Assembly (NCBI GenBank): GCA_046482545.1
Contig: JAWOEX010000037.1
Location: forward strand, 2,030-66,029
Direction of reading: 5' to 3'
DNA length: 64,000 bases
Source of the DNA: Candidatus Thorarchaeota archaeon
Lineage (GTDB): Archaea > Asgardarchaeota > Thorarchaeia > Thorarchaeales > Thorarchaeaceae
Shown: positions 1 through 64,000 of the stretch, piece after piece
Numbering within the stretch: position 1 is the first letter of the stretch
Layout of the letters: each line of letters begins with the position of its first letter
Made by a program: the position numbers and the translations under genes
Notes under the pieces: generated by a model
What the model saw: only the letters and a program-made list of their open reading frames with translations
Database searches by the model: none
Told to the model about the DNA's origin: nothing

Positions 1-232
1 CAACGAAATTAAACAGCACCTTGTCGTTCTCAGTGCAATACTCGCGAATCAGTTCATTATTTTGCCAACGAGTGTAGCCATCTGACCCGCTAGTTTGAAC
101 GTTACCAGTCATATAGATGAAAGTCACATCCGGATTATCACTCTCTATAACATGTTTCTTACAGTTGAGTGAGTGAACCCAACTGAGGAAACTCCTGTGT
201 TCCACCCTTTCCTTGCCCAGCGTCGCCGCCAT
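1..232 (-). CDS. Partial, probably 5'-truncated gene running off the window edge. The recognisable part (about 1-144) reads IESDNPDVTFIYMTGNVQTSGSDGYTRWQNNELIREYCTENDKVLFNF, an SGNH-hydrolase-like domain segment
   Basis: My own translation (not in the ORF track because it has no stop): open frame from ATG at 232 to base 2. FIYMTG...N..IR.YC..N.K.LF is a pattern I recall from secreted SGNH-like proteins. The first ~29 codons overlap the structured RNA candidate and do not look homologous. Confidence 0.4.
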   Translation of the reverse strand, partial: MAATLGKERVEHRSFLSWVHSLNCKKHVIESDNPDVTFIYMTGNVQTSGSDGYTRWQNNELIREYCTENDKVLFNFV

Positions 233-546
233 ACCGGAGCGCTACCCCCGGCCAAGCAAACACTTTGGCCGCCATCATCAGGACACGGTCCCTCTTGCGG
301 TCTCGGCTTCTGTCTCCTGCCCTGACCCGGATACATCATGCCCGGGGACAGCGAGTGTTCCCGCAGCTTTTGCCACGGCGGGTTTATTATCGCTCGGTCT
401 AGTCTCGTCACCGAAGCTGGACAAATCCAATTGGACAAAGCGAACAGCTCCGGACTCTCCCCGGCCTGGGGAGGACCCTCGTTCGGAGTGTGAGGACTTC
501 TGCTTAGAAGACGAGGTCTTCCTCACAGCCTTCGGGGCCCAAAGAG
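150..546 (-). ncRNA. Candidate structured non-coding RNA of unassigned class (about 280-400 nt)
   Basis: 217/360 G+C over 181-540 versus mid-40s percent in flanking genes. Many hairpins, several of which contain G-U pairs only on the minus strand (CAGUUGGGU/ACUCAACUG, CCCGC..GGC-AAAA-GCU..GCGGG, GGCCAA..UUGGCC). Long-range complement CCGGAGC/GCUCCGG (447-453 with 234-240). No convincing protein in any frame. Confidence 0.55.
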
Positions 547-566
547 TTAATGCTCATTCGATAATG

Positions 567-574
567 AATATATC
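567..574. promoter_or_regulatory. AT-rich TATA-like element between the RNA candidate and mutY, possibly bidirectional
   Basis: AATATATC/GATATATT lies about 25 nt from the GC-rich boundary at ~545 and about 40 nt before the mutY start. Confidence 0.3.
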
Positions 575-612
575 ATCACCAGACAAGCACTAAGTAGTAT
601 GGTGGATGTTTC

Positions 613-1434
613 TTGAGCAAAGAGACGAACGAACAAAGAGTACGTGCCTTTCAGCAAGATATTATGGACTGGTGGCACACGAACGCAAGAGATTTACCGT
701 GGAGGAGAAACAATAGCCCATACGTAGTACTTGTTTCTGAAATCATGCTACAGCAGACGCAAGTCAACCGTGTGATTCCTAAGTTTAAGAAATTCGTTCA
801 GAAATTTCCCAGTATCGAAGACCTTGCGAATGCTAAAACTAAGCAAGTAATGCAGGTCTGGAATGGGCTCGGCTATAATCGGCGAGCCATATGGTTGAGA
901 GATGCAGCAAAGAAGATAGTTGACAAAGGCGTATTTCCTCGAACGATTGAAGAACTAATCGAGCTCAAGGGCATCGGGCCATACACATCTCGTTCTATTC
1001 TTATCTTTGCATTTAACGAAGATTTAGCCGCCGTCGATACAAACATCAGGCGAGTTTTTATTTCAGCGGGATTCGCGACAGAGGAAAGCTCTAAGCAAGA
1101 GGTGCAAGATATGGCCGACAGACTTCTTTTGAAAGGACAAGCCCAAGATTGGCATAATGCCCTGATGGATTACGGCTCGAAAGTACTAACATCGAATTCA
1201 ACAGGAATATCCCCCCGCACTAAGCAGAGCAAGTTTGAAGGCTCTACAAGGCAGCTTCGTGGTGAAATCGTCAGGATTTTGACATATTCTGAGCCGCTTG
1301 AAGTGGGTGAACTCATCTCGGAAATGGACATGGATGCACCAGAACAAGTTGAAATCATGACTACGCTTCATAATCTCGAAAAGGATCAATTAGTGGAGCA
1401 AACGAATACTGGGAGATATCGCCTCCCGAGATGA
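613..1434 (+). CDS. mutY: A/G-specific adenine DNA glycosylase (HhH-GPD), short form without the 4Fe-4S cluster
   Basis: VSEIMLQQTQVNRV (catalytic Glu), WNGLGYNRRA, HhH LKGIGPYT, AVDTNIRRV (Asp). No Cys cluster motif after ALMDYG. Confidence 0.9.
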   Translation: MSKETNEQRVRAFQQDIMDWWHTNARDLPWRRNNSPYVVLVSEIMLQQTQVNRVIPKFKKFVQKFPSIEDLANAKTKQVMQVWNGLGYNRRAIWLRDAAKKIVDKGVFPRTIEELIELKGIGPYTSRSILIFAFNEDLAAVDTNIRRVFISAGFATEESSKQEVQDMADRLLLKGQAQDWHNALMDYGSKVLTSNSTGISPRTKQSKFEGSTRQLRGEIVRILTYSEPLEVGELISEMDMDAPEQVEIMTTLHNLEKDQLVEQTNTGRYRLPR

Positions 1435-1487
1435 AAATGTGTACTCTTATCCAATATGCGGAAATCCTCACAGAAGACCTACAAACT

Positions 1488-2084
1488 CTATTCCGGGCCA
1501 AAGTAACCGCGTTCTGAAGCATTATCAAGAAGTTCTTGAGTCAGGATCCACAATCGTTCTGATCCCAGCTGAATAGTGTCCTTTCTTTCTAGAATATCAG
1601 CTTTCTTCAAATTATGTTTTTTCCAAGAGGCTCCTTCGTTGCCATATGCCATCAGAACCGGTTGGAGTGCATCAATAGCCTTCGCAAACTTTGCTTCGGG
1701 TGTGGACATCACTTCGAATTCTTCCCAGAGTTCCAAAAGGGATTCTCCTTGTTCGGTAGGAAGAAGGCCGAATATTCTCTTCGCGGCCCGCTGTTCAGCC
1801 TTGTACTTCTCTGAATCCAAATGGTCGCTGTACAAAAAAGTGTCACCTGCGTCAATCTCAACTAAATCGTGAATAAGTAGCATCTTCACAACCCGGAGGA
1901 GGTCTAAATCCGGGTCATTTGCGTATTCACTCAGCACTAGTGCTGATAGAGCTGCATGCCAAGTATGCTCCGCAGAATTCTCTTGTCGCGAGTTATCAAC
2001 AAGCCATGTTTGCCGCAGTATTCTTTTGAGCTTGTCAATTTCAATGAGAAACTCAATCTGCGTCAGTATATTATCAGATGACAT
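1488..2084 (-). CDS. HD-domain phosphohydrolase (YfbR/5'-deoxynucleotidase-like)
   Basis: EIDKLKRILRQ, ENSAEHTW, IHDLVEIDAGD, FAKAIDALQP. Confidence 0.85.
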   Translation of the reverse strand: MSSDNILTQIEFLIEIDKLKRILRQTWLVDNSRQENSAEHTWHAALSALVLSEYANDPDLDLLRVVKMLLIHDLVEIDAGDTFLYSDHLDSEKYKAEQRAAKRIFGLLPTEQGESLLELWEEFEVMSTPEAKFAKAIDALQPVLMAYGNEGASWKKHNLKKADILERKDTIQLGSERLWILTQELLDNASERGYFGPE

Positions 2085-2151
2085 AGATGAGTCGGGAATA
2101 TGGTGCTATTTGGATATAACGGCGTCTACGTTGAACCCTCAACACCCAAGA

Positions 2152-2460
2152 TTAGGCTGCCTTTCCGAAGGGACCCATCATCATAATCCATAATCCATCC
2201 TCAGAGAAGCCAGGGAACAAGGCCAAAACTATACCAATGATAACCATCACTATTCCAAAAATAAGTGCAGGTCCTATGAGACTCTGGTAGGGGCCTAATT
2301 GAACATTCATTCCCGCAAATGCGAGTACTGACACAACAAAGGGCGCCATTATGGCAGCGATTACCACAAGAATGCCCAGCCAGAAGATTACCTTCCCAAG
2401 CCGTTTTCTCCATTCGTTGCTCGTAGGTTCCCCTTCCTTAGTTTCTTCATTCATAAGCAC
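2152..2460 (-). CDS. Small membrane protein (2 TM helices), unknown function
   Basis: Two long hydrophobic segments in 102 aa. Confidence 0.6.
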   Translation of the reverse strand: MLMNEETKEGEPTSNEWRKRLGKVIFWLGILVVIAAIMAPFVVSVLAFAGMNVQLGPYQSLIGPALIFGIVMVIIGIVLALFPGFSEDGLWIMMMGPFGKAA

Positions 2461-2534
2461 TCGACAATAGAAATAGGGTTTGTTCTTATTGCTTTTTCGC
2501 CAGACAGAGAGAAAATACCTGTTAAAATAGGAGT

Positions 2535-2694
2535 TTACACTGGTGCGATTCGTTCTTTCCTTTGCTTCAATTCTAACGTAGACATCTTCTTGTCACAACT
2601 AATCTCAGATGTTTTTGATAGATTCTGCAACGGCGTCTCGAGATATGCCCATGAGCTCTGCATCCCAGAGGTCGCATTCATACTTGTATGGCAT
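2535..2694 (-). pseudogene. Possible frameshifted remnant of a small Cys/His metal-binding protein
   Basis: MPYKYECDLWDAELMGISRDAVAESIK followed by a stop; continues in shifted frames as HLR...DKKMSTLELKQRKERIAPV-stop. Confidence 0.25.
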
Positions 2695-2787
2695 TATAAT
2701 TCACTAGGATAATACTATCGCCTGTGTTCCTTTAGTAATTAGGAAAGGAAGCCCGGATGAAACGATGATTTGAGTAAGTACTATTCG

Positions 2788-3165
2788 TCACCTGACTTCA
2801 TGTTGTTTCAATTCCTTCAGTCTTTCAAGCGCCGCTACATAACCCTCATTCTGCCGCGACCAGTCTACTAACCGATTACAAGCAAAATCGTTGCATTCGT
2901 AGCAATACTCAAGTCCCTTCTTATCAACACAGCATTGCAGAATCCAGCAGTCAGGAGACCAGTGAATTGAACGGTCTCCACGACACCCCTTGCAGTACAT
3001 TTCCTTCGCAACGGCTTCGTCCACACCCTCATTCTCATCAAGCCAACTCATTTCTCTGAACCATTTGATGGTGGTTTTGGCCGCTTTATCATCGAAGGGC
3101 ATTCTTCGAATATCACATGATTGACAGACAAGTCCACATGCAGCAATCATTTCATTCTGAAACAA
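2788..3165 (-). CDS. DUF3795-type Cys-rich metal-binding protein
   Basis: ACGLVCQSC, CKGC, CWILQCC, YCYECNDFAC; GGTGA RBS before the TTG start. Confidence 0.8.
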   Translation of the reverse strand: MFQNEMIAACGLVCQSCDIRRMPFDDKAAKTTIKWFREMSWLDENEGVDEAVAKEMYCKGCRGDRSIHWSPDCWILQCCVDKKGLEYCYECNDFACNRLVDWSRQNEGYVAALERLKELKQHEVR

Positions 3166-3334
3166 TGCAATCTTTCACCGCATACCTCCTGTTTTCGGTC
3201 AGATATATACTATCTGCGGATTTCTCGCGCTTGGTAGAGTCTCAAGCAAGGTTGTTCCTTGGGAATGTGACCATGACTGCGCTAAGCTAGCTCAATTCTC
3301 TCGATTTTGAGTAATTGGAGGAGTACAACCTGTA

Positions 3335-6259
3335 CTAGTCCAAATCTGAAATCGTTGTAATGACGTGGAAAATCACTGACTTCGGAGACGGAGCAACATC
3401 AAATCTAATACATATAACACCTGATACTGCCTCGTAAGAAACTCCTGATGAGTTCTCTTCTGGCCATGGAGCAAAATCTAACCACTCGATTCCGTTCCAT
3501 AGCTGTGCTGTCATTGGCTCTGAATAGTTGAACCAAGTGGAATAGGAATGCCCCTCCGTTAGGCTGGCGTTGATGAAAAGTAGGCCACCTTCGTGAATCG
3601 AGTATGGTAACGGGACCCCGAAATACTCAATATCTCCATTATGCCAGAGAGGGTTATCAATACTAGATCCAGCAACTGGTGCTGTATTGGCAATGATATG
3701 TCCAGTGACATCAGAATCAGAACCAAAGAAAACAATTCGCACGAGGCTTACACCATCAGCAGGATATGAATCTTCAAAGAAGCGTGGTAGGAGAATCTCT
3801 CTAGGCCATTCACCTTCTGCATATTTACCCTCGTTTGTAACTAATGGGAAATCAAAGTTCGTTGAATTATAAACCTCCATATACCAATCCGCTTCAGATT
3901 CGAATCCCGTGTCAATTTCCATGAATAGATTGTAGTCGAAATTTGGATCTAGTACCAGTTCATACCACTTGTGACCACCTGTGCGCCATATTTCCGAATG
4001 CAGGAGATAATCCTGATTTGGGACCATTGGAACTGGATTTTGCGGAACTGCACCTTCGCGCCAATCCTCAAGGATTTCGATTGTTCCGTTGAGAATAGAA
4101 GTCCAGTTGTACTGAGACAGGGTTATTTTGTATTCTCCGAAACCCCAGATATGATCTGGATCGAAGTTGATAAGTATATTATCGCCAGCTGTAATCTCAG
4201 CTTGTTCAACAACGGGACCTATCGGTGATTCGATAGTTAGATTGAATGCGCTATTGTCCGAAATTGCTGTAGTGTTTACTCTGAGAGTATAATTATGGAG
4301 ATCAGCGTAATAGGTAAAGTTCCAGAAGATTTCCCAAGGCCAGTCAAATGGTGTTGAATTGCCAAATTCCCATGGTAATTTGAATTTATACGGACCACCA
4401 TTGGGCGTAATCTGCACCGGCCCCGGGCGTGGGATTGGTTCAACGGTCATGTTGATTCGGGCTACAGAGTCCTCAACATGGGTTTTAATGACGATAATTT
4501 GCACGAGTTTCTTGGAGTGGGCTTCCGGATTAACTGCCACATGTGGAAACGATGAACCATAATCAAAAGGTGATTGGGGCATCTTCCGTCGAGTGCCATC
4601 CTCATAAACGTAGATGAATGTGATTTTCCACTTGCTATTCGATGGATTGACATTGAAAGAAACCTTGAATGGTTGCGTGCTATTTACCTTGATTCGTTCA
4701 ACGCCTGCAGCGTAGGATCCGACCTTCAGGCTATCGCTCACCGTATCGTTGTTGTAGGTGACATTGACATGGGTCTTTCTTTCGGGAACACTGTTATTTT
4801 CTATGGCTCCCGTCATCATCCAAGCATGAAACTCGGCTAACACCTGTTCCCATGTCTTACCGAGCACTTGGGCAATTGCCTCTTTGGGGCTGACGTCCTT
4901 GCTGTCATTGTTGAAATTATCCTGTACTGTATCAAAAATTTGCTTGAGTTTGGCTTCACCAAATACTTCTGCTATGAATTTGTTGAAAAGATAGGAGCCC
5001 ATGTAGTCAGAGTAGCTGCCACCCCATCCTTTGAAGATTGAGCGATTCAAATCAGTGTAATGCTCATACCAGTTGTGATCACCGACACGCTTGAATTCGT
5101 CTTGAATCTCTTTGTGCGTCAAATTGTAGTTAGCCCGTGTGGACTCAATACCCCAGTATGTTGCTTGGCCTTCTATCCAGAACTTGTTGGCAACTGGTGC
5201 ATGATCCACCGTGTCGTTGCCTTTCTTCTCAGTCTTATATTGGAAGAGGTGCATCAATTCATGCTCACACACGTACTTCAGGTCGGTATCGCTTTTCTTC
5301 TTCCCAATTTCGAGGACAATATGGCCTTTGGTTGATGCCTTCCCCACGGTTTCATCGCTGCTTCCTTTTAGCACGGTGACATTGATTTTGCCGGGTCTGT
5401 AGGTAACAGGCCCTCTCGTGAAGCCTTTCTTATGGTAGAAATCTAAGCTGTAGGCAATGTGCTTCTTGATTTCCTTGACATAATCACCATCAACGCCGCT
5501 CTTGTTGTAGACGTCAACCTTTTCGCCTTTTTCAGAAAGTACTGTATCATCAATGCCATCGAACGAAAAATCTCTATTTGCACCATTGGTTATTGTAACC
5601 GTATAACCTGTCTCAACAGCCAGAAAGCTATACACATTCGGCCGTGCTGGAGAGATAGGACTCAACATCCACTTACTAGTATTTGTGGATTCAAAGCCAA
5701 AAAGGGATATTGAGCCGGTGTGATTGGAGGGGATTGATGGGCCGTCGTCTTCATCGGGCCAATTATCATAGGTATCGTCACCATTGCCTCCGTTATAGCG
5801 TACGTAGTCGATGACATGTCCATTTTCATTGAAAAGCCCTATCTCATCGCCCAGAGGGTCAAGCAGTCTATCTGTCAAACCAAGATGAATACTTGCGGAC
5901 CCATCACTTGCATCTAGGTCATCTTCTCCTGTGCCCCCGTAGACTGCGATATAGTCTTCCGCATCTATATTGTCTATTGTAGGTAGTGCCAGCATCCCTT
6001 CCTCATCGAAAGTTGTAACATACCAACAAGAAAGAGTTTGTTCTGGGTAGCCTTCAGAGATGTAAATCTCGAAAAACTCCTGATTCACTGTCAGGGTCTG
6101 GTTGTAGTGTATTTCGCTTATCTGAACGGCATCTGCGAAGTCTGATGGTGTGTCAATAGGGGTTGGTGCACCTGGCTGCTGTAGCAGCAAGAAGACAGTC
6201 AATCCCGAGGCAGCAATAATTACAATAACAATTAGAACGGCAGTTGTTTTTCGATTCAA
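3335..6259 (-). CDS. Large N-terminally anchored or secreted protein: lamin-tail-like domain, gluzincin-type zinc metallopeptidase domain and beta-rich C-terminal modules
   Basis: Hydrophobic anchor VLIVIVIIAASGLTVFLLL; VQISEIHYN..EFFEIY (LTD-like); HELMH plus FWIEGQATY (HExxH plus third-ligand Glu). TTG at 6259 is a more plausible start than 6352. Confidence 0.7.
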   Translation of the reverse strand: MNRKTTAVLIVIVIIAASGLTVFLLLQQPGAPTPIDTPSDFADAVQISEIHYNQTLTVNQEFFEIYISEGYPEQTLSCWYVTTFDEEGMLALPTIDNIDAEDYIAVYGGTGEDDLDASDGSASIHLGLTDRLLDPLGDEIGLFNENGHVIDYVRYNGGNGDDTYDNWPDEDDGPSIPSNHTGSISLFGFESTNTSKWMLSPISPARPNVYSFLAVETGYTVTITNGANRDFSFDGIDDTVLSEKGEKVDVYNKSGVDGDYVKEIKKHIAYSLDFYHKKGFTRGPVTYRPGKINVTVLKGSSDETVGKASTKGHIVLEIGKKKSDTDLKYVCEHELMHLFQYKTEKKGNDTVDHAPVANKFWIEGQATYWGIESTRANYNLTHKEIQDEFKRVGDHNWYEHYTDLNRSIFKGWGGSYSDYMGSYLFNKFIAEVFGEAKLKQIFDTVQDNFNNDSKDVSPKEAIAQVLGKTWEQVLAEFHAWMMTGAIENNSVPERKTHVNVTYNNDTVSDSLKVGSYAAGVERIKVNSTQPFKVSFNVNPSNSKWKITFIYVYEDGTRRKMPQSPFDYGSSFPHVAVNPEAHSKKLVQIIVIKTHVEDSVARINMTVEPIPRPGPVQITPNGGPYKFKLPWEFGNSTPFDWPWEIFWNFTYYADLHNYTLRVNTTAISDNSAFNLTIESPIGPVVEQAEITAGDNILINFDPDHIWGFGEYKITLSQYNWTSILNGTIEILEDWREGAVPQNPVPMVPNQDYLLHSEIWRTGGHKWYELVLDPNFDYNLFMEIDTGFESEADWYMEVYNSTNFDFPLVTNEGKYAEGEWPREILLPRFFEDSYPADGVSLVRIVFFGSDSDVTGHIIANTAPVAGSSIDNPLWHNGDIEYFGVPLPYSIHEGGLLFINASLTEGHSYSTWFNYSEPMTAQLWNGIEWLDFAPWPEENSSGVSYEAVSGVICIRFDVAPSPKSVIFHVITTISDLD

Positions 6260-6379
6260 GTTGGCATTCCTGAAACCAGTAGTGGCCCATAAGAGAGGAT
6301 GCCAACCAGTACTTGTCTCTTTCTCTTTTTCTCGTTTTCTTGATAACAGCAATAAGTAAGTGAATGGTACCCCAAACTG

Positions 6380-7084
6380 GTGATTGCATTGTCAGACCTG
6401 ATGAGTATTCTTCAAAGGTTCAAGGATGATTCCAATCTTTATGCCGACCTCATATTTGATAGTGAGGAGCCCATGAATATCGTAGTTGAACTGACCGATA
6501 CAGGTGAGACAGCTACGCTTGTTCTAGAGAGAGAAGTAGGAGTAAGCAGGATTGAAAGTGGCGAGAAAGAAGCAGATTTGAAAGTGACTATGGCGTCACA
6601 AATACTGCGGAATATCGCAGAGGGAAAAGCCGATGCGTTTGCTCTGGCCGGTCGTTCGAAAATGAGTGAAAATCGGCCAATAGATTTTGAGTTCTTGAAT
6701 CCCGCCAGAAGCGAAGAAGCCATGGAAGCCATCAAAGGTCTTGGCACCTATTTCTTCGTACCCGGTCTGCTGAAGACGAAAGAACTGAAACTAGAACGGG
6801 CCGGTCAGGCTCACGGCGCTCGACCAATCCCATTGGTCTATTGGCAAGGTATCAGAACAGCTTGGTATCACATTGATGGTGGTACTACCTTGAATGAAGA
6901 TCGAGAAATTGACCCTTGGCCACAGGCGTTCATTGTGTTGCAAGGTCAAGGGAAGGCAATAATCGATGATGAAACCCTTGAGCTGGAGAAGGAGAGGATT
7001 TACTACATACCGAGAAGGGTTATGCATCAGATTAAAGCCTCAACGGATGTTCAGCTCATTTGGATGGCGTGGGATGCAAAGTAG
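6380..7084 (+). CDS. SCP2 sterol/lipid-carrier-like domain fused to a C-terminal cupin domain
   Basis: ADLKVTMASQILRNIAEGKADAFAL (SCP2-like); QAFIVLQGQGKAIIDDETLELEKERIYYIPRRVMHQI (cupin). Confidence 0.65.
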   Translation: MIALSDLMSILQRFKDDSNLYADLIFDSEEPMNIVVELTDTGETATLVLEREVGVSRIESGEKEADLKVTMASQILRNIAEGKADAFALAGRSKMSENRPIDFEFLNPARSEEAMEAIKGLGTYFFVPGLLKTKELKLERAGQAHGARPIPLVYWQGIRTAWYHIDGGTTLNEDREIDPWPQAFIVLQGQGKAIIDDETLELEKERIYYIPRRVMHQIKASTDVQLIWMAWDAK

Positions 7085-7213
7085 AGCATGATAAGAGCTA
7101 TCGTCTTGGAATGGTTCAAAGATGATAGTCACAAATTGTGACTACCGATTGTGACCCCATATAGTGGCTTTCTATTATATACTAACTCTGAGTGGTATGT
7201 CATGTGAACCATC

Positions 7214-7504
7214 ATGAATCAGCTGTCAAACACCTCCCGCTCAGAGAAGAAGAACATCACAGAAATAGCATACCAGTCTACCGAAGCACTCGGTTATGCT
7301 TACGCAACTATCAGGAGATGATCGCATGAACTACAGGAAGAGTACAATCCAAGCCAACGGTCCGAAAAAGGTCATGTCTACGAACGCAATTGCAAACCGT
7401 TACTTCTCGAGGTAGAAAAGATGACCCGAAGAAACAATAGAGATAGTAATCTCAGAATCAGACTGTCCACCAAAGCGATAGCGGACGCATACTTTCAGAG
7501 GTAG
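7214..7504 (+). pseudogene. 96-codon frame interrupted by one in-frame TGA (7319-7321); probable gene remnant
   Basis: ATG 7214 to TAG 7502-7504 in one frame with a single TGA: ...YATIRR*SHELQEEY...KAIADAYFQR. Confidence 0.3.
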
Positions 7505-7758
7505 GTTTCCATGGATATCGAAGCCTGCTGTCAAGATTGTGTAGAACGCACACAGGACTGTGAGCAAGAAGACGGCCCCACCATTGAGGACGTGCTCGCC
7601 CTTGAGGCAACATGAGCACGTCTACCCTCTTATTTTCATCATTTTGAGTGTGTTCAAGTGTTTCATTCTGCCATTTCTTTGGCTCTACTGATTGTAATAT
7701 CATCACGAACTCTACGTGCATTACCCATTGAGTCTCGTAAGTGGAATCCATAGCTAAT

Positions 7759-8544
7759 CTATAGCACCGGACACGTGTTTCTGAACCAGTCAATAACATG
7801 ATTGACTGTCTCTGTGTACGCCTCGCGGGAAGACAAGCCATGGTCAGCATCATCTACAATGGTCAATGACTTAGGTTCTCCAGCTTGTTGGTAGAGAGAT
7901 TTAACCCCATCAGGAGAGATGAGAGTATCGGCAGCGCCGGTGATTATGAAGAGAGGGCGTGGGGATATTTCTTCTATTTCATGCTTTGGATTGTATGCTT
8001 TAGTATCCCTCACCATATCGTCCATTATCTGTTCACGAATCTCTGGACTATCCAACCCATGTACAGTAGATGGATTCTGTTCTCCTATACGCTCCAATTC
8101 GGAATCTAGCATCGGCAATTTCGCGAACCAGAGGGTATCATAGACTGGCGCCCTAAGGCACACGGCATCGATTCGGTTGTCACGAGCTGCTGTACATACT
8201 GCTATTGCACCACCATAGCTTGCTCCGTATACTCCCACCCAAGAGGCGATAACAAAGTTCGACTCTAACAAGTGATTGATCGCGGATTTTGCGTCCTCTA
8301 TTTCACCTGCCAGGCTGAACAGGCCTGAGCTGCGTCTGAATCCTCTGAAGTCAAATGTAAGAACAGCAAAACCCGCTCTAGCCAAAGAAGATGCAATACC
8401 GTGAACCTGATTGTCTCCACCTGGAAAGCCGTGAAACTTACATATGCCGGGGAATGGCCCATCTGTCTTGGGAATAACAAAATCGCCGCGGATTATTTCA
8501 TCTCCTGATATGAACTCAGTTGGTAGTATCTGTATATCAGCCAT
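7759..8544 (-). CDS. Alpha/beta hydrolase (esterase/peptidase S9-like)
   Basis: HGFPG oxyanion loop, GASYGG nucleophile elbow, TGAAD, ADHG. Confidence 0.85.
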   Translation of the reverse strand: MADIQILPTEFISGDEIIRGDFVIPKTDGPFPGICKFHGFPGGDNQVHGIASSLARAGFAVLTFDFRGFRRSSGLFSLAGEIEDAKSAINHLLESNFVIASWVGVYGASYGGAIAVCTAARDNRIDAVCLRAPVYDTLWFAKLPMLDSELERIGEQNPSTVHGLDSPEIREQIMDDMVRDTKAYNPKHEIEEISPRPLFIITGAADTLISPDGVKSLYQQAGEPKSLTIVDDADHGLSSREAYTETVNHVIDWFRNTCPVL

Positions 8545-8683
8545 TGCGAAGAGCCACGTTTGACTATTAGGAGAGGTGGCAGGTCATAACTCTGTTGCGT
8601 GTTAGGTTCTATGTCTTAGACTCATAGACGGTATCACCATAATTATATCCCAGAAGTAGGCAACCCGTTCTAACCCCAAGAAG

Positions 8684-9802
8684 ATGAAAACCATGGTAGA
8701 CGATTGTAAAGCAGCTGTCGTAGTAGAGCCAAATCATCCCATCGAAATTCAGCATTTCGAAGTTCCCGAACTTATACCTGGTTCAGTGTTGCTGAAAGTT
8801 GACCGTGCAGGTGTTTGCGGTACTGATGTACACCTGTGGCATGGTCAACTATCAGGAGTTCCATACCCGCTCATCATGGGTCACGAAGTCGCTGGAACAG
8901 TGGAAGAATTGGGTTCGGATGATATCAGGGACCTCAACGGAAGAAAATTGGAAGTGGGTGACCGCATCACATTCCATGATGTCACCGATACATGCTATTC
9001 ATGCTACTACTGCTTGATTGCAAAGGCACCAACAAAATGTCCCAATCGAGAAGTATATGGCATTACACGAGATCCGAAAAAGAAGCCATATCTTTTGGGG
9101 GGATACAGCGAATACGTCTACCTCACCCCCGGTACCAAAATAATTAGTATTCCAGACCATGTCTCCTTCGACGGGATTATTTCGGCAGGATGTGCTTTGC
9201 CTACAGCTACACATGCAGTAAGTCGTAGCCCGCTTCGCCATGGGAGCCATGTGGCAGTCCAAGGAGCAGGACCTGTTGGCCTCATGATTATGATGTTGGC
9301 GAAAATATCTGGAGCAGCTACCATAACAGCTATTGACCAAGCGGAAAATAGGCTTGAGTTAGCGAAAGATTTTGCTGCCGATTACTCATTGAACATTTCA
9401 GATACGTCACTTGATGTTCGCAAGGAATTTCTTGACGAACTGTCTGATGGGCATGGGCCCGATATTGTCTATGAAGCGACAGGAAATGCCGCCGCTGTTC
9501 CAGAAGGGATAGAGCTTGTGAGGAATGGTGGAGCATATACAATTTGCGGACAATACACAGACAGTGGAAATGTCGAAATTAACCCACACCTGATGAATCG
9601 CAAGCACCTTGATATTCGCACAGTCTGGGGCTCCGAAACAGTGCATGTTTACAAAGCAGTCAAGACGATTGCAGAAAACTGGAATCAATTCGATTTCGAG
9701 AAGCTTGTAACACATAAGTATTCCTTAGAGGATTCCCAAGATGCACTTGAGGCGGTAGAAGAGCAGATTCCAATAAAAGCTGTGTTAGCTCCGCACTCCT
9801 GA
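8684..9802 (+). CDS. Zinc-dependent alcohol dehydrogenase (MDR family)
   Basis: GVCGTDVH, GHE, CYSCYYC..C structural zinc site, GAGPVG Rossmann motif. Confidence 0.9.
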   Translation: MKTMVDDCKAAVVVEPNHPIEIQHFEVPELIPGSVLLKVDRAGVCGTDVHLWHGQLSGVPYPLIMGHEVAGTVEELGSDDIRDLNGRKLEVGDRITFHDVTDTCYSCYYCLIAKAPTKCPNREVYGITRDPKKKPYLLGGYSEYVYLTPGTKIISIPDHVSFDGIISAGCALPTATHAVSRSPLRHGSHVAVQGAGPVGLMIMMLAKISGAATITAIDQAENRLELAKDFAADYSLNISDTSLDVRKEFLDELSDGHGPDIVYEATGNAAAVPEGIELVRNGGAYTICGQYTDSGNVEINPHLMNRKHLDIRTVWGSETVHVYKAVKTIAENWNQFDFEKLVTHKYSLEDSQDALEAVEEQIPIKAVLAPHS

Positions 9803-9909
9803 TTGATTTCAGTCCGTAAGCGGGAATCTCAAAACAATACTTGTATCCTGCCTGAGCAGCCCTTGTAATCTTCCCGAATACTTTAGAAGAGTGACCAGGA
9901 GAATTAGGT

Positions 9910-10863
9910 ATGGGCACCAATCTACGGGCAATATGTCCGATTAACAAAATCGAGATTGATAGACTTGAAGGTAAATGGCTTGCTGTCGATGCACACAATC
10001 ATTTGTTCCAATTCATAACAGCAATCAGAGCCCGCAATGGGGATCCAATTAGAGATTCTAAGGGGAGGCCAATCTCACATCTACTTGGCCTCTTACCAAG
10101 GACAGCCAATCTAATCGATAGAGGTATCAGACTGGCGTATGTTTTCGATGGTCCAATGCCAGAATTGAAGGCTAGAACACTTGAGAAAAGAAAGAACTTG
10201 AAAATAAAAGCAAAGAAAAAATACAAGCTGGCAAAAGAAAGGGAAGACATAGAAGAGATGCGAAAATACGCTGTAAGAACATCTCGATTGACCCCTGAAA
10301 TCATCGAGAGCTCGAAGGCTCTTCTGAAGGCTATGGGAGTGCCCGTCATTCAAGCCCCAGCTGAGGCTGATGCACAGGCGGCATATATGGTAAAAGAAGA
10401 CGATTGTTATGCAGCAGCTTCGCAGGACTATGATATGCTGTTGCATGGTACGCCAAGGGTAGCCAGAAACATATCGAAAGCTAGCCGACGGTCCAGAGGC
10501 TTGGAGCTAATAGTCCTTGAAGAAATGCTTGAGAATCTAGGAATCAACCGTAATCAATTGATTGCTTTGGCCATGTTTATCGGCACAGACTACAATCCTG
10601 ATGGAGTGAAAGGGATAGCCTTCAAGAGGGGGCTCAAACTATTGCGAAATAACACAATTGGGGAATCTTTTGAGAAAGTGGCTCCTGACCTTGACTGGCG
10701 GCCCATACTTGATTTGTTCAATAATATGGCCGTGAATGAGACATATTCGTTGGAATGGAAAACACCCGATGAAGATGCACTGTATGAGTTGCTTGTTGAG
10801 AAGCATGATTTTTCGGAAAAGAGGGTCGAAAAGCGAGTCAAGCAGTTGTGGCTAAACCATTAA
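9910..10863 (+). CDS. fen: Flap endonuclease 1 family nuclease, divergent, no C-terminal PIP box
   Basis: AVDAHNHLFQF, DSKGRPISHL, YVFDG, EADAQAA, SQDYD, GTDYNPDG. Confidence 0.85.
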   Translation: MGTNLRAICPINKIEIDRLEGKWLAVDAHNHLFQFITAIRARNGDPIRDSKGRPISHLLGLLPRTANLIDRGIRLAYVFDGPMPELKARTLEKRKNLKIKAKKKYKLAKEREDIEEMRKYAVRTSRLTPEIIESSKALLKAMGVPVIQAPAEADAQAAYMVKEDDCYAAASQDYDMLLHGTPRVARNISKASRRSRGLELIVLEEMLENLGINRNQLIALAMFIGTDYNPDGVKGIAFKRGLKLLRNNTIGESFEKVAPDLDWRPILDLFNNMAVNETYSLEWKTPDEDALYELLVEKHDFSEKRVEKRVKQLWLNH

Positions 10864-10974
10864 GCGTAGATGGAGTAGACAGATTGAGGACTTCCGTTCA
10901 ACTGGATTCGTTGGATGGGACCTCTGGCTGTGTCAAGTTGGATGGGAAATCTTCTAATCTCCGTTGCTGAAATT

Positions 10975-10990
10975 TAGAACATATGTTCTA
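10975..10990. promoter_or_regulatory. Perfect 16-bp palindrome TAGAACATATGTTCTA; candidate operator
   Basis: Exact inverted repeat in an intergenic region, 60 nt upstream of a small ORF with an RBS. Confidence 0.5.
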
Positions 10991-11049
10991 ATACCTCAAG
11001 AAACCAAACCTAGAGAAGAAATAGACGGAGATGAGGAGGGGGGTGGAGA

Positions 11050-11199
11050 ATGAAGTCCTCAGATGTTATGAGATGCATTCATTGTCCACTCTTGAGCGAT
11101 TTCAGAGGCTTTCGGGGCTGCTTTCTCTTAGGAATGAACTCTGAATATCTCCTCAGTCAGATCCTCGGAGTGAAAAACAGACAGCCAAGACATCAATGA
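11050..11199 (+). CDS. 49-aa small ORF with CxxC plus a third Cys
   Basis: MKSSDVMRCIHCPLLSDFRGFRGCFLLG...; purine-rich GAGGAGGGGGGTGG upstream. Confidence 0.35.
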   Translation: MKSSDVMRCIHCPLLSDFRGFRGCFLLGMNSEYLLSQILGVKNRQPRHQ

Positions 11200-12101
11200 T
11201 ATCCAAGATCGTGCCGTCTCTCTTTCTCGTCGAATCCCTCAATTTCGGAACCATCAGCTTTTTTCATACCCATCAAGCGAGCAATTTTGGCGTAATCTGG
11301 TGACATAGGATACTCAGCTTTCATGGAAAATCGCGTTGGAATTGATCCGGTTCCCTTCTGTTCAAGACCATGTGCAAGTTCACCAATCTTTGCTTTTGGT
11401 GCGGAGAATATAATCTCGTCATCCTGGGTCCCGGCACGTCCCCGGTCTCCTCTGCAAGGAACCGCTACATGGTAGTCTTCCCTGAGCATCGGGGGTACAA
11501 CAGCATACACACAAGCTGAATGTCCGCCCAGAACACTTTCAACATCCATTCCATCAGAATATGCAGCTCCGAGTAACAGTTTCGTTAGTTGAGCAGAATT
11601 ACAGTAGATAACAGCAACATCAGGTTCGAAGCTAGCGGAAACAAGTGGTGCTGAGACTATACCCTTGTACTTGCCAACTTCAAAGCGTGGGATATTCTTT
11701 GCCCAGTTAGACCCAGCCTCCAGTGACTCAACACCAGCTGGGTAGCGGTTGTGACCTTCAAGGAAGTAGTCAGGTGGATCAGCAAAACCAAAGCCTATCA
11801 CAGGCTCAGGACACCACATCTCTTCAAATAACTGAGCTATAGTCATTCCAAATCTTCTGGATAGCGCAAAACACTGACAAGTCGATATGCACGAGTCGAA
11901 ATCCTCGGTTGGGCGCTTTGCGTTTTGGGGGATATCAGATTCACTTCCGAGCATCTTGATTGCCAGAGGGTCGCTTATTGGCCGTATGGCCGTAACTATT
12001 CTCTTTCCGTACTCATTGAATTCATTCAAGAGAACATCACTGTATCTGGCCCAGTCACAGGTGCCATAAATTTCTGAGGGTTTCACTAAGGTATCGTCCA
12101 T
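11193..12101 (-). CDS. DUF169 family protein
   Basis: P.AIKML, TCQCFALSRRFG, CPEPVIGFG, HSACVYAVVP, VPCRGDRGRAG. Confidence 0.8.
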   Translation of the reverse strand: MDDTLVKPSEIYGTCDWARYSDVLLNEFNEYGKRIVTAIRPISDPLAIKMLGSESDIPQNAKRPTEDFDSCISTCQCFALSRRFGMTIAQLFEEMWCPEPVIGFGFADPPDYFLEGHNRYPAGVESLEAGSNWAKNIPRFEVGKYKGIVSAPLVSASFEPDVAVIYCNSAQLTKLLLGAAYSDGMDVESVLGGHSACVYAVVPPMLREDYHVAVPCRGDRGRAGTQDDEIIFSAPKAKIGELAHGLEQKGTGSIPTRFSMKAEYPMSPDYAKIARLMGMKKADGSEIEGFDEKERRHDLGYH

Positions 12102-12118
12102 ATGTCTCAGTACAAAGG

Positions 12119-13948
12119 TTACAGCTTGTAATAGGAATCGTCTATATCGATAATCTCCTCAAAGGAGACATCATCAAGAATCTCAGTCATAGCTTGTGCA
12201 CCGTTGATCCAGTCCAGATTGATACTTCCGTCATCGTCCACAGTCAAAACAACATCAGGCAGATTCCCAAACAAGTTATGATCGGCTTCAAGGATATCTT
12301 GATATGCTCCAGTTAGGGCTACCAGAAAATAGTCCAAATTGTCAACATCAGATACAGGAATTCCAACTGTCTCGAAGCTTTTCGATGACGTCAAGGGCCG
12401 AGAATCCTTTGTAACAAGGGTTTTCTCTCGGCATTTTCTTACAACAAACGGAGAGATTTCACCATCGCTATCACAGGTCACGTCAGCCAGTCGAACAGTT
12501 GTGGCGGGTTGCTTGTCATGACCTGAAATAGGAATTACTGGAAAGTACTGATCGACTAAAACGTGGTCAAGACAGCTGTTGAAGACACTGAAATTGCCAA
12601 TAGCAACGTAATCAGGAAGAAAAAGCCATTCATGCAGGCTATCTGGCACCTTCAGATCCTCTTCCAAGACTCGTCGTCTAACCGTTTTCTTGAACAGTGC
12701 GATGCGTTTCTCTTGTCTATACAGCTCTTCAAGATGTCCGGTAGGAGTAGTATAGTTCAATTTATTCCATATATCATATAGAGCAGCAGTATCCGAAATC
12801 CGTTCAATCTTCTGCTTGAAAGACAACATCGCGGATTCACTCTCATCAAAATCAGGAAATAGGCGTCTGATATCGAGTACCTTTACAATAATTGCAGAGG
12901 CCTTCGCAGTCACTGCCCGACCGGCCTCGGTCATGATATTCGGGTGTTGGACTACACCTTCCTCATCGCAGACATCTTTGATTGCCTTGAGCATGGTACC
13001 TACGAAGACAGGGATAGCTTCCCGTTTGAACAGACTCTTGTAGTCTGTAGGGATACCCCCACCAATGTCTATCGCACTTAGACTGGATAGACCGTACTTG
13101 CGAAGTGAAAAGAATACCTCAGCCATGTATTTCCCGTAATCAGCCATGTTTTGTTCCAAGTCAGTGAGTTGGGAACCAAGATGAGCATGGATAGCGCGCA
13201 CATCCTCCACTAGAGGGGAGTCCGCTAATATCTCTGCCACCTCTATCATGTCATGAACAGATAGTCCAAACTTGGAGCCACGAGCACCTGAGCGTTGCCA
13301 ATGGCCACTAGAATGAACATAGGGCTTAACACGCAGTGCGAACTCGACTTTTCCAGGTTCAAGATACTCGAGTGTAAGCTTCGCCTCAGCGATACTTTCA
13401 AGTGATACAATCACTTGGTGGCCTTGCTCTGCTGCAGCACGGGCCATCTCCAAGTATTCTCTATCTTTAGTACCGTTGCAGACAATTAGGCGGTTTTTAT
13501 CGTCATAGACTGCACGCATAGTGAGTAACATCTCGGTCTTGGATCCCACCTCCAATCCATATTCAATATCCGATTGCAAGATTGTAGACAAGAAACTAGA
13601 CTGTTGGTTTACTTTCACCGGATAGAGGGGGATGTACTCTCCATCATATTGTGCAGCTTCCAGGTGAGATAAGAACGCCTCTTTCATCTTCTCGATTTGA
13701 GCCGTAATCAGTTGGGGGAGTTGTACTGAAAAGGTTGAAGTGTATCCTTTCTTGGATTGATTATCTTCTTGATATCGTTCTATCAAATCACTAACTGCGA
13801 TGGTGGTACCCTTCAGATTAATCACAAGGTCTCCTGACTCATCCATATCGAGGAAATCAAGGTCGCCTCGAGCAACACCGTGAATAAATTTAGATTCTTC
13901 AATGGTCCACATAACTGGTCTGCCTCTACGTTGTTTAGGGATTTTCAA
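12119..13948 (-). CDS. speA: PLP-dependent biosynthetic arginine decarboxylase (bacterial SpeA type)
   Basis: YPVKVNQ (PLP Lys), GLEVGSKTE, SKFGL, HAHLGSQ, DIGGG, EAGRA, DVTCDSDG, GAYQDIL..HNLFG. Confidence 0.85.
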   Translation of the reverse strand: MKIPKQRRGRPVMWTIEESKFIHGVARGDLDFLDMDESGDLVINLKGTTIAVSDLIERYQEDNQSKKGYTSTFSVQLPQLITAQIEKMKEAFLSHLEAAQYDGEYIPLYPVKVNQQSSFLSTILQSDIEYGLEVGSKTEMLLTMRAVYDDKNRLIVCNGTKDREYLEMARAAAEQGHQVIVSLESIAEAKLTLEYLEPGKVEFALRVKPYVHSSGHWQRSGARGSKFGLSVHDMIEVAEILADSPLVEDVRAIHAHLGSQLTDLEQNMADYGKYMAEVFFSLRKYGLSSLSAIDIGGGIPTDYKSLFKREAIPVFVGTMLKAIKDVCDEEGVVQHPNIMTEAGRAVTAKASAIIVKVLDIRRLFPDFDESESAMLSFKQKIERISDTAALYDIWNKLNYTTPTGHLEELYRQEKRIALFKKTVRRRVLEEDLKVPDSLHEWLFLPDYVAIGNFSVFNSCLDHVLVDQYFPVIPISGHDKQPATTVRLADVTCDSDGEISPFVVRKCREKTLVTKDSRPLTSSKSFETVGIPVSDVDNLDYFLVALTGAYQDILEADHNLFGNLPDVVLTVDDDGSINLDWINGAQAMTEILDDVSFEEIIDIDDSYYKL

Positions 13949-14258
13949 TATATCGATAGCAATTGATAAACTGCAAATCGTGTCTTATTGTAAGAGTTGT
14001 CACTCAAAATAGGGCTTTTCTGCAGAGGTCATCTCATAAACCTAGAATGCTTTCGTTGCATTCTCCGGTTCGTACTTAACTCAAGTAGCTCAATCTTATG
14101 ATGTCTGGGTACATTATTAGAAGCCATACCCTATCGTCTACAAGGAAATTTCAATACGCAAAATCAGAGTGATTATCCTCGACATCCAGTTGTGAATAGA
14201 CAAGTTTACTGATGAATCTTCACTGAATTTCGGTTCAAAACTCTGTGGAACTGGTTTC

Positions 14259-15158
14259 CTAGCGACTAAAGTCTCCTGTTGTCGACATATCTTTGCATTG
14301 GAAGTTTGCAGGCATTCTGAATAGAGAGGGGTTAGACATATTGGTGTAGAAATCTACTCCACTGGTAGATATGTAATCCTCAAGGAGAGGCATAAGCTGC
14401 CTTGTACTGGAAATCAGCTGATTCCAGTAAGATTCTATGTTTCCTCTCGTCAGTTCTACGTCTCTGGGTATCTCCAATGAAACATCAAATCCATGACGGC
14501 CATAAGTTGGTATCCAACAAGCCATGTCAGCAAGAGTAAAGAGATGAGCACTGATGCCGGGATAGGCTCGTTCTTCAAACATCACATAGGGCCAGAAAGG
14601 TTCTCTAGCGGGATGGTCATCTGGGTGGCCTGAACAACTCTCTCGCGTAACAAGTCCAAATTCATTGAGCTCCCTAATGTGAGGTCTTATCGAGGAATCA
14701 ACATACTCTATCCACTGATCAATAGGCGTGGATTCCAGCCTACGGGAGTGCCAAGTTTGGTGAGGCCAATTCATGAAATAATGAATCCATAAGGCAGTTG
14801 GGTACATTCCATTAGATATTCGCTCTCTATAGTTCTCAAGGAAACCCATAAGCCTCTCTGTAGTGGACAGAAATCGTTCCCACGACTGACGGCAGATGTC
14901 TAGCGATAGGGAATTGACCTCCGGGATGCTTGATTGGGGGTATGTGACCCTCAAATCGCCGTCGGGAGTGATATCGGGAACCCACTGGGCAATATCAGCT
15001 ATTGTTACTATATGAGGTTCAACACCCGGATACGATCCTCGACTAATCTGAATCATGGGGCTTGTCTTCCGGTTGCCATGGATTCCCAGATGAATGTCGA
15101 CAACCTTGATTTCAAACTTCTCAAGGAAGCTACTAATTGAGGTTTCGTCGGTAGTCAT
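14259..15158 (-). CDS. Uncharacterised protein with an IRELNEFGLVTRESCSGH motif (TYW3-like segment)
   Basis: Long clean ORF; motif resembles (L/I)..LN..G..T..SC.GH. Start at 15158 preferred; the ORF track extends to 15212. Confidence 0.6.
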   Translation of the reverse strand: MTTDETSISSFLEKFEIKVVDIHLGIHGNRKTSPMIQISRGSYPGVEPHIVTIADIAQWVPDITPDGDLRVTYPQSSIPEVNSLSLDICRQSWERFLSTTERLMGFLENYRERISNGMYPTALWIHYFMNWPHQTWHSRRLESTPIDQWIEYVDSSIRPHIRELNEFGLVTRESCSGHPDDHPAREPFWPYVMFEERAYPGISAHLFTLADMACWIPTYGRHGFDVSLEIPRDVELTRGNIESYWNQLISSTRQLMPLLEDYISTSGVDFYTNMSNPSLFRMPANFQCKDMSTTGDFSR

Positions 15159-15270
15159 TGGTTTGCCCCCCTTTTTCGGGTCTTGTGACGGGACTATCTC
15201 TTTTCCCGCCAATTATATACTGTGAAACCAAGATAAGATATTCGGAAATAGTTAGAGTAGATGGGACAGT

Positions 15271-15594
15271 CTACTTTAACACAACAGAGGTAACCACTTT
15301 CGCTATGCGTTCTCTTGTTGATTGAATTTCAGGTGTATTGAAACCTGTTTTCCATTTGCCGCTGAACAGCTCATCAGTAATAACTAACAACGCACCGAAT
15401 TCAATTCCTCGAAACAATGCGATGGACATCAATGCTGTGCACTCCATCTCTACAGCGAGTCCCCCTTGCTCACTGAATCTGGCCGCTTTCCCGAAAGTCT
15501 CCCGAAATGGAGCATCTGTCGTCCAAACGCCACCTTCGTGATAGGCTACACCATCTAGAGCTGCTCGCATCACCTCGACTAGAATATCATTGCT
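15271..15594 (-). pseudogene. 3' fragment of a purine/uridine nucleoside phosphorylase
   Basis: GGVWTTDAPFRET, AVEMECTAL, LLVITDEL. The N-terminal ~140 aa are absent. Confidence 0.75.
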
Positions 15595-15764
15595 TGTACG
15601 ACTATCCTATGAAAGGGGCTTACGGAGAGAAAATCTAGGAATGCTGTCAGGAAAAACAGGGCGCCCATTGCTACCCCTTGCGCGAAATAGAATATACCTT
15701 GTATAATCAGATAGTAGTCTTCCCAAACGTCGAGTCGATTAGCGGGCGCTTCGGACATAGCCAA
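15579..15764 (-). pseudogene. 5' fragment of an MFS transporter (AmpG/acetyl-CoA-transporter-like), truncated at about 60 aa
   Basis: YYLIIQGIFYFAQGVAMGALFFL first-helix pattern, then a stop at the junction with the phosphorylase fragment. Confidence 0.55.
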
Positions 15765-15845
15765 ATGGTATAAAGAACACTTTCTTAAGCTGTAGGGACA
15801 AGAACAGCCTCAACGAATATTACACAGCTAGTTCATGTTGTAAGC

Positions 15846-17195
15846 GTGATAGCATTGTCTTTGCGAGACGAATCTGCTGAACTCATTCAGGAGCTGGTCA
15901 AGAATAGGTGCGTCAACCCTCCCGGTAATGAGATGAAATCTATAAAGAGCGTGAACCGCTACCTAGAATCATACGGAGTTGAAACTGAAATTTTCGAGTC
16001 TGATACTAATCGGGGCAATCTCCTGTGCACAATAGAAGGTACTGGAGAAGGTCCGAGTCTCATGTTCGGACCGGCTCACGTAGATGTGGTACCTGTCGAG
16101 GACACGTCGAAGTGGGAGGTACCTCCCTTTTCAGGGAAAATCAAAGATGATTGCATATGGGGGAGAGGAACGCTTGATATGCTCTACATAGTCGCGACCC
16201 AAGCGGTAGTATTCGCCCACTTATGCGACGGAGGTTTTCAGCTAAAAGGAGACTTGAAGTTCCTTGTGGTTTCTGATGAGGAAGCAGCTGGACAATATGG
16301 TGCCGGGTACATGGTCAAGAATCATACAGATAAGGTCAAAGTGGACTATCTCATTACAGAAACAGGAGGGCATCCTATAGCTCAAGACCGATTTGTGTAT
16401 GCTTATGGAGAGAAAGGAGCTACATGGTTGCGCCTCAAGTTCGAAGGCGAGGAGCAGCATGGGTCAATGCCATTCAAGTCAGAAAATGCTGTTGTGAAGA
16501 TGGCGGACGCAATCCGTAGACTCAGAGACTATCAGCCTCCACTTACAACCGAATACATCAATGTCCTTGTTGAAAATATGCCTGTCGGAAGCACACAGAA
16601 ATGGTTGCTCAGAAGAAAGACTCTGCTTCCTCGATTGATTGAGATGATCAGCAAAGACAACCTTGCTCAAGCCAAAATCCTTCACGCGCTCAGCAGAATG
16701 ACGCTCTCTCCGGATTTATGTGAAGGGGGAACCAAAGTCAATGTCGTTGCCGGAAAAGCCCATGTGGATGTGGACATACGAACACTTCCAGGCCAAGATG
16801 CAGAATACGTAAGAGAGCATCTCAGAAATGCGTTAGGGCCACTTGCTGCGGAGACTGATATCGGACCTCTTCCAAAAGAAGCAGGATCTGAACCTTCCTA
16901 CGGAAACGCGAGTGACGTCCAATCGCCGCTTGTTAAGCAAATGGGACAGAGCATGAAGGAACTCAAAGGAGATAATTCGAAACTTGTACCGATGTTGATG
17001 CCGGGTGTGACGGACTGCCGATTCTTCCGAAACAGGTTTGGGACACAGGCATATGGTTTCAGCCTATTCGATGATACACTAGAAATGGGTCAATTGCTAG
17101 GTTTAATACATGGAACCAATGAGCGAGTTCCTCTAGGAAGTGTAGAGTTAACTGCTCAAGCTTATATGCATGTAGCCAGGGGATTTCTAAGTTGA
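15846..17195 (+). CDS. M20/M25/M40 family metallopeptidase/deacylase
   Basis: HVDVVP, GRGTLDM, DEE, TETG, HGSMP, TKVNVV, TDCRFF, IHGTNE. Confidence 0.9.
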   Translation: MIALSLRDESAELIQELVKNRCVNPPGNEMKSIKSVNRYLESYGVETEIFESDTNRGNLLCTIEGTGEGPSLMFGPAHVDVVPVEDTSKWEVPPFSGKIKDDCIWGRGTLDMLYIVATQAVVFAHLCDGGFQLKGDLKFLVVSDEEAAGQYGAGYMVKNHTDKVKVDYLITETGGHPIAQDRFVYAYGEKGATWLRLKFEGEEQHGSMPFKSENAVVKMADAIRRLRDYQPPLTTEYINVLVENMPVGSTQKWLLRRKTLLPRLIEMISKDNLAQAKILHALSRMTLSPDLCEGGTKVNVVAGKAHVDVDIRTLPGQDAEYVREHLRNALGPLAAETDIGPLPKEAGSEPSYGNASDVQSPLVKQMGQSMKELKGDNSKLVPMLMPGVTDCRFFRNRFGTQAYGFSLFDDTLEMGQLLGLIHGTNERVPLGSVELTAQAYMHVARGFLS

Positions 17196-17210
17196 ATGAG
17201 TTGACGGCCC

Positions 17211-17870
17211 ATGTATTCTTTTGGAGAGCTCAACATAGACGGGCACATTGGAAGGGTGCCTAATGAATACCTTCGGCTGAAAGAAGGCACCAATAGGTAT
17301 GCAATCACCTTTCCAGGGAGAGGCTACACAACCCAAGCACCATTGCTTTACTACACGAATCGCTTTCTTCTGTATAGAGGAATCAATGTTCTGAATATTA
17401 ACTACGACTACATGGATAATGAGGCGTTCGAAACCAAGAGTCAGGAAGAGAAGATGGAATGGTTGAAGAATGATGTTGTGGCAGCGTATACTGCTGCACA
17501 AAACCAGTTGGACGAGCAACTTTGTTGTCTAGTAGGAAAATCGCTTGGTACAATCGCTTTAGCCTACATCCTAGAAGAATCCTCAAGTGCACGAGATGCC
17601 AAATTCATTTGGCATACTCCGCTCATTTTACTACCCGAAATTCGTAGGGCACTGAATGATTATACACCGGATTCGCTATTCCTAATCGGTACAAAAGATC
17701 CATACTATGATGAGAATGTACTATCGGAACTAATAGACTCTACTGGAGGGGAGAGCTTGGTAATTGAGAGTGCAAACCATGGAATGGAGGTATCTACAAA
17801 TCCCTTAGAGCTCTTAGAAGTCATGGAGAGAGTTATTCAGAGTCTGACGGGATTTTTTAGTTCTGAATAA
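17211..17870 (+). CDS. Alpha/beta hydrolase
   Basis: FPGRGY, GKSLG elbow, GTKDPYY, ANHG. Confidence 0.8.
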   Translation: MYSFGELNIDGHIGRVPNEYLRLKEGTNRYAITFPGRGYTTQAPLLYYTNRFLLYRGINVLNINYDYMDNEAFETKSQEEKMEWLKNDVVAAYTAAQNQLDEQLCCLVGKSLGTIALAYILEESSSARDAKFIWHTPLILLPEIRRALNDYTPDSLFLIGTKDPYYDENVLSELIDSTGGESLVIESANHGMEVSTNPLELLEVMERVIQSLTGFFSSE

Positions 17871-17974
17871 AGAAACAATAGCATGACTAAAACATGGAGA
17901 AGATTGGACTCTCGCATTAGTTCATATATCCTAGGGGTTGGTGTTTAAGCAAGTGATAATCTGACCCTTGCACG

Positions 17975-20900
17975 CTAAAGCTCCCAATCCAATGGAATTG
18001 AATCCTCCTCGTCTTCATCCGGTTCACAAGACACTAGAAAATCTTCATTGATAGCTTCCAAGACAAGCTTACTCGCCTCAACCTCATTCACACCACAGCG
18101 CGACATACTTTTTGCAAGATAGCTTGGTTTGGCACAATGGCTTTCTGTGCTTTCCAACACTTCCTCCAAGCACTTGTACCTTCTCGGAAATTCCTCAGAA
18201 GTTGCGCGCTTGTAGTGCTTAAGTAGATGCCCATCCAAAGTACTGTCAAATAAAGCATCAACGAGATTCTTTACACTCTCATCTTCTACTTTGGACGGCG
18301 TATCTTCGTATAACTCGTCAATGGCATCGCCTACAGCGACTGCAAACTGCTTCATCTTTGCTTCTTGCTCTTCAGACGGTTTGCTTACAGTAATGAACGC
18401 ACAAATTAGATTCTCAGTTTCGACTGCCCGGATAATATCTGAAATGGGTAATACCTTCCAGCGGGCATCCATGCTCTCAGCGTCAAATTCGGACCTGAAA
18501 TGAGTGATAGCAGTAACAAACGCTGAAATGATGCTTTCATCGAAGCCTCCTTTTAGGATTCGCGAATACACAGGTAAACCACTGGACTTGTGGAGAACGA
18601 TTATTCCGATTAAATCACTAGCTTCATCAAAGCGTCGTTTGATTGCAAGAGCTTCACGATACTCTGCTTTTTTCTTTTTACGATAAACTGCATATATTGT
18701 TCCGGAGATTATTAGAATAGCAAGTATACTACCGATACGAGTACCATAATAGACCAACCGAGCCTGTTGATTCACAAGCGAAACAAGCTCTGCACTGAAA
18801 TCATCGACTGCTTCGAAATTCGTCTTTTCAACTTGTACTCGTAGTCTATAACCGCTGGGATCAGATGTGGGGACAGTAATGGTCGCCACATACAGACCGG
18901 GAGAAGTCTCTTCAGCTGTGCCGGTTATCAGAGCATCTCCTACAGAGGGAAAGATTCCATATAGGACCGTAGCGTTCGTGACTGGATCACCGGTATCTGA
19001 TTCTATCACTCGTATCTCCAAATCAAGAGAATCACCCTCGATGCCAACAAGAGAGGATTCAATCGATACCTCAATTGGCACTCTCACAACCAGATACGTC
19101 AAAATGTAATGTTGAGATTCGCAACCATCCTTGTTGAAAATCAAGGTGAGGCTCTGATTGCCGGTCTCTCCGGGTACTAGCGTCAGATTGTAGAGTCCAG
19201 CTGGGTTTTCTTCAATCTCATATTCGCCAGTATCTGACTGTGAAACTGAGACTTGTGCACTTCTGATTTCACTCCCGTTCAGTTTCAGTGAATATGTGAA
19301 TGGAAAAGAGTGAGCCCTGCCAAATACAAGAGGTTGGATTGGACCTTCGGGAGTTTCCAGAGATGTAGAAAATACTGAATCGAGTTTGATTATGCATGAT
19401 GTATTCCAGAAATAGGGCGATGATACAGAAATATTCATTGTGTAGGTGCCAGCAGGCTTCAATGATGTGTCTATGCTAGCCTCCCACCAATTCCTCAGGG
19501 GAATAGGAGTAAACTCGCATGTAGAGTTAGCCCATTCCGTTGTTACGGTGGTTGGACCACTCATAACCAAATTCCCGTTGTCTACATCCTTCAACCACAC
19601 AAGAAGGTTGATAGTCTCACCCACCTCTGTTTCAATTTGGCTCTCAACTGGTTCTATCGACAACTCATGATGGACAACAAAGGATATGGAACTCAAAGCA
19701 ATTTCAGTGCCATTAGTCCAGAATAGTTCAACTTTCCATAGACCAGCAGTCGTATTTGAACCAGCAAGTCTTAACTCGTGAGATACTATAGAGGAGGGAT
19801 CAACGGAATCAACCGTGGCGTTATGCCAGACCGTTCCATCAGGCATCTTCCATGTGAAAAGCACATCCGCCACTGTGGAGTCTATTGGATACTCGCTTCC
19901 GAGAGAAGAAACTGTTCTTGTGAGATTTCCGGTAGCATACGATGTTGTGTTAGACCAGCTGGACTGTATCTCATCGTAGATTTGAGAAGAAAATGACAGT
20001 GCATAATTGGGAGATTTGAACGTGATGAGCCACCATCCCAGACGGTCCAAAGCAGCCTCTGGAACTATTAGATACTGTTCTTCCATGGTACACTGGTTAG
20101 TTACCTCAACGAGAAATGGATCGTAGACTCTGGCATTGGCCCAATCGATAGGATGGTGTAAAACTAGCGAAAAACTCTCGTACTCTTCCCGTGTTCCAAG
20201 ATAAGTGTAAAGTGATAAATTGGAACTTCGATCAGGGGATATGGAATAAGCTACACCCTTTTCTTCGAAATCAGTAGTCCAGCTAGAATTTTCGAAATGA
20301 TGACACAGTACTCTAGGTTCATGCAAGAAAGATACCGATGTATTCGAGGTAACTGAAATGTTCAATGGGCCTGAATCAGCGTAGTCATCAAAAGTAATAA
20401 CAGCAGAACCATTTCCATTACTACCGGTCACAGGTACCGTAATATTGTCCACATTGAATTCTAGAGAAACTTCAGAGAAAGACGGCGAGTCCTTTGAATA
20501 GAGCGACAAGTCGTCAATATATACTGTAATGTAGGCAGCATTCTCTGTTCCCTGCACATCAGGATTGAGTTCCATTGTTTCGTCTATGAACAGACCAATT
20601 TTCAGGTTGGCAGTATTACCCAGACTTGACATATTAATTGGTATTCTACCGGTGGAATTCCATTTACCTCTTTCAGTAAGGTCAAGGAGGCTTACATTCC
20701 AAATCGGATTCTCGTCAATTAGGACTCTTATGAAACATGAGCCAGACGGTAAGTCACCTAAAGGCCCCCGCAGATAGAGGTGTCTGAAAGACAGAAAAGC
20801 ATCTTCAGCCCCTTTGAGATTTCTGAGTGTTTGGTTCCATAACACATAAGTGCCCGCTGCGTGTATTTGGTGGTTGGTATAACCCTTTTTCTCGCCCTGA

Positions 20901-21484
20901 TTCTCCACAACTACATAACCGCCACTTGAATCATCATAGGCTGCAATTTGTGTCTGATTATATTCTTGAGGCTCATAACTTGTAGCATCCCATCCCCATG
21001 GATGGTACTCCACGCTGCCGTTAGGATCCACATTTGATCCCGGAATTCCGTTAACGAAGCTTCCGTTCACAGCATACAGTCTTGTGAGATTCCAGACATC
21101 CACTTCGGCTCTGCTTGCAACCCAATTATGTTCCTCGTCTAGTGGAACAGCATAGGAGGTGCCAATACCGGTATCAGTCCTACCAGATAAAACACCAGGG
21201 CTTGCATAACCCCTTTGTTCCACGACCAGAGGGGCAAGAATCCCCTCTTCAACAGTATCTTCATTCTCTACTGAAGATTCAGCAAAAGGGGCGTTTGACG
21301 AAATATTCTCTATCGACTCGTTTGGAATTATCGGGCAGCTGGTACCCTGTGGACCATCCAGAGTATGTGAGGAAGAATCTACAAAATAGGCCGGATCCGA
21401 TACACTGGATGGTGAAAAGGATAAGCCAACAAAGATGAGAAAGAGAACGATGGGCATCACGAAGTAGGATTTAGTTTCTACCAT
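17975..21484 (-). CDS. Large single-pass cell-surface protein: signal peptide, beta-rich ectodomain with Ig-like repeats, TM helix and cytoplasmic longin-like domain
   Basis: N-terminal hydrophobic segment; many N-x-S/T sequons; TM IGSILAILIISGTIYAV followed by RKKKK; LIGIIVLHKSSGLPVYSR..DESIISAFVTAITHF longin-like pattern. Start moved to ATG 21484. Confidence 0.75.
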   Translation of the reverse strand: MVETKSYFVMPIVLFLIFVGLSFSPSSVSDPAYFVDSSSHTLDGPQGTSCPIIPNESIENISSNAPFAESSVENEDTVEEGILAPLVVEQRGYASPGVLSGRTDTGIGTSYAVPLDEEHNWVASRAEVDVWNLTRLYAVNGSFVNGIPGSNVDPNGSVEYHPWGWDATSYEPQEYNQTQIAAYDDSSGGYVVVENQGEKKGYTNHQIHAAGTYVLWNQTLRNLKGAEDAFLSFRHLYLRGPLGDLPSGSCFIRVLIDENPIWNVSLLDLTERGKWNSTGRIPINMSSLGNTANLKIGLFIDETMELNPDVQGTENAAYITVYIDDLSLYSKDSPSFSEVSLEFNVDNITVPVTGSNGNGSAVITFDDYADSGPLNISVTSNTSVSFLHEPRVLCHHFENSSWTTDFEEKGVAYSISPDRSSNLSLYTYLGTREEYESFSLVLHHPIDWANARVYDPFLVEVTNQCTMEEQYLIVPEAALDRLGWWLITFKSPNYALSFSSQIYDEIQSSWSNTTSYATGNLTRTVSSLGSEYPIDSTVADVLFTWKMPDGTVWHNATVDSVDPSSIVSHELRLAGSNTTAGLWKVELFWTNGTEIALSSISFVVHHELSIEPVESQIETEVGETINLLVWLKDVDNGNLVMSGPTTVTTEWANSTCEFTPIPLRNWWEASIDTSLKPAGTYTMNISVSSPYFWNTSCIIKLDSVFSTSLETPEGPIQPLVFGRAHSFPFTYSLKLNGSEIRSAQVSVSQSDTGEYEIEENPAGLYNLTLVPGETGNQSLTLIFNKDGCESQHYILTYLVVRVPIEVSIESSLVGIEGDSLDLEIRVIESDTGDPVTNATVLYGIFPSVGDALITGTAEETSPGLYVATITVPTSDPSGYRLRVQVEKTNFEAVDDFSAELVSLVNQQARLVYYGTRIGSILAILIISGTIYAVYRKKKKAEYREALAIKRRFDEASDLIGIIVLHKSSGLPVYSRILKGGFDESIISAFVTAITHFRSEFDAESMDARWKVLPISDIIRAVETENLICAFITVSKPSEEQEAKMKQFAVAVGDAIDELYEDTPSKVEDESVKNLVDALFDSTLDGHLLKHYKRATSEEFPRRYKCLEEVLESTESHCAKPSYLAKSMSRCGVNEVEASKLVLEAINEDFLVSCEPDEDEEDSIPLDWEL

Positions 21485-21673
21485 TGAAGCACCCCTAGTC
21501 CTTGTTGAAACAACCATTTCCAACTGTGGATTGAAAAAGGATACAGAAGACAACAAAATGTTTTCCTATATGTACCCATTTCGTTTTTCCGAATGATCAG
21601 AAATCTACTTCAAACAACTTCCATATGAAAAGAGCAATTTGGTATGATAGTATTATACGAGGCAGTGTAGTCA

Positions 21674-22312
21674 ATGACTAAAGAAAGAAACAATGAATTT
21701 TCTAAATCTCAGACAAACCTTAGACAAGACACACTCACCTCCCTGCCTATTGAATCGGATGTTATGAAATGGTATGATAGCAAGGGAGAGCATTTCTTCC
21801 GAAGTGTAGGTCTGTACCCTGGAAATATTGTACTCGATTTCGGATGTAGGGTTGGCAACTATGCAATACCGGCAGCAAAGGTAGTTGGTAAAACAGGGAA
21901 AGTATATGCGCTCGACAAGAATCATTCAGCAATAGATGAGCTCATGCACAGAGCCCAAGTTATGAGTATTGATGAAATCATTGTCCCAATCAAGACTGAT
22001 GGAGAGCTGGAAATCGATTTGGATGACGGTTCCGTTGATTTCATACTCTTCTATGATGTCATTCGGAATGTGTTTAGAATTGATGAGTCTCTCAGCCCGT
22101 ATAGATGTTTATTAGGTGAATTTGAACGAATTCTGAAGAAAGACGGAGTTTTATCGCTCTTCATCAAACACCTTCATGACGAAAGCCTTACTCCCCAAGA
22201 TGTGCTTAAGACAACCAAATCCTTCTTTGACATTGATGAATCCCAGGTCTTAGATTTGATGCACTGGAACAATCTAGAGGAGGGGACAATACACAATTTA
22301 CGTAAAACATAA
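21674..22312 (+). CDS. Class I SAM-dependent methyltransferase
   Basis: VLDFGCRVG, VYALD, SVDFIL, RILKKDG. Confidence 0.85.
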   Translation: MTKERNNEFSKSQTNLRQDTLTSLPIESDVMKWYDSKGEHFFRSVGLYPGNIVLDFGCRVGNYAIPAAKVVGKTGKVYALDKNHSAIDELMHRAQVMSIDEIIVPIKTDGELEIDLDDGSVDFILFYDVIRNVFRIDESLSPYRCLLGEFERILKKDGVLSLFIKHLHDESLTPQDVLKTTKSFFDIDESQVLDLMHWNNLEEGTIHNLRKT

Positions 22313-22340
22313 TTGGTCGTGACACCCTGGGGGACAACAG

Positions 22341-22973
22341 ATGACTAGATTATTTCTAATCTTCTTAGCCACTTTCCTGATATCTGTTCCATTTCATATT
22401 CTAGCATTGGAGCGCGAGAAGCTAAGAAAGCGGTTTGAAAATGCTCAAGCGAGAACAATTGGGAATGTAATTGGCATCATTTCAGGATGGCTGCTGTTTG
22501 TTTCTTGGGCAGGAATATGGTTTGCACCCCAACCTGACTTCGCTCTATCTAATTTGGTTTTCCTCCTGATTACTGTACCTGTCGTCGGACTGCAACTCTC
22601 GCTCACTCATCTGGTCGTTGGCTTGCCCTTCTTGATACTGGGCACTTATTTCGGGCTGAAGGCAGTATCAAAGCTGTCTGTAACTGTTTCGCAGACTCAA
22701 TTACCCAGTCAGTTTGTTTCAGAGGGGATATACTCACGGTGCAGACATCCACAGTATTTGGGGGGTCTTCTGGCGCATATCGGACTTACCTTGATTATGT
22801 CTTCGCTGTATTCCTTGCTCGCAACGCCGCTTGTCTTCATTGCCATATACGTAATGAGTTACGCAGAGGAGAAGCAGCTTGTGAGTATGTTTGAATCCCG
22901 ATACGAGGAGTACAGAAAGAAGGTTCCCATGTTTATGCCGCAAATCACCAGAGAGGCGTCTGAATCAGAATGA
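22341..22973 (+). CDS. Isoprenylcysteine carboxyl methyltransferase/PEMT-family membrane methyltransferase
   Basis: Multiple TMs; GIYSRCRHPQYLG; EEKQL..F..YEEYRKKVP. Confidence 0.85.
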   Translation: MTRLFLIFLATFLISVPFHILALEREKLRKRFENAQARTIGNVIGIISGWLLFVSWAGIWFAPQPDFALSNLVFLLITVPVVGLQLSLTHLVVGLPFLILGTYFGLKAVSKLSVTVSQTQLPSQFVSEGIYSRCRHPQYLGGLLAHIGLTLIMSSLYSLLATPLVFIAIYVMSYAEEKQLVSMFESRYEEYRKKVPMFMPQITREASESE

Positions 22974-22985
22974 CTTAGGGAAATA

Positions 22986-23225
22986 TTATGCAAACGGTAG
23001 CAAACCGAAAACTATGAGGAGTAATCCTCCGATTGCGTAGTGTTTCTTATTCGTCAGCCTGGCCAATTGGAGCACCGTTCCACCACTACCTACACTAAAT
23101 GACAGACCCAGAAGCACCCAGAGTGTTCCAATCAATGGGAAACCGTACAAGAAAATCCGCAGCGCACCACCAACTACACTATAAATCAACAACTGTTTGA
23201 GGAGATAGACATTGAGCTCATTCAC
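22986..23225 (-). CDS. Small membrane protein
   Basis: 79 aa, mostly hydrophobic. Confidence 0.45.
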   Translation of the reverse strand: MNELNVYLLKQLLIYSVVGGALRIFLYGFPLIGTLWVLLGLSFSVGSGGTVLQLARLTNKKHYAIGGLLLIVFGLLPFA

Positions 23226-23300
23226 TGGAGTTACGTCCGATTACTCTTTGTGTTGCGTGGGTCCAGGTCAATTAGCCTTATTCATCCCCGCATAGAGTAG

Positions 23301-23327
23301 AGCAGGGTTCGAGGGGAACTCCCTGCT
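23301..23327. terminator. Hairpin immediately after the mscL stop
   Basis: AGCAGGG..GTTC-GAGGG-GAAC..CCCTGCT inverted repeat. Confidence 0.5.
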
Positions 23328-23691
23328 ACTTTATGCCGACTCTATTGGCCATTTTTATTATGACAAAGACCAAAAACGCAATAATAATGAACGTGATTAA
23401 GTCGCCTACGAATGCTCCAATCCCGAAAGGACCAAAACTGATTTCTTGCCATTGCACTTCAGGTAAGGCTATCTCCACAATGGGCATAATCAAATTACTG
23501 ACAAGCGACTGGATTAGCTGTCCTAGATAGACACCCAATATGAAAGCCACCGCTAACCCCAAAACCCGATACTTGCTCAGGAATCTTTTGAATTCCTCGA
23601 CGAAATTCTCAGGTGGGGGTTCTGGTGGTGGTGGCTCTAGTAGCATGCGTATTCTCTTAACCTCCTTCAAAAGATCATCTTCTCGTTCCAA
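23326..23691 (-). CDS. mscL: Large-conductance mechanosensitive channel with a proline-rich N-terminus
   Basis: FVEEFKRFLSKYRVLGLAVAFILG, SLVSNLIMP, GAFVGDLITFIIIAFLVF; GGAGG RBS before TTG 23691. Confidence 0.85.
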   Translation of the reverse strand: MEREDDLLKEVKRIRMLLEPPPPEPPPENFVEEFKRFLSKYRVLGLAVAFILGVYLGQLIQSLVSNLIMPIVEIALPEVQWQEISFGPFGIGAFVGDLITFIIIAFLVFVIIKMANRVGIK

Positions 23692-23859
23692 TTCTTTTCT
23701 CCTCCGGGAACTATCACAATAATAGTAGTCCTTCAACCGTTTAATAGTTGTGGTACTTCTCGTTAAGGCCTGATTGTGCAATGCATAGCGACTTAAGGGC
23801 CGATATCACTAAAACTATGACTGCTTGCTCCAAATACACTCCTATGGGGTGACGAGCGA

Positions 23860-24510
23860 ATGAGGCTACGCGTTCTTTACGACAACAGAGCCAAGGAAGG
23901 CTTCAAGGCCGATTGGGGTTTCTCTTGTTTGGTTGGGGATGACCTCCTTTTCGATACAGGAGCTAATCTCAGCATTTTACTCCATAATATGAATCAATTT
24001 GATATTGACTTTGAGAAAATCAGAACCGTCGTGCTATCGCATAATCATCGAGATCACGCAGGTGGCGTCGGCATAATAGAACAACTCGAACACGTCGAGG
24101 TATATGTTCCCAAGTCGTTCTCTCAAAGTCTGAAGAAGAACATATTCTCTTTTGGTAATACGGAGATAGTAGAAATAGACGAGCCGCAACAGGTAACGAA
24201 TAGAGTATATTCCACTGGGGAGTTGGGAAGCGGTCCTAAAGAACAAGCACTGGTAATCCATGGAGACGATGAGTGGACGCTCATAACCGGATGTGCCCAT
24301 CCTGAACTGGAGACAATTCTTGAGAAGGCTGAGGAATTTGGAACAATTCATTGCGTAATTGGGGGTTTCCATGATTTCGGCAGGCTCTACGCACTGGAAC
24401 ACATACCCCTCATTATTCCCTGTCACTGCACCAGTAAGAAGAGAGAGATTCACGATCTGTACAAGCTTTCAAGCAAGCGCTGTGGAGCCGGTTTAGATAT
24501 CGAAGTGTAG
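23860..24510 (+). CDS. MBL-fold metallo-hydrolase
   Basis: VLYDN, WGFS, FDTG, SHNHRDHAGG, GCAHP, GGFH, PCHCT. Confidence 0.85.
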   Translation: MRLRVLYDNRAKEGFKADWGFSCLVGDDLLFDTGANLSILLHNMNQFDIDFEKIRTVVLSHNHRDHAGGVGIIEQLEHVEVYVPKSFSQSLKKNIFSFGNTEIVEIDEPQQVTNRVYSTGELGSGPKEQALVIHGDDEWTLITGCAHPELETILEKAEEFGTIHCVIGGFHDFGRLYALEHIPLIIPCHCTSKKREIHDLYKLSSKRCGAGLDIEV

Positions 24511-24511
24511 G

Positions 24512-25135
24512 TTAGCTATCTGGCCTCAGTGATGCTGGAATCTCTAGTTCGTCAGCAACGACAGTAACAACCTGCATATCATATACCAAATCCAAGATTT
24601 TCAGTCCCGCCGCTAAGGTTGATGTGACACCACCGGCTGTCAAGATTCCTTCATCAAGAGTCACTCGGTCAGTACTTACTTCGCAATATTCGTCCAACTC
24701 ATCACGGACACCATGATGGGTAGACGCCTTTTTCCCTGATAGAATTCCAGCCTTGGCGAGAACTAGTGCCCCGGTACAGACCGAAGCAATTGGGTTCTCC
24801 GTGCTGAAATCTTGGATTTTCGAGAGAATAGCATCATCAGCCATGACAGCTCTGATTCCACTACCACCCGGAATCACAATCAAATCATAGGCAGAGAAAT
24901 CTGGAGTTGTAGCATGAGGGATAAGCAAGAGACCATTGGCACATCGAATTTTCTTCTTTGAAGCTATGACCTCAACCTCTAAAGGGTGTCCTGTATCGAG
25001 CAAGCCTTGGTCTTCAAGGGTTGCCACACAAGCCAGCACTTCATAGATGCCTACTATATCCAGCTCTTCGGCTTCTGGAAATGCGAAGATGCCAACTCTC
25101 TCTATGTCCTGCCAGTTCACCATTTCATCCCCCAC
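24512..25135 (-). CDS. DJ-1/PfpI family protein
   Basis: EELDIVGIYEVL, IPGG, SVCTGA nucleophile Cys, TAGGVTS. Confidence 0.85.
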   Translation of the reverse strand: MGDEMVNWQDIERVGIFAFPEAEELDIVGIYEVLACVATLEDQGLLDTGHPLEVEVIASKKKIRCANGLLLIPHATTPDFSAYDLIVIPGGSGIRAVMADDAILSKIQDFSTENPIASVCTGALVLAKAGILSGKKASTHHGVRDELDEYCEVSTDRVTLDEGILTAGGVTSTLAAGLKILDLVYDMQVVTVVADELEIPASLRPDS

Positions 25136-25153
25136 AGAAATCGGTTAGCGGAA

Positions 25154-26419
25154 TCATTTACTGAGACGGGGTACTACCATCCCGCTATCTCGAACTATGA
25201 GTACATCCATCTCAGGACCTAGTTTCTCATATGCTTTATCGACAGCTGCTTGGAGCGATGCAGCTTTCTTCAGATTGATGCTTTCAACTGTCTCCTGACT
25301 CATCTCAGTCACCATCCAGAGCTCCCTATTCGCAAGAAATGGGGGAATGGATCCAATCTTGTGTGCACCCAGTTCATAGTGCTCCTGCATTTCCTTGAAT
25401 CTCTCGACTAAGCCCTCAACAGAATCGGCACACTGCATCATCTCAGTGTATTCTTCATTTCCAATTCCTCCGGGACATGCAACCATCAGTGCCATGATAC
25501 CTCCCTCTCGAACAGCCATCTTTGTATTCTCGAATCCTTTGGCACCCTGATAGAGGTCGTGGTCCAGGGGAGGATAAACAACGGAGATAAGAAAATCGAA
25601 TTTCTTGTCAATGGAAGGGGCATAGATTTCTTCTGCGAGTTCGGCACCCTTGTATAATTGCTTGAATATGTCACCAGCCACTGCTCCGACGATTCTACCT
25701 TCGCCGTCCTGAATCACGTTGATTGCGAAAGTTGGATAGTCACTAACTAACTTGCCTACGGCTTCTTCCATATCCTCATGGAGGGGGTTGCCCTTTAATC
25801 GAAGGACATTTGCACGTTCACCTAAAGCCATACTGTGATTCCGCTCCACCGTCATGTACTCGGCTATACCGGGCAGGATACTCTTCCGACCTCCTGTGTA
25901 GCCGGCGAAATAGTGTGGTTCAATGGAGTTGATTGCTATCACAGCTTCAAACTCGGTGATTGTCTTGTTGAACTTCAGAGGTGTTCCTCTGCTGGTTTCA
26001 CCGTAATCCACCATTTCGTCATTCTTGCAATCATGCAAAACGACGCGGTCTTTCAATTCATCATAGAACCACCCGAGAATCTGTTCTCGTAAATCTTTCT
26101 CGGTGGGCTTGGCATGGGTTCCACTTGCCACTACAATCTTGAAATCTTTGTCTTCAAGGTAGGGGAGAACCACCTTCAAAATCTCTGGTGTGGGTGTACG
26201 TCGAGCGTAGTCATTGACAATCAATAGAAAGGAATCATGAGAATCGATGAAATCCTCGAAGCGGGGAGCGTCAATGGGGGATTCCAAAGCCTCCTCGATA
26301 ATATTGGGGGCGTCTTTGTCTATATCCACCGCTTGTGGTTCTACCACATGTACACCGCAGGAGTCAGGTATCTCTACAGTCGTCTCTTCACCAGCATAGA
26401 GTATGTCATATTTCAACAA
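25154..26419 (-). CDS. larA: Nickel-pincer-dependent lactate racemase family (LarA)
   Basis: VNDYARRTP, ASGTH, EPHYFAGYTGGRKSILPG, NH, YQGAKG. Confidence 0.85.
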   Translation of the reverse strand: MLKYDILYAGEETTVEIPDSCGVHVVEPQAVDIDKDAPNIIEEALESPIDAPRFEDFIDSHDSFLLIVNDYARRTPTPEILKVVLPYLEDKDFKIVVASGTHAKPTEKDLREQILGWFYDELKDRVVLHDCKNDEMVDYGETSRGTPLKFNKTITEFEAVIAINSIEPHYFAGYTGGRKSILPGIAEYMTVERNHSMALGERANVLRLKGNPLHEDMEEAVGKLVSDYPTFAINVIQDGEGRIVGAVAGDIFKQLYKGAELAEEIYAPSIDKKFDFLISVVYPPLDHDLYQGAKGFENTKMAVREGGIMALMVACPGGIGNEEYTEMMQCADSVEGLVERFKEMQEHYELGAHKIGSIPPFLANRELWMVTEMSQETVESINLKKAASLQAAVDKAYEKLGPEMDVLIVRDSGMVVPRLSK

Positions 26420-26518
26420 GATTCACCAAGGAGTATCATGGTATTCGGCCATAATAGTATAGCCAAATGGGAAGAAAGGGGTTCTCACCCCATTTGACTC
26501 TGACCCCGAGAGCTGGGA

Positions 26519-27295
26519 TTAGAACGACACTACTTCGGCTTTGCGTAGAGCAACTATGATTATGGAAATTGCAGCAACTGCTGCAACTACACCTGCAGTA
26601 ACACCAATGAGTGGATAGCTTGCAAGCTGTTTCATAACGACGCCAGTAGATGCCCAGATGACTACGAGCCCGAAAGCGATGTCTCCCCTCATGAGGAGCA
26701 TGAGAAGGGTCAGAAAGAGTGCAACTATCAGCATGATGACCGTCCACATCACCTGTGTTGGTATTGGTATTCCGGGAATTAGCTGATTAAGGGCCGATGC
26801 AATGCCTGCGATTGTTGCCAGACTAATCCATCCCAGATAGATACTCACAGGAAGCTGCACAGCTAACATCTGGTTTCGTGGCACATCTTTGATGCCGATG
26901 CCCAAGCGGATGTACATGGCAATGAGTGATATCAACAAAAGAACGATTGGAATCACAGCCAACACAATCAGTTCATAGTGAAACAGAAAGATCCAGCTGG
27001 TATTCCCAATGGCACCTAGCAGATGGAAGAAGCTAATATCCTGAAGATACTGCTCGCCTCGTTGGTTTGGGCGAGCCTGATAGAGCATAAACACAGCCAG
27101 GAAGACATAGATTACACCCCAGATGGCAAATACGTAGCCAGGTGGCGTAAAGAGGTTCGGATACGCGTCTGCCACGTCACCAGTAGTTACACCATTTATT
27201 GGTAAGATATTTGCAAGCGAATCAACAACGAGTGTCGCTACCACTGCCATGATATTAGTAACTTGTAAGATAATCGGATTAATTCGAGGTGACAT
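26519..27295 (-). CDS. TspO/MBR-related tryptophan-rich membrane protein
   Basis: DAYPNLFTPPGYVFAIWGVIY, SIYLGWISLATIA. Start at ATG 27295; the ORF-track extension to 27616 overlaps the next gene. Confidence 0.8.
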   Translation of the reverse strand: MSPRINPIILQVTNIMAVVATLVVDSLANILPINGVTTGDVADAYPNLFTPPGYVFAIWGVIYVFLAVFMLYQARPNQRGEQYLQDISFFHLLGAIGNTSWIFLFHYELIVLAVIPIVLLLISLIAMYIRLGIGIKDVPRNQMLAVQLPVSIYLGWISLATIAGIASALNQLIPGIPIPTQVMWTVIMLIVALFLTLLMLLMRGDIAFGLVVIWASTGVVMKQLASYPLIGVTAGVVAAVAAISIIIVALRKAEVVSF

Positions 27296-27374
27296 GCTAT
27301 TAAAGTGATAGATATTGTTAATAAATATATGCGAGGGGATACGTATAGCTCTGTCCAAACCAATAGCAGACACT

Positions 27375-28121
27375 TCACTCAGCTTTGATAGGTGCTCCAC
27401 AATACGGACAGAAGCGATCGTCTTCTTTGAGCTTGAATCCGCAGTACTCACAGGCACACACTTTTTCCGTCTGTGGTTCTGTGACTCGCAACGAAGGAGA
27501 GGTCTTTGTTCCGGTCTCTGGATCAAACCAGACATTGGTATTCCCCTTCCGTTTGCTCTCCACGACATGACGCCTGACTTTTTCCTCAGAGAGGCCAGTC
27601 TCAGAGGCCGCATCATCTATGCTCTTTGCATCACCACGCTCCAATTCTTTAATAACACGTGACTGATTTTGCTGAGATTTCGCTGAAGCAGAAACTAGAA
27701 AAATTACTAACACAGCGATTGGAACGATAAACCAGATGATATCTGTTAGGAAAAACAGGACAATCAAGACGGCAATCGGAATCAAAGATCCTGCAGTTGT
27801 TCCTTGTTCCTGTTTTCGTTGAGTTTCGTAGATGGTTTCCCGATTTCGCGGTGTCTTGCCCATATGGGGATCAGAGAAAGGAGAGTTGACATCAGGAGAT
27901 TTCCAGTAATCTATATCGCTTGCTCGCCGAGATATTTCCTGTTCCTTTCTTACACTTGAAGCAAAAACAATCAAAAGCACTACCAACGGAATAAGTAACC
28001 AGACTACACGTGTGAGCACCATGATTATGAGCAGTACTGCTATAGGAATGGCAAGTCCGAACGGATCATCTTTCTCTCCGTGCGTTCTCTTTCTCCTTCT
28101 GGGCATGCGTCTGGTCTCCAT
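27375..28121 (-). CDS. Membrane protein with two duplicated TM hairpins and a C-terminal double zinc ribbon
   Basis: IPIAVLLII..VWLLIPLVVL repeated as IPIAVLIV..IWFIVPIAVL; CEYCG..CPYCG. Confidence 0.7.
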   Translation of the reverse strand: METRRMPRRRKRTHGEKDDPFGLAIPIAVLLIIMVLTRVVWLLIPLVVLLIVFASSVRKEQEISRRASDIDYWKSPDVNSPFSDPHMGKTPRNRETIYETQRKQEQGTTAGSLIPIAVLIVLFFLTDIIWFIVPIAVLVIFLVSASAKSQQNQSRVIKELERGDAKSIDDAASETGLSEEKVRRHVVESKRKGNTNVWFDPETGTKTSPSLRVTEPQTEKVCACEYCGFKLKEDDRFCPYCGAPIKAE

Positions 28122-28265
28122 TACTTTGGTGTGTCCGACATCTAAGTCCTATTCCAGTCTGCTTATTGCTCTTTGGGGAATCGAAATGAGAAGTATATAG
28201 AATGGAGTTCTTCCGATACGAAATGTCAAAAGGCACCGGGATACTAGAAGGATGAGCTGGACTAT

Positions 28266-28601
28266 TTGCAGGAGAATCCTACCGGTCAGTTATCGGTAAA
28301 GGAGCTAGCTGAACTCAGAAAATTGAAGATTGTTAGGAAGGTGCTCAAAGAACTAAAGAAAAAAGGGAAAAAGGCTGATTTCCCAATCTGTCCTAACTGC
28401 AAGAGCGCACGATTGATTCGCCTGACTTCCTTTCGTAATCTTGGCTACATCGGCAATTTCCATCCAGCGTACTATTGCTTGGAATGCGGCTGGTACGGTC
28501 GCAATCTATCACTCATGTCTAATCGTGAAGTGAAAGATACAGTATTAGAAGATCTGCAGGAAAATTTCACTGACCTTCTCGAAACGGAATCCTCCCCTTG
28601 A
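28266..28601 (+). CDS. Small zinc-finger protein
   Basis: CPNCKS and YYCLECGW. Confidence 0.65.
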   Translation: MQENPTGQLSVKELAELRKLKIVRKVLKELKKKGKKADFPICPNCKSARLIRLTSFRNLGYIGNFHPAYYCLECGWYGRNLSLMSNREVKDTVLEDLQENFTDLLETESSP

Positions 28602-28604
28602 ATC

Positions 28605-29276
28605 TCATAGTGATGAGTAGTAATCGCAGTATTCCTTCAGAAAACACTCTTCACAAAGAGGCGTTTGGGATTTGCATATTTCACGTCCGTGCTTCACCAA
28701 GTTTCGGTTGAGTGAAAATACGCATTGATGCGGGATGATTTCTTCTAGTATCACGTGCGCTTTATCCCTTGATGTCTCTTCATCAATAAGACCTAGTCGC
28801 TTTGTGACGCGCCAGACATGCGTATCAACAGGTAGAGCTGGGCGGCCAAATGAGAATAACAGAATGATAGCAGCTGTTTTAGGACCTACACCATGCAGAG
28901 AGGTGAGCCAATTCTTTGCTTTATCAAGAGGCATATCATCAAGCAGTGAAAGATTAAGTTCTCCAACGCGGCTATTTATTCTAGCCAGAGCGGCCTTAAT
29001 CCGTTCAGCCTTTACATTGTAAAGACCAGAGCAATTGATGGCTTCAGCAACCTCCTCCTCGGGAGCCTCCAGTATCTCTTCCCAAGAGCCAAACCGTTCT
29101 CTCAGAGATTCAAATGCTCTCCGGGAATTAATGTCCGTTGTGTTCTGACTCAAAATGGTTAGTACGAGCTCATCAATCGGGGGTAGTCGTCGCTCATGGA
29201 TAATATCACCGTAATTCTCTACCAGAATCCGGCAGATACGTTGAGCGTTCTCTTTCCTTCTTTCAGAGTCCGGCAT
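28605..29276 (-). CDS. nth: Endonuclease III (HhH-GPD glycosylase/lyase with 4Fe-4S cluster)
   Basis: LTILSQNT, LHGVGPKTA, PVDTHV, CKSQTPLCEECFLKEYC. Confidence 0.92.
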   Translation of the reverse strand: MPDSERRKENAQRICRILVENYGDIIHERRLPPIDELVLTILSQNTTDINSRRAFESLRERFGSWEEILEAPEEEVAEAINCSGLYNVKAERIKAALARINSRVGELNLSLLDDMPLDKAKNWLTSLHGVGPKTAAIILLFSFGRPALPVDTHVWRVTKRLGLIDEETSRDKAHVILEEIIPHQCVFSLNRNLVKHGREICKSQTPLCEECFLKEYCDYYSSL

Positions 29277-29393
29277 TCTTCACAAGCCTCGACAATACTG
29301 CGACTCAGTACAAATTGAGCTTGTTGGTGTGTTGGTTTGCGTACATGTGCCAACGCTTTTGTTTCTTCTATTCTCATTTTGCCATGGATAACC

Positions 29394-29813
29394 ATGAAAG
29401 TGGTCGTCATCTATGAGAGCACGAGAGGAAGAACTGAAGCCATGGCTAAGGCTATCTGTGAAGGCGTTAGTTCGAATGGGCAAGAATGTGAAGTCGTAAA
29501 TGCCAAGGACTTCAATGGTTTGAAGGGTGCTTGCGCTCTGGCTGTGGGTAGCTCAACTCGAATGAGGAAAGCCCTTCCTCATGTAAGACGACTGTTGGCA
29601 GAGATGACCAATCTTGATGGAATACCAAGTGCAGCATTCGGTTCGTACGGGTGGAGCGCCGAAGCACCAGATACAATCGCCGAAGAATTAGCCGAACTCG
29701 GAGGTAATCTTCTTGATGAACAGCCTGTGAAGGCCAGAGAAATGCCAAACAGAGAAGAACTCGAACTTTGTAGAAACCTTGGCAAGCGACTTGCAGCCTC
29801 ATGCAATAGCTAA
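29394..29813 (+). CDS. Flavodoxin
   Basis: IYESTRGRTEAMA, GSST, AFGSYGWS; start at MKVVVIY. Confidence 0.85.
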   Translation: MKVVVIYESTRGRTEAMAKAICEGVSSNGQECEVVNAKDFNGLKGACALAVGSSTRMRKALPHVRRLLAEMTNLDGIPSAAFGSYGWSAEAPDTIAEELAELGGNLLDEQPVKAREMPNREELELCRNLGKRLAASCNS

Positions 29814-29895
29814 GTCGATGATATGCCGGATTCAAATGTTGGGTTCGCAATCCTTATCATAATCCGACGTTGAGCAGTATCTACGGATGGTATGA

Positions 29896-31821
29896 ATGGG
29901 CTACGTATGGCGACTAACGAAATATGCCCTCAAGCATTGGGGCCATTTCATAGGCTACCTTGCTTGCGCGGGCATTGGGTCGCTATTCAATGTAATCACT
30001 CCCCTCGTACTTGTAAGTATCATTGATGATGTCCTTCCAACTGGGCAGTACCAGCTCATTTTGCCATACGTTTTGATTTATATCACCCTCAGTGCGCTGT
30101 ACGCAGTTTTTGATATAGCAGGAAGATATGGAGCAGCGCTCACCGCCCAGAATGTAATCTACGATTTGCGAAGTGAGCTATACGATAGCTTGTTGGAAAA
30201 AGACCTTGCTTTCTATGATGAAAACGAAACGGGCAAGCTCCTTGCTAGGGTCACCACAGACGTCACAACTATGCGGCATTTTCTGTACTGGGGCTACAGG
30301 GTGGTTTTCATCGCTATTGCGACCCTAATCGGAACTTACGCGGTTATGTTCACTTTGAGCATCGAGCTATCACTCTACATGATATTTGCTCTTCCATTCA
30401 TCGTGCTTTTCATCTATGTCTTTGCAAAACGTGTGCGCCCTGTTTTTTATGAAGCCCGGAGTCAGTATGGAACCCTCAGCTCTGTTTTATCGGAAAACGT
30501 CACAGGGATGAAGGTTGTTAGGGCATACACAGCAACTGAGCGGGAGTATGAGAGGGTGCAACAAGAAAACGAGAAGTTCTATGAACTACGAACCGAGGCG
30601 CTTCGGCTTTTATCACTATACAGGCCATTGCTCCCCGCAGTTCTTGGGTTGATAACTGGTGTTCTCATCTATTATGGAGGTGTCTCCTTCAGTCTCGGAG
30701 GAATTAGTTATGGTCGCTTTGTCGGCTTCGTAACCCTAATAGGTATGCTGTATCTGCCAGCGCGTTTTCTCAGCTGGGGAGTAGGCATGTATCAGCGGGC
30801 ATCAGCATCTGGTGAGCGAACATTCTACATCCTAGATCATGAAGATGAATTGACTGAACCAGAGGACCCTGTTCGGGTTGAAGACCTTGATGGGAAAGTA
30901 GAATTTGACGGCGTAGATTTCAGCTACAGAGGTGATAATTGGATTCTGCGTAATCTTAACCTCACTGTGGAGCCCGGCCAAACGATCGCGTTACTGGGTG
31001 GCACAGGCTCAGGGAAGACGAGCCTTGTGAATCTCATTCCGAGATTTTACGATGTTGACACCCGTAGCACAGTTACATACAAGTGTAAGAAGTATCCAAT
31101 AGACGAGAATGGAGAAGTAGAAATCGAAGGAGAAACATACACGGTTGAAGGGGATACTATCGAGATTGAGGGTGAAGAGTATCCTGTAAAGTTGCCAGGC
31201 GCAGTTCGTGTAGATGGCATCGATGTGAGACTTTACTCCCTAGAAGACCTCAGAAACAATATCGGAATGGTCCATCAAGACCCGTTCCTCTTCTCTGCCT
31301 CTGTGAGAGATAACATTGCCTTTGGCAATCCGCAAGCATCATTGGAAGACGTCAAAGAAGCAGCCAAAGCAGCGAACATTCACGATTACATCATTACGAT
31401 TGAAAACGGATATGATGCCAGAATAGGAGAGAGAGGAGTTACCCTAAGCGGCGGTCAGAAACAGCGAATCGCTATCGCCAGAGCGCTTCTAGCTAATCCT
31501 CGAATCCTCATTCTTGATGACTCTACAAGTTCTGTTGATGCTAGAACAGAGATGCTCATCCAGGAAGCACTTGAGAAACTTATGACTGGGCGCACCACAT
31601 TCATTATCACACATAGGCTCAGTACTATCCGCAACGCTGACAAGATTGTGATGATGGACAGAGGGCGCATTGTTGAGAAGGGTACTCACAAAGAGTTGTT
31701 GAAAGATGATGGCCTCTACGCAGGTCTCCATGCTACTCTTAAAGAGATGGAAATAGCCGCTCCGCAAGGAGATACAACACAATCTCCTGCCAAGAAAATG
31801 GAGGTGTCCAATGGTGGGTAG
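29896..31821 (+). CDS. Heterodimeric ABC exporter, subunit A (TMD-NBD), with an insertion in the NBD
   Basis: Six TMs; GGTGSGKT, VHQD, LSGGQKQR, ILDD, ITHRL. Confidence 0.92.
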   Translation: MGYVWRLTKYALKHWGHFIGYLACAGIGSLFNVITPLVLVSIIDDVLPTGQYQLILPYVLIYITLSALYAVFDIAGRYGAALTAQNVIYDLRSELYDSLLEKDLAFYDENETGKLLARVTTDVTTMRHFLYWGYRVVFIAIATLIGTYAVMFTLSIELSLYMIFALPFIVLFIYVFAKRVRPVFYEARSQYGTLSSVLSENVTGMKVVRAYTATEREYERVQQENEKFYELRTEALRLLSLYRPLLPAVLGLITGVLIYYGGVSFSLGGISYGRFVGFVTLIGMLYLPARFLSWGVGMYQRASASGERTFYILDHEDELTEPEDPVRVEDLDGKVEFDGVDFSYRGDNWILRNLNLTVEPGQTIALLGGTGSGKTSLVNLIPRFYDVDTRSTVTYKCKKYPIDENGEVEIEGETYTVEGDTIEIEGEEYPVKLPGAVRVDGIDVRLYSLEDLRNNIGMVHQDPFLFSASVRDNIAFGNPQASLEDVKEAAKAANIHDYIITIENGYDARIGERGVTLSGGQKQRIAIARALLANPRILILDDSTSSVDARTEMLIQEALEKLMTGRTTFIITHRLSTIRNADKIVMMDRGRIVEKGTHKELLKDDGLYAGLHATLKEMEIAAPQGDTTQSPAKKMEVSNGG

Positions 31822-33622
31822 GAGATCCTTACTCTACGAGGACTTGGAACGGTCAAATGAATACGCCGATATGACTCTGCTCAGGCGCATGGTAAGTTAC
31901 CTCCTTGAATACAAGGGTCACTTCGTAGCAACCTGCATCTTCGTGGCTCTCAATATTATCGTAAATATTTGGGCACCTTTTGTTCTCAGACACGCAATAG
32001 ACGAGGATTTTGCCAGTGGTAATTTACTGGCACTTGCAATGACCGCTCTCCTTTACGTCGCCCTAAGGATAGGCAATTGGCTTACAAACTACGGTAGTGG
32101 TTACCTGACAGCCCTCATGGGGCAGCGAGCCGTATACTCTGTTAGACAAGAGCTGTTTGGCGAGCTCCAGAAGATGGGGCAAGATTTCTACGACGATTAC
32201 GAAAGTGGACGAGTAATTTCCAGATTGACTAATGACGTAGACCGTATGAGTGAGTTCCTCTCAGGCGGCCTCATCAATACGATGGCTCAGTTCTTCATAA
32301 TCTTTGCAATCGGCGGGGTTATTTTCACTGTTGATCTTCAACTGGCCATTGTTTCACTGGCCGTGGTACCCATCTTAGGAGGTACGGCCATATTCTTCAG
32401 AAAGAAGATGAGAGAAGCTTATCGGAGCACTCGCAAGACGATATCCAGTGTTACAGCCAATCTTGCTGAGAGTATTTCTGGCGCAAAGGTCACCAAGAGC
32501 TTTGCCAGAGAGAAGCGATCATCCGAAACATTCGAGGAACTGAATAAAGCTGATTACGAATCGAATATTGATGCCTCCAAAGCAACTTCGACTTTCTTCC
32601 CCACCATCAGATTTGTAGGCGCCATAGGCGTCTTTCTTATCCTCTGGGTTGGTGGCTTGCGATTGGCGGAGGGAACTCTTACTCTTGGAACCCTTGTTCT
32701 CTTTATTCAATTCAATGAGCAGTTTTTCCGCCCTATGCTTGTAATCAGTAACTTTTACAATACTGTGCAGGCTGCATTCGCCGGTTCAGAACGGGTATTC
32801 ACCATCATGGATTCAGAGCCCTCCATTGAAGACAAGCCTCATGCCATCGAGATGCCCCCTGTTGAAGGCCATATTGAATTCAAGGATGTCACGTTTGGCT
32901 ACGTAGAAAACACACCCGTGCTGGAAGACTTCAATCTTGACATAGAGCCGGGTGAGACAATAGCACTTGTTGGTGATACTGGAGCGGGGAAGACCACCGT
33001 GGTGAACCTGCTTAATCGATTTTACGATGTCTGGGATGGTTCTGTCAAAATCGACGGTATAGACGTCCGGGATGTTACTCAGGAATCATTGCATTCCACT
33101 ATCGGTATAGTACTGCAGAATCCATTTCTGTTCATGGGTACTGTTAGGGAAAACATTGCATACGGAAGGCCTGATGCCACAGACGAAGAAATCATGGAAG
33201 CGACTGAAGCAATAGGCGCAAGGAAGCTGATAGAGAATCTGGACAATGGTTTCGAATCTGAAGTTGGTGAGAGAGGGAGTCGCTTATCTGAAGGCGAGCG
33301 CCAACTAGTTAGTTTTGCCCGAGCTTTACTTGCTGACCCACGTATTCTGGTACTGGACGAAGCAACCAGTAGCATTGATGTTTACACAGAACATACAATA
33401 CAGAAAGGAATGGAGACGCTGCTGGGGGGAAGGACATCCCTAGTGATTGCACATCGTTTATCCACCATAGTCAATGCCGACCGGATTGTCGTCATAGAAG
33501 ACGGCGAGATTGTGGAATCAGGCAAACATGAAGATCTCATGCGGAACAGGGACAAGTATTACTCACTGTACGAATTGCAGCTAAAACCAAGGGCGATGGA
33601 ATCCTCTCCTTCCGTACAATGA
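31811..33622 (+). CDS. Heterodimeric ABC exporter, subunit B (TMD-NBD)
   Basis: GDTGAGKTT, VLQN, LSEGERQ, VLDEAT, IAHRL; overlaps subunit A. Confidence 0.92.
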   Translation: MVGRRSLLYEDLERSNEYADMTLLRRMVSYLLEYKGHFVATCIFVALNIIVNIWAPFVLRHAIDEDFASGNLLALAMTALLYVALRIGNWLTNYGSGYLTALMGQRAVYSVRQELFGELQKMGQDFYDDYESGRVISRLTNDVDRMSEFLSGGLINTMAQFFIIFAIGGVIFTVDLQLAIVSLAVVPILGGTAIFFRKKMREAYRSTRKTISSVTANLAESISGAKVTKSFAREKRSSETFEELNKADYESNIDASKATSTFFPTIRFVGAIGVFLILWVGGLRLAEGTLTLGTLVLFIQFNEQFFRPMLVISNFYNTVQAAFAGSERVFTIMDSEPSIEDKPHAIEMPPVEGHIEFKDVTFGYVENTPVLEDFNLDIEPGETIALVGDTGAGKTTVVNLLNRFYDVWDGSVKIDGIDVRDVTQESLHSTIGIVLQNPFLFMGTVRENIAYGRPDATDEEIMEATEAIGARKLIENLDNGFESEVGERGSRLSEGERQLVSFARALLADPRILVLDEATSSIDVYTEHTIQKGMETLLGGRTSLVIAHRLSTIVNADRIVVIEDGEIVESGKHEDLMRNRDKYYSLYELQLKPRAMESSPSVQ

Positions 33623-33689
33623 TGAAGAACAAGAAGCCGGTCAGATATTCTTATGCGCGCCTTATTTAGTGCAGAAACAAGATGAAAGG

Positions 33690-33716
33690 AAACCCCTGCC
33701 ACGTAAACAGGGGTTT
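33690..33716. terminator. Hairpin between convergent genes
   Basis: AAACCCCTG-N9-CAGGGGTTT. Confidence 0.55.
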
Positions 33717-33753
33717 TGGGCTATTCAACTCAGTGAGATAGGTTAGGTCAACC

Positions 33754-34506
33754 TTATTCTTCGTCGTCCCAGTCGAGATCATCAACCTCTCGAAACTTCA
33801 GTTTCTTCAAACTCTTCAGTCCCTTCAGCCCCTTGAGTCCCATCATTGACTTCCCAACCAAGGTAGAGATTGTTTGTCCCAACCCATTCATGCCGAAAAG
33901 GGAACTCCCTTCTAAACCATTCTTGCCCACAGTTATGGTCTTGCCACTTGACTCTGTTACGGATACTCCGTTTTCATCAACAGTGACTAATTCATCCCCA
34001 ACCACGAACACTGACTCGCCTCGAATGAAGACAGTCTCGTTTTCCTTTGCTATCAGAATGATCTTTTTTCTTCCCTCATCTTTTCCGATGAGAACATTCT
34101 TTCCATCCATGGGCGATTTCATATTACCCTTGCTTGCACCCAGATCTTCCAACGTAGCTTTGGCGTCCTCGTGAAATCCGTGAGCTCCCTCATATCCTAA
34201 CGGGTTGCAGTCGGAGTCTTTGGCTATTCTTGAGACCTCTCCGAGGTCAGCAGTACCGAAGTAAACCTGTACTCCTTGTAGAGAACCTGATGTTGATTGG
34301 CCAACCGCGCCGCGCTCAGTTTCAAGAATTGCATCGACAGCAAAGTTGGCAGGGCCTGCAAATACGATACCTACTGGTTTTCTATCATTAAGGAGGCGCG
34401 CCCAAATACATCCCGATTGCATTGTGACCAATGCCTTCTCTTCAGAAAAAAGGTCATAAGATGCATCTAACATGTTCGTTGTATCTTCAATGGTAATGTC
34501 TGTCAT
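33754..34506 (-). CDS. Uncharacterised beta-rich protein, co-oriented with the ArsR-like regulator
   Basis: 250-aa clean ORF, 2 nt from the upstream gene. Confidence 0.7.
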   Translation of the reverse strand: MTDITIEDTTNMLDASYDLFSEEKALVTMQSGCIWARLLNDRKPVGIVFAGPANFAVDAILETERGAVGQSTSGSLQGVQVYFGTADLGEVSRIAKDSDCNPLGYEGAHGFHEDAKATLEDLGASKGNMKSPMDGKNVLIGKDEGRKKIILIAKENETVFIRGESVFVVGDELVTVDENGVSVTESSGKTITVGKNGLEGSSLFGMNGLGQTISTLVGKSMMGLKGLKGLKSLKKLKFREVDDLDWDDEE

Positions 34507-34508
34507 TG

Positions 34509-35249
34509 CTACTCACTTCTCCGAGAATCATCACTGCCGTTCCTCTCTTTCTCATCATCAAATTCAACGGAAACCTTACCACCCTTTTCGCCGGCCTTGG
34601 TTCCATTTCGAACTCTTCGCTCGTCTTCAACTTGACTGGTAAGCCACTGTGATAGGCGATAAGCAAGGCGCCCTTCGATAGTGATGTAATAGGTACCTCG
34701 TGCTTCTCCTTTCACTACATAGCCAGCTTCCATTAATGGATTAAGATGGTGAGTAAGAGAGCTGCCCGTTCTTCCAACATGATTCTCCAGTTCGTTGAAT
34801 GACTTTGCGCCATCCTTCAGAAATTCAAGTATACGTAATCTCTCTTCACTGCCAAGTGGGCTAATAACCTCTGCAACTTGGCTAGGGGGGATTTGCTCGA
34901 TTTCTTCACGATCCCATTTCCGCCTCGGGTGATGTACCCGTACGGACGGAACCTTGACGTTGATGTCCTCAATTCCTTTCAGGGATGACTGAATCTGCTC
35001 GTTTATCCCTTCCATCATCTCAGACAAGCTCTCGGTCATGCCGGTTAAATCGACAATGGGACCTCGGGGCTTGTGAACATCCTGGGGAGGATGTCGAGGT
35101 ACATATCTCTTGATGTTCTTCCTACTACGTAGACGTTTCTTCTCTTTTCGAAGATCGTCAATCTCGTCACTCAGGCTCTCCTTAAGCTCACGTACCTTGT
35201 GAAGCTCATCCCGTAGTTCATTTTTCAGTTCGTCAATATCTTCGTTCAT
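34509..35249 (-). CDS. ArsR-type winged-helix regulator with an N-terminal coiled coil
   Basis: LGSEERLRILEFL..KSFNEL..GSSLTHHLNPLMEAGYV..RGTYYIT; heptad-like N-terminus. Start at ATG 35249. Confidence 0.8.
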   Translation of the reverse strand: MNEDIDELKNELRDELHKVRELKESLSDEIDDLRKEKKRLRSRKNIKRYVPRHPPQDVHKPRGPIVDLTGMTESLSEMMEGINEQIQSSLKGIEDINVKVPSVRVHHPRRKWDREEIEQIPPSQVAEVISPLGSEERLRILEFLKDGAKSFNELENHVGRTGSSLTHHLNPLMEAGYVVKGEARGTYYITIEGRLAYRLSQWLTSQVEDERRVRNGTKAGEKGGKVSVEFDDEKERNGSDDSRRSE

Positions 35250-35260
35250 TTTTATTCGTC

Positions 35261-35280
35261 TAATGTACATTAGTACATTA
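35261..35280. promoter_or_regulatory. Inverted repeat TAATGTAC-N4-GTACATTA; candidate operator in a divergent promoter
   Basis: Perfect 8-bp arms 12-31 nt upstream of the regulator ATG and before the divergent gene. Confidence 0.55.
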
Positions 35281-35345
35281 TTCTTATAAATTATGCGGTT
35301 TCAATACATCAGCAGTGGAGTGGAAAATAAACAGAGGTATCTCTA

Positions 35346-35926
35346 TGAAAGGGCAGCAGAAAGATAGAAGTAGCAAAGATAACAGAACTGGAATTATGGG
35401 GAGAAATCCTATAATGAACGAACGCGCCCTCTGGACTACCGTGTTTCTTGCTGTTGTAATATCGGGCATAGCAATGACCATTTTATTATGGCCATTAGGT
35501 TTTGAATACATGTTACAGAATGGAGCGCGTCTGTTCTCCATCTTCCTTGGTATGCTGGGGGGCACATCTCTGGGCGAACTCTTTCGTATTAGAAACAATC
35601 AGCAGACAGGACAGACCCTGCTGCACGATTTACGAGAAGAATGCAAGGCCAATCTGGAAATTGTTGGCACTGGCGTTCCATTGCGGAAGGGCTTCTGGAT
35701 ACTCGGGATGAGATCGGGGAAATCTCAATATCTCCCAGATGAAAGCAGGCATGAGCTTTGGAAGATATACAGCCGAATCACACATTACAATGAAGATATC
35801 AGAAGCCTTCACAGAGCAATGCTGCTTCAGCCAGAGCATAAGATGTCATCGGAACTTCAAGAAGAAATAGATAGTCTATGCTCAGATATTCGAAAACGAA
35901 TCGAGGAATTCTTGGCACAAAGCTAG
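35346..35926 (+). CDS. Two-TM membrane protein with a helical C-terminal domain
   Basis: Two hydrophobic helices followed by a soluble helical region. Confidence 0.6.
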
Positions 35927-36000
35927 AATTCTCTGTTCCAAAAATTCTGTTCAGGTTAGTTCATGGAAGACAGTCAGAGGCAATGAAATACATTCTTTCA

Positions 36001-36261
36001 CTATGAAACGGCGAACTCCACTACGCCCCCCTCAGAAGTCTCTTGTATTTGCTGTATTTCCGCGGTCAATCCATATTCATGCTCAAGAAGAAATCTGAAG
36101 TCATCGAAGTAGTCGTAGTAGCCGCAGGTCTTGCAGAAAGATCCAGAAAACCTGATTATAAGCGATTCGTCTTGGAACGAAACCAGTTTAGCTTCGACTT
36201 CAGGAACTCTATATTTGTTGTACTCCTTGATGGCTTCATCGACAATCTCTTCGATATTCAC
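36001..36261 (-). CDS. Small archaeal protein with CxxC (NifU-C-like topology suggested)
   Basis: GTG start with GAGGT RBS; AIKEYNKYRVPE..FSGSFCKTCGYYDYFDDF. Confidence 0.65.
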   Translation of the reverse strand: MNIEEIVDEAIKEYNKYRVPEVEAKLVSFQDESLIIRFSGSFCKTCGYYDYFDDFRFLLEHEYGLTAEIQQIQETSEGGVVEFAVS

Positions 36262-36403
36262 ACCTCTTTTCCTCGGTTCACTTGTAGAATGGATTATTGA
36301 AAAACTAGCGCTTTGAGGATTTATGTAACAGGTAGAAGACCTAATCTGGAATGAGAAAATGAGAGCCTGCGGGCGTTCTGCAGCCAACACAGGCTCGCTA
36401 TTC

Positions 36404-37603
36404 TTACTGCTCTTCTTGGAACTTCTCGATTTGTTTGATGATTTCCGGAACGACCTCGAATAGATCGCCCACAATGCCGAAGTCAGCGACTCCGAAAATT
36501 GGTGCCTCAGGATCTTTGTTGACGGCAACTATAATGTCTGAACTTCTCATGCCCTGAATGTGCTGAATCTGGCCTGAAATCCCGAAAGCGAAGTAGAGTT
36601 TGGGACAGATGGTCCGCCCGGACTGCCCGACCTGCTGAGTGGGCGGAAGCCAGCCGGCGTCGACGATAGGACGTGAGCCTCCCACAGCCGCGTCGAGCAA
36701 GTTGGCAAGTTTCTTGGGTAAGTCGAGGTTAGAGGGGTCTTTGATACCCCGGCCGCTGCATACAACAATGTCTGCTTCTTCGACGGATTTCATCCCTTCG
36801 ACCTTTTCGATGACAGTATCAAGAACTTCGGTTCTGATTTGAGATTTGTCAATAGTAATGTCGACGATCTCGATTTCACCCTCACGTGATTCGTCTGGTT
36901 CAGCCACTTTGAACACATTGGGGCGAACCGTGGCCATCTGTGGGCGAGTGTATGGGGTGATGATCTCAGCCATGACGTTCCCACCGAATGCGGGACGGGT
37001 TTGGACGAGCTGGCCTTCATCATCTATATCGAGACCCGTACAGTCCGCGGTAAGGCCGAGGCCGAGTCTGGCAGCAACACGGGGAGCAAGGTCTCTGCCA
37101 TTGCTTGTTGCACCGTAGAGCACGATTGAAGGATCTCTAGAGGATAGGAGAGAAGATACGGCTATCGTGTATGCATCAGTGGTGTAGTCAGCGTAGACTT
37201 CGTCATCTACAACCAGCACTTTGTCAGCACCCTGGTATATCAGCGACTGGGCAATGCCTTCGATATCATGCCCGATGAGAATCGCAGTTAGGTCTTCATC
37301 AAGTTTGTCAGCAAGCGCCCTTCCCTTTGTTACGAGCTCATTGGCCACGCTGCGTAGCCTTCCCTCGTTGGTCTCACAGACCACCCATACACCTTCGAAA
37401 CCTTCCAAGGCCTCCTCATCTATAGCCTTCCGCTCGATTTCGATGGCATCAACAGGACAGACTTCCTCACATGAACCACAAAGAACACACTTGGTCATGT
37501 CAAAGGATACTTTCTTGCCATCTTCCTTAATCGCTCCAAAATTGCAGGCTTTAAGACACAGTCCGCACCCGGTACAGGTATCTCTATCGTAGTTCAAACC
37601 CAT
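36404..37603 (-). CDS. etfA: Electron transfer flavoprotein alpha subunit with an N-terminal 2x[4Fe-4S] ferredoxin domain
   Basis: CTGCGLCLKAC, CVLCGSCEEVCP, TGLTADC, RPAFGGN, QVGQSG, GISGQIQH. Confidence 0.92.
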   Translation of the reverse strand: MGLNYDRDTCTGCGLCLKACNFGAIKEDGKKVSFDMTKCVLCGSCEEVCPVDAIEIERKAIDEEALEGFEGVWVVCETNEGRLRSVANELVTKGRALADKLDEDLTAILIGHDIEGIAQSLIYQGADKVLVVDDEVYADYTTDAYTIAVSSLLSSRDPSIVLYGATSNGRDLAPRVAARLGLGLTADCTGLDIDDEGQLVQTRPAFGGNVMAEIITPYTRPQMATVRPNVFKVAEPDESREGEIEIVDITIDKSQIRTEVLDTVIEKVEGMKSVEEADIVVCSGRGIKDPSNLDLPKKLANLLDAAVGGSRPIVDAGWLPPTQQVGQSGRTICPKLYFAFGISGQIQHIQGMRSSDIIVAVNKDPEAPIFGVADFGIVGDLFEVVPEIIKQIEKFQEEQ

Positions 37604-38401
37604 TCATATCGCCCCCTTCTTTGTGAGGAACTCCACGAGTTGCTTGGCTCCTTCCTCAGGAGTTTCCGGTTCTATTTTGATGCCGCCTTTCTTTTTCTCA
37701 GGCGCGAATACCTTTCTAACCTGGGTAGGTGACCCCTTCAAGCCCACTTCGTTCTCATCAACCCCAAGGTCCTCAAATCTGACCTCTTCAAGGGGTTTCT
37801 TCTTAGCCTTCATGATACCCATGATATTAGGCAAGCGTGGTTCATTAAGACCCTTTGTGGCTGTGAGCAGCAAGGGCATTTTTGACTTCACAACTTCGTA
37901 ACCTTCATCAGTTTCCCTATGAACGATGACATGCTTCTCGTCATCAGACAGCTTGAGATCGCGAACATAGCATATCTGCGGGATACCCAGCAATTCTGCA
38001 ATTTCAGGACCAACCTGTGCAGTATCACCATCAATGGCCTGCTTGCCACAAATCACAAGATCATAATCCATCTTCTTGATTTGTTTAGCCAAAGTGTATG
38101 ACGTTGCCCAGGTGTCAGCCCCTGCAAAAGCAGAATCGGTAAGGAGAACTGCCTTGTCACCGCCCATCGCCAATGCCTTGTAAAGTGCATCCTTCGCCTG
38201 TGGAGGCCCCATCGTGAGAATGGTAACCTCACCACCATATTCTTCCTTTAGCTGTATGGCAGCTTCAACAGCGAATTCATCGAAGGGGTTTAGAATCGAT
38301 GGCACGCCTTCACGCACAAGCGTGTTTGTCTCTGGGTCAATCTTGACCTCTGCTACCTCGGGAACTTGTTTGATTGGCACTATGATTTTCATTCGGACCA
38401 T
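37604..38401 (-). CDS. etfB: Electron transfer flavoprotein beta subunit
   Basis: KQVP, NPFDEFAVE, GADTWAT, GKQAIDGDTAQVGP, GSPTQV. Confidence 0.92.
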   Translation of the reverse strand: MVRMKIIVPIKQVPEVAEVKIDPETNTLVREGVPSILNPFDEFAVEAAIQLKEEYGGEVTILTMGPPQAKDALYKALAMGGDKAVLLTDSAFAGADTWATSYTLAKQIKKMDYDLVICGKQAIDGDTAQVGPEIAELLGIPQICYVRDLKLSDDEKHVIVHRETDEGYEVVKSKMPLLLTATKGLNEPRLPNIMGIMKAKKKPLEEVRFEDLGVDENEVGLKGSPTQVRKVFAPEKKKGGIKIEPETPEEGAKQLVEFLTKKGAI

Positions 38402-38600
38402 TCCCTATCGCCGAAGGGGATGATTCTACATTATAAGGAATATGTCCCCGGTAATCTGTGGGCATCACTTTATTCCATGTACCCGCGAGCCCTTTTACGC
38501 AATCCTTTTATTGACTGTGCCGCTCTTTCCGAGTAGTTCCATAATGATAACCTCTCAGAGTTCGGCATACTTGAGAGGTAGACTCAAGGTAGTGAACGGA

Positions 38601-38960
38601 ATGCAGAAAGAGAAAGTAATCGGTGCATTGATTTTCATAGTTGCTATCCTAGTGCTCATCTACTACACATGGGCATTACCGCTATTGCAAAACCCATGGT
38701 TCGGACCCTCACTCAAGACTTGGGTGGAGAACACGTTCGGAGGGGGTATCCTTCAGGATATCTTTGCTCCCGACCCGATGTTTCTCATTATCTTGCCTGT
38801 GTGGGCCGCAGCTGTTCTTATCATGGTCATTGGAGCCTGGATTGGCTGGACTATGATGACAACTCCTGCTCCAGAACCATTGGAAGATTTTGATTTCGAT
38901 GAAGAAGAAATAGCAGAGCCAGAGATAGAAGAAGAGACTGAAGAAGCCGAAGAAGAATAA
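38601..38960 (+). CDS. Small two-TM protein resembling eukaryotic DPM2, with an acidic tail
   Basis: EKVIGALIFIVAILVLIYYTW and FAPDPMFLIILPVWAAAVLIMVIGAWIGWTMMTT parallel the DPM2 two-helix pattern as I recall it; start at ATG 38601. Confidence 0.6.
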   Translation: MQKEKVIGALIFIVAILVLIYYTWALPLLQNPWFGPSLKTWVENTFGGGILQDIFAPDPMFLIILPVWAAAVLIMVIGAWIGWTMMTTPAPEPLEDFDFDEEEIAEPEIEEETEEAEEE

Positions 38961-38997
38961 TCGTCTAGTTCTCTTCACCTTATCTCTACAGTATAAG

Positions 38998-39014
38998 GGC
39001 CGGGCAATCCGGCC
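38998..39014. terminator. GC hairpin followed by a pyrimidine run, between convergent genes
   Basis: GGCCGG-GCAAT-CCGGCC-TTTCCCATTTCTATTTT. Confidence 0.5.
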
Positions 39015-39163
39015 TTTCCCATTTCTATTTTCCTGTCTTTATGAAATATTACTGACTATGACTGATGCGGCTAGAGAATTCACCGAAGGTTCAGCTATTT
39101 TCGTTTTTGCCACCCCGTGCAAAAAGGGCAAGATGAAACGGTACACAACGGTAGGGCAGTTAC

Positions 39164-40528
39164 TTACTCAAGGCTGTCGAGTGCCTTGAGAATTATACTC
39201 TTGCCTTTCTCGGCCAGCTCCTCAGCCTTTTTCTCAGATTCACTTTCAGCAAAACAGCGCCAGATAGGTTCGGTTCCCGAAGGTCTCATGAGAACCCATC
39301 CCTGATCGTATATCAATTTCACTCCGTCTATTGTGATTCGTTCCTGGTCCTTCGTTAGTTCAAGTAGAGGATCAAGAATAGCGAGTTTCTTGTCTTGCGG
39401 TACATCTACTGACAGTTTCACGCTATTATACTGGGGTAGCTCAGCAACAAGTTCAGAAAGGGTCTTCTTCTCAATAGACATGATTTCTGCCATTTTGGCC
39501 GCGGTCATAGCGCCATCACGTACAGCCTGATGTGCAGGATAGAATACACCCCCATTTTCTTCGCCGCCCATTTCAGCATCGATTTCCAACATGCGATGCG
39601 ATACATCAACGCTGCCAACCACGGTCCAGTCGATTGTCGCACCTGCCTCGTGCGCAACATCCTCAATCAGGCGACCACTGCTCACAGGAGTTACCAAAGT
39701 CGGGTTCTCATATTCAGCCAAGGAATAAGAGGCCATGATAGCAAATGATTGGTCTCCCCAGAGAATGTTTCCCTTCTCATCAACGAATGTTGCACGATCT
39801 GCATCGCCGTCATGAGCCACACCAAAATCAGCACCTACAGCTTTCACAGCCTCTGCAAGCATTTCCAAATTCTCAGGAGTTGGTTCTGGATTTCTGCCGG
39901 GAAACAGTCCATCCAGCTGAGCATTCAAAGAGATGACCTTGCAACCAAGCTGGCGAAGCAGTATGGGTGTTGCCAACGATCCGACGCTATTTGCTCCATC
40001 GACAACCACTTTGAGATTCCTTCTCTTCACAGCATCTACATCCACATGTGACTTGATTGCCTGTAGGTAGTCTTCAATGGCAGTATCGTACTTCCGCGTG
40101 CTACCGATTTCCCTCCAGTCAGCAATATCAAAATCCTCATCGAAATAGACTTTCTCCATTTCATCCTCCATCTCTCTAGAAATCTCAACACCATTGGGCC
40201 CCATGACTTTCAATCCGTTGAATTGTGGAGGATTGTGAGATGCAGTAATCATTATTCCACCAGTGCAACCAAGTTTTGGAACGATGAACTGAAGGGTTGG
40301 TGTAGGAACAAATCCGACATCTACGACGGATTTTCCAGTAGAAAGCAGACCAGATGTCACTGCATGACGCAGCATTTCACCACCCATTCTACAATCGCGT
40401 CCCACAGCTACTTCCTGCCCTTCCAGAACTGTTCCAACTGTTCGGCCGATGTTAAGAACAATCTCCGGAGTTATCTCACGATTGATGATTCCACGAACAC
40501 CGTTTGTCCCAAAGAGCTTCTTCCCCAT
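39164..40528 (-). CDS. Alpha-D-phosphohexomutase (phosphomannomutase/phosphoglucomutase/GlmM family)
   Basis: LFGTNGVRG, TASHNP (phospho-Ser), DGDADR, GEENGG, RPSGTEP; start at ATG 40528. Confidence 0.92.
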   Translation of the reverse strand: MGKKLFGTNGVRGIINREITPEIVLNIGRTVGTVLEGQEVAVGRDCRMGGEMLRHAVTSGLLSTGKSVVDVGFVPTPTLQFIVPKLGCTGGIMITASHNPPQFNGLKVMGPNGVEISREMEDEMEKVYFDEDFDIADWREIGSTRKYDTAIEDYLQAIKSHVDVDAVKRRNLKVVVDGANSVGSLATPILLRQLGCKVISLNAQLDGLFPGRNPEPTPENLEMLAEAVKAVGADFGVAHDGDADRATFVDEKGNILWGDQSFAIMASYSLAEYENPTLVTPVSSGRLIEDVAHEAGATIDWTVVGSVDVSHRMLEIDAEMGGEENGGVFYPAHQAVRDGAMTAAKMAEIMSIEKKTLSELVAELPQYNSVKLSVDVPQDKKLAILDPLLELTKDQERITIDGVKLIYDQGWVLMRPSGTEPIWRCFAESESEKKAEELAEKGKSIILKALDSLE

Positions 40529-40604
40529 GGTGAATCGTACCCAGCTTTGTGCAACTAGGCCCAGACTTAAGAGTGTCGCTATCGTGTGTTTGAAGGGGCT
40601 CCAT

Positions 40605-41135
40605 ATGTGCTTTTTCAAGAAGGAGAAGGACAAAAAATACGAGAAAGCTGCCCAACTGATGGCCAATGAGGAATATGAAAAGGCAGTTCCACTGCTGAAA
40701 GAAGTTCTTGATGAGAATCCCGAGCACACGAATGCGCTTACCTCGATGGGTGTCGCCTTGATATCCATGGATATCAACCTGGACCTCGAAGACCCGAATA
40801 TCAAGCAAGGGCTTGAGTATCTGAATCAAGCTGCTAAAATCGACCCCGAAGATCCTGTACCTGTATTCAATAAAGCAGTCCTATTGCGGAAACTGGAGAG
40901 GCCGGAGGAGGCAATCAATGCCTTCAAACAGGTCCTTGAAATTGAAAAGCAACAACCACTTGCCCTGCTTCATATCGCAGAAATCAACTACGAACTCGAG
41001 CGCTGGGAAACCGCCATTAATTATGCCCGACAGGCCATCATCAGAGATCCAGGGTTCAAGGAAGCTTTGACATGGGTACCCGAAGCCATGGAGAAAGCCG
41101 GATTACTTGATGAAAAGAATACAGGACAGCAGTAA
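40605..41135 (+). CDS. Tetratricopeptide repeat protein
   Basis: Repeated A/Y/L..L...P helix pairs (YEKAVPLLKEVLDENP; EEAINAFKQVLEIEK). Confidence 0.8.
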   Translation: MCFFKKEKDKKYEKAAQLMANEEYEKAVPLLKEVLDENPEHTNALTSMGVALISMDINLDLEDPNIKQGLEYLNQAAKIDPEDPVPVFNKAVLLRKLERPEEAINAFKQVLEIEKQQPLALLHIAEINYELERWETAINYARQAIIRDPGFKEALTWVPEAMEKAGLLDEKNTGQQ

Positions 41136-41300
41136 GGATTCATAGTTTGTAATCTTGTGTTTTTCAGGAGTGAATCAAGAATGGTTTTTCTGTTCTGGAC
41201 CGTTCTTCAACAGCTGCTGCAAAACCCTTAAATTCACACTTTCAAGGCTCGACATTGAACTACTACCATCAGTATATTCCCCATATCCTAGGGTGATTAC

Positions 41301-41714
41301 ATGTCTCAACGTGGCAGAGAACCAACATATCGTGGCTATAAAATCAAAGAGCTGGTCGAGATGAGTATGGATGACCTCATCGAACTCCTCCCCGCTCGGC
41401 GCAGACGAACACTCAAACGAGGTCTTCCCCCGCGTCAGAAGAAACTACTTAAGAAAGTAAGGGAGGCGCGCAAACAGCTCAAGAAAGGGAAGGCTCCAGT
41501 TATCCGGACCCACTCCCGGGACATGGTCATTCTGCCCGAGATGGTAGATCTCACCTTTGGCGTCCACGACGGATATCGTTTTCAGGATGTCAAAATCACT
41601 CCGCTTATGATTGGACATTGTTTGGGAGAGTTCGCTATAACAAACAAGCAGGTTAAACATGGTAGCCCCGGTATCGGAGCTACGAAGAGCTCTGCCTACG
41701 TACCGCTCAAGTAG
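41301..41714 (+). CDS. rps19: 30S ribosomal protein uS19 (archaeal S19P), not in an r-protein operon
   Basis: [57 protein letters not shown]. Confidence 0.95.
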
Positions 41715-41736
41715 AAACCGGGAACGCACAATTTTC

Positions 41737-41756
41737 TGGCTGGAAAGTTCCAGCCA
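41737..41756. terminator. Hairpin after rps19
   Basis: TGGCTGGA-AAGT-TCCAGCCA followed by TTCTTCATTTTT. Confidence 0.55.
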
Positions 41757-41772
41757 TTCTTCATTTTTCATT

Positions 41773-42282
41773 CTAGAAAGCCAAAGGATCAACCATTGAC
41801 TCAGTTACGGTTCGTTCTTCAGGTTCTTCCCAAGGCAAAGAGATGGTGGGACCGGGTACAATCTTCATCATAGCCAAGACGGTTAGGAAAAGTGCTGGAA
41901 TAGGGAGAGCCCACATGGAACCACCATTACGGGTTCGTTCCACAAGGGAGATACTCATGATGTTCATAATGCCAATCCCGGCAAGCAGAAGCTCTACAGT
42001 GACAAATACTTCAGAAACTGTATTGAGCGATGCTGTTGTAGAAGTAACCGATACTTCATTGAGGAGAAACTCCTCTATATCATCTGACGCCGAATCGACG
42101 AAATCGCTATCATCACTTTCCAGTTTGACTGCAATCTGGCTGACTTCTTCTGAGTCGAAGTAGTCCATCGCTGACTCAAGTGCGATGTACAGTCCCGTAT
42201 CCGAAGGACCAAATCCGTATGCACCAATCTCTTCCAAGAGTCCTGTAACTGACATTTGAGTGAGGGCGTGGAAACAAACCAA
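41773..42282 (-). pseudogene. Internal remnant of a MacB/FtsX-type ABC permease
   Basis: VTGLLEEIG..LYIAL, VSQIAV, AGIGIMNIMSISLVERTR; no N-terminus and the sequence diverges after ERTR. Confidence 0.65.
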
Positions 42283-42399
42283 TCCATCACATCAATTGAA
42301 GATTAGGGCTACCTGCAGCAGCTTCCCTTCTTCATTAACGTAAGTACTCAGATGGCGAGCCAAGTCTGCCGAGGTACTCCGGTTTGGTGATGGCGCATA

Positions 42400-44304
42400 T
42401 CAGCCAAGTTGCGAAGGTTGGATATAGGCCCCATATTCTTCTCGGGCTTCGAGTAAGCGTTTCTTCTGTTCTTTGAGTCGCTGATAGAGGTTTTTTGGTG
42501 CATCAGGCACAGTGTCTCTATAGCTGTTTGAAACACGCTCAATCTTGGCCAGAAGCTCGGGAATCCTGAAAGTGAATTGTTCCACGTACTCTTCATGAGA
42601 GTAATCTTTGTCAAGCTCTTCTTTGAAAAGAGTCTTCAAATCCTCGTAGTAAGGGAGATAGCCAGTCGGGCCACGAAGAGCGTCAACTTCGCCATGTATT
42701 CTGCGATCAATCCATTGGAGCCACACGCGCTTATCCTGCTTTGCATTCATGTATTCACCATCCTCATTCTTCAGGAAATAATTCACAGCGAAAATGTCAG
42801 GGGGGGAATCCACTTTCTGGCCAAAGTCAAGATGGTTCTGTATGTATTGGCCAAGGGGAATTGACACGAAATCCAAGTTGGAGAAAGGTTGCAGTTTCCT
42901 TACACCGCTACGACCCAAAGTAGCAGCGGTAGTCTCTGATTCTAGGCTGGCCCCCATGGTGATGACTCCATGTTCCCAGCTGAGGGATTGCTGAACAGGA
43001 ACCCATGTATCGCTATCACGCCCACCGTAGATGATGCCACCAACTCTAACGCCCAGTGGTTTATCCAATGCCTCATCTTTGTTTGGCAGACTTTCGAGGC
43101 TCACAGTGTATCGGGCATTCTTGTGAGAAGGAAGAATTTCGTTGCCGTCCGCATCGACCTTACCTTTAAACCACTGCCCAGAATGATTGATGCCATGATC
43201 AGGAGTTTCTCTCCCATCTCCAAGCCAGTACGGCTCACCTTTGTAGATCAGCACGTTTGTGAAAATCACAGGCTCATCGGATTGAAGGATATTCCAGATT
43301 AGTGGGTCATCCTTTTTGTTTACGGATCGTATAATCCCAAAGATGCCGTGTTCAACATTCACCCCTCGTACGGTATCGTCAATCGGTCTGAGATAGGCAA
43401 TATCATCACCAACAATCGTGCTACCCTTCACCATAGAGGTGCTTGTCTTCCCGCATCCTGAAGGGAATGCTCCAGTAAGGTATGTCTTCCTGTCGTTGGG
43501 ACCATGTACAGCCATCAGGAACATGTGTTCGGCAAGCCAGCCTTCCCGGTTCGCCTTTCGTATGGCCAGTCTCAATGCAAGTTTCTTGAGACCAATGGTA
43601 TTTCCCGCATATTGGGTGTTCACACTGTAAACGGTATTCTCTTTGTAATCAATCGAGACGCCGCGTTTGTCCCAGTTCACACTGATAGCATGAGCAAGTT
43701 TGCCGGATGAATGAAGCATCCAGAATATTTCTGCATCGTCAGGCAGTTTCTTGAAAAATTCGTAACCCTGTCGATACAGCAAGTCCTCACTATGTGCCAC
43801 ATAGAAGGAATCTGTAAGCTGAACACATGGAATCGAGAATGGGGAATCCACCGGACCAAGACAGAAGAAGCGCACTATCAGCTTTTTGTTATTCATGCTG
43901 TTCTTGAGGCGCTTCCTGACCAAGTCTAGTCCTTTCTTCCTATCCATCTGTGCCAGCTGGTCACCTAGGGTTTCTCCTTTAGGAACCAAATAGCGAGTGT
44001 GTTCCTTGTCACGGGCTTGGTCATAAAAGCCATCGAAATGTACAGTATGATTGGGATTCGCAAGTGGGGTTTCCTCACCATGGGCTATTGCACTTTTTCG
44101 CACGTATTCTATGTCTTCTTCTGCATCACTGCAGACGAAAACCTCCAGCGGGTGACACAGCCTAATAGCCTTCGCAACAAAATCATGGATACGTGTGTTA
44201 GGTATCGCTAAAAGCTTCTTGAAGTCAGTATCGTTGAGGGCCCTTTCGAGAATTGAAATTGTTTCACTCATGTAGTTTGCCTTCCGAGTGGATTCCACTA
44301 CCAT
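42400..44304 (-). CDS. pckG: GTP-dependent phosphoenolpyruvate carboxykinase (archaeal type)
   Basis: NTQYAGN..GLKK, WLAEHM, AFPSGCGKTS, VGDDIA, HKNARYT, IIYGGR, FAVNYF. Confidence 0.92.
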   Translation of the reverse strand: MVVESTRKANYMSETISILERALNDTDFKKLLAIPNTRIHDFVAKAIRLCHPLEVFVCSDAEEDIEYVRKSAIAHGEETPLANPNHTVHFDGFYDQARDKEHTRYLVPKGETLGDQLAQMDRKKGLDLVRKRLKNSMNNKKLIVRFFCLGPVDSPFSIPCVQLTDSFYVAHSEDLLYRQGYEFFKKLPDDAEIFWMLHSSGKLAHAISVNWDKRGVSIDYKENTVYSVNTQYAGNTIGLKKLALRLAIRKANREGWLAEHMFLMAVHGPNDRKTYLTGAFPSGCGKTSTSMVKGSTIVGDDIAYLRPIDDTVRGVNVEHGIFGIIRSVNKKDDPLIWNILQSDEPVIFTNVLIYKGEPYWLGDGRETPDHGINHSGQWFKGKVDADGNEILPSHKNARYTVSLESLPNKDEALDKPLGVRVGGIIYGGRDSDTWVPVQQSLSWEHGVITMGASLESETTAATLGRSGVRKLQPFSNLDFVSIPLGQYIQNHLDFGQKVDSPPDIFAVNYFLKNEDGEYMNAKQDKRVWLQWIDRRIHGEVDALRGPTGYLPYYEDLKTLFKEELDKDYSHEEYVEQFTFRIPELLAKIERVSNSYRDTVPDAPKNLYQRLKEQKKRLLEAREEYGAYIQPSQLG

Positions 44305-44450
44305 CCGGGATGAGGCGGGCTATGTTGGCAATATAAGCGCCATGGAACTTGCAGTTGTTTTATTGCTTTGAGCACCATCTTTAGCCTTAAGTATGAGGAA
44401 CGTATGGAACTAGATTAAAGATACGATAAAGGAGGACACAGAAGCTGCCT

Positions 44451-45230
44451 ATGACGGATGTTAACGGTGTGGAGATTTTTTACCGGACCACTGGGCAAGG
44501 AGACCCAATCCTCTTGGTCCATGGCCTTGGAGGTGACATACGGAGTTGGGAATTCCAAGAAGATGCCCTAGCAGAGCACTTTACCCTTATCTTGCCTGAT
44601 CAGAGAGGCCACGGCCACTCCGGCGGCCCAGATGCAAATACGGTCTCCACAGAAGATTTCGCCAACGACCTAGCTACATTGCTGGACAAGTTAAACTATG
44701 ATTCGCTCCATGTGGTAGGTCACTCAATGGGGGGAATGATAGCACAACAATTTGCGTTGGATCATCCAGAGTATGTGGAAAAGCTGGTTCTCATAGATAC
44801 AGCCCCTAGAATCACCGAGGCGACCATTGACGAGGTATACTCATGGCGAGAAGCGGAAGTAGAAGGCGGGGCTGAAGCCTATCAAGAGGCTTCTATTCGT
44901 AGTACATTCCCGCGGGAATTCATTCAAAACAATCCCAATCTTATTGATTACCTGATGAGCCGTGAGAACCTTGTAAACCAGGAAGGGGTGCTTGCTGCAG
45001 GACTTGGTATGGCTTCTTTTGACATAACCGACAGGCTATCGGAAATTGATGCTGAAACCCTGATTATTCATGGTGAGGAGGATGCAATTATGGATCTCAG
45101 TCTTGCAAAGGTTATGCATGAGAAAATTCCCGATTCACACATAATTACCTTCCCCGATTGTGGCCATTCACCCCCGGTGCAGTGTCAGGATGAGCTCAAT
45201 CAAATCATCATAAAATTCCTGAGTTCATGA
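44451..45230 (+). CDS. Alpha/beta hydrolase (enol-lactonase-like)
   Basis: HGLGG, DQRGHG, GHSMGG, HGEED, CGHS. Confidence 0.88.
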   Translation: MTDVNGVEIFYRTTGQGDPILLVHGLGGDIRSWEFQEDALAEHFTLILPDQRGHGHSGGPDANTVSTEDFANDLATLLDKLNYDSLHVVGHSMGGMIAQQFALDHPEYVEKLVLIDTAPRITEATIDEVYSWREAEVEGGAEAYQEASIRSTFPREFIQNNPNLIDYLMSRENLVNQEGVLAAGLGMASFDITDRLSEIDAETLIIHGEEDAIMDLSLAKVMHEKIPDSHIITFPDCGHSPPVQCQDELNQIIIKFLSS

Positions 45231-45337
45231 CTTGGATGAGAGTCATTGACGAACCTGTAATTGAATATTATAGATAATCATACTGCCAGAAGAAGGACGG
45301 AACAAGAAAACACAGCCAAGAGAGGAAGGGGATTGCC

Positions 45338-46165
45338 ATGGACAAAGTCGCACTCGTGAAACACGAAGGGTCTGTTCAACAGGATTTGGAATTGGGGATA
45401 AATCTTCTTGGAGGATTTGGAAACCTGCAATCACCAATAGCCATTAAGCCCAATATCTGCACGATAGAAGATACCACGGGCCACACCGTGACAGACATAG
45501 AAGTCGTCAGGACAGTCATAGAAATCCTTCTTGAAGAGAAAGAGAACATAGAGATTCGAATTGTGGAATCCGATAGCCAGAGTAAATATGCTGAAGAGGC
45601 TTTTGAGAAATATGGATACACTCTACTGGCAGAGAATATGCAGAACAGAGGATACGATGTATCGCTTGTCAATCTCAGCCAGTCACCAAGAGCAACTATA
45701 GATTTCGACGGGCTCTATTTCAAAAGCAACGAATTTCCAGAAGCAATCACTAATTATGGCTATTTCGTCACCATAGCAACAGCTAAAACGCATAGTTTGA
45801 CTTGGCTCACTGGTGCACTAAAGAATCAATTTGGATTGCTATCAGAGAAACAACAGTCGAAATATCATTCTGATATCAACGAAATAATAGTTGATTTGAA
45901 CCGGCTCGTTCAACCGAACCTTTGTATTGTTGATGCACGAGTTGGTTTGGAGGGGTGGGATGGACCGAAGAGTAGAGTACTTGACTCATTCATACTGGGA
46001 TACAGTCCTGTCTCTGTTGACGCAACCATGGCACGGATTATGGGCTTCGATCCCAAGAACATCGAGCATGTAGTGAAATGTGCGGAATACGGGTTGGGAG
46101 ATATAGAGCCACAGGTTCTTGGGGAGACTATTGAATCCGTCAGGGTCCAATTCAATAAACCATAG
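45338..46165 (+). CDS. DUF362 family protein
   Basis: IKPN, AKTH..LTGALKNQFG, IVDA..GLEG, VSVDA. Confidence 0.8.
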   Translation: MDKVALVKHEGSVQQDLELGINLLGGFGNLQSPIAIKPNICTIEDTTGHTVTDIEVVRTVIEILLEEKENIEIRIVESDSQSKYAEEAFEKYGYTLLAENMQNRGYDVSLVNLSQSPRATIDFDGLYFKSNEFPEAITNYGYFVTIATAKTHSLTWLTGALKNQFGLLSEKQQSKYHSDINEIIVDLNRLVQPNLCIVDARVGLEGWDGPKSRVLDSFILGYSPVSVDATMARIMGFDPKNIEHVVKCAEYGLGDIEPQVLGETIESVRVQFNKP

Positions 46166-46196
46166 AAACTGAATGCAACGTTTATGGTTTACACCA

Positions 46197-46481
46197 TTAG
46201 TCCGATACTTTAGCAGGAAGTTGCGCTTGATCTTCAAGCCATTTTGGATGAACCCCAATACTGCGTTTAAGAATGTCACAAGGAAACTCATCACATTCTG
46301 AACAAAACCTAAGACCATTCTTCTCGATGCAGCATTCATATATGGTGCAACCTTCGCGACTTTCGGTGCCACACCCTTTACACTCGTTATTCATGAAGTA
46401 ACGGCATGATCCGCAATATAGAAGACAAGGTGTACCTAGGCCATCAAACTCCATGTTTTCACCACTTGCTGAAGTTGACAT
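46197..46481 (-). CDS. DUF3795-type Cys-rich protein (second copy in the window)
   Basis: PCLLYCGSC, CKGC, CTIYECC, FCSECDEFPC. Confidence 0.8.
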   Translation of the reverse strand: MSTSASGENMEFDGLGTPCLLYCGSCRYFMNNECKGCGTESREGCTIYECCIEKNGLRFCSECDEFPCDILKRSIGVHPKWLEDQAQLPAKVSD

Positions 46482-46601
46482 CTCAATGATTTATATGTCT
46501 CAGTATCTTGACTTTGCCAGACCGATTTCCCTGTAATTAAGGGAGTATCCAGGAATCATCGGCTCATATCTCATTATAGTCAGCCGATTTTGTTCCTCAA
46601 C

Positions 46602-47060
46602 TCAGGCAGTATTCTGTTGCTTCACTGCCAACAAATTCTCCGCAAAAAGTATGCCGAATAACAAATCACCGGTTACTACAGCTAGAACCCATACTGAAGC
46701 TTCTGCAATGATGAAGTAGTAGAAACCTACCACAAAAACCCAGCACTTCTCAAATATGGCTACAAGAATCAGGCCGTGGTTCTCTTGCATATCCAAACTG
46801 ATTAGATAGAAACCAATCCCAAAAGCAAAAACCAAGCCCATAAAACAATCAAACCAGAGCATGGTGGGAGGTACCGAATTTCCGGAAATGGAGAAATAGG
46901 CTATGTCAATTCTCGGCAAGGTCAGAAACAGGATAGCTAAAACCCAGTTCCAAATTGCAGCAACGGTATACATGAACTTGTGATACTGTGAACGATTCAT
47001 AGTCATACACCCTGCAAAGTGACGGAACCGGGGCATAAAACTCCATTGAGGTGCATCCAT
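46602..47060 (-). CDS. Small 4-TM membrane protein
   Basis: Hydrophobic helices; AAIWNW, IFEK, GDLLFG. Confidence 0.6.
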   Translation of the reverse strand: MDAPQWSFMPRFRHFAGCMTMNRSQYHKFMYTVAAIWNWVLAILFLTLPRIDIAYFSISGNSVPPTMLWFDCFMGLVFAFGIGFYLISLDMQENHGLILVAIFEKCWVFVVGFYYFIIAEASVWVLAVVTGDLLFGILFAENLLAVKQQNTA

Positions 47061-47087
47061 TGCTGATTGCCAAAGAGAATGGGATGT

Positions 47088-47471
47088 CTATTCTTCCTTG
47101 AAGTCAAGTGCAACTGAGTTGATACAATATCTTAGGCCAGTCGGTTCTGGACCATCCTCGAACAAATGTCCTAAGTGTCCACCACATTTAGCACACAAGA
47201 CCTCGGAGCGTGTCATCCCTAGGCTGTTGTCTTGGCGGGTTTCAATATTATCTTTTGACACAGTATTCCAGAAGCTTGGCCAACCTGAGCCAGATTTGAA
47301 TTTAGTATCCGATGAAAACAGCTCATTCCCGCATGCAGCACACACGTATATCCCATCAGCTTTGTGTTCTACATACTCCCCACTAAAGGCGGGTTCCGTA
47401 CCTCCTTTTCTCAGCACATAATACTCTTCTGGGCTCAGAATATACTTCCATTCTTTGTCGCTTTCTTTCAT
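47088..47471 (-). CDS. msrB: Peptide-methionine (R)-S-oxide reductase
   Basis: GTEPAFSG, CAAC, GSGWPSF, CAKCGGHLGHLF, GLRYCINS. Confidence 0.95.
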   Translation of the reverse strand: MKESDKEWKYILSPEEYYVLRKGGTEPAFSGEYVEHKADGIYVCAACGNELFSSDTKFKSGSGWPSFWNTVSKDNIETRQDNSLGMTRSEVLCAKCGGHLGHLFEDGPEPTGLRYCINSVALDFKEE

Positions 47472-47517
47472 GGTATCATCTCACATACCGTTTAATTCTT
47501 AACTATAGCTACCTTAT

Positions 47518-48549
47518 ATGTTTGTATCGAGGAAGAGATTAATGCATTACAGACAAGTTGGAAATAGTGGACTGAAAATCAGCGAAATTGGGTTGGGTTC
47601 TTGGCTCACATATGGAAAAACGGTACAAAGAGAAACTGCGAAGAAGTGTCTCACAGCAGCAGTAAATCATGAAGTCAATTTCATAGACACAGCGGAGATT
47701 TACGCAAAAGGTGGTGCAGAAGAAGTAATCGGGGAATGGCTGGAAGAGGAAACAATCGATAGGAATGACTTGGTCATTTCCAGCAAGGTTTTCTGGCCAA
47801 TGAGTGAGAACGTTAATGACTGGGGCTTGAGCCGAAAGAATATCATGAAGGCAATAGATGGTACGCTAGGTAGATTGGGAACAAACTATCTTGATATCTA
47901 TTACATGCATAGATTTGATCCAAAGACGCCATTGCGAGAGACAGTTATGGCTCTTGATGATTTGGTAAGAAGGGGCAAGATCCACTACTGGGGGACCTCT
48001 GTCTGGACGGCAGCGCAGCTTGAGCGAGTGCATGCTGTTGCGAGAGAAATGGGTGCACATGCCCCCACAGTCGAACAACCGATGTACAACATGCTCTTCA
48101 GGCATATTGAAACCGAGATTATGCCTGTAGCTCATCGCCTTGGAATGGGCTTCACAGTCTGGTCTCCACTGTATCAGGGTATACTAACCGGCAAATACAA
48201 TGAGGGTATACCTGAGGGCAGTCGAGGAGACAGGTCACCTGGTTTCTTGAAGTACCTCACCGACAAATGGAGGGCTAAATTGAACACACTTGAAGAGATT
48301 GCCAACTCCATGGATATCACGATGACACAGTTGGCGCTAGCCTGGATACTCAGAAGGCCTGAAATCTCATCTGCGATTATCGGTGCTACGAAACCAGAGC
48401 ATGTTGCTGAAAATACTGGAGCCTCAGGAGTCAAATTATCTGACGATGTGGTCGAGAGAATAGAAGAAGTACTTGATAATAGACCAGAGTGGCCAAAAAC
48501 TTACACTCCTAATGTGTATCATGAGGATGAAACACTATACTACAAATAA
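47518..48549 (+). CDS. Aldo/keto reductase (Kv-beta/YghZ-like)
   Basis: GLGSWLT, DTAEIY, SSKVFW, YYMHRFD, WSPL..GILTGKY, IIGAT. Confidence 0.9.
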   Translation: MFVSRKRLMHYRQVGNSGLKISEIGLGSWLTYGKTVQRETAKKCLTAAVNHEVNFIDTAEIYAKGGAEEVIGEWLEEETIDRNDLVISSKVFWPMSENVNDWGLSRKNIMKAIDGTLGRLGTNYLDIYYMHRFDPKTPLRETVMALDDLVRRGKIHYWGTSVWTAAQLERVHAVAREMGAHAPTVEQPMYNMLFRHIETEIMPVAHRLGMGFTVWSPLYQGILTGKYNEGIPEGSRGDRSPGFLKYLTDKWRAKLNTLEEIANSMDITMTQLALAWILRRPEISSAIIGATKPEHVAENTGASGVKLSDDVVERIEEVLDNRPEWPKTYTPNVYHEDETLYYK

Positions 48550-48610
48550 GATATTGAGCCACGTAGGTAAGGTGAGAAGCTCCAAGACAGAGTATATAAC
48601 CATTGTAGAT

Positions 48611-49075
48611 TTAGTCCAGCGATAAAAGGGGCTCTAATGGGTAGGAAGCATGTCGATCGATAACGTCTTCCTGCCCTGACGTTTCTATAGCACAAGGCCT
48701 AACAGACCTGACCTTCCTTATAGCACCTTTAGCTGTGTCTTCTTCGAAAAGGTAGAGCTCAGCTAGTGCAAGCATCGTTCCGGTTCGACCACACCCTGCA
48801 AAACAATGAACCAATGCGGTCTTTCCTTGGACGAAGGCATCCTTGAGCAGCCTGATGAAGCGAATGACATCTTCATCAGATGGTAAACCAAATGCCCTCA
48901 CAGGGATTTCATAATGCTCAAGTCCATACCCCTCGAAACCCGGAAGAGGAAAGTCTGTTTCCAGCGAAATAACGATGTCAATGTCGGCCTCCTTGATGCG
49001 AAGCAAATCCCTTTCTTGAGGAAGAGACCCACCCCAAATCTTGCCAGGCACGTACTCAAATAGGCTCATTCTCAT
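48611..49075 (-). CDS. Cys-based (CX5R) dual-specificity protein phosphatase family
   Basis: LVHCFAGCGRTG, RSVRPCAIET..Q; acid loop reads IPVRAF. Confidence 0.85.
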   Translation of the reverse strand: MRMSLFEYVPGKIWGGSLPQERDLLRIKEADIDIVISLETDFPLPGFEGYGLEHYEIPVRAFGLPSDEDVIRFIRLLKDAFVQGKTALVHCFAGCGRTGTMLALAELYLFEEDTAKGAIRKVRSVRPCAIETSGQEDVIDRHASYPLEPLLSLD

Positions 49076-49236
49076 CTTCGGGCTCTCCCGAGGGACAGAT
49101 CCCTTATAACAAGGAGAGCCAGTTTCAAATAAGATATTTGTGGGAGTCAGCTAGACAAGTCTATAATTACTTCTAACCGGATGCAACATATCGAAGGGTT
49201 CTGAGCATGCATACTATCTCCGTTTTCTAGTTCATT

Positions 49237-49692
49237 TCAGAAATCCAGCCGTATTGTTTCCCACCGGAGCCTCCCCGCCTCTACAGCCTCTTTGATTTTT
49301 CTTTCAGTTTTATTCAGTCTAGCATTGCCCGTCTTGATATCCGCCAAAATGACAGTAATCGGTGAAGGTGAACCTTGATCCTTGGCTGCGGTATAGCCGT
49401 CAAAAATCAGGTAGTCAATGGGGGCACCTATGAATCGTGCATCCGATGGATCATAGTGAAAAACATCACTCAGCATAGGAACCATGTGTTCTGCTATCTT
49501 ACCTTTCAGTACGTATCTGCTGCGCCGTGTAGCATCCTTTCGAATATCCGATTCTTGTTCTGCCCACATTTTCTCAAACTCGGCTTCCACCATCTCAATG
49601 CGATGCCTGAGTCTTGCTTTCATAGCCCCGTATACAATAACAGCAATGAACAGCCCAATTCCTAAACCTAGGATAATATCCAGGAGTACCAT
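49237..49692 (-). CDS. Holliday-junction-resolvase-like PD-(D/E)XK nuclease with an N-terminal TM anchor
   Basis: GKIAEH, RFIGAPIDYLIFDG, DIKTG..L...ERKIKEAV..G..WE. Confidence 0.8.
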   Translation of the reverse strand: MVLLDIILGLGIGLFIAVIVYGAMKARLRHRIEMVEAEFEKMWAEQESDIRKDATRRSRYVLKGKIAEHMVPMLSDVFHYDPSDARFIGAPIDYLIFDGYTAAKDQGSPSPITVILADIKTGNARLNKTERKIKEAVEAGRLRWETIRLDF

Positions 49693-49744
49693 ATCATATT
49701 ATGGTGATGGTGCAATATATGCCCCAGTATAACCTGTTTCTTAT

Positions 49745-50160
49745 AGTTGATTGAAGCCAACTGAGGAAAATCCTATGTTTCATCCTTCCCTTGCCAACTT
49801 TGCCGCCCTGAAGGTACTCGTAGTACCTCAAGTTAGCACTAGCTTAGCCCATATCTACTGGAATGGGATGCCTCCCATGATTCTATCTTCCGCCCCTGTC
49901 TCCATCCCGGGTGATCACTCCCGGCGACAGCGAGGTCTTCCACAGTTTTTGCCGCGGCGTAGTCATGATCACCAGAATCAGCCTTGTCACCGTAGCTGAA
50001 AAGGCCCATTACGGACAAGGTGAACAGTCGTCGACTCTCCAGAGTTCGATGAATCTCTTTGTGCGGAGAGTGAGAAATTCCATCAAGAAACACGATTCTT
50101 ACATCGGGTTCTCGACGGTGTGACTCGTGGTACTGCACCAAGCCACGTACCTGATCCTAC
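49745..50160 (-). mobile_element. Possible heavily degraded DDE (IS4/IS5-like) transposase remnant
   Basis: Fragments in different frames: VTPSRT..D (50110-50124), YGDKA-DS (about 49975-49995), TFRAAK (49798-49815). No intact ORF and no terminal repeats seen. Confidence 0.3.
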
Positions 50161-50364
50161 TGGGAGTTTCTTTCGTATTGGAAATAATGAAGCCCCTTGC
50201 TGTTGGAGAATACAAAAGCCAAACGAACTATCTTGGGCGTGCCATTGATTTATGTGAAATCTTACAGAAATCCTACGCTTTGGTATGTTGAATTATTTGG
50301 GATTGTTTGTATTCGTTTAACACACTCAGATTCATAGGACAAGTTATCCTATTGTATAGTTGGA

Positions 50365-50721
50365 TTAAACCCAATCGTTCAGGATATCTTCAACTGCAAG
50401 AAACTTTTCTGTGATTGTCCAGCCTTTCTCCGTAAGCGTTAGGTATGGATTCGCTTTACCGCCTTTGAATCGATAGCAGATTCCTGCTTCCACAAGCCTA
50501 TCAGCCACCTCCTTGAAGGGGAGGCTATAGTCGTCTACTTCTTTGTCAACTTTCGCTAAAAGATCGTGCTCAAAGCGGTCTCCCCATGACAACTCTTTCA
50601 GTACTATCCAGACCTCTGGCTTAACGAAGAAGGTAACGTCCAATTTCATCATAATATAATAGGGAGGATTGGGCTTTGAAATCTTTGATGCATAAGGAAT
50701 CCCACCATCCTGATTTGGCAA
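50365..50721 (-). CDS. Small winged-helix-like protein
   Basis: KEVADRLVEAGIC....YLTLTEKGW wing pattern. Confidence 0.55.
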   Translation of the reverse strand: MPNQDGGIPYASKISKPNPPYYIMMKLDVTFFVKPEVWIVLKELSWGDRFEHDLLAKVDKEVDDYSLPFKEVADRLVEAGICYRFKGGKANPYLTLTEKGWTITEKFLAVEDILNDWV

Positions 50722-50851
50722 ATACGGAAACCCCAGTACTATATCTGCAGGTTCACCTCATTTATTTGTAAGCTCTGAGCAGACCAACCTGTGGATTCTT
50801 ATAGTAGTATGAGTAGCCCCAATTCATTCGGGTAATCATTGGTGACTTCCT

Positions 50852-52213
50852 TTGACAATAGATCATGATTCAATCCCTATGGAATCAGAAGATGTACCCA
50901 CGGAAGATTCGGGTTCTGAGAATACAGATTCGTATGAGCCAGAGAAAATGCACTGGCTGTACGTTCTTGCAATCGGTTTAGGATTCTTCACAACAGGCAT
51001 AAGTTGGAGTGTATACAACAGCTACCTCCCTGCTGATTTTCTGCCTACATTCATTGTTGGTGATTTCCAGAATACGATTATTGGTGCTGTTATGGTTCTT
51101 GATAATATTGTGGCCCTGTTCATGCAACCATATATCGGTGCCAAATCTGACAGTACGCAAACAAGATGGGGACGCAGGATGCCATACATCATGATTGGCG
51201 CTCCAATTGCAGCGGCGTTTTTCACCCTCGTAGCATATGGATGGGCTGTATTCGGGTTCTGGATTATGTTCGCATTCATAACATGCTTCAACATCGCTAT
51301 GGCCTTCTATAGAGCTCCAGTCGTAGCATTGATGCCCGACTTGGTACCTGAGGAACACAGGTCAAACGCCAACGGAGTGATTAATCTGATGGGAGGGATC
51401 GGCGCTATCTATGCTTTCGCAGTAGCATCCCAAATCTACAAGATAAACGACCCTGCCATAGGCTCATTTCTCGGAGTTACAGCAGCGGAATCAGGCCCCA
51501 TTCTAGCTTTTCTGACTACTTCTGTAATCATGGTCGTATCCGTGGTTATACTTTTCTTCGCTGTCAAAGAACCAGAAGTGCCCCATGAACCAAGTGAAAA
51601 AATGGGAATTCTCCAAGCCATTCGTACTGTTTCCTTTTCAGAGGACAAATCTGCAGCCGCACTGCTCGGTGCTATTCTATTCTGGTTTTTTGGGTACAAT
51701 GCCATAGAAACTTGGTTTACGCGCTACGGCAAGAACGTACTAGGTTTCCTCACCGCCGACGCATCGTTCCTTCTGAATGGCATCGCATTATCATTCGTCA
51801 TATTTGCTATTCCAGCTGGATTACTTGCAGGAAAAATCGGGCGTAGGCGAACCATCCTGCTGGGTCTGTGTATCATGATTGCTTCGCTCTTTGTTCTCTG
51901 GGTTACAACAGACTACTGGATGATTCTTGGAATCCTTGGCGTGGCTGGAGTTGGCTGGGCCTTTGTCAATGTTAACAGCATAGTCATGATTTGGCAGCTC
52001 CTTGGACAAGAACGAGTCGGTGCCGGTACTGGCTTGTACTACGCCAGCAGTATGACAGCCGCAATTATTGGACCATTCATAAGCGGGGTTATTTTCGATT
52101 TGACCTCCATAGCTGCGCTTTTCCCTGTTTCAATTACATTCTTTGTCATCTCGCTAATCCTCACACTTGCTGTTCGAACAGGCGAGGTTGGTGATGCTCC
52201 TGTCGGGAAGTAA
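50852..52213 (+). CDS. MFS transporter, maltose/sucrose:H+ (SLC45/MalT-like)
   Basis: About 12 TMs; GAKSDSTQTRWGRRMPY, ALMPDLVP..RS.ANG, KIGRRR. Confidence 0.85.
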   Translation: MTIDHDSIPMESEDVPTEDSGSENTDSYEPEKMHWLYVLAIGLGFFTTGISWSVYNSYLPADFLPTFIVGDFQNTIIGAVMVLDNIVALFMQPYIGAKSDSTQTRWGRRMPYIMIGAPIAAAFFTLVAYGWAVFGFWIMFAFITCFNIAMAFYRAPVVALMPDLVPEEHRSNANGVINLMGGIGAIYAFAVASQIYKINDPAIGSFLGVTAAESGPILAFLTTSVIMVVSVVILFFAVKEPEVPHEPSEKMGILQAIRTVSFSEDKSAAALLGAILFWFFGYNAIETWFTRYGKNVLGFLTADASFLLNGIALSFVIFAIPAGLLAGKIGRRRTILLGLCIMIASLFVLWVTTDYWMILGILGVAGVGWAFVNVNSIVMIWQLLGQERVGAGTGLYYASSMTAAIIGPFISGVIFDLTSIAALFPVSITFFVISLILTLAVRTGEVGDAPVGK

Positions 52214-52271
52214 GAGTCTCTCCAGAACAGGCTAAAATAAATCAGCCCAAATCAATAGACTACTTGCTCTG

Positions 52272-53369
52272 TTAGTGGTTGACATCGGATTTACGAGAGC
52301 GGGCACTGTATACAAATATGACAAAAGCCACCAATGACATTATCATGGCATTAAGAATTATTGGAGTATAGCTCGGCCATTTCAAGTAGAGCACAGTTGC
52401 AATGACAGGGCCAATGACCCCTGAAATTGACATCATAGACTGAAGCAATCCAGAGGCTGTTGATTTCTCATTGGTTTGGTCAGTGACATATCGAAGTGCT
52501 CCAACATACAGGCAAGCCCATGAAAAACCCAACATAACCTGAGCGGGAATCATATGGAGGATATCTGTAACCAGTGCAAACCAGGCAAAAGCTGCAGCAG
52601 AGGCCAGAAGCCCCATCATTACCAACTTTTCATAGCCGATACGTTGTGTAATTGCGGCCATGAAGATAGCTTGGCTGACTGAATTTGTCGCTTGAATGAT
52701 GCCAATCATGAAAACATCACCCCCTAAATCGTGAAGGAAAAGGGGCCATAGGGTCCACACTGCAGAGGCGCTGCTGTGACGTATAAGAACAGCAAGATAT
52801 ACAGGGAAGTTCTTCTTCAGCGTGTTAAAAGGGAGCAATGGAACGTCCATTTCAATGTGCTCTATTGGTGGGAGAGTCATTGCGGTTGCAAACGCCACCA
52901 TGTAGAACAAGCTGGAAAGACCGAATGCGTAGTATATGTTGAAACTGCCAGCTAGGCCAGTAAGAACCATACCTGCTCCCCATCCAAGTGCACCAAAGGT
53001 TGCGAATCTTCCCATCAACATGTCTGATTCGTGAGCATAGGCTGCCAGTGCACCGGGATACATTCCATAGCAGAAACCGTTCGTCACCCTGATTACGAAA
53101 AGCGCTTCGGGTGATGAAGACAAGAGAAGTAATCCAAAGCTCAGTGCGGAAAGCAAGAGTCCAATTCGTAGAACGAATCTGCGGCCGTGAATATCACCTG
53201 CTCGACCAAACAGGTAGCTTGAGACAAACGTGGCGGTGGCGTAGCCACCAACTAGCAATGTGACAAAGAACTCGTTAGCCCCCAGATGTTCCCGTGCAAG
53301 GATAGGAACATAGGTAACTGCGGAGATGACCGCTGCTCCGGCCATGATTTGGACCGTCTCAGTCTTCAC
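52272..53369 (-). CDS. MFS transporter
   Basis: About 12 TMs; GRAGDIHGRR motif A. Confidence 0.85.
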   Translation of the reverse strand: MKTETVQIMAGAAVISAVTYVPILAREHLGANEFFVTLLVGGYATATFVSSYLFGRAGDIHGRRFVLRIGLLLSALSFGLLLLSSSPEALFVIRVTNGFCYGMYPGALAAYAHESDMLMGRFATFGALGWGAGMVLTGLAGSFNIYYAFGLSSLFYMVAFATAMTLPPIEHIEMDVPLLPFNTLKKNFPVYLAVLIRHSSASAVWTLWPLFLHDLGGDVFMIGIIQATNSVSQAIFMAAITQRIGYEKLVMMGLLASAAAFAWFALVTDILHMIPAQVMLGFSWACLYVGALRYVTDQTNEKSTASGLLQSMMSISGVIGPVIATVLYLKWPSYTPIILNAMIMSLVAFVIFVYSARSRKSDVNH

Positions 53370-53663
53370 TGTTTGCCACCATCAGGCAAGCGACAGCTGC
53401 CTGCTAATTAAGAGTGTGTATCCCTCCATCAAAGATCTCTTTTAGGATATGTCAATACGAGCACAGTCATGCTCTAAAATGGTAGAATAGATGATTTCCC
53501 AGAAAGTAAGATTCTCGCCATGATTCTTGATGAAGTGATTCTCATCCCCTTCTGATTTTATTGTCTGGTTCTTTGCTCCGGAGTATACACCTGTGATTAA
53601 ATTAGAACGGTAAAAAATCGGATACGTTAAATCGTTAGAGGAATACATCTTCTGGGATGGACA

Positions 53664-54587
53664 ATGAATAGCTTGAAGCGCAATTACAGGAGAAACTCTC
53701 TCTCGACTTTTTCTATTGTTGCCAGGGATCCATCAAATGGTGACCTTGGAATTGCTGTACAATCTAAGTTTCCAGCAGTAGGTGCCATTGTTCCTTGGGC
53801 AAAAGCGAACATAGGTGCGATAGCGACTCAAGCTTGGGCAAATGTAGCTTACGGACCAGATGGCCTAGACCTCCTGTCACAAGGTAAGACTGCTAATGAG
53901 GTGCTTGAAACGTTGCTCAAGGATGATGATGGATCGGAACATCGTCAGGTGGGAATAGTAGATAGTACTGGAAGAGCTGCTGTTCACACGGGGGTCGAAT
54001 GTATGGACTGGGCAGGCCACATCAAGGGAGAGGGTTATTGTTGTCAGGGTAATATTCTTGCAGGTAAACCGGTGGTTACTGACATGTCTAATGCTTATCT
54101 CTTTACTGAGGGGGATTTGATTGACAAGCTTTTTGCGGCTCTCAATGCAGGCCAAGCCGCAGGCGGTGACAAACGAGGGAAACAATCGGCTGCTATTCTG
54201 GTTGTACGGGAGGGCGGCGGATATGAGGGCGGCAATGACCGATATGTGGACGTGAGGGTAGATGACCATACAACGCCCATCAAAGAGCTAGAACGGATTT
54301 TCAAGCTATACGACATGACTTTGCTCAGCCGCGAGGACCCTAGCAACCTTCTTGATATTGACAGAGATATCGCCTCTGACATCAAGCGGGCCCTTGTTAA
54401 TCTTGGTTATCTTGATGAATTTGGCAAGAGTAGTTTCTCTAAAAGAGACCGAACGGCCCTGCGGCAGTTTATCAACGTCAACAACTTCGAGAACAAAGCT
54501 AGAACTGATGGCAAGATATGGAGAAGTGTATTCCAGTATCTTCTCCGTAAGGCAGGTATGAAAGGTAGAGAAAAAAGAAAAGACTGA
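53664..54587 (+). CDS. DUF1028 (Ntn-hydrolase-like) protein with a C-terminal peptidoglycan-binding-like domain
   Basis: TFSIVARD, GIAVQS, VPWA, ATQA, QGNIL, GGDKRG.QSAA, DVRVDDH. Confidence 0.85.
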   Translation: MNSLKRNYRRNSLSTFSIVARDPSNGDLGIAVQSKFPAVGAIVPWAKANIGAIATQAWANVAYGPDGLDLLSQGKTANEVLETLLKDDDGSEHRQVGIVDSTGRAAVHTGVECMDWAGHIKGEGYCCQGNILAGKPVVTDMSNAYLFTEGDLIDKLFAALNAGQAAGGDKRGKQSAAILVVREGGGYEGGNDRYVDVRVDDHTTPIKELERIFKLYDMTLLSREDPSNLLDIDRDIASDIKRALVNLGYLDEFGKSSFSKRDRTALRQFINVNNFENKARTDGKIWRSVFQYLLRKAGMKGREKRKD

Positions 54588-54632
54588 GCCCAAGGCATAA
54601 ACCTTGGACCCTCCTCGTTGAATGTTGAGCTG

Positions 54633-56723
54633 TTAGACTGTAATACTCTCAGAGGTTTCCGCGTTATCAGATTCAGAGTACGTGTAGCCAGTCTTAACGA
54701 GATTCGTCACAGTCGATGTATATGTACCTGTCTGACTACTTCCAGCTTCATAGACAAATGTGACTGTTCCATCAGCGCCTGTATCCGAATCGCCTGTGGC
54801 TGTTCCACCGCCGGGTAGGCTCATCTCAAGATAAACAGTTACGCCCTCCAAGGGGTCGCCACTGCCGTCATGGACGGTTACCTCAGTGTACACATCGTAA
54901 CCAATTACCCAGAACCACCATGTCACTTCCTCGTACCACATGTCTATGCTGGCAACATGCATGGTGTTATCGCCGAGGGTGGTTGCCGAGGCTGCGTCAG
55001 ACTTCTCGCCCTCGTTGCCTGATGTGTCAACAGCAGAGACCTCATAGGTATAGGTTGTATCAGCGGATAGACCCGTGTCTGTGTAGTAGGTATTTGTAGT
55101 CTCAGCTATCTTCGCACCATCTCGATAGACATTATAGTGGTCAAGGTCTGATTCCGAGTTGGCATCCCAATCCAGTTCAATCTCAGTCTGTGAGATTCCA
55201 TCTGCTGTGAGTCCCGTCACTTTGGCAGGTGGAGTCGTATCCTCGGGTTCAGAATCAGTTGTTGCCGATGCTGAATCAGACTTCTCGCCCTCGTTGCCTG
55301 ATGTGTCAACAGCAGAGACCCTATACGTATACGTTGTCTCCGCTGAGAGACCTGTATCGCTATAGTATGCGTTAGTTGTTTCCGTTATCTTCGAACCATC
55401 ACGGTATACATTGTAATAGTCAAGGTCTGACTCTGTGTTTGCGTCCCAGCTGAGGTCTATCTGAGAATGAGACGCTGCTGTTGCAGTCAATCCAGTAACC
55501 TGAGCAGGTGGTGTGGTGTCACCGCCACCGCCCGCTTCATCAACAGCCGCTTCCGCATTCACCATACCATAGCCATAGTACTGATCCCAACCTGTTGATC
55601 CAAGGTCTGTTGTTGTGGTTTGAAGAATGTCTCTAACTTCTGAAGCAGTCAGGTCAGGATTTGCATCACGGACTAGGGAAACCACACCGGCCACCATTGG
55701 ACAGGCCATTGAGGTTCCGCTCATCTGATCGTAATCATTGCTGTAACCATAGTACCAGCTAGTCAGGGTGACACTATAGGTTGGCATGGTTGAATAGATA
55801 TCAACACCTGGAGCAACAACCTCCTGCTCGTCACCATAATTGCTGAAGCTGGCAAGCTGATGGCTACTATCAATGGCTCCTACTGCTATTGCGTTGGTGT
55901 AAGCTGCTGGATAGGCTACTGTGCCCTCTCCATCATTACCGGACGCTGCGACGACCACTACGTCGGCACTGTATGCACGATTGATGGCATCATTGAATGA
56001 ACTATCATAATCACCCCCACCAAGGCTCATGGATATGACATTCATACCGTTGTCTACTGCCCAATCGATACCTGCGATGATGTCACTTGTATAGCCAGAG
56101 CCCTGATCATCAAGCACTCGAACAGCGTATACAGATGTCATCGGGGCCACACCAATAACACCTTCGTCATTGTCTTCCGCTGCAACGATTCCAGCACAGT
56201 GTGTCCCGTGACCGTTACCATCTTTTGGATCACTGTCATCGTCTACGAAGTCATAACCTCCTGCATATACATCATCTAAATCCGGATGTGTGTAGTCTAT
56301 CCCGGTATCGAGAATTGCTACATTAACACCAGCACCTGCGACATTACCCGAAACAACATCTGTTGCGCCTTCTGTTCCGCCCCAGACCCGTTCTGCGTCA
56401 ATATCATCCACACCCCAATCCAAAGTATCCTGAAGTACGTCTACCTTTGAATCAATGGCAATGGTATCCACATACCAAGCTGACTCAAGGTCCTCAAAGA
56501 GCCAGAGTGGCATTCTTGCGGCTACCCCGTTCAATTCATCGTATTGATGTGCGATTTCTACATTTTGTAGATTCACATCGACACCAGGCTTGAACAAGAT
56601 AACCGCGTCTACCATCCTCTCTCCGCCAACAGTACCACCTAGCACGGAATTCGCACTGGAAAAAATAAGCAGTGGTACCAAAATGGCTGAGAAAATCATC
56701 AATTTCTTTCGATTTCTCATCAT
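54633..56723 (-). CDS. Secreted subtilisin-like S8 protease with propeptide, two FN3 repeats and a C-terminal beta domain
   Basis: Signal peptide; ILDTGID, HGTHCAG, SGTSMACP triad; two TPPA.VTGLTA..Y.V.AVD.SGNE units; start at ATG 56723. Confidence 0.92.
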   Translation of the reverse strand: MMRNRKKLMIFSAILVPLLIFSSANSVLGGTVGGERMVDAVILFKPGVDVNLQNVEIAHQYDELNGVAARMPLWLFEDLESAWYVDTIAIDSKVDVLQDTLDWGVDDIDAERVWGGTEGATDVVSGNVAGAGVNVAILDTGIDYTHPDLDDVYAGGYDFVDDDSDPKDGNGHGTHCAGIVAAEDNDEGVIGVAPMTSVYAVRVLDDQGSGYTSDIIAGIDWAVDNGMNVISMSLGGGDYDSSFNDAINRAYSADVVVVAASGNDGEGTVAYPAAYTNAIAVGAIDSSHQLASFSNYGDEQEVVAPGVDIYSTMPTYSVTLTSWYYGYSNDYDQMSGTSMACPMVAGVVSLVRDANPDLTASEVRDILQTTTTDLGSTGWDQYYGYGMVNAEAAVDEAGGGGDTTPPAQVTGLTATAASHSQIDLSWDANTESDLDYYNVYRDGSKITETTNAYYSDTGLSAETTYTYRVSAVDTSGNEGEKSDSASATTDSEPEDTTPPAKVTGLTADGISQTEIELDWDANSESDLDHYNVYRDGAKIAETTNTYYTDTGLSADTTYTYEVSAVDTSGNEGEKSDAASATTLGDNTMHVASIDMWYEEVTWWFWVIGYDVYTEVTVHDGSGDPLEGVTVYLEMSLPGGGTATGDSDTGADGTVTFVYEAGSSQTGTYTSTVTNLVKTGYTYSESDNAETSESITV
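54997..55320. repeat. 45-bp exact direct repeat (54997-55041 and 55276-55320) inside the FN3 repeats
   Basis: TCAGACTTCTCGCCCTCGTTGCCTGATGTGTCAACAGCAGAGACC occurs twice, 279 bp apart. Confidence 0.9.
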
Positions 56724-56886
56724 AATCACCGTTGGTCCCTCTCTCTCCAGAAGGGACCACACCAGGGAATGACCCCTGATAGGTACACAATTCTCACAAT
56801 CTAATATATAAATGATTCTGGTAAAATTGCGTACATGAACTCCCACAACTGATATATACTGTTGTTGCCATTATTGGAGAGAGATA

Positions 56887-57396
56887 TTGCCCATGAAAGC
56901 TTCGAAATGGTACTTGGGATGGGCTTTGAAGAAGAAAGCTGCAATCATGGCTGTTATTTTCTCTCTATTTCTGGTATTTGCGAATATTCCTTCTGTTAAT
57001 GCTTTGCAATATAATTCTCCGGATACAACATCACAGATTGATGTATCAATCGAGGATGCATACTACGACGATTTGGACAAAGATCTCAAGGAGGATGACG
57101 CTTACGTTCTTCTAAGGTTTGAACTTGCTGATTCTCCCTATTACGAGTTTCACTACATTATCACTCTGGAACTGCCTTCTGGCATCGAGTATTCGTATCT
57201 TGTATATGTTTATGCATGGATTGATGTTGTTTATATTAACAACTTTTTCTATGATCATGTAACTGAAAGTGGTAACTATACAGTCTATGTGACGGCAACA
57301 ATGGTTATACCTAGTTTCGCCACAGATTCTGGATACTATGTATTCGATCCGCCTGGAGGGAGCGAAGGAGGTAAACCAACCTTCGGAGTTTCCTAG
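56887..57396 (+). CDS. Secreted or membrane-anchored beta-sandwich-like protein
   Basis: Signal-like N-terminus; Tyr/Asp-rich beta strands; ends DPPGGSEGGKP. Confidence 0.65.
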   Translation: MPMKASKWYLGWALKKKAAIMAVIFSLFLVFANIPSVNALQYNSPDTTSQIDVSIEDAYYDDLDKDLKEDDAYVLLRFELADSPYYEFHYIITLELPSGIEYSYLVYVYAWIDVVYINNFFYDHVTESGNYTVYVTATMVIPSFATDSGYYVFDPPGGSEGGKPTFGVS

Positions 57397-57474
57397 TGTG
57401 AAGACCGGTGGTGGGATTGCGGTGACCTGTTCTGTTTATTATTCCCAGGCTTCGTCAAGAAGACGTGACTGAAT

Positions 57475-58674
57475 ATGGTCGCTTGGAGCAACTACAACTT
57501 AGACCTCAAAGACTACCTCATATTCCTAAGTCTTGAGAGAGATCCGTCGTTGAGCAACGCGGCTATAAGTAAAGAAGTAAGTCAGAAAGAACCGATTTCT
57601 TCCGAGTCAGTTAGAATCCGAATAAAGAAGATGAAGGAATCAGGCTTCTTACGTCCAGATCGTACAATAGAGGACCCAGTTCTGGGAGAGCGAGCTCAAA
57701 CGGAAGTGGAATCAGTCTATACACCCTCTAAACTTGGACTCCTTCGGCAACACGTACTATTCGATACCATTCCTGACCGCACTGCTCTTGACAAACTGAA
57801 AACCTTCTGTGATTCCCATCCTTACACTCATTTTCGCACAATTGGATACAGTAAAGGAGCTACTCTGTACGTCCAGTTCGACATACCGCCATCAGCTAAG
57901 AATACCATGCGAGACTTGTATGCTGAACTTAAGAAACGTGAACTCTTTACCAACCTTCATGTTTACGACACGCAATCGCTAGCAAAGCGAGAGGCCGACT
58001 TTCACGAATGGAGTTTGGTGGATAACAAATGGTCAATGGAATACGGTACCAAGTCCGCGAAAGGTCGTCATCTGAGTCGTATTGAAGATTTGTGGGAAAA
58101 CTTCCAGAAATCAAATGAAGAACGCGATTTGGAACTGTCACCACCGGATATGAAGTTCGAATTAGATAAATTGGATATGGCTTTGCTAAGGGAACTCACC
58201 ATCAACGGAACACCGGCTATCAAGCCCCTTGGTCCAATATATGATAGGGATGCATCAACAATTTCCCGTAGAATCAATCGACTACAAGAAACAGTTGCGG
58301 CTGATGATATGCTCTACTACGATCGTTCGGTGTTTGACCTCACTTATCCTCAGCTCATAGTAGGTCGATTTCTTGAAGATGACGAGATGGGCGCGGATAA
58401 TCTTTATTGGTTCATCCAGTCTGGAGGTCTCCCATTTCAATCAAAAGTTGCAATAGATAAGGAAAGATTCGTCCTATTCATCACAACTCCTCCATCAGTG
58501 GCTCCTGAAATCTCTGAGTTCATGTGGGAGCATACAGGCGAGGTCGAAATCTTTCAATTACAGCTTGATTCCTCTTTCACGTACTACTTCTATCACAAGA
58601 ACTACTTGGGCAATGGTCAATGGAACACCGATGAGGAATATCTGTTCGATAAACCATTGTCCAAAATAGCGTAG
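57475..58674 (+). CDS. Large Lrp/AsnC-like regulator with two HTH-plus-effector units
   Basis: DYLIFLSL..P.LSNAAISK..SESVRIRIKKMKESG and LDMALLREL..G......ASTISRRINRL. Confidence 0.65.
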   Translation: MVAWSNYNLDLKDYLIFLSLERDPSLSNAAISKEVSQKEPISSESVRIRIKKMKESGFLRPDRTIEDPVLGERAQTEVESVYTPSKLGLLRQHVLFDTIPDRTALDKLKTFCDSHPYTHFRTIGYSKGATLYVQFDIPPSAKNTMRDLYAELKKRELFTNLHVYDTQSLAKREADFHEWSLVDNKWSMEYGTKSAKGRHLSRIEDLWENFQKSNEERDLELSPPDMKFELDKLDMALLRELTINGTPAIKPLGPIYDRDASTISRRINRLQETVAADDMLYYDRSVFDLTYPQLIVGRFLEDDEMGADNLYWFIQSGGLPFQSKVAIDKERFVLFITTPPSVAPEISEFMWEHTGEVEIFQLQLDSSFTYYFYHKNYLGNGQWNTDEEYLFDKPLSKIA

Positions 58675-58811
58675 GGCATTCCATCGATTTTCAAGAGTCC
58701 ATTAGTTACCCTGAGGACAGCGATGATGGCAGGAAAAAGTGAAACGCAGAAGATTCAAGTAGTTCAGTTTGCTCAGTTGTAAGAAAAGAGGTTATCATGA
58801 GGTAACCAAGT

Positions 58812-59603
58812 GTGTTACTAAATCATCTCTCATCCCTGCGGTGTCCAAAATGTCAAGGTAAGCTGAACCTCTCAGACACCTCAAGCGTTTCAACACGAGT
58901 ACTGGAGAATACACTCTACTGTGATAATGGGCACTGTTGGCAGATACAGGATGGAATCGTGTCTCTGCACTATCCCAAATTCCTTCGCAGAAGTAAAAAA
59001 GATGTAAGGAGGAAGATGCTACAAAATCTTTCAAAGATGAAGCACTCTGTCAACTTCAGCATTGAGGATATAATAAAGCCAGTAGAGGATTACGTGCCCG
59101 CTCATGGTGGTGCCCGTATCCTAGAAATGTCTGCAGGCGCGTTTACAAGCTACCTCTTACTCCAGAAAGTCCTCGGTAATCTCGAAGCAACACCCGAACT
59201 GCACGCCTTAGATTCACAGGAAGATAAACTGAATCAATCAATGCACAAAATCTACCAAGCCAACATGCCGGTAACTGGTGTACATGCCAATGAAATACAT
59301 GCACCATACCCTGCTGAGTGGTTTGATTTTGTATTTCAAATTGGTCAGCTAAGCACCTTCGAAAGCAAGGAGTCACTACTGAAAGAAATGTTGCGTCTAG
59401 TTGCACCGAGCGGGTCAATAGTGCTGCTTGACTGGGGCATGTCGCCAAGAATGAGAGATAAGGGGAGTAGCGAAAGGCTGCTAGAGAATCTTCAGCCCCT
59501 CACCAATAGACCCCCCCTAGAGTCGCTACCTAACGAAGTAGATAGCGTGGAGATAGAGTATATAGCACAGGATTTGATGTTTAGTATCCGAATGCGAAAG
59601 TAG
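58812..59603 (+). CDS. Trm112-like zinc ribbon fused to a degenerate class I methyltransferase fold
   Basis: LRCPKCQG..L.CDNGH.WQI.DGI; ILEMSAG, LDSQ, PYPAEWFD. Confidence 0.7.
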   Translation: MLLNHLSSLRCPKCQGKLNLSDTSSVSTRVLENTLYCDNGHCWQIQDGIVSLHYPKFLRRSKKDVRRKMLQNLSKMKHSVNFSIEDIIKPVEDYVPAHGGARILEMSAGAFTSYLLLQKVLGNLEATPELHALDSQEDKLNQSMHKIYQANMPVTGVHANEIHAPYPAEWFDFVFQIGQLSTFESKESLLKEMLRLVAPSGSIVLLDWGMSPRMRDKGSSERLLENLQPLTNRPPLESLPNEVDSVEIEYIAQDLMFSIRMRK

Positions 59604-59774
59604 TCGGTGAGCACCCGGATACAACCGAGCACTAAGTTGGCTCCCAACTCAGTACTTCTTCTCGCGACAAGTCCTGACTATGATCCTGATTTGAGCGATT
59701 TCGTGTATCATCTTGATTCATAATATTATCATCCGTATTGAATCGAGTAGTAAACAGAGAGGTGCCTACGGCAT

Positions 59775-59879
59775 CTATCTACGATAAATGAAAGCATAGC
59801 AAACTGCGTCTGTTCTCTCTACTTCCCTGTTCTTATTCATTCCAAGTGTTCCTTTCTTTGAATATCTTTCTGAAATCAT
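59775..59879 (-). CDS. 34-aa small ORF
   Basis: GGTGA RBS 6 nt before the ATG; MISERYSKKGTLGMNKNREVERTDAVCYAFIYRR; the stop sits in a hairpin. Confidence 0.3.
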   Translation of the reverse strand: MISERYSKKGTLGMNKNREVERTDAVCYAFIYRR

Positions 59880-60051
59880 CTTTTTTCACCATTTTAGTGT
59901 CTTCAACAAACTATTTGTCTATTTATAGTACACACTCAAAAGCATATAAAGGTTTGCTTACCAAAGTATTCCAATCAAAAAAGTATAAGGTTTAAACGTT
60001 AAACTTTAAAATGGAGGGTTATATAAAATACAAAAGGGAGATGTTCCGGCC

Positions 60052-60819
60052 TTGGTGCACGAAATCGTTTTTGCAGAAGAAACAGACGGCCTCGAAGGAA
60101 TCGAACTGACCCCGGAAGGGAAGAAGGGACAGAAGGAAAGGGAATTTGTGACGGATGTAGAGCGTTCCGAACTACTCGACGACCCGGTGAGGCTGGAGAT
60201 AATCAAAATCCTGAGGCGTGGTATTGAAGACACCCAAACCAAGCGGGAATTCAATGAAGAAAAGAATGAGACAATCATACGCAAGAAGGAAGTGCGTCGC
60301 AATATTATGTCAGTCACCGAAATCGTCAAGGCATCAGAGGGTGAGCAGTTTGAGAAGGTGACGAAGAACCAGGCTTACTACCATTTGCCGAAATTGATTG
60401 AAGGAAATTTCGTGATTAAATATGGTATGATTGAAACAGGAGATAGAACAACCGACTACTACAGGCGGACCGCTAAGAGTTTCGTTCTTACCTCAGGCAG
60501 AATCGTCAGCGGTGAAAAGGAGGTCAGAGAACGAAACGAAGAACATGTGAAACGGCTTTCTAGAGTTTTCAACCTCGGTTTGTCCGAAGAAGATAAGAAA
60601 GAACTGGTGGACCTTCTTGTTCAAGCAGAGAAGATAATCAATGAAGCAAGACCGGAAATTGCAAAGATGATTACCGGTGACGTAGCCGACGAGGAAATTC
60701 TTGACATGTACATGTGGCTGCTGAGAGTGCATGCCTTTGGCGAGGGAGAATGGGTAAATCTTCAGAAGAGAATGCATGATTTACTCTTTGCAGAAATGCC
60801 AGAATCACTTTCCGAGTAA
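60052..60819 (+). CDS. ArsR-like winged-helix regulator with an insertion before the HTH
   Basis: LDDPVRLEIIKILR, MSVTEIV, QAYYHLPKLIEG, DYYRRTAK. Confidence 0.75.
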   Translation: MVHEIVFAEETDGLEGIELTPEGKKGQKEREFVTDVERSELLDDPVRLEIIKILRRGIEDTQTKREFNEEKNETIIRKKEVRRNIMSVTEIVKASEGEQFEKVTKNQAYYHLPKLIEGNFVIKYGMIETGDRTTDYYRRTAKSFVLTSGRIVSGEKEVRERNEEHVKRLSRVFNLGLSEEDKKELVDLLVQAEKIINEARPEIAKMITGDVADEEILDMYMWLLRVHAFGEGEWVNLQKRMHDLLFAEMPESLSE

Positions 60820-60881
60820 TGGCAAATCACCTTCAAGATATCTTACACTCGACATCCAGTAGAAGAGTGGTTATTCATGAA

Positions 60882-61292
60882 TTAGAGTTGATCTTTGAGA
60901 GTGAGGGCGGTTCTTGCAAGATCGACGATTGCAAGATCTGGTTCGGATTCAGTTTTTGCCCAAGCAACTAGCCAAATCCCACTCTCAACTCGACACATGA
61001 GAATGTGACCATTCTTTTTGGCTGATGCTATGTAGTAATCTGATTGGGCATCAACTTGTATGTAGGGCTTCCCCTCGATCACAATAGCCGGCGCATTATT
61101 GTCAAATGCTTTGCCGAGTTGTTGTGTATCATCGGCTAGATTCCAATTGTTCGTTTGCCAGATGATGCGGTTATCCTTGCAGACAGCAAATGCTCCAATT
61201 TTAGAATTGTTTTCATAGAGAAGAGTCCAAGAGTTTTCGATACTGCTCAGCGGTATACTCTCCTTATAGGTGGATATGGCACGGCATAGCAT
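60882..61292 (-). CDS. Divergent profilin-like protein (copy 2)
   Basis: IGAFAV..IIWQTNNWNL..Y...IA...GH..W.VAW..PD..VD..R; aligns over its full length with the neighbouring profilin. True start may be 61292 or the CTG at 61250. Confidence 0.7.
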   Translation of the reverse strand: MLCRAISTYKESIPLSSIENSWTLLYENNSKIGAFAVCKDNRIIWQTNNWNLADDTQQLGKAFDNNAPAIVIEGKPYIQVDAQSDYYIASAKKNGHILMCRVESGIWLVAWAKTESEPDLAIVDLARTALTLKDQL

Positions 61293-61334
61293 TCGTAGCT
61301 GTCAAAGTATTCCTGTAACCCTATTGCTAAAGGA

Positions 61335-61715
61335 CTATAGCTTGCCTTTCAATGACTTGGCTGCACGATCTACGTCAACGTAGATTCCATCCGGAGCGGC
61401 ATCTTTACTTGCCCAAGCACAGACCCACTTGCCATCTTCGATTTTGGCAAGAACAAAGGTACCATTTCCCTGGACGTTTCTTGCTACCAAGCTATCAGGA
61501 GTTGTTCTGAGTGTGCTATATTTAACCTCGTTCTGCGTGACGCTCGTTGCCTCGTTCTTGACAGCTGAAATCAGGCTTTGAGCATCAGGCTGTAAATCCC
61601 AGTTGTCGCTCTGCCATAAAACGTCGCCACTTTCAGAAATCACGCCAAAAGCTTGAATCATTTCATTGGAATCTTCATATGCTTGTGTGTATGCTTCCAT
61701 TATAGGGTCAGACAT
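61335..61715 (-). CDS. Asgard-type profilin (copy 1)
   Basis: AFGVI..SG..LWQSDNWDL, KY..LRTT..LVARNVQGNG..V match Asgard profilin patterns (QTENWD, KY, N..G.G) as I recall them; 126 aa from ATG 61715. Confidence 0.82.
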   Translation of the reverse strand: MSDPIMEAYTQAYEDSNEMIQAFGVISESGDVLWQSDNWDLQPDAQSLISAVKNEATSVTQNEVKYSTLRTTPDSLVARNVQGNGTFVLAKIEDGKWVCAWASKDAAPDGIYVDVDRAAKSLKGKL

Positions 61716-61834
61716 TTGTTGTTCACCCATACTTGATTCGTAGGGGGTATACATCCATTTAAACAAATTCTTGATGGCTACCCAAAGACTTGTTATACTC
61801 AAGGTAAGCAACAAATACCGGAGATTATCCCCCA

Positions 61835-62149
61835 ATGTCGGTAAGCAAAGAAGTCATCTGGCAGGCCGATGCTGGAACGTTCCTGCGGGTATTCGTGAGA
61901 CCAAGGTCTGGGAAACGTAATCTGCTTGAGGAAATGAACGAGAACAATATAAGGCTCAATCTCAAATCCTCAGCGAGACGAGGGAAGGCTAACAGGGAGT
62001 TGCTGAAGCGGGTATCAAAGGTATTAGGGATATCATCAGGCGACATCGCGCTGGTCGCAGGACAGCGGTCGAGAGACAAAACATTGCTCATTCCCGGGAT
62101 GAAACCAGATGAAATCATCAAAGCGTTCAAGAATCTGAAAGACGAGTAG
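61835..62149 (+). CDS. DUF167/UPF0235 (YggU-like) protein
   Basis: VFVRPRSGK, GKANRELL, G..SRDK. Confidence 0.85.
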   Translation: MSVSKEVIWQADAGTFLRVFVRPRSGKRNLLEEMNENNIRLNLKSSARRGKANRELLKRVSKVLGISSGDIALVAGQRSRDKTLLIPGMKPDEIIKAFKNLKDE

Positions 62150-62278
62150 ACCAAAGCCTCTTCTACAAATACACCGAGATTTACTGGGATGGATCATGGT
62201 AGCTGGATATTTGATTCTGAGAGAAGAAGACAAGTCAACACAGTTCATTCCTGCAGGTCTCTTTTCAGCCGGACTTTT

Positions 62279-62452
62279 CTAAATCTTCTTCAATCTATGG
62301 CACAGACGATTGTCAAATCCAAGAATCATTGTTACAATTGCCATTGATACAATATTGCTGTATGCTTGAATTTTCAAGGCAGCCTCAAACAAGAAACAAC
62401 TAGTAATCGTCGTAGCAACAATCACACTCCACTCCTGTTGCAGGATAGTCAC
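62279..62452 (-). CDS. Possible 57-aa hydrophobic ORF coupled to the upstream gene
   Basis: GTG overlaps the upstream TGA (GTGA); two hydrophobic stretches. Confidence 0.25.
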   Translation of the reverse strand: MTILQQEWSVIVATTITSCFLFEAALKIQAYSNIVSMAIVTMILGFDNRLCHRLKKI

Positions 62453-63834
62453 TGGCTTCTATTATTTCCAAAGGTTTCTTCTAAGACAGCATCCCACTCG
62501 TCCCCTTCTTGAGTAGCACCTTTCCTAGCTGGTTGAGGAGGGTTTTCTTTTGCACTTTCCTTCATCCTCTTTCTTCGTTCTTCTTGTATCCGCTTCTGTT
62601 CGCGTTCAGCATCTGTCATTTCTAACTCATCAATCTCTTCGGTTCCGCTAAGCCATCCAATAACCAACGCAGTAAAGGGGAAAAGCAAAATAATCGGAAC
62701 AAGTAGAAGGAGAACTATCTCAGGCTGCAGAAGCTCAACACTGTTTGCTATACCCGGCGGTAGTTGAAGAAACGAAAGGAACATCATTGGATTCAGAAGA
62801 ACAAATGACAGTAGAACAACACTTGCAAGACGAATACCAGAGCCAACCACAGTAGATCCAATCACATAACGCTGAGAGGGTGCTGCTGCCCGAGCAGTGA
62901 GCTCGTCTCTCGTTTGCGGATTCTGCTCTAGCAAATCATCCACGTAATGCTGTAGCCGCCGGACATCGCTAATTGCATCCAGATTCTCGAGAATGTCCTT
63001 ATCTCCGAGTACTCGCCTTTCAATCGCCTCACGGAGGTACGAGAAGATAATTGCGCCAGAAGACCTGCTCATGGCACTGCTGCTGACTTTATCCTCTCTT
63101 TCGATTGCATCTTGTTTCCTCGTAGCTTGACGAAGGGCAAGAAGCTGCTTCTTGAGTGTCTCCTCGCGTTCCTCCACAGGTTTACCAACAGAATAGCTAT
63201 ATACCATCTGATAACTAACTTCAAGGTAAGCAAAGGACACCAAGGCAAGAATTTGGACTGAACTGGTTGCGAACTCCAGAATGTTGGTTGGAAATACTGT
63301 GAAGTTGGGAATACCAAGATTCCGAAAAGCTCCAATAATGAGAATGGATTGCATCGCTATGAATGCGCCTCCAACAAATCGGTGTTCCAGACGATAGAGA
63401 GATTGAAGGAATAATGCAACAGCAACGCCTGCACAGAAGAAGTACAGGAAGATGAAAGTTTGGTCCCACAAGGAGAAGACCAGCGACAAAATATTGCCCT
63501 GGATTGATGCGAAAATCTCTTGGGCACTGGTAAACGGGCCACTAACCCCATAGGGTTGCAGATACCACATTCGAAGAATGAGCGTATTGTACAGTCCAAT
63601 AATCAATTCGCTCGCGGCACCATTGGCCCCCACTAGAGTCATCAAACCCACAATAGTCGTGATTGCTACCAAAAAAACAAGAAGAGACAACAACCTAAAT
63701 ACTGTAACGACAAACACGTATGGTCCACCCCAAGACCAAACACCAGATGGATAAAGCAGTGAATAGACCAACCAAGCTAGATATACAAAGAGAACGGTTG
63801 AGGCTATCCTGAGAATCCATGTGACTATCTTCAA
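62449..63834 (-). CDS. Multi-pass membrane protein with a cytoplasmic coiled coil
   Basis: About 7-8 TMs; EEREETLKKQLLALRQ coiled coil; charged C-tail. Confidence 0.7.
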   Translation of the reverse strand: MKIVTWILRIASTVLFVYLAWLVYSLLYPSGVWSWGGPYVFVVTVFRLLSLLVFLVAITTIVGLMTLVGANGAASELIIGLYNTLILRMWYLQPYGVSGPFTSAQEIFASIQGNILSLVFSLWDQTFIFLYFFCAGVAVALFLQSLYRLEHRFVGGAFIAMQSILIIGAFRNLGIPNFTVFPTNILEFATSSVQILALVSFAYLEVSYQMVYSYSVGKPVEEREETLKKQLLALRQATRKQDAIEREDKVSSSAMSRSSGAIIFSYLREAIERRVLGDKDILENLDAISDVRRLQHYVDDLLEQNPQTRDELTARAAAPSQRYVIGSTVVGSGIRLASVVLLSFVLLNPMMFLSFLQLPPGIANSVELLQPEIVLLLLVPIILLFPFTALVIGWLSGTEEIDELEMTDAEREQKRIQEERRKRMKESAKENPPQPARKGATQEGDEWDAVLEETFGNNRSQ

Positions 63835-64000
63835 AATAGTGCCACACCCCCGCGCTTAGCTTTCTCATATTGCTCAATTACCGTCGGAAGGAAGTCTTCT
63901 GGACCCACATTGATTACTTCAATGCCAAAACGAGAGAGAGCCCTCCCGATCTTCATGCGGCGTTCCCATAGCTCTTCAGACACTGCTTCTGCCAGCACTT
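63831..64000 (-). CDS. 3' end of a DUF58-like (MoxR-associated) protein, partial
   Basis: My translation: ..EELWERRMKIGRALSRFGIEVINVGPEDFLPTVIEQYEKAKRGGVALF-stop; the TGA overlaps the TTG of the next gene. Confidence 0.55.
   Translation of the reverse strand, partial: VLAEAVSEELWERRMKIGRALSRFGIEVINVGPEDFLPTVIEQYEKAKRGGVALF

What the first reader, a model, noticed from the sequence alone, without database searches (positions are those of the whole stretch)
150..546. Unassigned GC-rich structured RNA candidate on the minus strand
Seen: about 60 percent GC island (217/360 over 181-540) with no credible protein. Minus-strand hairpins include GCC-ccgaa-GGC, then UGUGA, then GGAAGAC-cuc-GUCUUCU; UGUGAGGA/UCCUCACA; GCUUCGGU/ACCGAGC; AGCGA/UCGCU enclosing CCCGC/GCGGG; CCGGG/UCCGG; GGCCAA/UUGGCC; and a terminal 9-bp CAGUUGGGU/ACUCAACUG. 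Several stems need G-U pairs that exist only on the minus strand. Long-range pairs: CCGGAGC/GCUCCGG and CUUUGGGCC/GGCCAAAG. Possible pseudoknot: CUCGUC with GACGAG. Mutually exclusive stems near the 5' end suggest a switch or alternative folds. A TATA-like element lies about 25 nt upstream. Established: pieces resemble SRP (Alu-like UGUNR junction; CAGG..AGC), RNase P (GAGGAA, ACAGAA) and group I (GAGACUAG), but none fits completely. Inference: a very divergent known RNA or a new Asgard ncRNA, ribozyme or mobile RNA.
Basis: partly seen in the sequence, partly recalled or inferred. Interest (0 to 1): 0.8.

Follow-up and report, generated by a model that had tools for sequence, protein, structure and literature searches.

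The report
Orphan TnpB guide-RNA (omega RNA) module
The GC-rich block is a real folded RNA gene. It is the leftover guide-RNA end of a TnpB "jumping gene" that is common in Thorarchaeota (Asgard archaea), so it is a known kind of selfish element and not a new ribozyme or a divergent RNase P or SRP RNA.

Summary
**Observation.** Rfam gives no hit, even at E<=10.

**What it is.**
- Window 538->147 (minus strand) aligns at 83% over 392 nt (E 9e-114) to the 3' end of a complete tnpB element, L153. That stretch is the last 88 codons of a 560-aa TnpB plus 127 nt up to the element's right end.
- About 140 relatives were fetched. Of 46 hits in named genomes, 41 are in Thorarchaeota MAGs.
- The relatives are either ~2.1-kb tnpB copies or short tnpB-less copies.

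**Is it an RNA?**
- On 76 sequences the consensus fold pairs in 93.5% of cells, against ~42% when partners are slid.
- 81 of 136 pairs change on both sides, and 0 of 500 shuffles reach the observed values.
- The many G-U pairs place the RNA on the tnpB coding strand, which is the window's minus strand.

**Copy number and expression.** The window holds a second, degraded copy near 49.7-50.2 kb, and the assembly holds a third. Word depth in the source DNA is 25-65 times that of the flanks. Relatives appear in salt-lake metatranscriptomes, but this locus itself does not.

**Status of this copy.** It has no tnpB and no left end, so it cannot move.

**Verdict.** It is a tnpB-less omega-RNA relic, a new member of a known kind.

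The parts
147..538 (-). Copy 1 (c1): the omega-RNA / right-end module of a Thorarchaeota TnpB element, without tnpB and without a left end
   Evidence: It aligns at 83% over 392 nt (E 9e-114) to L153:5420-5810, the 3' end of a complete tnpB element. Homology to the window's second copy and to the family stops at the same 3' base. Source-metagenome contigs covering 1-176 and 419-900 confirm both junctions.
281..553 (-). Relic of the TnpB C-terminal tail reading frame, with its stop codon at 278-280. It overlaps the 5' two-thirds of the RNA scaffold. The family's start codon is out of frame here.
   Evidence: The translation ...GESGAVRFVQLDLSSFGDETRPSDNKPAVAKA...ETARGTVS* is 70-78% identical to the tails of the 559-560-aa TnpBs P0004-P0007. 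tblastn with a family TnpB hits 457-305 at E 1.6e-9.
147..277 (-). Non-coding 3' part of the scaffold, running to the element's right end (...GUAAGAAACAUGUUAU)
   Evidence: It matches L153:5684-5810, downstream of the tnpB stop. It holds consensus helices 24-29, which covary.
154..192 (-). Terminal composite hairpin: GUUUC (192-188) with GAAAC (158-154), enclosing CAGUUGGGU (185-177) with ACUCAACUG (170-162). It contains the GTTCACTCA motif at 178-170.
   Evidence: The motif is conserved across the family. The same motif was reported downstream of Asgard tnpB genes in PMC10691335.
506..522 (-). Hairpin GGAAGAC-cuc-GUCUUCU (consensus helix 7)
   Evidence: It is compensated to GGUGGAC...UUCCACU in c3 and L147. 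It is paired 4/4 in c1.
395..424 (-). Consensus helix 16, a hairpin capped by the loop GUGA
   Evidence: 12 of its 13 pairs change on both sides across the family. It is paired 10/13 in c1.
127..146 (-). Flank just 3' of the right end. By analogy with characterised TnpB omega RNAs this would be the guide. This is inference only.
   Evidence: Conservation among copies stops at 146/147. The guide position was not tested.
556..575 (-). AT-rich TATA-like stretch (GAUGAUAUAUUCAUUAUCG) about 25-30 nt upstream of where homology begins. It is a possible promoter for this copy.
   Evidence: Sequence only. No expression data exist for this locus.
49728..50165 (-). Copy 2 (c2): a degraded paralogue of the same module. 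GC is lower, the tail frame is broken by a stop, and only 98 of 136 consensus pairs are kept.
   Evidence: blastn gives 80% and 69.5% identity for two segments. See also alignment A1.

Best explanation
Window 147-538 (minus strand) is a stranded fragment of a TnpB transposon.

**What it contains.** It holds the element's guide-RNA gene (omega RNA, also called reRNA) and its right end. It lacks the tnpB body and the left end.

**How intact relatives are built (shown).**
- A ~560-aa TnpB gene runs into a structured RNA of roughly 450 nt.
- This TnpB has Gly at the usual RuvC-II glutamate. It carries the relocated glutamate in ExxxxxxCxxC.
- The last ~100 codons of tnpB and the next ~130 nt together form the RNA scaffold. 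Sequence conservation there is set mainly by base pairing, not by the protein.

**How it works (inferred from characterised TnpB systems).**
- The RNA is made from the 3' end of the tnpB transcript, or from a local promoter in tnpB-less copies.
- It folds into the multi-helix scaffold and is bound by TnpB.
- Its 3' end reads into the flanking DNA, which serves as the guide.
- The guide directs TnpB to the element-free version of the same site.

**Status of this copy.** It cannot move, because the HhH-GPD gene starts at 613 and leaves no room for a left end. It is one of at least three tnpB-less copies in this assembly. Most likely it is a relic that may still be transcribed. It could act only if a cognate TnpB is encoded elsewhere in the genome.
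For: **Homology.**
- 83% identity over 392 nt (E 9e-114) to the 3' end of a full tnpB element.
- TnpBs P0004-P0007 have tails 70-78% identical to c1's frame.

**Family anatomy.**
- 102 metagenome loci and 46 genome loci matched the search pattern.
- About 30 loci have a 550-600-aa ORF ending 183 nt after the pattern start, inside the RNA region.
- About 45 short copies begin sharply at about -137 relative to the pattern start.

**Partner protein is a TnpB.**
- Pfam PF07282 scores 44 bits against a cut-off of 26.3.
- The best PDB match is TnpB 9nzp, E 1.8e-9.
- NCBIfam guided_TnpB gives E 2.8e-24.

**RNA structure.**
- 93.5% of cells are paired, against ~42% for slid controls.
- 81 of 136 pairs show double-sided change (shuffle mean 43).
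- 594 cells are compensated (shuffle mean 177); 0 of 500 shuffles reach the observed values.
- Codon-position entropy is nearly flat at 0.47/0.475/0.55, while paired and unpaired columns differ (0.37-0.44 against 0.63-0.71).
- pN/pS is 0.64-0.72 in frame and 0.80-0.90 in the off-frames.
- c1 keeps the helices from helix 6 onward, with 17 compensated pairs.
- The GC-rich subfamily (c1, c3, L147) shows 7 compensated pairs.

**Multi-copy.**
- Copy c2 lies in the window.
- Copy c3 lies at a contig edge of the same assembly.
- Word depth is 429-753 at 151-180, against 6.5-17 in the flanks.

**RNA-level presence.** Contigs from salt-lake metatranscriptomes cover only 154-540.

**Literature.** tnpB-less PATE elements often encode omega RNAs that must be used in trans (PMC10055086).
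Against: - There is no expression evidence for this locus itself. The RNA contigs carry other flanks, and Logan contigs have no strand.
- c1 forms only about 79% of the consensus pairs from helix 6 on, against 93.5% for the family. It lacks the 5' helices 1-5.
- Its GC enrichment is the same in paired and unpaired columns, so it is not evidence of selection for stability.
- The guide position and the TAM were not established.
- Two insertions show 8-nt and 11-nt target-site duplications. This does not fit classic IS200/IS605 transposition.
Confidence: 0.88

Rival explanations
1. This copy is a working stand-alone guide-RNA gene. It would be transcribed from its own promoter and loaded onto a TnpB made elsewhere in the genome. 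It would then either keep the insertion in place or, because its guide matches the start of the downstream gene, act on that neighbour.
For: - tnpB-less copies are numerous and keep the whole scaffold.
- Near-identical RNA contigs exist: 72 nt with no differences and 98-99 nt with 2-3 differences.
- Cognate full-length TnpBs exist in related MAGs.
- c1, c2 and at least two other copies sit 6-40 nt upstream of a same-strand ORF.
- PATE omega RNAs are thought to work in trans (PMC10055086).
Against: - This locus has no expression data.
- c1 lacks the 5' helices and the left end.
- c1 shows more broken pairs than the family average.
- Sister copy c2 is clearly decaying.
- No cognate tnpB could be shown in this genome.
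Confidence: 0.2
2. The block is only a dead piece of coding sequence, the C-terminal end of a tnpB pseudogene, and the RNA-like features are incidental.
For: The frame 553->281 is homologous to TnpB tails. The single-sequence folding energy is not better than shuffles.
Against: - In the family this region is constrained by base pairing, not by codons.
- 130 nt of c1 lie beyond the stop codon and are equally conserved.
- Relatives are abundant in metatranscriptomes over exactly this stretch.
Confidence: 0.04
3. It is a very divergent housekeeping or catalytic RNA (RNase P RNA, SRP RNA, group I intron or another ribozyme), or a new class of Asgard ncRNA unrelated to mobile elements.
For: There are short motif resemblances (GAGGAA, ACAGAA, UGUNR-like, GGAGAGUCC). 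It is a GC-rich island with no Rfam family.
Against: - No Rfam match even at E<=10.
- It is multi-copy, with tens of copies by depth.
- It is contiguous with tnpB in about 30 loci.
- The motif order does not fit RNase P RNA or SRP RNA.
Confidence: 0.01
4. It encodes a small protein, the roughly 100-aa tail peptide. The short family members do keep this as an intact mini-ORF.
For: - 31 of 33 short elements keep an ATG-to-stop ORF of about 104 aa.
- Stop-creating substitutions are depleted: 12 cells in frame, against 45 and 100 in the off-frames.
- Indels are mostly multiples of three.
Against: - In c1 the family ATG is out of frame, so only a GTG at 526 could start an 82-aa ORF.
- c3 has no ATG, and c2 has an early stop.
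- Amino-acid constraint is weak, with pN/pS about 0.7.
Confidence: 0.03

Closest known systems
TnpB omega RNA / reRNA of IS200/IS605-family elements (for example ISDra2), and the archaeal 'sotRNAs' of IS1341-type tnpB genes. The sotRNA comparison rests on my own knowledge.
   Same: - It is encoded at the 3' end of tnpB and overlaps the end of the ORF.
- It runs to the transposon's right end.
- It has a conserved multi-helix scaffold.
- The partner is a RuvC-type, zinc-finger TnpB.
   Different: - The scaffold is much longer: about 450 nt with about 29 predicted helices. Of this, about 320 nt lie inside the ORF, whereas characterised TnpB scaffolds are roughly 120-250 nt (my knowledge).
- It has no Rfam model.
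- The guide and TAM are not determined.
- The partner TnpB has the relocated RuvC-II glutamate.
- Two insertions show target-site duplications.
PATEs, the palindrome-associated transposable elements: tnpB-less IS200/IS605 derivatives that keep an omega RNA (Meers et al. 2023, PMC10055086)
   Same: These are short, multi-copy, nuclease-less derivatives that keep the guide-RNA region and must rely on a TnpB made elsewhere.
   Different: - c1 has no left end and so is not a transposable PATE.
- The family's short elements differ from a gene-less PATE. They keep an in-frame ~104-aa mini-ORF made of the TnpB start codon fused to its C-terminal tail.
Asgard-linked TnpB groups of Altae-Tran et al. 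2023 (PMC10691335: 'Cas1H-Asgard-1/2') and their RuvC-II-rearranged ('RIIr') branches
   Same: - The host is an Asgard archaeon.
- The conserved GTTCACTCA motif lies downstream of tnpB (c1 178-170).
- Gly replaces the RuvC-II glutamate.
   Different: - No Cas1-like gene was found next to the copies examined.
- The recurrent neighbour is instead an unannotated protein of 1,500-1,900 aa.
- The stretch just upstream of GTTCACTCA is a covarying hairpin arm here, not an obviously hypervariable spacer.
'Ealt' TnpBs and Fanzors (Yoon et al. 2023, PMC10711439)
   Same: The partner TnpB has E six residues before the first CxxC (AVPEGWTSIMCWKCG). Its RuvC-I motif is of the D-hydrophobic-G type (GIDLG).
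   Different: This concerns the partner protein, not the RNA in the window. The host is archaeal, the motif is not DPG, and no IS607-type TnpA was seen.

Membership tests
TnpB omega RNA (reRNA) module | Lies at the 3' end of a tnpB gene, overlaps the ORF end and extends to the element's right end | tested here: met
   This holds in homologues. About 30 loci have the TnpB ORF ending 183 nt into the region. c1 aligns to L153:5420-5810, where tnpB ends at 5683. c1 itself has lost tnpB.
TnpB omega RNA (reRNA) module | Conserved secondary structure supported by compensatory changes, on the tnpB sense strand | tested here: met
   93.5% of cells are paired against ~42% when slid. 81 of 136 pairs change on both sides, and 0 of 500 shuffles reach the observed values. 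Many G-U pairs are present.
TnpB omega RNA (reRNA) module | Partner protein is a TnpB: RuvC I/II/III plus a zinc finger | tested here: met
   Pfam PF07282 is above its cut-off. PDB TnpB 9nzp matches at E 1.8e-9. NCBIfam guided_TnpB gives 86 bits, E 2.8e-24, below its curated cut-off of 100. Motifs present are GIDLG, CWKCG..CPSCG, NADRNG and the relocated Glu.
TnpB omega RNA (reRNA) module | A 3' guide taken from the DNA flanking the right end, and a TAM next to the target | not testable with these tools
   Conservation stops at 146/147, which is consistent with a flank-derived guide. No RNA 3' ends, TAM or cleavage data are available.
TnpB omega RNA (reRNA) module | RNA is made and bound by TnpB | tested here: inconclusive
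   Relatives are assembled from metatranscriptomes over 154-540 only. There is no strand information, no data for this locus and no binding data.
Classic IS200/IS605 element (Y1 TnpA, no target duplication) | Insertion without target-site duplication; a Y1 tnpA in autonomous copies | tested here: not met
   Two occupied/empty pairs show duplications of 11 nt (TGATAAAGATT) and 8 nt (ATAACAAT). No tnpA-like neighbour emerged among the recurrent flanking ORFs. Only two clean pairs were available.
PATE / MITE-like non-autonomous element | Both transposon ends are present, there is no protein gene, and there are multiple copies | tested here: not met
   c1 has no left end. Homology to the full element starts at 538, and the HhH-GPD gene starts at 613. 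The family's short copies do have left-end sequence but keep a mini-ORF.
RNase P RNA / SRP RNA / group I intron / other Rfam families | Match to the family covariance model | tested here: not met
   There was no hit at gathering score in the whole window. On 100-620 at E<=10 the only hit was an unrelated one at E 6.9. The element is also multi-copy.
Asgard aCas1-associated TnpB transposons (PMC10691335) | GTTCACTCA motif downstream of tnpB | tested here: met
   c1 has it at 178-170. It is conserved in the family alignment.
Asgard aCas1-associated TnpB transposons (PMC10691335) | Adjacent Cas1-like gene | tested here: inconclusive
   The recurrent divergent neighbour (1,533-1,922 aa) has no Pfam, PDB or PADLOC match, Cas1 included. 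No structure comparison was run.

The most novel reading that the evidence does not exclude
Thorarchaeota may host a distinct TnpB transposon lineage with three unusual traits.
- Its unusually long (~450-nt) guide-RNA module has been released many times as stand-alone units that are maintained by selection.
- The mobile short forms would then be dual-function genes. They would encode both the RNA scaffold and a ~104-aa basic-acidic tail peptide read through it. Their frame is kept open far beyond chance.
- The lineage may be moved by an unrecognised machinery. Target duplications of 8-11 nt and a conserved 1,500-1,900-aa neighbour with no detectable domains point that way.

Under this reading, copies like c1 would be retained trans-acting guide genes rather than debris.
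Probability: 0.15. Interest if true: 0.6.

Novelty: new member of a known kind. Interest (0 to 1): 0.3.

Why it matters
- **Annotation.** The result turns an "unassigned structured RNA" into an annotated feature. GC-rich, ORF-poor islands in Thorarchaeota genomes can be the guide-RNA ends of TnpB elements, which Rfam does not yet model. Such islands break assemblies: two contigs of the deposited assembly (GCA_051748335.1) start inside copies of this element.
- **A resource for TnpB work.** The family alignment and its covariation-supported fold describe one of the longest TnpB scaffolds. About 320 nt of it overprint the nuclease's own C-terminal tail.
- **Relevance.** This bears on how RNA and protein constraints share one sequence. 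It also bears on mining compact RNA-guided nucleases of the relocated-glutamate (Fanzor-like) type from Asgard archaea.
- **This copy.** By itself it is most likely an ordinary relic.

Tried and rejected
- **Known RNA families.** Rfam at gathering score and at E<=10 gave nothing. By-eye fits to RNase P RNA (CR-I-like GGAGAGUCC, ACAGAA) and SRP RNA (Alu-like UGUNR, helix-8-like) failed on motif order. The multi-copy finding then made them moot.
- **Single-sequence folding.** It is not informative.
- **Whole-genome tools.** I could not look for RNase P RNA or SRP RNA elsewhere, nor for a cognate tnpB in this genome.
- **First scan of named genomes.** The 3' motif GGCAAGGNAAGGNTGNAACANAGGANTTTC found nothing. 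The central motif GGAGAGTCNNNNNCTGTTCNCNNTGTCC worked. About 7 hits are chance: L035, L062 and five bacterial contigs. One of the five, L147, is in fact a real copy on a probably mis-binned contig.
- **Spurious-ORF trick.** Searching the plus-strand ORF 213-593 as a protein found only the third copy in the same assembly.
- **My own wrong turn.** I first read c1 as holding a degenerate left end and start-codon junction like the short family members. The alignment to L153 shows homology simply starting at 538, with no left end.
- **CRISPR-repeat idea.** GUUUC...GAAAC around the terminal hairpin is better explained as the right-end hairpin.
- **GC enrichment as selection for stable stems.** Rejected, because the enrichment is equal in paired and unpaired columns.
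- **RNA contigs on a full-length GC-rich element.** No permitted locus is close enough.
- **P0005 locus.** It could not be fetched.
- **TAM.** I tried to read one from the empty sites. TGAT-like letters precede two duplications, but other pairs do not agree, so I make no claim.
- **Covariance model.** I built none.
Full report
**1. The observation**

The block is as described.
- Over 181-540 there are 217 G+C in 360 bases, against 45.5% for the window.
- It lies between a minus-strand ORF that runs off the window start and a plus-strand HhH-GPD glycosylase gene at 613-1434.
- Rfam gives nothing at gathering score for the whole window. At E<=10 on 100-620 there is only one unrelated hit at E 6.9.
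- The minimum-free-energy fold of the single sequence is no better than shuffles: z = -0.84 for the minus strand and -1.8 for the plus strand. Any claim of structure must therefore rest on relatives.

**2. First clues: conserved, sharply bounded, repeated**
- The stretch is held by many public runs from other habitats, including salt-lake metatranscriptomes.
- At 80% likeness, contigs from three RNA runs and one DNA run cover only about 154-540 and nothing outside. Identities are 85-100%, and the loose ends run into other flanks.
- A blastn of the block against the window found a second, diverged copy at about 49.73-50.16 kb in the same orientation (alignment A1).
- Similarity between the two copies stops exactly after ...GUAAGAAACAnGUUAUA (window 146/147).
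- A spurious ORF on the plus strand led to a third copy at the very edge of another contig of the same assembly, GCA_051748335.1, a Promethearchaeati MAG.
- That assembly's contig with the HhH-GPD gene also starts inside copy 1.
- In the source DNA runs, contigs covering 1-176 and 419-900 confirm both junctions.
- Word depth inside the element reaches 429-753, against 6.5-17 in the flanks.
- A single-copy housekeeping RNA is therefore excluded.

**3. The family**

One scan of JGI metagenomes with a motif shared by the three copies returned 102 loci. The same motif in one-genome-per-species contigs returned 46 loci. Of these, 41 are in Candidatus Thorarchaeota MAGs, with up to 12 copies per MAG.

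Oriented in the RNA sense, the loci fall into two classes.
- **Full-length copies.** About 30 carry a 550-600-aa ORF on the same strand. It starts about 1.6 kb upstream and ends 183 nt after the motif, which is inside the "RNA".
- **Short copies.** About 45 have similarity to the long form starting sharply at about -137. That point is preceded by left-end sequence (TTGTATGAGTTCATATAC...TATGAAAGGACTAGG) shared with the long form.

The ORF is a TnpB.
- Its motifs are GIDLG (RuvC-I), CWKCG...CPSCG and NADRNGSINIA (RuvC-III).
- Pfam PF07282 is above its cut-off.
- The best PDB match is TnpB 9nzp, followed by Cas12f.
- NCBIfam guided_TnpB gives E 2.8e-24.
- At the usual RuvC-II glutamate it has Gly (YVAIGRL).
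- 58 residues downstream it has the relocated glutamate, six residues before the zinc finger (AVPEGWTSIMCWKCG). This is the 'Ealt' arrangement of PMC10711439 and the 'RIIr' branches of PMC10691335.

**4. Copy 1 against a complete element**

Copy 1 belongs to a GC-rich subfamily, together with c3 and L147.
- I searched with a chimeric query scored only over c1's frame translation. This found 559-560-aa TnpBs (P0004-P0007, Thorarchaeota and 'Lokiarchaeota' MAGs) whose tails are 70-78% identical to it.
- In the locus of P0006 (L153, tnpB at 4001-5683), window 538->147 aligns to 5420-5810. Identity is 83% over 392 nt with one gap, E 9e-114.
- Copy 1 is therefore the last 88 codons plus the 127 nt that follow, up to the right end, and nothing else.
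- That stretch is also 59-60% GC in the complete element, so the GC island is a property of the subfamily's RNA region.
- No left end is present. There is also no room for one, because the glycosylase gene begins at 613.

**5. It is an RNA**

I aligned 76 sequences (A2; two rows are chance hits). An RNAalifold consensus was counted with the pair tool.
- 93.5% of cells form standard pairs, against 38-44% with partners slid by 1-3 columns.
- 81 of 136 pairs have changes on both sides (shuffles 42.9 +/- 3.2).
- 594 cells are compensated (shuffles 177).
- The covariation score is 0.256, against 0.06-0.08 for slid partners.
- 0 of 500 shuffles reach any of the observed values.
- The strongest helices are 16 (12 of 13 pairs compensated), 25 (11 of 12), 19, 24, 10 and 3/4.
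- Frequent G-U pairs fix the strand as the tnpB sense strand, which is the window's minus strand.

The part that overlaps the ORF is constrained as RNA rather than as protein.
- Entropy by codon position is 0.47/0.475/0.55, which is almost flat.
- Paired and unpaired columns differ: 0.37-0.44 against 0.63-0.71.
- pN/pS is 0.64-0.72 in frame and 0.80-0.90 in the two other frames.

Copy 1 keeps the helices from helix 6 to the end, with 17 compensated pairs. It lacks the 5' helices 1-5 and forms fewer consensus pairs than the family average. Within the GC-rich trio, seven pairs are compensated.

- **Supported:** the GGAAGAC/GUCUUCU hairpin, the CCGGG/UCCGG hairpin and the terminal hairpin.
- **Not in the supported fold:** the two long-range pairings CCGGAGC/GCUCCGG and CUUUGGGCC/GGCCAAAG.

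**6. What it is and how it works**

The region is the omega RNA (reRNA) gene and right end of a TnpB element.

Shown here:
- its position relative to tnpB;
- the conserved fold;
- the TnpB partner;
- the multi-copy state;
- the presence of relatives in RNA data.

Inferred from characterised TnpB systems:
- TnpB binds this scaffold.
- The 3' flank (146->~127 here) is the guide.
- The complex attacks the element-free allele.

tnpB-less derivatives that keep the omega RNA are known as PATEs and are thought to depend on TnpB in trans (PMC10055086). PMC10691335 noted a conserved GTTCACTCA motif downstream of Asgard tnpB genes. That motif sits in the terminal hairpin of this family, at 178-170 in c1.

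Copy 1 is immobile, has lost the family start codon's frame, and has no expression data of its own. Its sister c2 is visibly decaying. I therefore read c1 as a relic that may still be transcribed. I give about 20% to its still acting as a trans guide. The window has none.

**7. Comparison and novelty**

The element works like a TnpB omega RNA and meets the testable membership features.

It differs in these ways:
- length: about 450 nt, of which about 320 nt overprint the ORF tail;
- the relocated-glutamate partner;
- signs that the transposon is not a classic IS200/IS605 element. Two clean occupied/empty pairs show target duplications of 11 nt and 8 nt.

It is a new member of a known kind. Earlier notes of this scan on other copies in this genome and on the partner TnpB reached the same reading. 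They are AI notes, not independent evidence. The first of them supplied the lead, which I then tested.

**8. Things beyond the finding**
- **Mini-ORF.** The short mobile copies keep an in-frame mini-ORF of about 104 aa, made of the TnpB start codon fused to the tail.
  - 31 of 33 are intact.
  - Re-dealing each copy's substitutions leaves only 8.7 +/- 2.6 of 34 stop-free, against 30 observed.
  - Stop-creating changes number 12 cells in frame, against 45 and 100 in the other frames.
  - Indels are mostly multiples of three.
- **Giant neighbour.** Many full-length copies have a divergent neighbour of 1,533-1,922 aa with no Pfam, NCBIfam (first 522 residues only), PDB or PADLOC match.

These two observations carry the only real novelty, and neither concerns copy 1 directly.

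**Verdict.** It is an orphan TnpB guide-RNA module. Interest is low to moderate.

Noticed in passing
window 49728-50165 (minus strand): A second, degraded copy of the same omega-RNA module, 70-80% identical and about 50% GC. Its tail frame is broken by a stop 51 nt after the motif. It lies about 30 nt upstream of the minus-strand ORF 49237-49692.
   Followed up: partly
L004:1-320 (GCA_051748335.1 contig JBNJHH010000066.1) and L001 (contig 82, which starts at window 276): Two contigs of the deposited assembly begin inside copies of the element, so the repeat breaks the assembly. In the source DNA runs, word depth inside the element is 25-65 times that of the flanks.
   Followed up: yes
short family members, e.g. 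L066:419-913:-, L092:12253-12747:+: The tnpB-less mobile copies keep an in-frame ~104-aa mini-ORF (MKGLGMWTR...GIPSR), which is the TnpB start codon fused to its C-terminal tail. 31 of 33 are intact, stop-creating substitutions are depleted, and indels are mostly multiples of three. Amino-acid constraint is weak (pN/pS about 0.7). This may be a dual RNA and protein gene, or the frame may be kept by exchange with full-length copies.
   Followed up: partly
L049:3731-8593:-, L029:4832-9901:-, L084:7433-13201:+, L072:9511-14754:+, L125:543-5144:-; also L153:1-3745:-: A protein of 1,533-1,922 aa is encoded divergently just upstream of tnpB in at least 17 loci. Copies are 27-79% identical over the first ~520 residues. 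It has no Pfam, PDB or PADLOC match, and NCBIfam on its first 522 residues also gave nothing. A D...ExK-like motif (VDILL...VFEIKT) is visible by eye. It could be cargo or the unknown transposition machinery.
   Followed up: partly
L146 vs L116, and L111 vs L135 (occupied and empty sites): Clean target-site duplications of 11 nt (TGATAAAGATT) and 8 nt (ATAACAAT) flank two insertions. Classic IS200/IS605 elements make none. Full-length elements measure about 2.15 kb and short ones about 0.6-0.7 kb.
   Followed up: partly
L041:911-2665:- (P0003) and relatives P0004-P0007: The partner TnpB has Gly at the canonical RuvC-II glutamate (YVAIGRL). It carries a glutamate six residues before the zinc finger (AVPEGWTSIMCWKCG), the 'Ealt' arrangement shared with Fanzors. 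It is probably an active nuclease.
   Followed up: partly
L147 (JAWLDB010000221.1, labelled Bacillota bacterium MAG): The closest database relative of copy 1 (82% over 363 nt) sits at the edge of a 4.3-kb contig binned as Bacillota. This is most likely a mis-binned Thorarchaeota contig.
   Followed up: no
left ends of full-length copies, e.g. L041, L008 (about -1600 relative to the motif): The left end holds ...CATAACCAATCTT...GGGAGTGAACTCGACTG. By eye this looks like an inverted copy of the right-end ...CAGTTGAGGTTCACTCACC...AAGATTTAGGTTATG. A TTTATATA box lies about 25 nt upstream of TTGTACGAG.
   Followed up: no
window 130-146; window 49693-49727; L102, L111 right flanks: Several copies end 6-40 nt upstream of the start of a same-strand ORF. 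This was not tested against chance.
   Followed up: no

What the first reader, a model, noticed from the sequence alone, without database searches (positions are those of the whole stretch)
38601..40528. DPM2-like protein convergent with a phosphomannomutase-family gene
Seen: 119 aa with K.IG....A.L...YYTW, a loop, F.P....I.LP.......IG.WIG.TM and an acidic tail. Established (from memory): human DPM2, a subunit of Dol-P-Man synthase and of the GPI-GlcNAc transferase, has DQVVG..V...IFTYYT.W and FLP..YA..IP......VG.FI..VM. Inference: an archaeal homologue of a eukaryotic ER glycosylation subunit, next to an enzyme that can supply mannose-1-phosphate. The genes are convergent, so the linkage may be coincidental.
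Basis: partly seen in the sequence, partly recalled or inferred. Interest (0 to 1): 0.65.

Follow-up and report, generated by a model that had tools for sequence, protein, structure and literature searches.

The report
Archaeal DPM2/PIG-P-like membrane hairpin protein
A 119-residue, two-helix membrane protein of a Thorarchaeote is a true relative of DPM2 and PIG-P, the small subunits that assist lipid-linked sugar transferases in the eukaryotic ER; its family occurs in most Asgard and Thermoproteota genomes and its genes tend to lie beside sugar-activating enzymes, but the partner enzyme is still unknown.

Summary
Window 38601-38960(+) encodes a 119-aa protein with two TM helices and an acidic tail. 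It lies tail-to-tail with a 454-aa phosphohexomutase at 39164-40528(-).

Homology to DPM2 is real. Pfam DPM2 scores 24.7 bits, just under the 27.3 cut-off, and several archaeal relatives pass it. A profile-profile match to mammalian DPM2 covers residues 4-79 of 84 (97% probability, E 5e-11). Shuffled controls score 22 or less against 54.

The protein is one member of a large family. It was found in 262 of 301 Asgard and 219 of 251 Thermoproteota genomes. The family carries an invariant WIGWTMxTTPxPxP(L/I)E motif after TM2, which DPM2 lacks. Databases often label its members "transcriptional regulator".

The neighbouring mutase scores best as archaeal GlmM, but it is one of three paralogs, so its sugar specificity is open.

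The linkage looks meaningful. In Thorarchaeota the mutase is the usual neighbour. In other lineages a sugar-1-phosphate nucleotidyltransferase lies within 1 kb in 15 of 81 loci.

This genome has no DPM3, PIG-C or PIG-A-specific domain, and its single GT2 has its own TM helices. The protein therefore cannot work exactly as DPM2 or PIG-P does. An Asgard origin of this Pfam family is already tabulated in Kay et al. 2025.

The parts
38601..38960 (+). DPM2/PIG-P-like protein of 119 aa. Short N-terminus MQKEK, TM1 about residues 6-30 with the YYTW motif, a loop with two short helices, TM2 about residues 59-87, the invariant WIGWTMxTTPAPEPLE motif, and an acidic tail.
   Evidence: Translation. Pfam DPM2 E 2.9e-5. 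hhalign against DPM2 gives 97% probability. The AF2 model has pLDDT 82.7 with helices at 3-30, 35-46, 50-55 and 59-87. The gene is single-copy in this genome. RNA contigs at 100% identity cover it.
38402..38600 (.). Divergent intergenic region between etfB(-) and the DPM2-like gene(+). It presumably holds both promoters. The RNA contig starts at 38565, 36 nt before the ATG.
   Evidence: ORF map, sequence, RNA contig 38565-39154 with adapter at its start. The promoter role is inferred.
38961..39163 (.). Convergent intergenic spacer of 203 nt. It contains a GGCCGG...CCGGCC inverted repeat at about 38998-39015, followed by a T-rich stretch.
   Evidence: Read directly from the sequence. The terminator scan did not flag it, so its role as a terminator is only inferred.
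39164..40528 (-). alpha-D-phosphohexomutase of 454 aa. The best model is archaeal phosphoglucosamine mutase (GlmM). It is one of three paralogs in the genome.
   Evidence: Pfam PGM_PMM_I to IV. TIGR03990 scores 572.8 bits against a cut-off of 439. Paralogs lie at C11:19087-20466 and C28:34143-35552. It is the conserved neighbour in Thorarchaeota.
36404..38401 (-). etfB (37604-38401) and etfA with an N-terminal ferredoxin-like Cys-rich part (36404-37603). This is the conserved divergent upstream neighbour in Thorarchaeota and is not functionally tied to the finding.
   Evidence: ORF translations. Synteny clusters 4 and 6 occur in 27-29 loci. The names come from reading the sequences and were not checked by a profile search.
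40449..41714 (+). A TPR-like protein (ORF 40449-41135) followed by ribosomal protein uS19 (41301-41714). In six Thorarchaeota loci that lack the mutase, these genes directly follow the DPM2-like gene.
   Evidence: ORF list. Synteny clusters 1 and 2. The names come from reading the sequences.

Best explanation
The gene encodes an archaeal member of the DPM2/PIG-P superfamily. The product is a small helical hairpin in the cytoplasmic membrane with no catalytic domain. I propose that it acts as an accessory subunit: it binds and stabilises, or positions, an enzyme of lipid-linked sugar synthesis at the inner face of the membrane. The hairpin, with the conserved G8, Y21/Y22 and P66, would contact the membrane-embedded part of a polyprenyl-phosphate or lipid glycosyltransferase, as DPM2 TM1 does for DPM synthase. 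The invariant juxtamembrane WIGWTMxTTPxPxP(L/I)E motif and the acidic or charged tail would form a cytoplasmic docking site for a soluble partner. The most likely soluble partner is the enzyme chain that makes the nucleotide sugar (phosphohexomutase, then sugar-1-phosphate nucleotidyltransferase).

Shown: homology, architecture, expression, near-universal distribution in Asgard and Thermoproteota, and genomic association with sugar-activating genes.

Inferred: the physical partners, the topology (N- and C-termini inside), and which sugar or lipid is involved.
For: Homology:
- Pfam DPM2 scores 24.7 bits, E 2.9e-5.
- 21 of 27 relatives hit DPM2 (best 1.4e-13) and 11 of 27 hit PIG-P.
- Relatives P0111, P0110, P0123, P0129, P0120 and P0159 pass the DPM2 cut-off. 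P0120 and P0123 pass the PIG-P cut-off, and their PIG-P matches run past TM2.
- hhalign gives 97.1% probability and E 5e-11 over DPM2 residues 4-79. The Thermoproteota branch alone gives 91.9%. Shuffle controls score 22 or less against 54.

Conserved functional positions:
- Human DPM2 F21 and Y23 are needed for association with DPM1. Y23C, G58D and G66E are pathogenic (PMC10154465).
- Y23, Y24, P54, G66 and G10 align with Y21, Y22, P66, G78 and G8 of this protein.

Structure: the AF2 model shows two long helices with a structured loop and a disordered tail.

Housekeeping character:
- Found in 262 of 301 Asgard genomes and 84 of 90 high-quality ones.
- Found in 219 of 251 Thermoproteota genomes.
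- Single-copy in this genome.
- Present in four of four metatranscriptomes examined.

Gene context:
- A phosphohexomutase lies within 1 kb in 19 of 34 Thorarchaeota loci.
- In 81 other loci, sugar-activation and glycan genes reach 1.4 per 10 kb within 1 kb, against 0.33-0.36 per 10 kb at 1-7 kb. Fifteen of those near genes are NTP_transferases.
- The NTP_transferases occur in tandem, divergent and convergent arrangements.
- The Helarchaeota locus L052 has a flippase, two GT4 genes, two copies of the hairpin gene, and a PGI/PMI.
- Hermodarchaeota loci have a GMPPB-like transferase, a UDP-GlcNAc 2-epimerase and GT4 genes.
- One Thermoproteota genome has a GT2 directly upstream on the same strand whose best PDB match is Dol-P-Man synthase.
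- In this genome the only GT2, of the ArnC/GtrB/AglJ type, sits in a cluster directly after an NTP_transferase.
Against: - No glycosyltransferase is a conserved neighbour. The GT2 adjacency in G452 is not kept in relatives of the same order.
- The partners known from eukaryotes are missing here: no DPM3, no PIG-C and no PIGA domain. The sole GT2 has its own two TM helices, so it does not need an anchor.
- The best-conserved part of the family, the post-TM2 motif and tail, has no counterpart in DPM2.
- Some members carry C-terminal HhH domains. Many are annotated as transcriptional regulators. Both point to roles outside glycosylation.
- In Bathyarchaeia the tightest neighbour is adenosylhomocysteinase.
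- The seed proteins for the distance analysis were picked from neighbours, which biases it somewhat. Many loci are also phylogenetically related.
- The window's own protein stays below both Pfam cut-offs.
Confidence: 0.55

Rival explanations
1. The hairpin is a general-purpose membrane tether. It is related by descent to DPM2/PIG-P, but in archaea it anchors assorted cytoplasmic partners through its charged tail. In some lineages the partners are nucleic-acid-binding domains. It would have no dedicated role in glycosylation. A membrane-associated regulator or anti-regulator would be one version of this.
For: - Members are fused to HhH_5 or DUF4332-like C-terminal domains: P0115, P0141, P0183, P0190, P0196 and P0239.
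- NCBI, JGI and UniRef label Thermoproteota members 'transcriptional regulator' or 'HTH DNA binding domain'.
- Synteny outside single lineages is weak.
- The family is near-universal even in this genome, which has only one GT2 and three GT4 genes.
Against: - The 90-120-aa members have no room for an HTH domain. No NCBIfam model supports the regulator name.
- Sugar-activation genes, above all NTP_transferase, peak sharply next to the gene in several independent arrangements.
- The fused forms are a small minority of the 150 best representatives.
Confidence: 0.27
2. It is a strict functional orthologue of DPM2 or PIG-P. On this reading it is a subunit of a DPM1/DPM3-type Dol-P-Man synthase or of a GPI-GlcNAc-transferase-like complex, fed with mannose-1-phosphate by the neighbouring mutase.
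For: - Full-length profile match to DPM2.
- Relatives pass the DPM2 and PIG-P cut-offs.
- The TM1 tyrosines implicated in DPM1 binding are conserved.
- The neighbours belong to the hexose-phosphate to NDP-hexose route. They include GMPPB-like enzymes and a PGI/PMI in other Asgard lineages.
- Lombard 2016 proposes a proteoarchaeal origin of Dpm1.
Against: - The genome search finds no DPM3, PIG-C or PIGA domain.
- The only GT2 is an ArnC/GtrB-type enzyme with its own TM helices, not a soluble DPM1.
- The mutase scores best as GlmM and has two paralogs.
- The conserved C-terminal motif is absent from DPM2.
Confidence: 0.1
3. The resemblance is convergence between two hydrophobic hairpins, and the ORF has no evolutionary link to DPM2/PIG-P.
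For: - Short TM proteins give inflated profile scores.
- The window's protein is below the Pfam cut-off.
- The PDB sequence search and Foldseek gave nothing usable.
Against: - Segment-preserving shuffles keep the composition and topology of the DPM2 alignment, yet score 13.5 +/- 2.8 against 54 for the real alignment.
- Relatives reach 51 bits on Pfam DPM2.
- The same polar and Gly/Pro/Tyr positions line up.
- An independent study placed Asgard sequences in the PF07297 tree.
Confidence: 0.03

Closest known systems
DPM2 (Pfam PF07297), the regulatory subunit of mammalian Dol-P-Man synthase and a component of GPI-GlcNAc transferase
   Same: Small two-TM hairpin with no catalytic domain. Full-length profile-profile match (DPM2 residues 4-79). 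Shared N-terminal (D/E)(Q/K)xxG, the YYT(x)W motif in TM1, and the Pro and Gly positions in TM2.
   Different: The archaeal protein is longer (119 against 84 aa). It has a 28-residue loop with two short helices. It has an invariant WIGWTMxTTPxPxP(L/I)E motif and an acidic tail where DPM2 has a short basic tail. The genome lacks DPM3 and a TM-less DPM1. The window's protein scores 24.7 bits against a cut-off of 27.3.
PIG-P / yeast Gpi19 (Pfam PF08510), an essential subunit of GPI-GlcNAc transferase
   Same: Same hairpin. In Asgard relatives the PIG-P profile match continues beyond TM2 to about position 100 of 121, so a conserved segment after TM2 is a shared trait. Two relatives pass the PIG-P cut-off.
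   Different: The window's protein scores only 11.9 bits (cut-off 39.3). The genome has no PIG-C and no PIGA-specific domain, so there is no GPI-GnT-like complex to belong to.
TM hairpins of type-III Dol-P-Man synthase from Pyrococcus furiosus (PDB 5MLZ)
   Same: Gandini et al. 2017 report that TMH1 and TMH3 of this enzyme resemble DPM2, and that its two TM dimers are topologically like DPM2 plus DPM3. That would be a fused form of the same idea.
   Different: HMM searches of the PDB with the archaeal profile or the DPM2 profile found no similarity to 5MLZ. Foldseek also found none. In this window the hairpin is a separate gene.
DPM3 (Pfam PF08285), the membrane tether of DPM1
   Same: By analogy only. 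It is a small two-TM protein whose cytoplasmic C-terminal helix docks a soluble enzyme, which is the role proposed here for the charged tail.
   Different: There is no sequence relationship. PF08285 gives only a chance-level hit elsewhere in the genome.

Membership tests
DPM2 (PF07297) | Score at or above the Pfam gathering cut-off (27.3 bits) | tested here: not met
   P0001 scores 24.7 bits, E 2.9e-5. Archaeal relatives do pass: P0111 51.3, P0110 37.1, P0123 35.0, P0129 33.7, P0120 32.6 and P0159 30.6 bits.
DPM2 (PF07297) | Full-length profile-profile similarity to bona fide DPM2, above composition and topology controls | tested here: met
   hhalign gives 97.1% probability and E 5e-11 over 76 columns. 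Controls score 21.7 or less against 54.
DPM2 (PF07297) | Two-TM hairpin with conserved Gly10, Tyr23/Tyr24, Pro54 and Gly66 | tested here: met
   The aligned residues are G8, Y21, Y22, P66 and G78. The AF2 model has helices at 3-30 and 59-87. The functional importance of these positions in human DPM2 comes from PMC10154465.
DPM2 (PF07297) | Works with DPM3 and a TM-less catalytic DPM1 | tested here: not met
   No DPM3 in the genome. The only GT2 found is of the ArnC/GtrB type with two C-terminal TM helices. Physical association itself was not testable.
PIG-P (PF08510) | Score at or above the Pfam gathering cut-off (39.3 bits) | tested here: not met
   P0001 scores 11.9 bits. Asgard relatives P0120 (39.8) and P0123 (40.8) pass.
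PIG-P (PF08510) | Subunit of a GPI-GlcNAc transferase together with PIG-A and PIG-C | tested here: not met
   No match to PF06432 (GPI2/PIG-C) or PF08288 (PIGA domain) in the 98.9%-complete genome. Generic GT4 genes are present.
DPM2/PIG-P superfamily | Physical binding to a lipid-directed glycosyltransferase | not testable with these tools
Only gene context could be examined.
alpha-D-phosphohexomutase (the neighbouring gene) | Four PGM/PMM domains, with the TASHNP phosphoserine loop | tested here: met
   PF02878, PF02879, PF02880 and PF00408 are all above cut-off. 'ITASHNPP' is present in the translation.
Archaeal GlmM (TIGR03990) versus phosphomannomutase | Substrate specificity (GlcN-6-P versus Man-6-P or Glc-6-P) | tested here: inconclusive
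   The neighbour scores 572.8 bits against a cut-off of 439. Two paralogs in the genome also score best on the same model, at 525.3 and 400.7 bits, so the model does not separate specificities.

The most novel reading that the evidence does not exclude
The family is the free-standing prokaryotic ancestor of both DPM2 and PIG-P. It would work as the membrane organiser of a sugar-activation assembly. Its invariant TTPxPxP(L/I)E motif and charged tail would dock the soluble phosphohexomutase and sugar-1-phosphate nucleotidyltransferase at the membrane. Its hairpin would pack against the TM helices of the polyprenyl-phosphate glycosyltransferase, so the nucleotide sugar is made where the lipid acceptor sits. 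On this reading eukaryotes kept only the hairpin: DPM2 lost the tail, and DPM3 took over the docking role. The widespread 'transcriptional regulator' label on a core Asgard/TACK gene would then be wrong.
Probability: 0.15. Interest if true: 0.7.

Novelty: new variant of a known kind. Interest (0 to 1): 0.5.

Why it matters
DPM2 and PIG-P are poorly understood small subunits of two essential ER machines, Dol-P-Man synthase and GPI-GlcNAc transferase. No solved structure contains DPM2.

This protein shows that they descend from a hairpin protein that is almost universal in Asgard and Thermoproteota archaea. That protein exists without DPM3, PIG-A or PIG-C. The ancestral job of the fold can therefore be studied in simple, partly cultivable organisms such as Thermofilum, Infirmifilum, Desulfurococcales and Sulfolobales relatives.

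It adds one more piece to the archaeal roots of ER glycosylation. It gives functional context to the bare entry 'PF07297: Asgard origin' in Kay et al. 2025. It also flags a probably wrong annotation that has spread over thousands of database entries.

The gain is incremental. The homology was already implicit in Pfam-based work, and the mechanism is not yet shown.

Tried and rejected
1. PDB sequence searches with the archaeal profiles A1 and A3, human DPM2 and the DPM2 profile gave no relevant chain. No DPM2 or PIG-P structure is deposited, and 5MLZ was not hit.
2. Foldseek of the AF2 model against the PDB gave zero matches. A bare hairpin carries too little signal.
3. DPM3, PIG-C and the PIGA domain were searched in the genome and are absent.
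4. I looked for a conserved glycosyltransferase neighbour. A DPMS-like GT2 lies directly upstream in G452. Its orthologues in the same order lie elsewhere in their genomes, so this was rejected as a conserved operon.
5. I tried to learn the mutase's specificity from NCBIfam. All three paralogs hit the same GlmM model.
6. I tried to measure the family's spread in Euryarchaeota from the MSBL1 member. Its genome is not held, so that question stays open.
7. NCBIfam offers no model behind the 'transcriptional regulator' name.
8. The sigma-70 promoter and terminator scan gave nothing relevant, and it is not designed for archaea.
9. A tree of DPM2, PIG-P and the archaeal proteins was not attempted. 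About 70 alignable, mostly hydrophobic columns cannot resolve it.
Full report
**What is there**

The window comes from a Thorarchaeota (Asgard) genome of 3.05 Mb that is 98.9% complete. Window 38601-38960(+) reads as a 119-aa protein. It has a short MQKEK N-terminus and a hydrophobic helix ending in IYYTW. A 28-residue loop follows, then a second hydrophobic helix. After that come the string WIGWTMMTTPAPEPLEDFDFDEEE and an acidic tail.

The AF2 model built on 27 relatives has a mean pLDDT of 82.7. It shows helices at 3-30, 35-46, 50-55 and 59-87 and a disordered tail.

The longest ORF would start at 38442. Two observations favour the ATG at 38601 instead. All homologues begin at the MGKEK position. 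A metatranscriptome contig starts at 38565, directly after adapter sequence.

RNA contigs at 100% identity cover the gene in four of four salt-lake metatranscriptomes examined. Contigs have no strand, and such libraries can contain DNA. The gene is single-copy in this genome.

It lies tail-to-tail with a 454-aa phosphohexomutase at 39164-40528(-), 203 nt away. It is divergent from an etfBA pair.

**Is it related to DPM2?**

Yes.
- Pfam DPM2 (PF07297) matches at 24.7 bits, E 2.9e-5. This is just under the curated cut-off of 27.3.
- Of 27 relatives scanned, 21 match DPM2 (best E 1.4e-13) and 11 match PIG-P.
- Six relatives pass the DPM2 cut-off (P0111 reaches 51.3 bits). Two Asgard relatives pass the PIG-P cut-off.
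- I took real mammalian DPM2 sequences and ran a profile-profile comparison. It gave 97.1% probability and E 5e-11 over residues 4-79 of the 84-residue DPM2.

TM proteins can score well by composition alone, so I ran controls.
- A reversed DPM2 alignment and 30 full column shuffles reached a score of 18.7 at most.
- Sixty shuffles restricted to each TM or loop segment keep the topology and composition. They gave 13.5 +/- 2.8, maximum 21.7, against 54 for the real alignment.

The aligned columns include positions known to matter in human DPM2. F21 and Y23 are needed for association with DPM1, and Y23C, G58D and G66E cause DPM2-CDG (PMC10154465). Y23, Y24, P54, G66 and G10 align with Y21, Y22, P66, G78 and G8 of this protein.

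No solved structure contains DPM2. Foldseek of the model found nothing.

- A search of 1.8 billion representative proteins with the family profile found 418 clusters at E 0.001 or better.
- In genomes, the profile matched 262 of 301 Asgardarchaeota (84 of 90 high-quality genomes, 65 of 70 genera).
- It also matched 219 of 251 Thermoproteota. Named examples include Bathyarchaeia, Nitrososphaerota, Thermofilum, Infirmifilum, Desulfurococcales and Sulfolobales MAGs, and an MSBL1 archaeon.
- The Thermoproteota branch has a very short loop and an extremely conserved ending, WIGYTLATTPPPKPIEEIEKEIEEELKKLE. It still aligns to DPM2 at 91.9% probability.

The best-conserved part of the whole family is not the hairpin. 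It is the juxtamembrane motif WIGWTMxTTPxPxP(L/I)E, which DPM2 lacks. In Asgard relatives the PIG-P profile match continues through this region. A conserved segment after TM2 is therefore a trait shared with PIG-P.

Public databases often call the Thermoproteota members 'transcriptional regulator' or 'HTH DNA binding domain'. No NCBIfam model supports that name, and a 93-aa protein with two TM helices has no room for an HTH. A minority of members are fused to C-terminal HhH-type domains.

**The neighbour**

The mutase has all four PGM/PMM domains. Its best curated model is archaeal GlmM, at 572.8 bits against a cut-off of 439. The genome has two more paralogs that also score best on that model, at 525.3 and 400.7 bits. 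The model therefore does not resolve which paralog handles glucosamine, mannose or glucose phosphates. 'Phosphomannomutase family' is correct. 'Supplies mannose-1-phosphate' is not shown.

**Is the linkage meaningful?**

In 35 Thorarchaeota-type loci the order is etfA, etfB(-) | hairpin(+) | mutase(-) | TPR(+), uS19(+). The mutase is present in 29 of them. In six loci it is absent and the TPR gene follows directly. That pattern alone could be inherited gene order.

The neighbours in other lineages are more telling.
- Four Hermodarchaeota-like loci have a GMPPB-like NTP_transferase with an LbH domain about 155 nt upstream and divergent. In two loci a UDP-GlcNAc 2-epimerase accompanies the hairpin gene, and GT4 genes lie nearby.
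- About ten Bathyarchaeia loci have a 252-aa NTP_transferase directly downstream on the same strand. Adenosylhomocysteinase is the conserved upstream gene.
- A Helarchaeota locus has a Wzx-like flippase, two GT4 genes, two convergent copies of the hairpin gene, a PGI/PMI-type isomerase and then uS19.
- Among 40 further Thermoproteota loci, four have an adjacent NTP_transferase, in divergent, convergent or tandem order.

I also counted by distance. In the 81 non-Thorarchaeota loci, sugar-activation and glycan genes reach 1.4 per 10 kb within 1 kb of the hairpin gene. At 1-7 kb the figure is 0.33-0.36 per 10 kb. Fifteen of the 22 near genes are NTP_transferases.

There are caveats. The seed proteins came from neighbours, many loci are related, and no whole-genome background was available.

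Even so, the mutase and the nucleotidyltransferase are consecutive steps of the same route: hexose-6-P to hexose-1-P to NDP-hexose. Different lineages place one or the other beside this gene. I read that as functional linkage to nucleotide-sugar supply.

**What argues against a strict DPM2 or PIG-P role**

- The genome has no DPM3, no PIG-C and no PIGA-specific domain.
- Only one GT2 was detected. It is an ArnC/GtrB/AglJ-type polyprenyl-phosphate glycosyltransferase with its own two TM helices. It lies in a cluster with a sugar dehydrogenase, an NTP_transferase and an epimerase on another contig.
- One Thermoproteota genome (G452) has a GT2 directly upstream on the same strand, 63 nt away. Its best PDB match is the Pyrococcus Dol-P-Man synthase. 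Orthologues in the same order are not adjacent to the hairpin gene, so this is not a conserved operon.
- Gandini et al. 2017 noted a resemblance between the TM helices of that synthase and DPM2. HMM searches could not reproduce it.

**Explanation and odds**

I am about 90% sure of the homology.

For function, I put about 55% on an accessory, non-catalytic membrane subunit of lipid-linked sugar synthesis. In this model the hairpin contacts a membrane glycosyltransferase, and the conserved tail docks a soluble partner from the nucleotide-sugar route.

The main rival, at about 27%, is a general membrane tether whose partners vary. In some lineages they would include nucleic-acid-binding domains, which would fit the HhH fusions and the regulator labels.

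A strict DPM2 or PIG-P role gets about 10%. Chance resemblance gets about 3%.

**Novelty**

Kay et al. (Nature 2025, PMC12872463) date a pre-LECA duplication that gave DPM2 and PIGP. Their supplement lists the PF07297 tree as of Asgard origin. The existence of Asgard homologues is therefore already in the literature at table level.

Other full-text searches (Asgard with PIGP, PF07297, PIG-P with DPM2 and archaea) found no description of the archaeal proteins. I found no account of their near-universal spread in Asgard and Thermoproteota, their conserved tail, their gene context or their likely misannotation.

I class it as a new variant of a known kind, of moderate interest.

Noticed in passing
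Thermoproteota members, e.g. L094:7001-7282 (Thermofilum pendens protein P0392): Thousands of 90-110-aa two-TM members of this family are labelled 'transcriptional regulator', 'predicted DNA-binding transcriptional regulator' or 'HTH DNA binding domain' in NCBI, JGI and UniRef. They contain no HTH, and no NCBIfam model backs the name. This looks like a propagated misannotation.
   Followed up: partly
Proteins P0115, P0141, P0183, P0190, P0196, P0239 (locus L085:3503-3910 for P0115): Some family members carry a C-terminal HhH_5 or DUF4332-like domain after the conserved TTPxPEP motif and an acidic linker. That makes a membrane-tethered HhH module. Whether it faces the cytoplasm or the outside (as in ComEA) is unknown.
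   Followed up: partly
L052:3714-10087 (Helarchaeota): Two paralogous hairpin genes lie tail-to-tail at 7986-8312(+) and 8437-8718(-). They are flanked by a Wzx-like flippase, two GT4 glycosyltransferases and a PGI/PMI-type isomerase, followed by uS19. As in Thorarchaeota, the locus sits just upstream of the ribosomal protein cluster.
   Followed up: partly
Own genome, contig C16:18091-25943 (outside the window): The only GT2 detected in this 98.9%-complete genome is of the ArnC/GtrB/AglJ type. It sits in a minus-strand run after a UDP-sugar dehydrogenase-like gene and an NTP_transferase-LbH gene. An epimerase-like gene and a 667-aa polytopic membrane protein lie next to it. This is probably the organism's main lipid-linked glycan cluster.
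   Followed up: partly
Own genome C11:19087-20466 and C28:34143-35552, plus window 39164-40528: Three phosphohexomutase paralogs all score best on the 'archaeal GlmM' equivalog model. Two are above its cut-off, so the model over-calls GlmM in this lineage. The C11 paralog lies about 1.3 kb from a GT4 gene (C11:16605-17798).
   Followed up: partly
window 36404-38401 (-): An etfB-etfA pair in which EtfA carries an N-terminal Cys-rich, 2x[4Fe-4S]-ferredoxin-like extension (CxxCxxCxxxC motifs). The pair is conserved as the divergent neighbour throughout Thorarchaeota.
   Followed up: no
window 42400-44304 (-): A 634-aa ORF that reads like a GTP-dependent phosphoenolpyruvate carboxykinase. This comes from reading the sequence only.
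   Followed up: no
Bathyarchaeia loci, e.g. L049:6672-7928 with the hairpin gene 60-80 nt downstream: In about 29 Bathyarchaeia loci, adenosylhomocysteinase (TIGR00936, 670 bits) lies directly upstream of the hairpin gene on the same strand. The pairing is tight and unexplained, and it does not fit the glycosylation reading.
   Followed up: partly
L099, L107, L118, L122 (Thermoproteota), genes next to the hairpin gene: A tandem pair of roughly 155-aa proteins with no Pfam match lies directly beside the hairpin gene in four genomes, together with two further conserved small genes.
   Followed up: no
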